Positions 1-28,122 of a stretch of 28,122 bases of DNA are shown piece after piece. Below the pieces are notes generated by a model, which saw nothing but the letters and a program-made list of their open reading frames with translations, made no database searches and was not told where the DNA came from. The DNA lies in the NCBI GenBank assembly GCA_038748465.1, contig JBCDJA010000001.1:1-28122 (forward strand). Reading direction: 5' to 3'. The number at the start of each line of letters is the position of its first letter. The stretch's first letter is position 1. A program made the translations under genes and the position numbers. This DNA is from Pseudomonadota bacterium. Lineage in GTDB: Bacteria > Pseudomonadota > Alphaproteobacteria > M2410.

Positions 1-945
1 GATTTGGCGGGCAAGGTGGCGGCCCTGCCAAAAGATGGACCGGTCTTAACCGTCGCGATTCTGTTCCTGATGGCCGTCGGGATGAAAGCCGCCGCGTTTC
101 CGCTCTTCTTTTGGCTGCCCGCGTCCTATCACACCCCCAATGCGGTCGTCTCGGCCGTGTTTTCAGGGCTTCTCACAAAGGTAGGCGTCTATGCCCTGAT
201 CCGTGTCTTTACACTGATCTTTGCCGATGTGTCGGACCTTATTTTCACCATCCTGATCGCCGTCTCTGTTCTCACCATGATTTTGGGCGTGCTTGGCGCG
301 CTTGCCGAGAGCGACCTTCGGCGCGTGGCTGCCTTCACCGTTGTGAGCGGAATTGGGTACATGTTGCTGGGGCTTGGGATCGGCACGGAACTCGCGCTGG
401 TTGGAGCGCTGCTTTACACCGTGCATTCCATGATTTTGTCGGCCGCGCTCTTTATGGGCTCGGGCATTGCCCAGCACTTTACCGGAGCGGTTCGGCTGCC
501 AAAGCTTGGCGGCCTTTACAGCCTGGCACCGTTCTATGCAGCAGGGTTTCTGATCTGCTGTTTTTCCTTGGCCGGTCTGCCCCCCTTTAGCGGCTTCTGG
601 CCGAAATTCGTGTTGGTTAAGGCAAGCCTTGATGCAAGCCAATACACGGCAACAGCCGCTGTGCTGATCAGCGGTTTCCTCACCGTGCTGACCATCGGCA
701 AAATTTATAGTATTGGGTTTTGGCGCGAACGGGACCCGGATTTGCCGCCCATCGACCCGGCAGCAGGCGGGCCTCAGCCCACCGGGCGCATCGCCAGCTT
801 TTGGGCGATGACCGCCCTTATGATCGGGCTTGGATTGGCGGCCGGGCCCGTCTCGTCCGTAGCGAGCCAGGCGGCCGGGCAATTGCTATCGCCGAGCGCC
901 TATATTGCCGTTGTGCTGCCAGAGACGGAAGGGGCGGGCTCATGA
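1..945 (+). CDS. mrpD: Mrp Na+/H+ antiporter subunit D, 5'-partial (NuoM/N-like membrane subunit)
   Basis: The frame is open from base 1. It carries motifs KAAAFPLFFWLPASYH, FSGLLTKVGVYALIR and SLAGLPPFSGFWPKF, is hydrophobic, and overlaps the next gene by ATGA. Confidence 0.92.
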   Translation, partial: DLAGKVAALPKDGPVLTVAILFLMAVGMKAAAFPLFFWLPASYHTPNAVVSAVFSGLLTKVGVYALIRVFTLIFADVSDLIFTILIAVSVLTMILGVLGALAESDLRRVAAFTVVSGIGYMLLGLGIGTELALVGALLYTVHSMILSAALFMGSGIAQHFTGAVRLPKLGGLYSLAPFYAAGFLICCFSLAGLPPFSGFWPKFVLVKASLDASQYTATAAVLISGFLTVLTIGKIYSIGFWRERDPDLPPIDPAAGGPQPTGRIASFWAMTALMIGLGLAAGPVSSVASQAAGQLLSPSAYIAVVLPETEGAGS

Positions 946-1415
946 ACCTCTTTCTTCTTAATGTCATTCTGGCCCTGGCCTGGTGCGCCGTCACCGTCAG
1001 CTTCGCGCCGGTCAATCTTTCGATCGGGTTTTTCCTTGGGGCCTTTGCCATCTGGTTGTTGCGCGACAAATGGGGCAACGCGAAATACTTCTTTCGGATT
1101 GGGCATATCGTTGATCTCGCATCGCTTTTTGTTTTTGAGCTGATCAAATCCTCGGTCATCGTAGCCTGGGAGGTTGTCAGGCCGAGACTTCAATTCGAGC
1201 CGGGCATCGTTGCCGTTCCGCTCACCGTCGACCGGGATCTTGAAATCATGATGCTTGCCAATCTGATCTCGCTCACCCCTGGGACACTGAGCGTCGATGT
1301 GTCGACGGACAGATCGACGCTTTATGTGCATGCCCTGCATATCGGCGATGCGGACGATTTCGTCCGGTCGATCAAGGACGGATTTGAAAAGAAAATCTTG
1401 GAGGCCTTGCGGTGA
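942..1415 (+). CDS. mrpE: Mrp Na+/H+ antiporter subunit E
   Basis: ATG at 942 overlaps the mrpD stop. It has the motif LANLISLTPGTLSVDV and lies between D and F. Confidence 0.92.
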   Translation: MNLFLLNVILALAWCAVTVSFAPVNLSIGFFLGAFAIWLLRDKWGNAKYFFRIGHIVDLASLFVFELIKSSVIVAWEVVRPRLQFEPGIVAVPLTVDRDLEIMMLANLISLTPGTLSVDVSTDRSTLYVHALHIGDADDFVRSIKDGFEKKILEALR

Positions 1416-1723
1416 TCAGTTTCTTTGAAGACGATGCGGGGGGCTTTTTGGTTTTTGCGGTCAACCTGTCGTTGGTCCTTGTTTTAGCAGCATTTTTTTT
1501 GGCGTTCGTCCGCTTGGTGCGGGGACCGAGTTTGCCGGACCGGATTATGGCGCTCGACCTTTTGGTCTTTGTCGGGATCGTCTTCATCGCTAACTTTACC
1601 CTAGCGACCATGCGGTTTGTCTATTTGGACATAGCCATCGCTCTCGGCTTGGTTAGCTTTCTCGCCACGCTCGCCTTCGCCCGCTATGTCGAGCGGCGTG
1701 GCCCGGTTGAGGGGGGCAAGTAA
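1412..1723 (+). CDS. mrpF: Mrp Na+/H+ antiporter subunit F
   Basis: The GTG start overlaps the mrpE stop (GTGA). It has motifs RLVRGPSLPDRIMALD and LVSFLATLAFARY, with three hydrophobic segments. Confidence 0.92.
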   Translation: MISFFEDDAGGFLVFAVNLSLVLVLAAFFLAFVRLVRGPSLPDRIMALDLLVFVGIVFIANFTLATMRFVYLDIAIALGLVSFLATLAFARYVERRGPVEGGK

Positions 1724-1725
1724 GC

Positions 1726-2088
1726 ATGATCGCGACCCTTGTCGATATCGTTGCCGGTGTTTTGGTGCTGCTTGGTGCGGTCTTCGCGTTTGTCGCGGCG
1801 CTCGGCGTTGTGCGCTTGCCGGATGTTTATGTGCGCATGCACGCGGCAACCAAGGCCGGGACGCTTGCCGCCGCGCTCACCTTGATCGCTGTCGCTCTTG
1901 TTGCCTTCGAATTGTCCGTGACGGTCCGCGTGATCGCCGCGGTGTTGTTTCTTTTGCTCACAGCGCCAGTGAGTTCTCATCTGCTTGCCCGAGCCGCGTA
2001 TTTGACGCGGGTTCGCCTTTGGAAAAACAGTGTCCGCGACGACCTCTTTGGCAAGTACGACATGGAAGACAAGTCGCTTAAAAGCTGA
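1726..2088 (+). CDS. mrpG: Mrp Na+/H+ antiporter subunit G
   Basis: Motifs LGVVRLPDVYVRMHAATKAGTL and LLTAPVSSHLLARAAY; last gene of the operon. Confidence 0.92.
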   Translation: MIATLVDIVAGVLVLLGAVFAFVAALGVVRLPDVYVRMHAATKAGTLAAALTLIAVALVAFELSVTVRVIAAVLFLLLTAPVSSHLLARAAYLTRVRLWKNSVRDDLFGKYDMEDKSLKS

Positions 2089-2402
2089 CGTCTTTAAAGC
2101 CGACAGCAAAATTGGCCTCCCCAAGGCGGGGGGCGATTAGCACGCGACGTCATACTTTACTTAAGATGCCCGGGAAAGGTTTTCCACAGGGCCTTTCACT
2201 GTCCTGTGGCAGCCTTTCAAAGTGTTTTGCGGGGATTGCGACTGACGCCATGCCACCGCGAGCGCGGGCTTACTTGGTGAAGTTGAACGAATCATCATTG
2301 TCCTATCGAGCCGATGTTTTTTACACCAAGGCAGAGTATAAGCCGGCCAGTTGCCACCGGGCCTGACCATGAACTTTCTCTTGCCTTTTTTCGGACAAAG
2401 GT

Positions 2403-2420
2403 GGTTAGCACCGTCTAACC
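2403..2420. promoter_or_regulatory. Palindrome GGTTAG-N6-CTAACC upstream of mucR (candidate operator)
   Basis: Perfect 6-bp inverted arms, ggttag caccgt ctaacc. Related sites occur at 14202 and 17833. Confidence 0.35.
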
Positions 2421-2562
2421 GAGCGCTTTTGATTAGTGTGCCTAGAGAATCTGACGTATGCTTGGATTAAATTGCTGAAACAGTGTGATGTTTAGTATTG
2501 CTTAACTTTCTTGACAGTACTACGTCTCTTATCAACTCTTCGAAGAATCAAAGGAAAAACTA

Positions 2563-2985
2563 ATGGAACAAAAGACTGAATTGATCGATATGACGGCGGA
2601 AATCGTCTCCGCCTATGTAGGCAACAATACAGTTGGGGCGTCTGACCTGCCCCGCATCATTCAAGAGGTTTATGTCGCTCTTGACGAGGCGACGAGCGGT
2701 AATGCCGAAGAACACAAAGAACCGCAAAAGCCAGCAGTAACCATCAAGCGGTCCATCACGCCCGACTACATCATCTGCCTTGAAGACGGTAAGAAATTCA
2801 AATCACTTAAGCGTCACTTGCGCACCCATTACGATTTGTCGCCGGAAGAATATCGCGACAAGTGGAATCTTCCGAAAGACTATCCGATGGTCGCACCGAA
2901 TTACGCCAAAGCGCGCTCCAACCTGGCAAAGCAAATGGGGCTTGGCCAAAAAGGCCGCGCGGTCCGGAACACCCGCAAAAAGTAA
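2563..2985 (+). CDS. mucR: MucR/Ros family zinc-finger transcriptional regulator
   Basis: Motifs MTAEIVSAYVGNN, SITPDYIICLEDGKKFKSLKRHLRTHY and YPMVAPNYAKARSNLAKQMGLG; RBS AAGGAAAA. Confidence 0.97.
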   Translation: MEQKTELIDMTAEIVSAYVGNNTVGASDLPRIIQEVYVALDEATSGNAEEHKEPQKPAVTIKRSITPDYIICLEDGKKFKSLKRHLRTHYDLSPEEYRDKWNLPKDYPMVAPNYAKARSNLAKQMGLGQKGRAVRNTRKK

Positions 2986-3021
2986 GCCCACTGCGGCCAA
3001 ATACGCTTCGAAGAGACGGGC

Positions 3022-3059
3022 AAGACCGGTCCCACCAGGGCCGGTCTTTTCGTTTTTTT
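3022..3059 (+). terminator. Rho-independent terminator after mucR
   Basis: 11-bp stem aagaccggtcc/gggccggtctt with one G-U pair, a 5-nt loop, then ttcgttttttt. Confidence 0.85.
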
Positions 3060-3106
3060 AACCGGCAGCCTTATCATGACCCTGAGAGAAATGGGGAGGA
3101 GCTGTC

Positions 3107-4405
3107 GTGCGTGCCCATGTCCGAAGCCGGACGGTTTTCCGCCGCGCCCTGGCGGCGTCCGCTCTTAGTGTGGCGGTGTTGTCCCTTTCTGTTGTGCCGG
3201 GTGGCTTGGCCCAGGCCGGCCCGTCGTTCGTTCCGCATCCTGCCCAATCTGGCCACGCGGGATCTTCGTCGCAGGCCCAATGTGTGGGGCCGGCAGCTCG
3301 GTGGACACGCCTTGCCGATCGGACCCGGACGGTCACCGTACGCCTGTGGCAGGCCGCGCGGGACTGCCTGACCAATCCCTGTCCTGGGATCGATTGCGCG
3401 CGCCTGCCAGGACTTGCCGCCGATGCGGAGCGTCTTGCCGACGCGCTCGACCTTACCCTCGCGCAAGTCACCCGGCCGCGGCGAAGCGATGCCTCGGCGG
3501 TTGAGCCGGGCGTTTCCGCGGCATGTTATCCGAGCGAGGTGGAGGCGGCCCGTCTTGTCTATGACCTAATGTCGGCCCGGCGTGCCCTTAGCGCCTGTGC
3601 CAAGCGGTCTGCATGCGCGGGGGTCATTTCCCATCCAGGGGGTCCACAGCCAGCCCAGGGGGCCGCGCCGGAGGTGCTCCTTGATGCATTGGAAACCGTG
3701 ACGGCTCGCCTTCCAACGATGCCGATCGACAAATTCCGTCTCTCGCTCATCGGCACCGATAGGCCCCTCGCCGCCGGCATGCCCCTAGGGTTGGCGATTT
3801 CCGGAAAGCCTGCGTGCTTTAAACCGGACGGCTTGATGGTGTCGGTTGTGCCGCCCCATGCCGCACCGGGACTTGCGCCAAACCCGGTCGGGATCGAGGC
3901 GGCTCTGGCGCTCGATGTGCCCGACCGCCTGCAACACCTAATCGCAGAGCCTCAGCCTCAGGGCGAGAGCGGCGTGCTGGCCGTGCTTCCGGTCGAAGCG
4001 CCCTTGCGCCCTGGGGCTTATCAGGTGGCGTTGCTTCGCCCCTCGGGACAAGAGCTGCAAGAGGTGGGGCGCAGCGAGACCTTTGTGGTGGGTGAGGCGA
4101 GCGCGCCATGCGTTGGTTTTTCAGGCATTTGGGAGACGAGCTTCGGCCGGATGCACCTTGCGGAGGGCGAGGAGGGTGAGGTGAGGGGCACCTACCGCCG
4201 CGCGCCCTTAGGCCAAAGCGGCTTCTTTGCGGGCAAACGCAGGGACCGGGTGCTCTATGGCCAATGGGCGTCGGAGTTTGGAAGCGGTGGATTGCGCCTT
4301 GTGCTGAACGAGAGCGACAGCGCGTTTACGGGGACCTGGAGCCGATTTCGCGAGGAATTTGCCGGGGAGGGGGCTTGGACCGGCGCCTGCGCCAGCGGTC
4401 CCTAG
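3107..4405 (+). CDS. Hypothetical secreted Cys-rich protein with a C-terminal avidin-like beta-barrel candidate domain
   Basis: 432-aa ORF with a GTG start after GGAGGA. It has a signal-peptide-like N-terminus (VFRRALAASALSVAVLSLSVVPGGLAQA), 10 Cys, and the C-terminal pattern FSGIWETSFG...GEVRGTY...LYGQW...FTGTW...WTG. Confidence 0.7.
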   Translation: MRAHVRSRTVFRRALAASALSVAVLSLSVVPGGLAQAGPSFVPHPAQSGHAGSSSQAQCVGPAARWTRLADRTRTVTVRLWQAARDCLTNPCPGIDCARLPGLAADAERLADALDLTLAQVTRPRRSDASAVEPGVSAACYPSEVEAARLVYDLMSARRALSACAKRSACAGVISHPGGPQPAQGAAPEVLLDALETVTARLPTMPIDKFRLSLIGTDRPLAAGMPLGLAISGKPACFKPDGLMVSVVPPHAAPGLAPNPVGIEAALALDVPDRLQHLIAEPQPQGESGVLAVLPVEAPLRPGAYQVALLRPSGQELQEVGRSETFVVGEASAPCVGFSGIWETSFGRMHLAEGEEGEVRGTYRRAPLGQSGFFAGKRRDRVLYGQWASEFGSGGLRLVLNESDSAFTGTWSRFREEFAGEGAWTGACASGP

Positions 4406-4450
4406 ACGGCAGGGCACACAATGGCAGGGCGCGCGGTCCGCGCTTGCATG

Positions 4451-4867
4451 TCAGTTGCCCGCAACCCCTTTCGCGTCGCGGCGGATGCGCTCAACCATCG
4501 AAAACAAGCCGTTCGACCGCTGAGGGGTCAAATGCTCCTCAAGCCCCAATTGTCCGAGGGCATCGCGCGCATCGAGGGCGAGAATGTCCGCTGGGCTCGC
4601 CCCATCATAAAGCTCTTTCAGAATTGCGATCAGGCCCTTGACGATCATCGCATCGCTGTCGCCGTTGAAGGTGAGTTTTTCCGGCGGGCCGGGCTCGAAG
4701 GCTGTCTTGATCCAGACTTGGCTAACGCAGCCCTGCACCTTTGTTGCATCGGTCTTGTCCGCGTCCGCGAGGGGGGGCATGGCCTTCCCCAACTCGATGA
4801 CATAGCGGTAGCGTTCTTCCCAATCCGGAAGCAGGGCAAAATCGTCAACCAAGCGCTCGAGACTCAT
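4451..4867 (-). CDS. sufE: SufE family Fe-S cluster sulfur-acceptor protein
   Basis: Motifs DWEERYRYVIELGK, KVQGCVSQVW, GDSDAMIVKGLIAIL and LTPQRSNGL. The ATG at 4867 has RBS AAAGGGG; the ORF-track N-terminal extension is probably not real. Confidence 0.95.
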   Translation of the reverse strand: MSLERLVDDFALLPDWEERYRYVIELGKAMPPLADADKTDATKVQGCVSQVWIKTAFEPGPPEKLTFNGDSDAMIVKGLIAILKELYDGASPADILALDARDALGQLGLEEHLTPQRSNGLFSMVERIRRDAKGVAGN

Positions 4868-4994
4868 CCAATCCCCTTTCAACTCTGGAAGGGACATACG
4901 GGGCCGGGCGGGCTGGAGCAAGCGGCGTGACCGCGCAGGACGTGCACCGGACGAGACGCGCGCCCAGAGAGACGGGGCTAGGGGAGAGGCTCGC

Positions 4995-5312
4995 TTAGGG
5001 AGAGGGTGCCTGGGGGGCCGCATCTTGGGTGGGCTCGGATCCGGCGGCCACGAGCGCGCCGTGGAGCCGGCCGCTCGCATAGGCCGCCAAATCAATGCCC
5101 AACCGGCCGGCCTCGGCGCCCACACGGCACATCGCAGGGCGATCCTCGCAGAAATGGCCGAGTTCTCCGGCCGCCTGCATAACTCTCGCCGCGGTTTCTT
5201 CGGTGGGGGATTGGGCGGATCGTTCGGCCGCCGGTCCGTCGGTTGGCAATTGGCCACCGGAAAACAGGAATCCGATCACGAATACCCAGAAGGTCACACG
5301 CAACAAAAACAC
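4995..5312 (-). CDS. DUF5330-like small membrane-anchored protein
   Basis: Begins (V)FLLRVTFWVFVIGFLF and contains the Cys pair FCEDRPAMC. It lies next to sufE, as I recall is typical of this family. GTG at 5312 follows GGAG. Confidence 0.7.
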   Translation of the reverse strand: MFLLRVTFWVFVIGFLFSGGQLPTDGPAAERSAQSPTEETAARVMQAAGELGHFCEDRPAMCRVGAEAGRLGIDLAAYASGRLHGALVAAGSEPTQDAAPQAPSP

Positions 5313-5443
5313 AACGCATACTCCACGCAACAACAGTCTCGACGCTACGCGGTGCGGTGTTTCAACAGCGTAAAGAGGTAGGGTTAATGGAAATTGCCGT
5401 TTTGCCCGAGCGGGTAGGCGCCCAAAGCCTTATCGCGCGGGCC

Positions 5444-7165
5444 TTAAGCCGAGTGTTCGCCAGCCGATTGGCGGCTGGCCTGATCCGCTGTGGCCTCGGC
5501 TGGGCCGTGATCGCCCGTCTTCGGGGCAAGGGCCGGTTGCCTTGGCACGCGCAGGCGGGCAAGCGTTCCCACCTCCAGGGGCTCAAAGGTAAGCTGCGCG
5601 CCATGCAAGCGGGCAAGAACCCGGGCGATCGGCAGCCCCAAACCAACGCCGCCGGCCGTCGCCGTGTACACATCCTCACCGCGAACGAAGGTGCCGTCGA
5701 GGTCTTCAAGGACCCGTTTGGGTATGCCAGGGCCTTCATCCTGGATGAACACATCAAAGAAATCCGTATCAAGATGGACAGTCACAGTGACTGTCCCTCC
5801 CTCATCGGAATATTTAATCGCGTTCGAAACGACGTTCCCGAGGATGGTATCGAGGACGTCCCGATCGAGCAGGGCCGGATAGGGTGTATCGGGAGCATCG
5901 ATCATGAGCGCTCTGCCGGCCTCTTCGGCCTGCCGGGCAAAACGCGTGACCGTGTCACGCACCCATTCCACCGCATCGTCATCGCTTGGCGAGACCGTCA
6001 GCTCGCCGCCTTCAATTTGGGCCATTTCAAGAATTTGATTGACGGAATGCAAGAGGCCCACGCCGCTTTCATGGATCATCGAGGCGTATTCACAATAATT
6101 CGGCGTGCCGATGGGGCCGAGCATCTCATTCGACAGAATCTCTGAAAAGCCGATAATGGCGTTAAGGGGCGTGCGCAGCTCGTGGCTGATATTACGCAGC
6201 AGCGACGCGCGCATGCCATCTGCGTGGGCCGCGCGAGATTCGGCCCGGTTGAGGTCGTCCGACATGCGCAGCATTTCGCGGGTCTGTTCTTCGATACGGC
6301 TTTGGCTTTGCTTCAGCATAAAGACCGTATCGCGAAGATAAGTGCCGCGCTTTTTCAGGAGGCGCTGGCGTTGGACTTCTTCGCTCACATCCGACAGGAT
6401 GGTCATCAGGCCACCATCGCGGGTGCGCTGTTCAATCAAGCGGAAGGCCCGCTTGTCGTGCATCTCAATAAGGTCCCGGGTCGCGTGGAGCGCCTCATCG
6501 CTGGATGAGCGCTGGTCGTTGGCGAGCGTCTCTCGCCGGGCAATGCGTGTCTCGAGCCGCCGCATGACATCGGCGTAAGAGACGCCGGGAAGCGCGCCCC
6601 CCGGGCGGCCGGTCGCCACCTCCGCAAACAGAGCATTGGCTGTAACAAGCCGGCCCGCCTGGTCCCAAAACGCAAAGCCGTCCGCCGAAACCGACACCGC
6701 ATCCTCTAGCCGCAACCGGGACTGCATGAGGTCGGTCACATCGGAATAAAATGAGATGACAGCGTTGCGCGGGGTCGGGCGGTCTTTCACCTCGATCCAG
6801 CGCCCATCGAAGAGTCGCAAAATGCGCGGGACCGCGTCGCGAATGCGCCGTTGGGTGCGCCAGGAATAGACCCAGGCATCCGGATCATCCAGGACTTCCG
6901 GTCCGGCAATGTCACCGTTGGTGATCTGCACGCCGCACAGCTCTTGGAAGGATCGGCCAATGAGCGGACCAGCCGACTGGAGCGAGGGAAATAAGTACCG
7001 ATAATGCTGGTTGGCATAGCGCAGGGTGTCGCGCTCGTCGAACACCGTGACAGCCACACGGAGGCAATCAAGGCTATCAAAAACGAGAGCCATGTCCTCG
7101 GCATCGAGCCACTGGGTGCTGCCGTCGATCATCATCGCCTGGCCAGGTCGTGTCCCTTTAGACAT
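5444..7165 (-). CDS. Cytoplasmic PAS-domain sensor histidine kinase, PleC/DivJ/PdhS-like
   Basis: H-box ISHELRTPLNAIIGFSEILSNEMLGP, N-box NVVSNAIKYS, G-boxes DEGPGI and GGVGLGL. It has two PAS-fold-like N-terminal repeats, no obvious TM segment and no receiver domain. Confidence 0.9.
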   Translation of the reverse strand: MSKGTRPGQAMMIDGSTQWLDAEDMALVFDSLDCLRVAVTVFDERDTLRYANQHYRYLFPSLQSAGPLIGRSFQELCGVQITNGDIAGPEVLDDPDAWVYSWRTQRRIRDAVPRILRLFDGRWIEVKDRPTPRNAVISFYSDVTDLMQSRLRLEDAVSVSADGFAFWDQAGRLVTANALFAEVATGRPGGALPGVSYADVMRRLETRIARRETLANDQRSSSDEALHATRDLIEMHDKRAFRLIEQRTRDGGLMTILSDVSEEVQRQRLLKKRGTYLRDTVFMLKQSQSRIEEQTREMLRMSDDLNRAESRAAHADGMRASLLRNISHELRTPLNAIIGFSEILSNEMLGPIGTPNYCEYASMIHESGVGLLHSVNQILEMAQIEGGELTVSPSDDDAVEWVRDTVTRFARQAEEAGRALMIDAPDTPYPALLDRDVLDTILGNVVSNAIKYSDEGGTVTVTVHLDTDFFDVFIQDEGPGIPKRVLEDLDGTFVRGEDVYTATAGGVGLGLPIARVLARLHGAQLTFEPLEVGTLARLRVPRQPALAPKTGDHGPAEATADQASRQSAGEHSA

Positions 7166-7191
7166 TCAGGGACAGAGCGTGCCACAGCTCG

Positions 7192-7207
7192 GTTGAGAAC
7201 AACTTAA
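7192..7207 (-). promoter_or_regulatory. CtrA-box-like site TTAA-N7-TCAAC upstream of the kinase
   Basis: Minus strand reads ttaa gttgttc tcaac, one mismatch to TTAA-N7-TTAAC, about 27 bp upstream of the kinase ATG. Confidence 0.35.
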
Positions 7208-7336
7208 ATGATGGTTGCCGACCGTTTAACGATTTCCCAAATTGGCGCGCCGGGCCCCTTGGGCGGCAAGCCGCGGGGCGGGCGTTCCATTGGATGAGAA
7301 GAGCCCAGCCGCATGGACGAGCCCCGCTCCGATGGC

Positions 7337-8644
7337 TTAGGTGGGGCTGCCGACCTGCACAAGGTAGGTCCAACAATCGGCGACCTCCTTAAAGCCGTGG
7401 CGTCCGGTGCAAAAGGCTTCTTCCGAGAGGTTGCGGGAGGCCGCGATGCATTGGGCCAAGTTCAGTTGAGCGAACTTCAGGCACTGACGGTCCGTTTCGT
7501 TCTTTGTGAGCTTCATCGCGTCTTTCAGGTCATTGGGGCCGGCCCCGGGCACACTGAGATAAGCCGCCAGGCTAATGATCCGGCCGTAGGTCGGACGCGA
7601 AATGGGGCTCACCTTTGAGATATCCATGGCAAGGGTTTGTTCGCCTGCGGAATTGATCAGGGTCATCGGGCGGGACGGCGCGATCGTGGGGTTTAGCAGT
7701 AAGGCCAGATCCGTCGCCAGGTCTTGGGCGTGATCTTGGGCGTGATCCGCGTCAGGGTCGCTCTGGGCCTTTTTCCGCTGCATGTTGATGGCCCTTTCGC
7801 GAAAGCGCTGGGCCGTCGTGACGAGAAGCGTGTTTTCTGCAGCGGTTTGTTGGATGGCGCGCTCAACAGCCGCCGGGGCGGTGCGCCAAGACAGCGTCGA
7901 ATAAGGTTTCGCCTTCAGTTCGGCAAAGAACGCAGCCCGCCCCATGCTGGCCGCCTTCGCCCTCGCTTCTTCAACGAAGGCTTCATCTTCCATCACTTCG
8001 ACCGCGTGGGCGACGACCCAGCCCTGAGAGACGATCGAATAATCGTATTTTGACAAGCGCTGGTGGGCGGCGCGGATCTCGGTCCGGCTGCGCAGCTTGT
8101 AATTTGAGACGCGGGTTACATCGCGCCAGTAATCGTTAAACACACCAAGAACGTAATGGGGTGAGGCGGTGCTCAACACAAGGGCGTTTTCGGGTTTGCG
8201 CAAGGGGGTGGGGATGCGGCTTGCCGTGGGATCGGCCAGCGCTGTGGGCGCAAAGCCATAGGCGGGCACGGGGTTCGGAGCCGTTTCAGCCGGGGCGGGG
8301 GACGGGCCGTCGGCATTTGCCAAGACGATCTCCGCTTCGATGGGCTTGCGTCGCGGCACTTTATTGCTGCCCGTCAGTTCCATCAGGGTCGGCCGGGAGA
8401 TGACGGGCGGGGTCGCCGCGACCGGCTGTTGTGCCGTCGGCGAGAGCGTTCCAAAATCTGTCATGGTGTTACAGGCACTGAGGGCCAGCAGGGACAGACC
8501 GAGGGCCCCGGCTATGCCGGCCTGGCGGGCCGACCTGGCGCTTGCGGCAATGCGGATGGGCGCGGCAACGCGGATGGGCGCGGCGAAAGCTGCGGTCCAG
8601 GAACTCAGTTGATCTTTCATCTGATTATACCCGCCTGTTTGCAT
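7337..8644 (-). CDS. Hypothetical lipoprotein with a C-terminal 4-Cys motif
   Basis: Long ORF with lipobox LLALSA-C and C-terminal RQCLKFAQLNLAQCIAAS...EEAFCTGRHGFKEVADC. The start is uncertain (8665, 8644 or 8620); 8644 has GGGAG 4-5 nt upstream. Confidence 0.75.
   Translation of the reverse strand: MQTGGYNQMKDQLSSWTAAFAAPIRVAAPIRIAASARSARQAGIAGALGLSLLALSACNTMTDFGTLSPTAQQPVAATPPVISRPTLMELTGSNKVPRRKPIEAEIVLANADGPSPAPAETAPNPVPAYGFAPTALADPTASRIPTPLRKPENALVLSTASPHYVLGVFNDYWRDVTRVSNYKLRSRTEIRAAHQRLSKYDYSIVSQGWVVAHAVEVMEDEAFVEEARAKAASMGRAAFFAELKAKPYSTLSWRTAPAAVERAIQQTAAENTLLVTTAQRFRERAINMQRKKAQSDPDADHAQDHAQDLATDLALLLNPTIAPSRPMTLINSAGEQTLAMDISKVSPISRPTYGRIISLAAYLSVPGAGPNDLKDAMKLTKNETDRQCLKFAQLNLAQCIAASRNLSEEAFCTGRHGFKEVADCWTYLVQVGSPT
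7722..7747. repeat. 12-bp tandem duplication (tcttgggcgtga x2), encoding DHAQDHAQD
   Basis: Exact direct repeat read from the sequence. Confidence 0.8.
8544..8584. repeat. 18-bp tandem duplication encoding AAPIRV-AAPIRI in the lipoprotein signal region
   Basis: gcggcaatgcggatgggc / gcggcaacgcggatgggc / gcggc. Confidence 0.8.
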
Positions 8645-9098
8645 TGTGCTCCCCGTCCTCCCCATGTTGCACGAGCTTGCCCATCAGCTGGCCTGGCCGA
8701 TGGGCCGGCGTCGTCCAACCCTTTGACCAAAGCCGTGCCTCGAACTGTGCCCCAACCTGTGACCAAATCCCTCGCGCGCCTCTGCCTTAATGGCCTTTCC
8801 GTAACCGTGCCCTAGACGCGGCGCCGCCTCGGTACCGATCGGACCATGGCAGGATTACCAGTTTGCAAAATCAGCTGGAGAAGAATGACTGGGAACCGTG
8901 ACGGGTTTTGGGCCGGCGGCGATGACGTGGGTGGAACGGTAGCTGAAAGGAGGGGGGCACGCCATCCCTCAATCCAGGCCCTGGCCTCAACCGAAGCCGC
9001 GACGGGTGGCCGGCATTAGGGATCGAGCGCAAAACCGCCGGCGAGCAGAAATGCGCGCGTTACGCTGGGGAAAAGGCGTTATTTGGGGGAGCAAGCCG

Positions 9099-11750
9099 TT
9101 ATTCAGGGAAGAACGTCGTGAGATCCTGGGCGAACACGCCGTCCCGCCCCTGGAACGCATAGCGCAGATGGGCAAGCGCCGCGAATTCCTGGAATTCCTC
9201 GACATCGAGGTAATACCCGCCTGCCTCAAAAATCATCTGATCACCAATGAGCCACGCGCCCTGGATTGAGGCCGACAGCCCCACACCATCACTGTCGCTG
9301 CCCTCATAGAAATCGCCATTCGGAGTGAGGGGCAGGATGGGGGCATCATCGGTTTCCACATCTTGATAGCCGACATTGACCGAACCTCTTGCCAGCCAAT
9401 TAAGGCCCTGATCGGTCATGAAATACATGCCGAGCCCGAGGCGCTTATAGTCCTGAGGGCTGAAATAGCCGCCATGCCCGAGCGTGAACTCAGACAAGTT
9501 CTCGTCATAGCTCAGGTAACGAAAATCCGGCCCCAGAGCAAAATAATCAAAGCCGGGTACCCGAAAATCATGGGTCAGGCCGGCGCGGACATCGACAAGG
9601 CCGTTATCGTCGACATCATCGCCATCGCGCTGGGCGGCTGTGAGCGCAAAATTGGCTCGCCACCGGGGCGAGATTTGCGTGAAGCCAGAGAGCTTGACAC
9701 CCGATTCAACGACGCCCCCAAAGGCCTCATCCGTAGCAGGATCAACCGAGCCGGAGAACGAGAGGATCGAATCATCGACCGCGCGCCGGTACACCTTGCC
9801 TGTAATGTCCCCGCGCGGCAGGGCGTAGGTCGCCGACACATGACCTGCAATGTCCGGGTCTACCTCCCCATTGATCGGTGTCGTGCCAAGCGAGGCGGCA
9901 AGGGTCACGACGTCCTGACGCTCCCAACTGAAGGTCACGTCGTAAACGGTGTCATCGGTGGTGAAGTCGACCAGGCGCGCAACGGGCGTCAACGCTGTTC
10001 CGAGGGGGATATTTTGATCTGGGGTTCCGTCGGCATCAAGAAGATGCAGTCTGATCTCCCCCTTGATGCGATGGCGATCGCGGCTGGTTTGGGCGCTTGC
10101 GCCCACTGTCGCTTGGGTTAGCCGGCTTGTTCCTTTTTCCCCATCGCGGTCGCGATAGCGAATGAAGGTGTCCAGATGCAGGGGGGCCAGCTGTTTGAGG
10201 CGCTGGTACTTGGTGGCGTCTTCGGCCACGGCGGCAAGTTCGCGTTGCCGGCTGCCGGCGAGATCGGCCGGGGACAGATCATAGACAAAAACTTCCGTAA
10301 CGCGTGCGGGTTCCGCACCGTCTTGCTCGATGAGGGCACCATCGCCATTGTCTAGCAATTGCTGCGGTCCTTGAGGGTCATCAGACAGCGTTGCAACCGT
10401 CACCGGCATGACCTGAGGCAGCTTTTGCGCCAAGGGGCCACCCAAGTCATCGGCCACGGGTTTCAAGGCGGGCAGGCTGTTATCGGCCTCGTAGGCGGCA
10501 ATTAAGCCGTCTGCCGCTCGCTCGTCTTGCCGGCTTGCATAAAGCGCCCCGAAGCGGCGCTGCGCATCCTTGGTGTCGCCGGCCTTAAGGGCCGTCCAGG
10601 CCGTGAGCAGACGTTGATCTCGGTTGAGCGTTCCCACGCTTTCCGCCCGGCGCAGATGCCCAAGGGCGGTCTTGAATTGGCCGGCCTCATAGGCGCGGGT
10701 GCCGAGGGTTAGGCGCAAATTGCGTTCAAAATCCTTGAAGCGTTTTTCCGAGCTGTTCTTTTGCTCCAGGAAGGAAAGCAAAGTCGTCGTTTGCCCAGTT
10801 CGAGCAAGCGTCAGACCGTAGCCATAATCGGCATCGCTTTTCAGCGTCGGATCGAGGTCCGGATCGAGGCGTGCCTCGCGAAAAAAGGCGAGGGATTCGT
10901 TATAGGCCTGTGCCCGATAAGCAAGCCAGCCGAGCGCAACGCGGTCATCGGCCGATGTTTCGATCTCAAGGCGCTCAAGCCCTGCCAGGGCAGTCTTGGA
11001 GCCCGTGTAAGATTGTCCGCCGAGGGAATGATCAAGCCAGGTGCGATAAAAAATCTCTGCGGCTGGTTGTGTCCCTTGATCGGTGGCGATGGTTTTGCCT
11101 GGCTTCAAATAGGCCTCCAGCGGCCCGCCGGTCTCGGTCACGAGGCTTGTAACGCTCGCATGGCGGCGGGCGGCAACACCGGAATAATACACCCCCTCGG
11201 CATAGGAGTCCTGTTGGCTATCGCGGTAGAGCGCCTCAAATAGGGGATAGGCTTCTGACGGGCGGTCGAGCTGCTGCAAGCTCCAGGCTTCAAGCAAGCT
11301 GATGACAGCCGGCCCCTCCCGAACCTCCGGGTTCGCCTCGATGAGGGCGAGGACATTGGCATAGTCGCGGTTCTGATAGGCAAGAAAGATCCCGCGGTCG
11401 ATCCGTGCCCGCCGTGCCTTCTCAAGGCCGCCGACCGGTGGTTGATCGGGGGCAAAGTCTTCAAGTTCTGCGAAGTTGAAATTTCCTGCGCCCGGTTTGG
11501 GGGCAATTTGGGGGTCTGCCTGCCGAGTGGCCTGCACATTTGCCTCGGCAAGGAGCGTATAGACCGTATTCGGATCGCCCACGGCAGGCCCTGTTTCGAA
11601 GGGCCGGTCTTGGGCCGATCCATCGATCAGGGATGGCGCGGCGGCCTCTGCTTGATTTATCAGTACACCGCCTGTCAGCGCATTGCCTGTCACGGTGCTG
11701 CCCGCAACAGCGCCCACCAGGACAGCTGTCTTTAGGAGAAGGGATCTCAT
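9099..11750 (-). CDS. bcsC: Cellulose synthase outer-membrane export protein BcsC-like (TPR region plus C-terminal beta-barrel)
   Basis: Signal-peptide-like N-terminus and TPR-like helices (ALGWLAYRAQAY, LLTAWTALKAGD). It carries the BcsC C-terminal signature EFTLGHGGYFSPQDY and lies directly downstream of bcsB. The start is 11750 (AGGA RBS) or 11771. Confidence 0.85.
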   Translation of the reverse strand: MRSLLLKTAVLVGAVAGSTVTGNALTGGVLINQAEAAAPSLIDGSAQDRPFETGPAVGDPNTVYTLLAEANVQATRQADPQIAPKPGAGNFNFAELEDFAPDQPPVGGLEKARRARIDRGIFLAYQNRDYANVLALIEANPEVREGPAVISLLEAWSLQQLDRPSEAYPLFEALYRDSQQDSYAEGVYYSGVAARRHASVTSLVTETGGPLEAYLKPGKTIATDQGTQPAAEIFYRTWLDHSLGGQSYTGSKTALAGLERLEIETSADDRVALGWLAYRAQAYNESLAFFREARLDPDLDPTLKSDADYGYGLTLARTGQTTTLLSFLEQKNSSEKRFKDFERNLRLTLGTRAYEAGQFKTALGHLRRAESVGTLNRDQRLLTAWTALKAGDTKDAQRRFGALYASRQDERAADGLIAAYEADNSLPALKPVADDLGGPLAQKLPQVMPVTVATLSDDPQGPQQLLDNGDGALIEQDGAEPARVTEVFVYDLSPADLAGSRQRELAAVAEDATKYQRLKQLAPLHLDTFIRYRDRDGEKGTSRLTQATVGASAQTSRDRHRIKGEIRLHLLDADGTPDQNIPLGTALTPVARLVDFTTDDTVYDVTFSWERQDVVTLAASLGTTPINGEVDPDIAGHVSATYALPRGDITGKVYRRAVDDSILSFSGSVDPATDEAFGGVVESGVKLSGFTQISPRWRANFALTAAQRDGDDVDDNGLVDVRAGLTHDFRVPGFDYFALGPDFRYLSYDENLSEFTLGHGGYFSPQDYKRLGLGMYFMTDQGLNWLARGSVNVGYQDVETDDAPILPLTPNGDFYEGSDSDGVGLSASIQGAWLIGDQMIFEAGGYYLDVEEFQEFAALAHLRYAFQGRDGVFAQDLTTFFPE

Positions 11751-11786
11751 GGTCGATCCTGTACGTCCCATAATCGCCGCTACCGA

Positions 11787-14159
11787 TTAGGCCTCGTCCT
11801 CATAGGCCGATGCCCGTGACGTGACCATGCGATGGATGACCCATGCGAGGAGAAGGACAACGGCAAGCGCGCCGAAAATCCACCAGAAGGGGGCGCGCGC
11901 CAAGTGATAGCGCAGGAACGACATGGGCTTGGCCGAGCCCATGTAATAAAGATCGCCGGCTTGCTGGGAGTAGACAAACTCCGAACCCGGACGCCATAGG
12001 TTAAGGTCCCCGGCGAGCTGTCCCCAGAGCGCCGGTTCCATGAGCTGTTGGATACCGGCAGACAGGGCAGCGGTCGTCTCAGCCGTTGCAACCGTCACGG
12101 TGCGTTCTTTGTTGCTAAAGGGCGAGCGGTAGGCCATCAACACAGCGTTACGGCCGAGGGAAGCCTCCTGCTCCATCGATAGGGAGGTTGTGGTGCCCTT
12201 GAAGTTTTTCTCGCGGCCCCGCGCATTGTCATAGGCTGCATTAAAATCAGACCACAGATCGGCAAAACGCGGCCCTGTCTCGCCCGTGTCGGCATAAGCA
12301 AGACGCAAGGTCTCGCCGCTTGCAATCGGCGCATCCTCAAGATAGCGCGGGTCGATCTCATCAAGGGTGCCGACGACGAGTAGATTGCGGCCGATGTCCT
12401 CGCCTTCCGGAGCATAGCGAACCGCCATGTCGGTCATAACCCGGCCATGGGTCTGGGCGAGTTTTGCGCTGAGGAGAAACGCTGCCGTGGCGGTCAATTT
12501 ATCGCGGCCGGCGACGACGAGCGTCGTCGCCTCGCCCTCTAGATCGCCGGTATACGGAAAGCCCGAGCGACGGAAAATATCAAGATCCGGCTGATGCACA
12601 TAGCTTTCGGCCGGCGGGAAGGTGAGCTCGGATCGATCGAGGATCGTGACCATCAGGTTGCCGTCCTGGAAGGGCAAGCACTCCCCGGCGGCATTCGACA
12701 GCATGACCGGCGCAAAGGTGAGGGTGTTGGGCCCCGGTGTTAGCAGGCGCGCTGGCAGAAAAAGTTGGTAATCGCGCAGGCTGGCGCCTTCAGGGTCATT
12801 GAGCGGAATGGCTTTCTGGAAGCGCCCATTGAGCACAATGTTAAGGACCGAATCCTCACGGAAGCCAGCACCGTAGGTGAAGTCGAGATCCACCTCTAAA
12901 CTGTCTGACTCCTTGACATAAAAGTCCGACGGCACATCAAAAAAGACCGTCTTGGCCTCGGGCCCGGCAAAGCTCAACGTGTCGCTCGCCGCGCCAAGAT
13001 CGAGGAAGGAATAGGTCGTGTCCGGCATAATGGGCGCAAGCCGGTTTCCAGCGGTCTCGGCCGGCGGCGTGATGCCCGTGACGACCATTTGCGGCGCGTC
13101 GACATAGGGGAAATTGTAATGGGTGAAGGAGCGGACGGCCTGGCTCACTTCCTCAGGGGTGACACCTGAAATCACGAGGGCAAATTGCCCAGGCGCCTGA
13201 TCCAAGGCGTAGACCCCGACAAAGGGACCGGTGATCGCCGAGCGCACATCGGCCGGCAAAAACGGGCTGATTTCAGACCGCGGACCATAGAGGACCACAT
13301 TCCGATCGCTTGCCGCAGCAAGGTTGAAAGCCGGTGTTGCAAGCGGCGACGCCGTTCCATCGGCGTTCGGGGCAGCGGCCCGGGCCGGGAAGGGCTCGGC
13401 CGTGAGCGAGCGCAATTTCGGCACCACCTAATCGAGGCGCACCGCTAAGGCCTGGGCGATTTCATTGCCCCATTGCAGATGCTGCTCGGCCAATTCGTTC
13501 ACGCCGACCGTTAGGTCATAGGCGAGGGAGTTCCCAAAGCCCGGGCCCATCAGGTCGTTTAGCTCGGATAAGAGGAGGTTCTCGGTGTCGAGAGTGCCGG
13601 CAAAGATAAGGCGCGAGCGGACGGTATTGATTTCTGTCCAAAGCTCCGGGGCTGTCGGGTCTTCGCATTGCAGGGTGTAGTGCTGCGCCACCTCGAAGGT
13701 GAGTTTGTTGTAACCCGCTTCAAAGGTGTCGACCGGCAATTGGATAGAAGCCAGTTTGGATGGGTTGTCCGCTTCGAGGGTCAGCTGGGCGACAATGGTG
13801 CCGTTGTTCCGAACGAGGAGCTGAGAGCGGCTCTCCAACAAGGAAATCGAGTTGGTAAAATCAAGCTCCAGAACAGCTCGGTCTAGCAACAGCCGCGGCG
13901 AGACCGCATAAGACAGCTCGGCCCGCGCGCTCGCATTGCGAAGCCGCATGGGCCCGGTTTCGGCGCGCAATTCGTTCAAAGGACGGATGAAGGTCGTTAC
14001 TTCCTGGCGCTCCCCCTGGGGTGAGGGGGCAAGAGGGCTAATCGGAACCGGAATGGCCTGATTGCCCGTTTGCGCGTCGGCAGAACTGACAAAGACAATA
14101 AGTGTCAGGATGATCGTGACGACCGAAAGAAAATAAGAAAGTGCGTCCTTGATTTGCAT
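11787..14159 (-). pseudogene. bcsB: Cellulose synthase co-polymerase BcsB, split by one in-frame TAG at 13428-13430
   Basis: ORFs 13428..14159 (signal peptide; QHYTLQCEDPTAPELWTEI) and 11787..13427 (LEVDLDFTYG, VLNIVLNGRF, C-terminal TM FWWIFGALAVVLLLAW) abut in the same frame. Joined they give about 790 codons. Confidence 0.85.
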
Positions 14160-14201
14160 CGCTTGACTGGCCTCTTCGCGCCCGGGCGTGTCCTCACCAT
14201 G

Positions 14202-14274
14202 GGTTAGGACGGATTAACCCTAATGCCTGTTTACCTGCGGATTTGGTAAACGCTTGGGGTTAATTTTTACTTAG
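14202..14274. promoter_or_regulatory. Cluster of candidate regulator sites upstream of bcsB
   Basis: GGTTAG-N6-TTAACC (14202-14219), GTTTACC-N9-GGTAAAC (14229-14251), and minus-strand CTAA-N7-TTAAC (14259-14274). Confidence 0.4.
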
Positions 14275-14326
14275 AGGGGCGCGAGGAATTGGCGGCTTTG
14301 GGGGCTCGCGGTGCAGGCGGCAAAGA

Positions 14327-14371
14327 CACGGTTTAGAGCGGCGCAGCTGAGAGCGGCACGGTTTAGAGCCG
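14327..14371. repeat. 15-bp imperfect tandem repeat x3 in the bcsA-bcsB intergenic region
   Basis: cacggtttagagcgg / cgcagctgagagcgg / cacggtttagagccg. Confidence 0.75.
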
Positions 14372-14421
14372 GACGGGCGATAAGAACGCAGGTGGTTGTG
14401 GCGCCCGTGCCTGCCGTGCCG

Positions 14422-16797
14422 TCAGTCTGTGACGCCGACCGAGGCCGGGTGCGGGCCCGAGGCAGGGTGGGGCCCGTCACCCCGATGGGCCCGGTCTGCT
14501 GAGCCGGCCCGCTTTTCTCGTTCCGCCCGATCGGTCTGGCGGGGGCCAAGCCCTAACAATCGATAGAGCCCGTCGCGAAGGGTGGCGGCCATAATACGCA
14601 CCAGCAACCACAGATGACCGAACGCACCCCGCACCCCTGACAAAATGAGAAAGCCCAAGGCATCCACAGCATCGTCCGTATCGGGTCTGTTGCGCCAGGT
14701 ATCATCGAGAAACGTGCTGTCCCCGTGCACAAGGCTCACGATTTCGTTCAAGGTCTTGAGATTGGGGGCGGCAAAGACGAGCCCCAATTCGTCAGGCTCC
14801 GGCCCACCGCGCGCCTCAAGTTTCTTGACCGACAGTGCAAACTGCCGATCGCCTGCGGCACTTGAGGTGACGAGCTGCGCCGTTTGGCGGCCGCCAAGAC
14901 CGATAATCTCATCAGGTGCATAGGGAATAAAGCACGCCCCACCAATCGACAGGTCGATCAATTCCCCATCGATGGTTCGATCGGCAAGGCTTAGGGAGGC
15001 CGGCAAGCTGGAAGGCAAGCGCGGGGTGGAGCGTAATTGGCGTCGCTCGAGCAAAATGCCCAGCACCGCAAGAAGCGCAAAGAGGTTCAGCGTGTTCCAG
15101 ACCATGGTGATGAGAATGACATCGCGCTCATCGGGAACCATCTGCCAGCGGATGAAACCACCCACGAAGCCTAAAAGAACAACGAAGAGCAAAATATAAA
15201 ACGGCAGGGCCATGGGCGAGATGAAATCGTTTTCCAAATGCTCTCGCTTAGGCGTCACTTTAAAGCTTGGCTTGTGGGGGTTTTTCAAGGTTGCAAGCAA
15301 GGGCCTGATTGCAAAGATCGATTGGGTAAGCTCATAGATCGCGCCGATAAAGGGCCATCGCACGTGATGAAACATGGCGTTGGCGAAGATCATAGAGGCT
15401 AAAAAGTGAGGCACGGTATAGGCCAAAAACTCCTCAGCACTCACATTATAGATGTGCCGACCAAAGAGGAGATAGGCAAGCGGCGCGATGAGAAACATGA
15501 TCCGCGCCAGCGGGAAGAACCAATAAAGGCAGCTGGAGAGATATCCCATCCGTTGGCCGAACCGAAGGCCTGGCCGAAACAGTGGGTTCTTGAGCAAAAA
15601 CAGCTGCACCATGCCCTGGGCCCAGCGGACCCGCTGGCCAATAAAGCCCGACAGGGTTTCCGGTGCCAACCCCGTGATCATCGGCCGATCGAGATAAACG
15701 CTCTTCCATTTATTGGCATGAAGATCGATGGAGGTTTCCGCATCCTCCGTGACGGTCAAAGTGCCAAAGCCGCCAACCTCCTCGATGGCCGTGCGACGTA
15801 AAAGCCCCGCAGATCCACAGAAAAAGGAAGCACTCCAATAATCGAGGCCACACTGAATTTGCCGGAAAAACATCTCGTTCTCGCTCGGCATAGAGCGAAA
15901 CATATCGAGGTTTTTTTCAACCGGATCGGGGTTCGCCATAAAGTGGGGCGTCTGCACCAACCCGATTTGCTCGTCTTTCTGGAAGTATCCGACCGTGCGC
16001 CACAAAATGTCGGCAGTTGGAATGTGGTCTGCATCAAGAATGAGGATCACATCGCCATTTGTTCGCTTGATCGCGGCATTGATATTGCCGGCTTTGGCGT
16101 GGCGATTATCCTCCCGCGTCATATAATGCGCGCCGAGCCGTCGGCACAGCCCCTTGAGGAGGGATGCGCGCTTGCTGGCCGCCTCGCGGGACGTGTCATC
16201 GCTTTGGCTTAGCTTGGCATCCGTACCGCCATCATCGAGCACATAAACGGCGACTTTGTTTTTGGGATAATCGACCTGGCACGCAGCCGAAACAGTAACT
16301 GCGACAAGCTCAATTGCTTCGTTATAGGTCGGAATAAAAATGTCCACCGTCGGCAGATTATCGAAGGCAGCCGGCGCCTCTTCCGGCGGGCGGCGGCGCG
16401 GTTTGACATTGACAAACACCGACAGCAAAAACAGCATGAAGCCGAACAGTTCAGCGCCATAAAGAAGGTACATCAAGACCGTGCTGATGGGGTCGGACAG
16501 CCCCAGTGTTTCGGTCGACCGCCAGATGAAGTATCGCAGGCTGATCAATGTCACGAGGGACAGGAACACAAGCTGGGCAAAGCGGCTGTCGCGCCAGATT
16601 GAGGCTATCGAAAGCCCGATATAGACCGACAAAACGATGACGACCTGGGTCATTAAATCGGTTGGGATCATCGCAAGCACGGTGACCATCGCGAGCAGAA
16701 TGACGAGGGCAAAGGCTGAGAAAAAATCGCCCCGGTCGCGCGCCGCTTTCGACCGCCGTTTGGGCTCTTGCTCAGGCAAGGTGAATTCGTGGGTCAT
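14422..16797 (-). CDS. bcsA: Cellulose synthase catalytic subunit BcsA (GT2 with C-terminal PilZ)
   Basis: Motifs VDIFIPTYNE, LDDGG, HAKAGNIN, DADH, QTPH, FFCGS, TED and QRVRWAQGM; PilZ motifs RQLRSTPR and DLSIGG; multiple TM segments. The start is 16797 or 16857. Confidence 0.95.
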   Translation of the reverse strand: MTHEFTLPEQEPKRRSKAARDRGDFFSAFALVILLAMVTVLAMIPTDLMTQVVIVLSVYIGLSIASIWRDSRFAQLVFLSLVTLISLRYFIWRSTETLGLSDPISTVLMYLLYGAELFGFMLFLLSVFVNVKPRRRPPEEAPAAFDNLPTVDIFIPTYNEAIELVAVTVSAACQVDYPKNKVAVYVLDDGGTDAKLSQSDDTSREAASKRASLLKGLCRRLGAHYMTREDNRHAKAGNINAAIKRTNGDVILILDADHIPTADILWRTVGYFQKDEQIGLVQTPHFMANPDPVEKNLDMFRSMPSENEMFFRQIQCGLDYWSASFFCGSAGLLRRTAIEEVGGFGTLTVTEDAETSIDLHANKWKSVYLDRPMITGLAPETLSGFIGQRVRWAQGMVQLFLLKNPLFRPGLRFGQRMGYLSSCLYWFFPLARIMFLIAPLAYLLFGRHIYNVSAEEFLAYTVPHFLASMIFANAMFHHVRWPFIGAIYELTQSIFAIRPLLATLKNPHKPSFKVTPKREHLENDFISPMALPFYILLFVVLLGFVGGFIRWQMVPDERDVILITMVWNTLNLFALLAVLGILLERRQLRSTPRLPSSLPASLSLADRTIDGELIDLSIGGACFIPYAPDEIIGLGGRQTAQLVTSSAAGDRQFALSVKKLEARGGPEPDELGLVFAAPNLKTLNEIVSLVHGDSTFLDDTWRNRPDTDDAVDALGFLILSGVRGAFGHLWLLVRIMAATLRDGLYRLLGLGPRQTDRAEREKRAGSADRAHRGDGPHPASGPHPASVGVTD

Positions 16798-16890
16798 GGC
16801 AGGGCTTTCTGCGCTCGGGGGGCGGTGGGTGGTGCGGCTCGCAAAGGGGTTATGCAAGGGCGTTTAGCGGATAATCGGCAAGGACGGGCG

Positions 16891-17226
16891 ATGCGATTAC
16901 GAACGGATTTTTGGGTCAAGGCATACGTCCGTACCGTGAATGGATCGGGTGCTTCGGCGTTTGTGCTGCAGCGGGGCGAGGCGGAGGCCGGCGCGGTGTA
17001 TGTGGTCGTCAACCGGCTTGACGGCACGGCGGCCCTGTATGCACCTGCTGCAACCGGCACGCTTGACCGGGCGTTTGTAAAGACCCACGCAGAGGCCTTT
17101 TTGCCGGAAGCCGAGGTGACGGCCCGGATCGCCAAGGAGGCGTCGATCGATCCGGACTTTTGGGTTATTGAGGTTGAAACCAAAGCGGGGACTGCCATTA
17201 ATCTTCCCCTTCTGAAGGCGGACTAA
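16891..17226 (+). CDS. DUF1491 family protein
   Basis: MRLRTDFWVKAYVR...RGEAEAGAVYV...DPDFWVIEVE is the pattern I recognise as DUF1491. ATG follows AAGGA. Confidence 0.85.
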   Translation: MRLRTDFWVKAYVRTVNGSGASAFVLQRGEAEAGAVYVVVNRLDGTAALYAPAATGTLDRAFVKTHAEAFLPEAEVTARIAKEASIDPDFWVIEVETKAGTAINLPLLKAD

Positions 17227-17740
17227 ATGCCGCCTCGCCGGGCGTTGCTGTGCCCCGTTTCAACAAAATTCGGTAGCCGCGCGGGGCGTGGTGCACCAAC
17301 AGCGAGTCGGCTTCGGGCGCCCCTGTCGCGGTCAAGTCACCGAGATGGTTATGCCTCTGGCCTGTCTCAGGTGCCCGGGCGATCAAGACAAACACCGCCG
17401 GATCGTCGGTTGCCTGAAGAGTGTGGAAGGTTTTGTTTGTAGCCAGGAGGACCGGAGCCCCGGTTGGGACCAAGGCTTGGGTCGCATCCGCGCGTTCTTG
17501 GCTTAAGGGGCCGAGGGGCGGATCGAAAATGACATAATCGGCGAGCTTGGCCCAATCGCCGGCCTGGGCCAGGCGGCGTGCCTCTTCAAAGAGGGTTGTC
17601 GGGGTTCTGAAAAACGCCTCGGTCACCGGCGTCCGGCCCAATGGCGCTGTATCGCTCGGGCTTGGCCGCGCCGCGATCACAGCCACTAAGCCTGCCAGGG
17701 CCAGTGTTCCGAGCACAAGTGTAAATCCAGATGACCGCAT
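17198..17740 (-). CDS. Hypothetical protein with an N-terminal membrane anchor or signal peptide
   Basis: Fills the gap between DUF1491 and the SLT gene and has the hydrophobic segment FTLVLGTLALAGLVAVIAA. The start is 17740 or 17779. Confidence 0.55.
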   Translation of the reverse strand: MRSSGFTLVLGTLALAGLVAVIAARPSPSDTAPLGRTPVTEAFFRTPTTLFEEARRLAQAGDWAKLADYVIFDPPLGPLSQERADATQALVPTGAPVLLATNKTFHTLQATDDPAVFVLIARAPETGQRHNHLGDLTATGAPEADSLLVHHAPRGYRILLKRGTATPGEAAFSPPSEGED

Positions 17741-17832
17741 GGCTGATCCGGTCTGAAAATCGGCGGCTTGGGCGCTCACGGCATGCCCCTTTCCAAGCGA
17801 GAAGGCAAGGCGAGGGGAGCCTAGGCCAAGCT

Positions 17833-17850
17833 GGTTAGGAAAAATTTACC
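17833..17850. promoter_or_regulatory. GGTTAG-N6-TTTACC imperfect palindrome in a divergent promoter region
   Basis: ggttag gaaaaa tttacc; same layout as the sites at 2403 and 14202. Confidence 0.3.
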
Positions 17851-17947
17851 GTAGCGGGAGGGATCACCGAAACCGCGTGCCCAATCGGCTGTGCCGTTCG
17901 CGCGGCTGGTCCATGCTTTGCTTAAGACTCGCGCAAAGGAGTGGTTT

Positions 17948-18796
17948 ATGGCCGTTGCGCCCCTCACAGAGATATCGCCCACCAAAGCGCCCGTCATGGC
18001 GGCGTTGCGCCATGCGAGTGCTCAGACGGGGACGGATTTTACATATCTCCTGCAAACCGCCATGCGCGAGAGCAGCTTAAACCCCACCGTCAAAGCCAAG
18101 ACGTCCTCTGCAACCGGGCTTTTCCAGTTCATCGAGCAAACCTGGTTGGCGACGGTCAAACAATCAGGCGCGCGGCACGGACTTGCGCAAGAGGCGGCGC
18201 AGATCGAGCGCACCGCAACGGGGCGCTTTACCGTGCCGGACGAAACTGCCCGGGCGGAAATCCTTGCCCTGCGAGAAGATCCCACCATCGCGGCGCTGAT
18301 GGCCGGCGAGCTGTCGGCAAAAAACGGTGCGAGCCTTGAAGGGGCGCTTGGGCGGGCCGCCTCCGCAGGCGAGCTTTATATTGCGCATTTTCTTGGCCCC
18401 CGCGCCGGGGCAGCGCTTATCGGCGCGGCCGGTGAAACCCCGGACATACCGGCCGACAGCCTGTTTCCCCAGGCCGCCGCGGCAAACAAGCCGATTTTTT
18501 ATCATGCCTCCGGCGCGCCGCGCTCGGTGGCAGAGGTTTATGACAACTTGATTGCCAAACATGGGGCTGAGGGCGCCACGCCCCCCCTCGATGGGCTCCG
18601 TGTCGCTGACGCCGCCGGCCTGCAGGCTCTGCCCGCGCATGCAAGCCAGCCTGGGGGCCAGCAGAATAGGGGGTCAGGGCCGGCAGCGCTTGCTCCCTCC
18701 CTGACGACCCGCCTAAGCCCGGCCATGCTCGATATATTATGGCGACTTGATCCGCTTGCGGTCGATCAAGACTGGTCCGGTCGCGCCAAGGCCTAA
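17948..18796 (+). CDS. Lytic transglycosylase (SLT domain) protein
   Basis: Motifs YLLQTAMRESS (catalytic Glu), SSATGLFQFIEQTWL and LYIAHFLG; AAGGAG RBS before ATG 17948. Confidence 0.88.
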   Translation: MAVAPLTEISPTKAPVMAALRHASAQTGTDFTYLLQTAMRESSLNPTVKAKTSSATGLFQFIEQTWLATVKQSGARHGLAQEAAQIERTATGRFTVPDETARAEILALREDPTIAALMAGELSAKNGASLEGALGRAASAGELYIAHFLGPRAGAALIGAAGETPDIPADSLFPQAAAANKPIFYHASGAPRSVAEVYDNLIAKHGAEGATPPLDGLRVADAAGLQALPAHASQPGGQQNRGSGPAALAPSLTTRLSPAMLDILWRLDPLAVDQDWSGRAKA

Positions 18797-18999
18797 TCGC
18801 AGGCCACACAGACCGGCTGCCTTATTGCTCGTTTTCCGAGTAAATTTTCTCGACTTTTCGAAGAATTCGTTTAAGTGTGTTTTCAAATCGTTCGTTGGGT
18901 CTAAAGTCCGTAGCAAGTTTTGGCTTCGATACTCCGGTGCGGGTGGAACAGTCGGCACACTTTTAAAGTGTAATGCCGGACGAGCGGATGGAGTGGCCA

Positions 19000-20196
19000 A
19001 TGCGGGTTGAGCTGACCCGGGCAGATATTCACGAATTGATGGAAAATCCGTCCGAAGAGACGCGGGCGGAGATTGCGGAAAAAGTGGCGCGTAATGTCGC
19101 CGCCGGCAATTTGTCAGAAAACGAACGGCATATCGCCGATCAGATTCTCGGCATGATGGTCGAGGATACGGCCGTGCGGGTGCGCGAGGCGCTTTCGCTT
19201 TCGCTCAAGGACAGCGATGACATCCCCCGCAGTTTGGCGATCAATCTTGCCCGCGATATCGAGCGGGTCGCAAACCCCATGCTCGCCAATTCGCCGGTCT
19301 TCACGCCGGACGATCTGATCCATTTTGTCCGTGTAGGGACGGCACAAAAGCAAATTGCCGTTGCAGGCCGCCAAAACCTTGAAGGGGATGTGTCGGACGC
19401 GCTTGTCGAGGCAGGCAACAGCACCGTTGTTGCAGCGCTCTTTCGTAATGAGACGGCGTCAATCGCCCCGCAAACCATGGAGCGGGCGTTTAACCGGTTC
19501 GGTGCCTTTGAAGAAGTGCATGAGCCCATGGCCGCCCGCACGGATCTGCCTCTCGCGGTTGCCGAGAAGCTCGTGACGCTTGTTGCCGATCACATCCGCA
19601 CAGCGCTCATCGATCGCCATGGCGCGTCGGTGGGCACAATCGTTGAGGATCTGACCGTCCGCAGCCGGGAGAAATTGATCGCCGAATTGGCGCTTGGCTG
19701 CGTGGATCACGAGGAGATCCACCGGCTTGTTCAGCACTTGCACCGCTCGGGCTCTCTGACCCATTCGCTGATCCTTCGCTCGGCCATCCTTGGCAATTTG
19801 CGGTTTATGGAAGAAGCATTTGCGGTTCTTGCGGGGGTCGACCACACCAAGGCTTGGGTGCTTGTCCATGATCGGGGCACCTTAGGGCTGAAGGCGCTTT
19901 ACTCCGAGACCGGACTGCCGCCGCGGCTTTATCCGGCCTTCCGCGTCGCCGTGGATGTCTTCAATGCCATGGAATATGACGAGGGCCCCCTTGATCGCGA
20001 GCGGTTTGCCGAGCGCTCAATGGAACGAATTTTGACCCAATATCATTCGCTGGAGGCGGATGATTTGGAGTTCTTCCTCAATCGGCTTCAGGAGTTGGCC
20101 CAGGGCCCTGCCACAGCAGATGAGGCGTTTGCCCGGGCAGAGGGGGTGGGCGAAAGCGAGGCCGCGGCCATCGCCCCTCACGTCGCCGCGCAATAG
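19000..20196 (+). CDS. DUF2336 domain-containing protein
   Basis: Motifs VRVREALSLSL, LARDIERVANPMLANSPVFTPDDLI, QIAVAGR and LVEAGNSTVVAALFRNETA; GGAG before ATG 19000. Confidence 0.85.
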   Translation: MRVELTRADIHELMENPSEETRAEIAEKVARNVAAGNLSENERHIADQILGMMVEDTAVRVREALSLSLKDSDDIPRSLAINLARDIERVANPMLANSPVFTPDDLIHFVRVGTAQKQIAVAGRQNLEGDVSDALVEAGNSTVVAALFRNETASIAPQTMERAFNRFGAFEEVHEPMAARTDLPLAVAEKLVTLVADHIRTALIDRHGASVGTIVEDLTVRSREKLIAELALGCVDHEEIHRLVQHLHRSGSLTHSLILRSAILGNLRFMEEAFAVLAGVDHTKAWVLVHDRGTLGLKALYSETGLPPRLYPAFRVAVDVFNAMEYDEGPLDRERFAERSMERILTQYHSLEADDLEFFLNRLQELAQGPATADEAFARAEGVGESEAAAIAPHVAAQ

Positions 20197-20205
20197 AGCG
20201 GGTCG

Positions 20206-21246
20206 TTACTGGCCCGATGCGAAGCGGGGCTCTTCTTTGGCGGCGTCGCCTTGCCGGTCGCGGTTTAGTCGCAGGACCGATTTAAGGCTGTTGCCGACTG
20301 GAAGTTTCGCAAACCGATCAAGCCACGAACCGCTTGGATCACCCGCTGACGGATCATCAGCTCCCGCGACATCCGCCCGGTCGTCAACGGCTGGTTCCAT
20401 CGGTTCTTTTGCCAGCCGCAGGGCCGGCGCCAGGGCGTCGATTTTGGCGGCATAGTCGGCCTCGTACCAGCTCAACAGATCGCGCAAGGTGCTCGGCCCA
20501 CGGAAGAGCCGGCCCTGGACCCGGTCAAAGCCGAGATCGACAAGCGCGTGCAGGGTTTCCTCGTTTTCAACACCCACCGCGGTTGTTGTGAGATGGTTCT
20601 TGTCGGCAAAGGCCACCCGGCTCGGGATGAGCCCGCGGCGCGTAAAGACCGTCGACAGCGCAAAATTGATGATCGATTGCCCGCCGATTTTCACTTCAGA
20701 GAACGGGAACGGTTTGATTTGCCGGAGCTCAAAGGGACGGGCCCCCGGACCGTCAAGCGCAAGCCCGATGCCGGCCTGCTCGAGTTGCGCTAGCACTGGC
20801 GCAAAGTCCGGCCAGTCTTCGAGATAACGGGCCGCCAAGGCGCCCTCCGGGATGTCGAGGGACAGGCGGCCGGGCCCGAGCGCCGGCGTGTTGACCAATT
20901 GGGTCAAGGTTTCGACGAAGGAGGGCTCAAGCAAGGTCCCGAGCGGAATGTTGATGCTGATCGGCCAATCGAGGTTTTTGGAGCGGAGAATCCGAGCGCT
21001 TTCGATCGCGCGCTTGAGCACGAATTTCGTCACCTCGTGGATCCGCCCTTGGCTCTCCATAAAGTTGAGAAAGAGGTTCGGCGCCATCAGCCCGAATTTC
21101 GGGTGGTCCCAGCGAATGAAGGCCTCAAGCGAGGCGATCTCGCCGGACCCGAGGCTGAGCTGGGGCTGGTAGAAGACGACGAGCTGTTCAGCGCTAAAGG
21201 CGCTATCGATGTCCTGTTGGGTCAGTCGAACGCGGGTACCGGACAT
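20206..21246 (-). CDS. Stand-alone EAL-domain protein with degenerate catalytic motifs
   Basis: Motifs FYQPQ, EAFIRW and ISINI are present. LALDGPGA replaces DDFGTG, KIGGQS replaces KIDRS, and AVGVE replaces AEGVE. The start is 21246 or 21267. Confidence 0.88.
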   Translation of the reverse strand: MSGTRVRLTQQDIDSAFSAEQLVVFYQPQLSLGSGEIASLEAFIRWDHPKFGLMAPNLFLNFMESQGRIHEVTKFVLKRAIESARILRSKNLDWPISINIPLGTLLEPSFVETLTQLVNTPALGPGRLSLDIPEGALAARYLEDWPDFAPVLAQLEQAGIGLALDGPGARPFELRQIKPFPFSEVKIGGQSIINFALSTVFTRRGLIPSRVAFADKNHLTTTAVGVENEETLHALVDLGFDRVQGRLFRGPSTLRDLLSWYEADYAAKIDALAPALRLAKEPMEPAVDDRADVAGADDPSAGDPSGSWLDRFAKLPVGNSLKSVLRLNRDRQGDAAKEEPRFASGQ

Positions 21247-21330
21247 GCCACTTCCTGAGCCAATCATGCGCGCAGGTCAGAAACGGTGGGCGGACCGACC
21301 GGCCGATCCCGTGCGCGTTTTCCAAGGCGC

Positions 21331-21366
21331 CAACGCCAGCCTCAACGCCGCCGTCAACGCCCTGGG
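21331..21366. repeat. 12-bp imperfect tandem repeat x3 (caacgcc core), intergenic
   Basis: caacgccagcct / caacgccgccgt / caacgccctggg. Confidence 0.65.
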
Positions 21367-21462
21367 ACTATGCCCGAGAAGCCTTCGAAAAGGCTTAACG
21401 GCGCAGGGGGCGGCTTGCCGGCGTGTCGGAAGGCGCTGGGAGGGCGGCGGCCTGGGGGCTCG

Positions 21463-22233
21463 TCACGCATCGAAGAATTGCTCGCTCAAGATCCGCTCTT
21501 CAAGGGAATGCCCGGCATCGAACAGCATGGTGATTGTCACGTCCTTGGCCTCCTGGACGACGACCTTTTCCACGTGGCGCACTTCGGTGTGGTCTGCAAC
21601 GGCGCTCACCGGGCGTTTTTCATGCTCCAAAACCGTTATGATGACTTTTGAGCGGTGGGGAAGCAGGGCCCCGCGCCAGCGCCGGGGGCGGAACGCGCTG
21701 ATTGGGGTAAGTGCCAAGAGCCGGGCATCGATCGGGATCACAGGGCCGTGGGCTGACAAATTATACGCGGTGCTGCCGGCCGGGGTTGCAACGATCAACC
21801 CATCGCAGGTCAGCTCATCCATCCGTACACGGCCGTCGATCTCGATCTGAAGCTTGGCGGTCTGGCGGGTTTCGCGAAGCAGCGACACCTCGTTGATCGC
21901 CAACCCATCCACCTTCTCGCCCCCCGTCGTGGTGGCCAACATTTGCAGCGGCCTGATACGGGTGAGCTCGGCCTTTTGCAGCCTCGCAACGAGGCCGTCT
22001 TCCTCATATTCATTCATCAGGAAGCCGACCGTGCCGCGGTTCATGCCGTAAATCGGCACCCCAAGTCCCAAAAATTTGTGCATGGTCTGAAGCATAAAGC
22101 CATCGCCCCCGAGGGCGATGACGGCCTGGGCCTCGGCCGGGGCGCAATTGCCATACCGATGCACAAGTCGCCGCAAGGCGTGCTGCGCGTCGTCCGTGGG
22201 GCTGGCAACAAAGGCCAGGCGGTCTTCAATCAT
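21463..22233 (-). CDS. nadK: NAD kinase
   Basis: Motifs [27 protein letters not shown] and [21 protein letters not shown]. Confidence 0.96.
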
Positions 22234-22341
22234 CGCAAGGCCCGCATGTGAGACCCGGGAAATGGCTGGCATTAGAGCGCTGTGCCAAGGATGTGTGGAT
22301 AGGCTTTGCCTCGCTCCTTGGCAAGCGCGGGTGCGACGGGC

Positions 22342-23385
22342 CTATCCCCCGGTCGCTGACATATGCCGCGCGACAGAGGGGCGGGCCCCGGGCCGATCGA
22401 TCACAAAATCATGGCCCTTTGGCTTGCGGGAAATCGCCTCGTCGATGGCACGATGGAGCGCCGCATCATCGCCCGATTGGCGAAGCGGGGTTTTAAGGTC
22501 GGCGGCGTCATCCTGGCCGAGGCACAAATAAAGCGTCCCCTGGCAGGTCAGGCGCACGCGGTTGCAGCTTTCACAAAAATTATGGGTGTGGGGGGTGATA
22601 AACCCGACGCGCCCACCGGTTTCCAGGGCCGTCACATAGCGGGCCGGGCCGGCCGTGCGATAGGCGCTGTCTTGCAGGGTGTAGCGTTTTTCAAGGTCCG
22701 CGCGGACTGTGGTGAGGGGCAGGTAATGGGCAGTGCGATCCTCGTCGATTTCACCGAGGGGCATGGTCTCGATAAACGTGATGTCCATGCCGAGCCCGTG
22801 GGCCCAGTCGACCAAATCGGGCAGTTCCGCCTCGTTCACCCCTTTCAGCGCCACCGTGTTGATCTTCACCTTCAGTCCCGCCTCCAGCGCCTCATCAAGC
22901 CCGCGGCGGACCTTATCAAGGTCCCCCCAGCGGGTGATCGCCCGGAATTTGTCGGCATCCAGGGTGTCGAGCGAGACGTTGATGCGCCGAACCCCATACT
23001 CGGCCAATTGTTTTGCATAGCGCGCCAATTGGCTGCCATTCGATGTCAGCGTGATCTCTTCAAGCGCTCCACTGTCTAAATGGCGGGACAGGCGCTCAAT
23101 GAGCCACAAGATGTTGCGTCTCACGAGGGGCTCGCCCCCGGTGAGCCGCAATTTTGTGACCCCCCGCGCGACAAAGGCCGTGCAAATCCGCTCAAGCTCC
23201 TCAAGCGACAACACCTCGCTCTTTGACAGGAAGGTCATGTCCTCCGCCATGCAATAGACGCAGCGGAAGTCGCACCGGTCTGTCACCGACACGCGTAAAT
23301 AGGTGACGTGTCTGCCGAACGGGTCCACCAGCCGGTCGGTTGGCGCGTCGGTGGGACGGGGGAAGAGGGGCGGGAGTGCGTTCAT
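22342..23385 (-). CDS. moaA: GTP 3',8-cyclase MoaA (molybdenum cofactor biosynthesis, radical SAM)
   Basis: Motifs [26 protein letters not shown] and [12 protein letters not shown]...C, with C-terminal GG. Confidence 0.97.
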
Positions 23386-23579
23386 GGTGACTGCCCTGGA
23401 TGTTGCCTTGCCGTTTTTTCGGATCGTAGCAAGGGACAGGCGCACGGGGCAATTGCATCGCCAGAAAACCCGCCGGGCCAAGTGCTGACACGCTGGGCCT
23501 TTGGCGGCCACTCTTGAGGGGCTGGCGTTCCTATGCAACGAATTAAGCCACACAGAAGACCAAATGGGAGGCTCTGACC

Positions 23580-24416
23580 ATGGCACTGGCAGACGGCGAC
23601 AATCTGGTTCTCGGCTCGGCCGAGGGGGTTGCAAACGGGGCAAGCTCCGCGATCCATACCCACCCCGAGGTGAAAGAAGCTGTTAGCGAAGAGGAATGGC
23701 AAGCGCGGATTGACCTTGCTGCCGCCTACCGCTTGGTGGCCTTGCATGGCTGGGACGATCTCATTTTCACGCATCTATCGGTCCGTGTTCCGGGGCCGGA
23801 GCACCACTTTTTGATTAACCCCTACGGGCTGCTGTTTGAGGAAATCACCGCCTCGAGCCTGGTTAAAATCGACACCGAGGGCAACACGGTGATGGAGACG
23901 CCGTATTTCGTGAATGCGGCCGGCTTTACAATCCACAGTGCCATGCACATGTCCCGGGAAGATGCCAATGCGGTCATTCATCTTCATACCGATCAAGGGG
24001 CTGCGGTGTCCTCCCATGCCGATGGCCTGCTGCCGATCACGCAGACCGCCATGGCTGTGATCGGCGATCTGGCTTACCACGATTACGAAGGGGTTGCCTT
24101 TGACCTCGATGAGCGAGACCGCCTGGTCCACGACATCGGCGATAAGCACTTTTTGTTGCTGCGCAATCACGGCACCCTGACCATCGGCAAATCGGTCGCC
24201 GATGCGTGGCTGCGCATGTTCTTCCTGGAGCGGGCCTGTAAAATGCAAATCATGGCCCTGTCCGCTGGACGGGACAAACTCCTTGAGTGCGACGATGAAA
24301 TGCAAGAACGGGTGCTGGAACAAACCTCGCTCGCCTTTTCAGGGCCTGGCGGCATGCTGTCTTGGCCCGCCTTGCTTCGTAAGCTTGACCGGAGGGATCC
24401 ATCCTATCGGCTTTAG
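23580..24416 (+). CDS. Class II aldolase/adducin family protein
   Basis: Motifs [31 protein letters not shown], the metal-binding His residues in IHSAMH and IHLHT, and LLRNHG; GGGAGG RBS. Confidence 0.92.
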
Positions 24417-24452
24417 GCGCGTAATGATCGAGCTCGCACGCCGAGGAGGCCA

Positions 24453-26774
24453 ATGTCAGTAGCGACCGGCATTGGTGCCTCTCTTCTGCGGACGGAAGAT
24501 CGACGCTTCTTGACAGGCGAAGGCCGTTACACGGCCGACCTTATCCCGCAGGGCGCGCTGTGGTGTGCGTTTTATCGCTCCCCGCTCCCCCATGCGAGGA
24601 TCGGGTCGATTGAGGCAGGCCGAGCGCGCGCTGTGGGCGGTGTGGTTGATGTTCTGCTGCCGGATGATCCCGACATTGCCTGCCTTGCGCCCCTGCGCAC
24701 AGCAAGCAAGGTCAAACCCGCCCCCGGCACCTCGTTCCTCTCTTCTGAAAAGGCAATCCTGCCGCCGGATAAAGCCCGATATGAGGGTGAAATCCTGGCC
24801 GCCGTGATTGCCGAAAGCCCGTCGGCTGCTGCGGCCGGGCTCCGGGCCCTCGCCATCGATCTGGCGCCCTTGCCGGTACACCATGCGCTTGTTGCTCAGG
24901 CCACGGAAGCGCCGGTTTGGCACCTCGCACCGGATAATCGCTGCTTCACTTGGGTGCAGGGGGACAGCGAGGCGACGGGTAGGGCGTTTGACACGGCCCA
25001 TCGCACGGTGCGGGTGCGCGCGCACCAAAACCGCGTCACGGCAGCCCCGCTCGAGGGACGGGCTGCATGGGCGGAGGTTGAGGTCGAGACGGGCCGTCTT
25101 GTGCTGACGCTCGGATGCCAGGGCGTGCATAATCTCCAGCGCCGCTTGTCTGCCCATCTTGGGATCGACGCCGAGGCCCTGCGGGTGATCTGCCCGGATG
25201 TCGGCGGTGGCTTCGGGATGAAAATATTTCCCTATGCCGAATATTTGCTCGTGCTCGCTGCTGCAAAGCGGTTGGGACGTCCGGTCGCTTGGGCGGCCGA
25301 CCGGGCCGAGGGGTTTTGTGCCGACACCGGCGGGCGACGGACCGAAACCGAAGGCGCTTTGGCCCTCGACGACACGGGCCGTATTGTGGCTCAACGCTTC
25401 ACGTCCGCAGCCGATCTCGGCGCGTATTTGTCCCTCTACGGACCGGCCAATCCCACTCTCTTTGGCGGGCGGGTTTTTGGCGGCGCCTATCGCATTCCCG
25501 TAGGCCATGCCCGCGTTGATGGATTTTACACCAATGCGGCACCGATCGATGCCTATCGGGGGGCGGGCCGGCCCGAGGCGGCCTATTACATAGAGCGCCT
25601 CATGGACGAGGCTGGCCGTCAAACCGGGCTTGGGCCGTTTGAAATCCGGAGGCGGAACGTCTTAGAGGCGGCAGATCTTCCCTATACAAATTGGGCTGGG
25701 ACAAAGATCCCGGAAGGGGACTTTGCAGCGCTCCTTGAGACCGCGCAAACCCTGTGCGGTTATCACGATCTGGAAGCGCGCCGGGAGGCACGAAATGCCG
25801 AAGGCCGTTTGCTTGGCTTCGGTGTGGGCCTTTATCTCGAGATCGCCGCCGCTGACGGCGAGGAAGCCACCCTAGAGCTTGTGCCGGGCGGTCGTTTGCG
25901 GGCCCGCGTGGGCACCCAATCGAATGGGCAAGGCCATGAAACCGCCTATGCCCAGGTGCTTCATAGTGCCCTTGGGGTGCCGGTCGAGCGCATTGAGATC
26001 GTGCAAGGGGACACGGACAGGGTTGCAAGCGGGGGTGGAACCGGGGGCTCGCGTTCGCTGACGATGGCTGGCAGCGCCCTCCTGGCTGCCTCAGAGGCGT
26101 TGATCGACGCCGGACGACCGGTGGCTTGCCGGCTTTTACAGTGTACTGATGGGCAGCTTGTTTTCGATCCTACCACAGGGCGATTTTCCGCCGGCGAGGC
26201 GACGGTGGATTGGCTGTCCCTCGCCGCGGCCCAGGGCCCCTCGTTGCCTGAGCCGCTCTCCGGGCACGGCCGGTTTAAGCCGGCGGGCAATACCTTTCCA
26301 GCCGGCTGTCATGTCGCTGAGGTGGAAATCGACTGCGAAACCGGGGCCACGCACGTAACCCGCTATGATGCGGTCGATGATTTTGGCACGGTCGTCAACC
26401 CGATGTTGGTCAAAGGGCAGATCCTTGGCGGCATTGCCCAAAGCATCGGGCAGGTGCTCAGTGAGGAAATTGTCTTCGACCCGGACACCGGGCACCTCGT
26501 CTCGGCGGGATTTGATGGCTATGGCATGCCCCGAGCAGGGGTGTTACCGCCGATCAATCATACACTGATCGGAGCGCCCTCGGGCCTTAATCCTCTTGGC
26601 ACCAAGGGGTGCGGTGAAGCGGGAACGATCGGCGCGCTTGCGGCTGTCTCGAATGCGGTGGCCGACGCGTTAAGCCCCTTTGACCTTGACGCGATCCCGC
26701 TTCCTGCAACACCCGCCGCGGTGTGGCGGGCCATGCAGGCTCCGGCTAAAAAAACAAGAAGCGGGACCGGTTGA
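24453..26774 (+). CDS. Xanthine dehydrogenase family Mo-binding large subunit (CoxL/CutL-like, AYRGAGR type)
   Basis: Motifs RTEDRRFLTGEGRY, DVGGGFGMK, AYRGAGRPEA, QGHET, GTGGSRS and KGCGEAG. Confidence 0.92.
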   Translation: MSVATGIGASLLRTEDRRFLTGEGRYTADLIPQGALWCAFYRSPLPHARIGSIEAGRARAVGGVVDVLLPDDPDIACLAPLRTASKVKPAPGTSFLSSEKAILPPDKARYEGEILAAVIAESPSAAAAGLRALAIDLAPLPVHHALVAQATEAPVWHLAPDNRCFTWVQGDSEATGRAFDTAHRTVRVRAHQNRVTAAPLEGRAAWAEVEVETGRLVLTLGCQGVHNLQRRLSAHLGIDAEALRVICPDVGGGFGMKIFPYAEYLLVLAAAKRLGRPVAWAADRAEGFCADTGGRRTETEGALALDDTGRIVAQRFTSAADLGAYLSLYGPANPTLFGGRVFGGAYRIPVGHARVDGFYTNAAPIDAYRGAGRPEAAYYIERLMDEAGRQTGLGPFEIRRRNVLEAADLPYTNWAGTKIPEGDFAALLETAQTLCGYHDLEARREARNAEGRLLGFGVGLYLEIAAADGEEATLELVPGGRLRARVGTQSNGQGHETAYAQVLHSALGVPVERIEIVQGDTDRVASGGGTGGSRSLTMAGSALLAASEALIDAGRPVACRLLQCTDGQLVFDPTTGRFSAGEATVDWLSLAAAQGPSLPEPLSGHGRFKPAGNTFPAGCHVAEVEIDCETGATHVTRYDAVDDFGTVVNPMLVKGQILGGIAQSIGQVLSEEIVFDPDTGHLVSAGFDGYGMPRAGVLPPINHTLIGAPSGLNPLGTKGCGEAGTIGALAAVSNAVADALSPFDLDAIPLPATPAAVWRAMQAPAKKTRSGTG

Positions 26775-27471
26775 GCGAGCGTTCGCAGCCGGCAAGCTGG
26801 CGCTCATAAACAGAAGCATTGTTTGCCACCCGGCGGGCCGCCTTTTGCAGCCAGGCCTTATTGCGGTAGCTGCCCGACCGATAGCCGCCAAACCCCTCAT
26901 GATAGGCAAGGTACTGACGATAGGCATCCGATTGGGAAAGACCAAGGGTTCGGCTGGCCCGCGATGTGTACCAACCCACAAAATCGACCGCGTCGGAAAA
27001 ATCATCCCGGTCTGCGCCGGGGCGCCTGACATCGCGTTGATAGTCTTCCCAGGTGGGTGTGGTCGCCTGGGCATAGCCATAGGCCGATGAGGGGCGAGGG
27101 CCCGGAATGATGCCCAAGATGCGTTTGCGATCGGGCCGGGCCTTGGCTTCAAACGAGGATTCCTGCCGGATGAAGGCGAGGTTTACCCCGACCGGCAAAC
27201 CCCATCGGTCTTCGGCCCGCTTCATCGCTTTGTACCAGGACCGTTTTTCCTCAAAAATGCCGCAGGCATTGGCCACCTGGTCCGGCGGTGAGGAGGTGCA
27301 GGCAGCAAGCCCTAAGGCTAGTAGCCCCGCAAGCCAGGCGATGGCCCGGGGCCGGCGAGGGCCGCGCGCAGCGCCTTGACGCAGGGACAGGCTGACGGAG
27401 GCCTGACTTGCTTCTTTTGCTTGGGGTGCACCCTGGCGTACTGGGTGCGCCTGCCGGATGTGACAGTGCAT
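26746..27471 (-). CDS. Lytic transglycosylase-like (SLT) lipoprotein
   Basis: Lipobox LGLAA-C and motifs AFIRQESSF, SSAYGYAQA and YLAYHEGFGGY; GAGGTGAG RBS before ATG 27471. Confidence 0.85.
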   Translation of the reverse strand: MHCHIRQAHPVRQGAPQAKEASQASVSLSLRQGAARGPRRPRAIAWLAGLLALGLAACTSSPPDQVANACGIFEEKRSWYKAMKRAEDRWGLPVGVNLAFIRQESSFEAKARPDRKRILGIIPGPRPSSAYGYAQATTPTWEDYQRDVRRPGADRDDFSDAVDFVGWYTSRASRTLGLSQSDAYRQYLAYHEGFGGYRSGSYRNKAWLQKAARRVANNASVYERQLAGCERSLNRSRFLFF

Positions 27472-27550
27472 CGCTCACCTCACGGATCGCCCGAGCCCCG
27501 CCCTTGGTGGTAAAAGACCCATCGAGCGAGGTCAATGCAGGAGAGGCGGG

Positions 27551-28122
27551 ATGCCGGAGCAGATCGGGTTGGTATTGGGGTCGGGCGGCGCCCGGGGATG
27601 GGCCCATCTCGGCGTTATCGAGGAATTGCTCACCGTTGGCATCGAACCGAAACTCGTGGTCGGCGCCTCGATCGGCTCGCTTGTGGGCGCCTTTTATGCC
27701 GCCGATAAATTGGACGAATTGGCCAAATTTGCCCACGGCATCAACCTCACCACCATGGCCGGTTATTTCGATCTGAACTTCTTGCGCGGGGGCCTTATCG
27801 CAGGAGACAAAGTGGGGGATTGGCTGGAGGAGACCTTCGGCGACATCAATATCGAGGATCTACCGATCCGGTTTGGCTGTGTTGCGGCCGATATCAGCAC
27901 CGGGCGGGAGGTGTGGCTGCGCAAGGGGCCGCTGGTGCCGGCGCTGCGGGCCTCGACGGCCTTACCAGGCCTGTTTCCGTCGGTCGGTTATGAGGGGCGA
28001 TGGCTGTCCGATGGGGGCCTTGCCAACCCGGTGCCCGTGTCGCTCGCGCGGTCCATGGGCGCTGATTTTGTGATCGCGGTGGACCTTGATAGCGAGATGA
28101 CCCCCTACGATCCCCCCATGAA
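27551..28122 (+). CDS. Patatin-like phospholipase (RssA-like), 3'-partial
   Basis: My translation from ATG 27551 gives LVLGSGGARGWAHLGV, nucleophile motif GASIG and SDGG. The frame runs off the window end, so it is absent from the ORF track. Confidence 0.92.
   Translation, partial: MPEQIGLVLGSGGARGWAHLGVIEELLTVGIEPKLVVGASIGSLVGAFYAADKLDELAKFAHGINLTTMAGYFDLNFLRGGLIAGDKVGDWLEETFGDINIEDLPIRFGCVAADISTGREVWLRKGPLVPALRASTALPGLFPSVGYEGRWLSDGGLANPVPVSLARSMGADFVIAVDLDSEMTPYDPPM

Follow-up and report, generated by a model that had tools for sequence, protein, structure and literature searches.

A premature TAG codon in bcsB of one metagenome-assembled marine alphaproteobacterial genome, at a position where conspecific sequences encode tyrosine

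BcsB requires both a signal peptide and a C-terminal membrane anchor (PMC8892547). That source, with reference to Omadjela et al. 2013 and Morgan et al. 2013, assigns the export of domains D1-D4 to the signal peptide and has BcsA catalysis depend on the C-terminal amphipathic helix together with the anchor. Loss of cellulose production through small changes in bcs genes is well documented. E. coli K-12 is cellulose-negative through a TTG-to-TAG change in bcsQ and strain ATCC 8739 has a premature stop in bcsE, the other SNPs in the operon of these strains being synonymous or conservative (PMC5944007). A passage of the same source that cites Serra et al. suggests that the loss in E. coli may act partly via polarity. 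In Komagataeibacter, Cel- mutants include a bcsBI frameshift (K. medellinensis NBRC 3288), a TAT-to-TAA change in bcsA and a nonsense mutation in bcsC (PMC8855687, PMC13068021).

Here we describe a bcsB gene interrupted by a single in-frame TAG. It lies in a window of 28,122 nt (the whole stretch of DNA that was analysed), which is an entire contig of a metagenome-assembled genome (MAG). The assembly comprises 2.75 Mb spread over 480 contigs; its completeness is 85% and its contamination 3.4%. The public runs that match the window are marine metagenomes. A permuted tmRNA, together with the nearest named relative, an alphaproteobacterial MAG, places the genome in the Alphaproteobacteria. The genome also contains, at C150:6115-6208, a 94-nt ARAGORN call of the type 'tRNA-???' with a four-base anticodon (aagg), probably a false positive.

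The locus resembles E. coli K-12 bcsQ and ATCC 8739 bcsE in carrying what appears as a strain-specific, single-nucleotide stop in an otherwise intact operon, with sister strains uninterrupted; unlike those cases, it affects the co-catalytic bcsB, belongs to an uncultured marine alphaproteobacterium and is known from one consensus sequence. It likewise recalls Komagataeibacter, where spontaneous loss-of-function alleles of the core cellulose synthase, bcsB included, segregate within populations. However, the Komagataeibacter mutants arose in agitated culture and were confirmed by phenotype and allele frequency, whereas the present evidence is one consensus base in one MAG. With the stop read through, the gene has the layout of canonical BcsB (Rhodobacter sphaeroides 4HG6/4P00; E. 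coli 9FMT and 7L2Z), with signal peptide, D1-D4 and C-terminal anchor, and its matches to the solved BcsB chains take in D1, D2-D3 and the anchor-bearing C-terminal portion. It differs from them in being only distantly related (E ~1e-22), in scoring below the NCBIfam equivalog cut-offs and in its setting in a minimal bcsABC cluster. The features are as follows, all on the minus strand.

9099..11771, minus strand: bcsC-like outer-membrane component, uninterrupted; PF05420 (BCSC_C), profile positions 2-336 of 336
11787-14159, minus strand: whole interrupted bcsB; both pieces match the BcsB Pfam model consecutively
11787..13427, minus strand: bcsB 3' piece, 546 codons and the natural TAA; remaining periplasmic domains and C-terminal membrane anchor
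13416..13418, minus strand: AAA (Lys) codon, private to the window, against CAA (Gln) in conspecific contig L012 and a contig of public run X1; 10 nt from the stop
13428..13430, minus strand: premature TAG at bcsB codon 244; TAT (Tyr) in L012 and the X1 contig
13431..14159, minus strand: bcsB 5' piece, 243 codons; signal peptide, D1 carbohydrate-binding domain and start of the flavodoxin-like D2
14422..16857, minus strand: bcsA, catalytic cellulose synthase, uninterrupted; TIGR03030 at 819 bits (cut-off 699 bits), GT2 and PilZ domains

The minus strand from 13439 to 13419 reads CGC CTC GAT TAG GTG GTG CCG, placing an in-frame TAG at 13430-13428. The two open reading frames, 13428..14159 (243 aa) and 11787..13427 (546 aa), share a frame with no gap between them and together amount to 789 residues plus the internal stop. 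A genome-wide count of same-frame abutting ORF pairs of at least 120 aa gave 899, mostly ordinary gene neighbours, and so does not gauge how many genes are broken. Against Pfam PF03170 (curated cut-off 21 bits), the first piece matches positions 7-135 with 100.7 bits (E 9e-29) and the second matches positions 201-604 of 606 with 159.9 bits (E 1e-46). Because these matches are consecutive, the pieces are one gene cut in two rather than a chance pair of ORFs. The translation of the first piece begins in the manner of a signal peptide, with a Lys, about 17 hydrophobic residues and then SSADA/Q. That of the second ends in the hydrophobic anchor APFWWIFGALAVVLLLAWVI, and its N-terminus is not hydrophobic, leaving it without a signal peptide of its own. 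An earlier note on this DNA, made from the letters alone, had proposed a single in-frame TAG splitting a BcsB of normal size, with the signal peptide on one piece and the anchor on the other, and the sequence, the ORFs with their translations and the consecutive PF03170 matches bear this out. All elements of BcsB are thus present in frame, but the TAG separates the signal peptide from the anchor, and the two are not encoded in one uninterrupted polypeptide. The first piece aligns to residues 55-185 of E. coli BcsB, and the stop falls in the region that aligns between E. coli residues 185 and 248, past D1 and, in the domain scheme of PMC8892547, in the first flavodoxin-like domain.

The neighbouring genes are uninterrupted, in agreement with the earlier description of an otherwise intact cellulose synthase cluster. 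bcsB is preceded by bcsA at a distance of 262 nt and followed by bcsC after 15 nt, all on the same strand, as in a bcs operon. The ratio of non-synonymous to synonymous change (pN/pS) is 0.044 for bcsA against L012 and 0.08 for bcsC against a second conspecific contig, L013. No bcsZ, bcsQ or bcsD was seen within the window and, by its gene content, the cluster is a minimal bcsABC. Two flanking minus-strand ORFs, 7337-8665 (442 aa) downstream of bcsC and 17198-17779 (193 aa) upstream of bcsA, gave no Pfam or NCBIfam match; both are also called as genes in conspecific contigs, at 193 aa in L012 and 427 aa in L013.

The spacer between bcsA and bcsB (14160-14421) is unusually long at 262 nt and is present in L012 too. 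An Rfam scan of the window, this spacer included, returned no RNA family and nothing indicating a recoding element or riboswitch. Within the spacer, the patch 14315-14372 holds 8 differences in 58 nt at which contigs of runs X1, X2 and X3 and L012 agree against the window. A contig of run X5 shows 4 of the 8 differences, has the window letter at 2 and leaves the other 2 uncovered. The patch is divergence private to the window and possibly a small recombination tract. In addition, a contig of run X2 carries 18 extra nt (6 codons, in frame) after 14438, close to the C-terminal end of BcsA, a length polymorphism among strains.

We aligned the residue at the stop with that in relatives. Five genomes of the same family have an uninterrupted bcsB at 40-43% identity, in which the column of the stop is an invariant Tyr within LRL[DEK]Y. 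Two relatives at ~50% identity, taken from a protein collection, share the Tyr, here within RFDY. Tyr was found in all 7 distant homologues aligned, with the motif [LV]R[LF]xY. A search of species-representative genomes with the intact conspecific protein returned only a 42%-identity relative.

Closer comparison came from the same species. The 90%-identity protein cluster contains two further NCBI proteins. One, P0062 (730 aa, cut only by the contig end), is uninterrupted and reads ...AVRLDYVVPQLRSL.... It is carried by L012 (GCA_039186645.1), which matches the window from 18393 to 11970 at 98.2% identity over 6424 nt without gaps and has TAT where the window has TAG, giving the translation ...AVRLDYVVPQL.... 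As far as this contig extends, L012 encodes the signal peptide-to-anchor arrangement in one polypeptide. L013 (GCA_039180265.1; 98.8% identity) starts at window position 13413, and the stop codon lies outside its coverage. Assembler contigs of 4 public runs were placed on window positions 9000-17900, and X1 alone covered the site of the stop. X1 is the best-matching run (0.79 of sampled words), and its 768-nt contig, at a word depth of 6.9, has A for C at plus-strand position 13428, yielding TAT, and G for T at 13418. Over those 768 nt it differs from the window at 7 positions, compared to ~22 for L012. X1 and L012 are therefore different haplotypes, and Tyr is carried by two distinct haplotypes of a population that contains at least 4.

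The stop is a disabling change that falls on a conserved residue and is missing from L012, the X1 contig and the 7 homologues, as expected for a recent nonsense allele. The haplotype in this contig differs from them at the codon by a single third-position change, TAT (Tyr244) in the conspecifics against TAG. These comparisons confirm the earlier guess that the codon had been Tyr (TAY to TAG), and they agree with the LRLxY-like motif named at that time and with the alignment with close relatives that it had called for, in which Tyr occupies the position throughout.

The X1 contig has 4 differences from the window within 11 nt (13259, 13261, 13263 and 13269), 3 of them absent from L012, a further micro-cluster of strain variation within bcsB. 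A contig of run X2 tracks the window as far as 13402, beyond which it runs into at least 30 unrelated letters. Searching the window's own genome with the loose ends of the placed contigs, that of X2 included, found no match. The breaks of X2 and L013 at 13402-13413, within 30 nt of the stop, could be a structural variant of some strains or only assembly-graph tangling where a site is polymorphic. JGI metagenome contigs were scanned for an exact pattern in which both variable sites were set to N; nothing matched, and this source gave no further haplotypes.

Counting substitutions on either side of the stop bears on its age. Between the window and L012, the part of bcsB upstream of the stop has 16 synonymous differences and 1 non-synonymous difference (pN/pS 0.021), and the part from the stop onward has 27 synonymous and 2 non-synonymous differences, namely the stop itself and the K/Q change (pN/pS 0.025). 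Compared to L013, the downstream part has 19 synonymous differences and 1 non-synonymous difference (pN/pS 0.018). Besides the stop, the amino-acid changes in bcsB private to the window are Q2H and the Lys/Gln change. Across the 481 codons shared by the window, L012 and L013, all changes private to the window downstream of the stop (9/9) are third-position and synonymous, whereas under neutral decay ~70-75% of changes are expected to alter the amino acid; this is very unlikely for an old pseudogene, and no relaxation of selection after the stop was detected. The pattern indicates strong purifying selection on bcsB throughout essentially the whole private history of the window's lineage. Since the differences are nearly all synonymous on both sides, the stop is either very recent or not real. 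We note that a conspecific assembly and counts of synonymous and non-synonymous changes can date a stop codon without reads.

The earlier note had left three options, namely a recent loss-of-function allele, a sequencing or assembly error and a gene tuned by readthrough. The first two both stand; the third is disfavoured. Were the TAG decoded or tuned, by a suppressor tRNA, pyrrolysine or leaky termination, a reduced amount of full-length BcsB would be made, and the perfect preservation of the 546 downstream codons looks as if such a protein still were. A very young stop explains that preservation equally, and conspecific haplotypes simply carry Tyr. No tRNA with a CUA anticodon is among the 27 tRNAs that ARAGORN found, a number from a genome that is 85% complete, so that a suppressor could have been missed. 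The best PylS_Cterm match reached 24.9 bits where the cut-off is 178, which is level with the background in control genomes. TAG terminates 264 of 1336 (20%) long non-overlapping ORFs, and thus is not depleted genome-wide; the ORF ends at 4405, 20196 and 24416 are among its ordinary uses, as the earlier note had pointed out in arguing against genome-wide recoding. TAG-G, the context at the bcsB stop, is also the commonest TAG context (130/264). We consider decoding or tuning very unlikely. Still less credible, to the point of being nearly negligible, is that BcsB is naturally two genes in this lineage. The gene caller did produce two proteins from the contig (243 and 545 aa), and the T-to-G change happens to create AGGTG, with an in-frame TTG (13415-13413) following 9 nt downstream. 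Yet the split occurs in none of the 5 same-family genomes nor in L012, all that lies between the pieces is a single codon, Tyr in every other sequence, and the second piece would have no signal peptide for domains that are periplasmic (PMC8892547). A conserved natural split, which the earlier note had named as the finding that would overturn its account, is ruled out by L012 and the family alignment.

The choice between a real allele and an assembly error is closer. We see about an even chance that the TAG is a real nonsense allele of one strain, either very young or at low frequency. Nonsense and frameshift alleles of bcs genes segregate in other bacteria (PMC5944007, PMC8855687, PMC13068021), which favours this reading. 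Private synonymous SNPs and the private 8-SNP patch in the bcsA-bcsB spacer mark the window as a haplotype of its own, in which private variants are expected. Alternatively, and with a considerable probability that falls short of even, the TAG is an artefact, either a base miscalled at low depth and carried into the consensus or a chimeric assembly path across a bubble between strains, and the organism's bcsB is intact with Tyr244. The stop occurs in this contig only, L012 and the X1 contig having TAT, and X1, which matches best among the runs, has TAT alone, with a word depth of ~7. A 61-nt query was built so that each of its 31-mers included the TAG allele at 13428; no public run was listed for these TAG-specific words, which, with 3 words sampled, is weak evidence. 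In this gene, with its pN/pS of 0.02 and no downstream decay, 10 nt separate two private non-synonymous differences, a clustering near the stop that a local read or assembly error would likewise produce; the Lys/Gln site, however, varies among homologues and may be an ordinary polymorphism. Contigs of two other assemblies break or diverge at 13402-13413, marking a difficult spot in the assembly graph, and at least 4 co-occurring haplotypes favour mosaic contigs. The genome is also low in depth and fragmented, with 480 contigs and a completeness of 85%. On the other side, short-read assemblers rarely put a substitution error into a consensus, and the other private differences of the window resemble true strain variation, being third-position and synonymous.

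If the allele is real, translation would end early in D2, once the signal peptide and D1 have been made, yielding a 243-aa fragment that would lack the C-terminal amphipathic helix and membrane anchor needed by BcsA. Any product of a restart, for example from the TTG at 13415-13413, would be without a signal peptide, and its membrane topology would be wrong. Polarity from the 1.6 kb of message left untranslated may in addition lower the expression of bcsC, which starts 15 nt past the natural bcsB stop and so could be exposed to it. By analogy with the Cel- E. coli K-12 and Komagataeibacter mutants, cells with the TAG allele would be cellulose-negative. A bolder proposal, which we hold to be improbable, is that a real TAG allele is kept at appreciable frequency as a cellulose-negative free-living or 'cheater' morph beside cellulose-producing, particle-attached siblings.

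The feature itself is ordinary, a stop in one assembly within a selected single-gene bcsB, with no new mechanism. In annotation, this bcsB should be flagged as interrupted or suspect instead of being entered as a pair of genes, and a lack of functional cellulose synthase should not be recorded for the species. If reads confirm the TAG, it would be one more natural, strain-level loss of cellulose by point mutation, here in a marine alphaproteobacterium. Should the two-morph proposal be true, marine metagenomes would reveal a lifestyle polymorphism in the form of one SNP.
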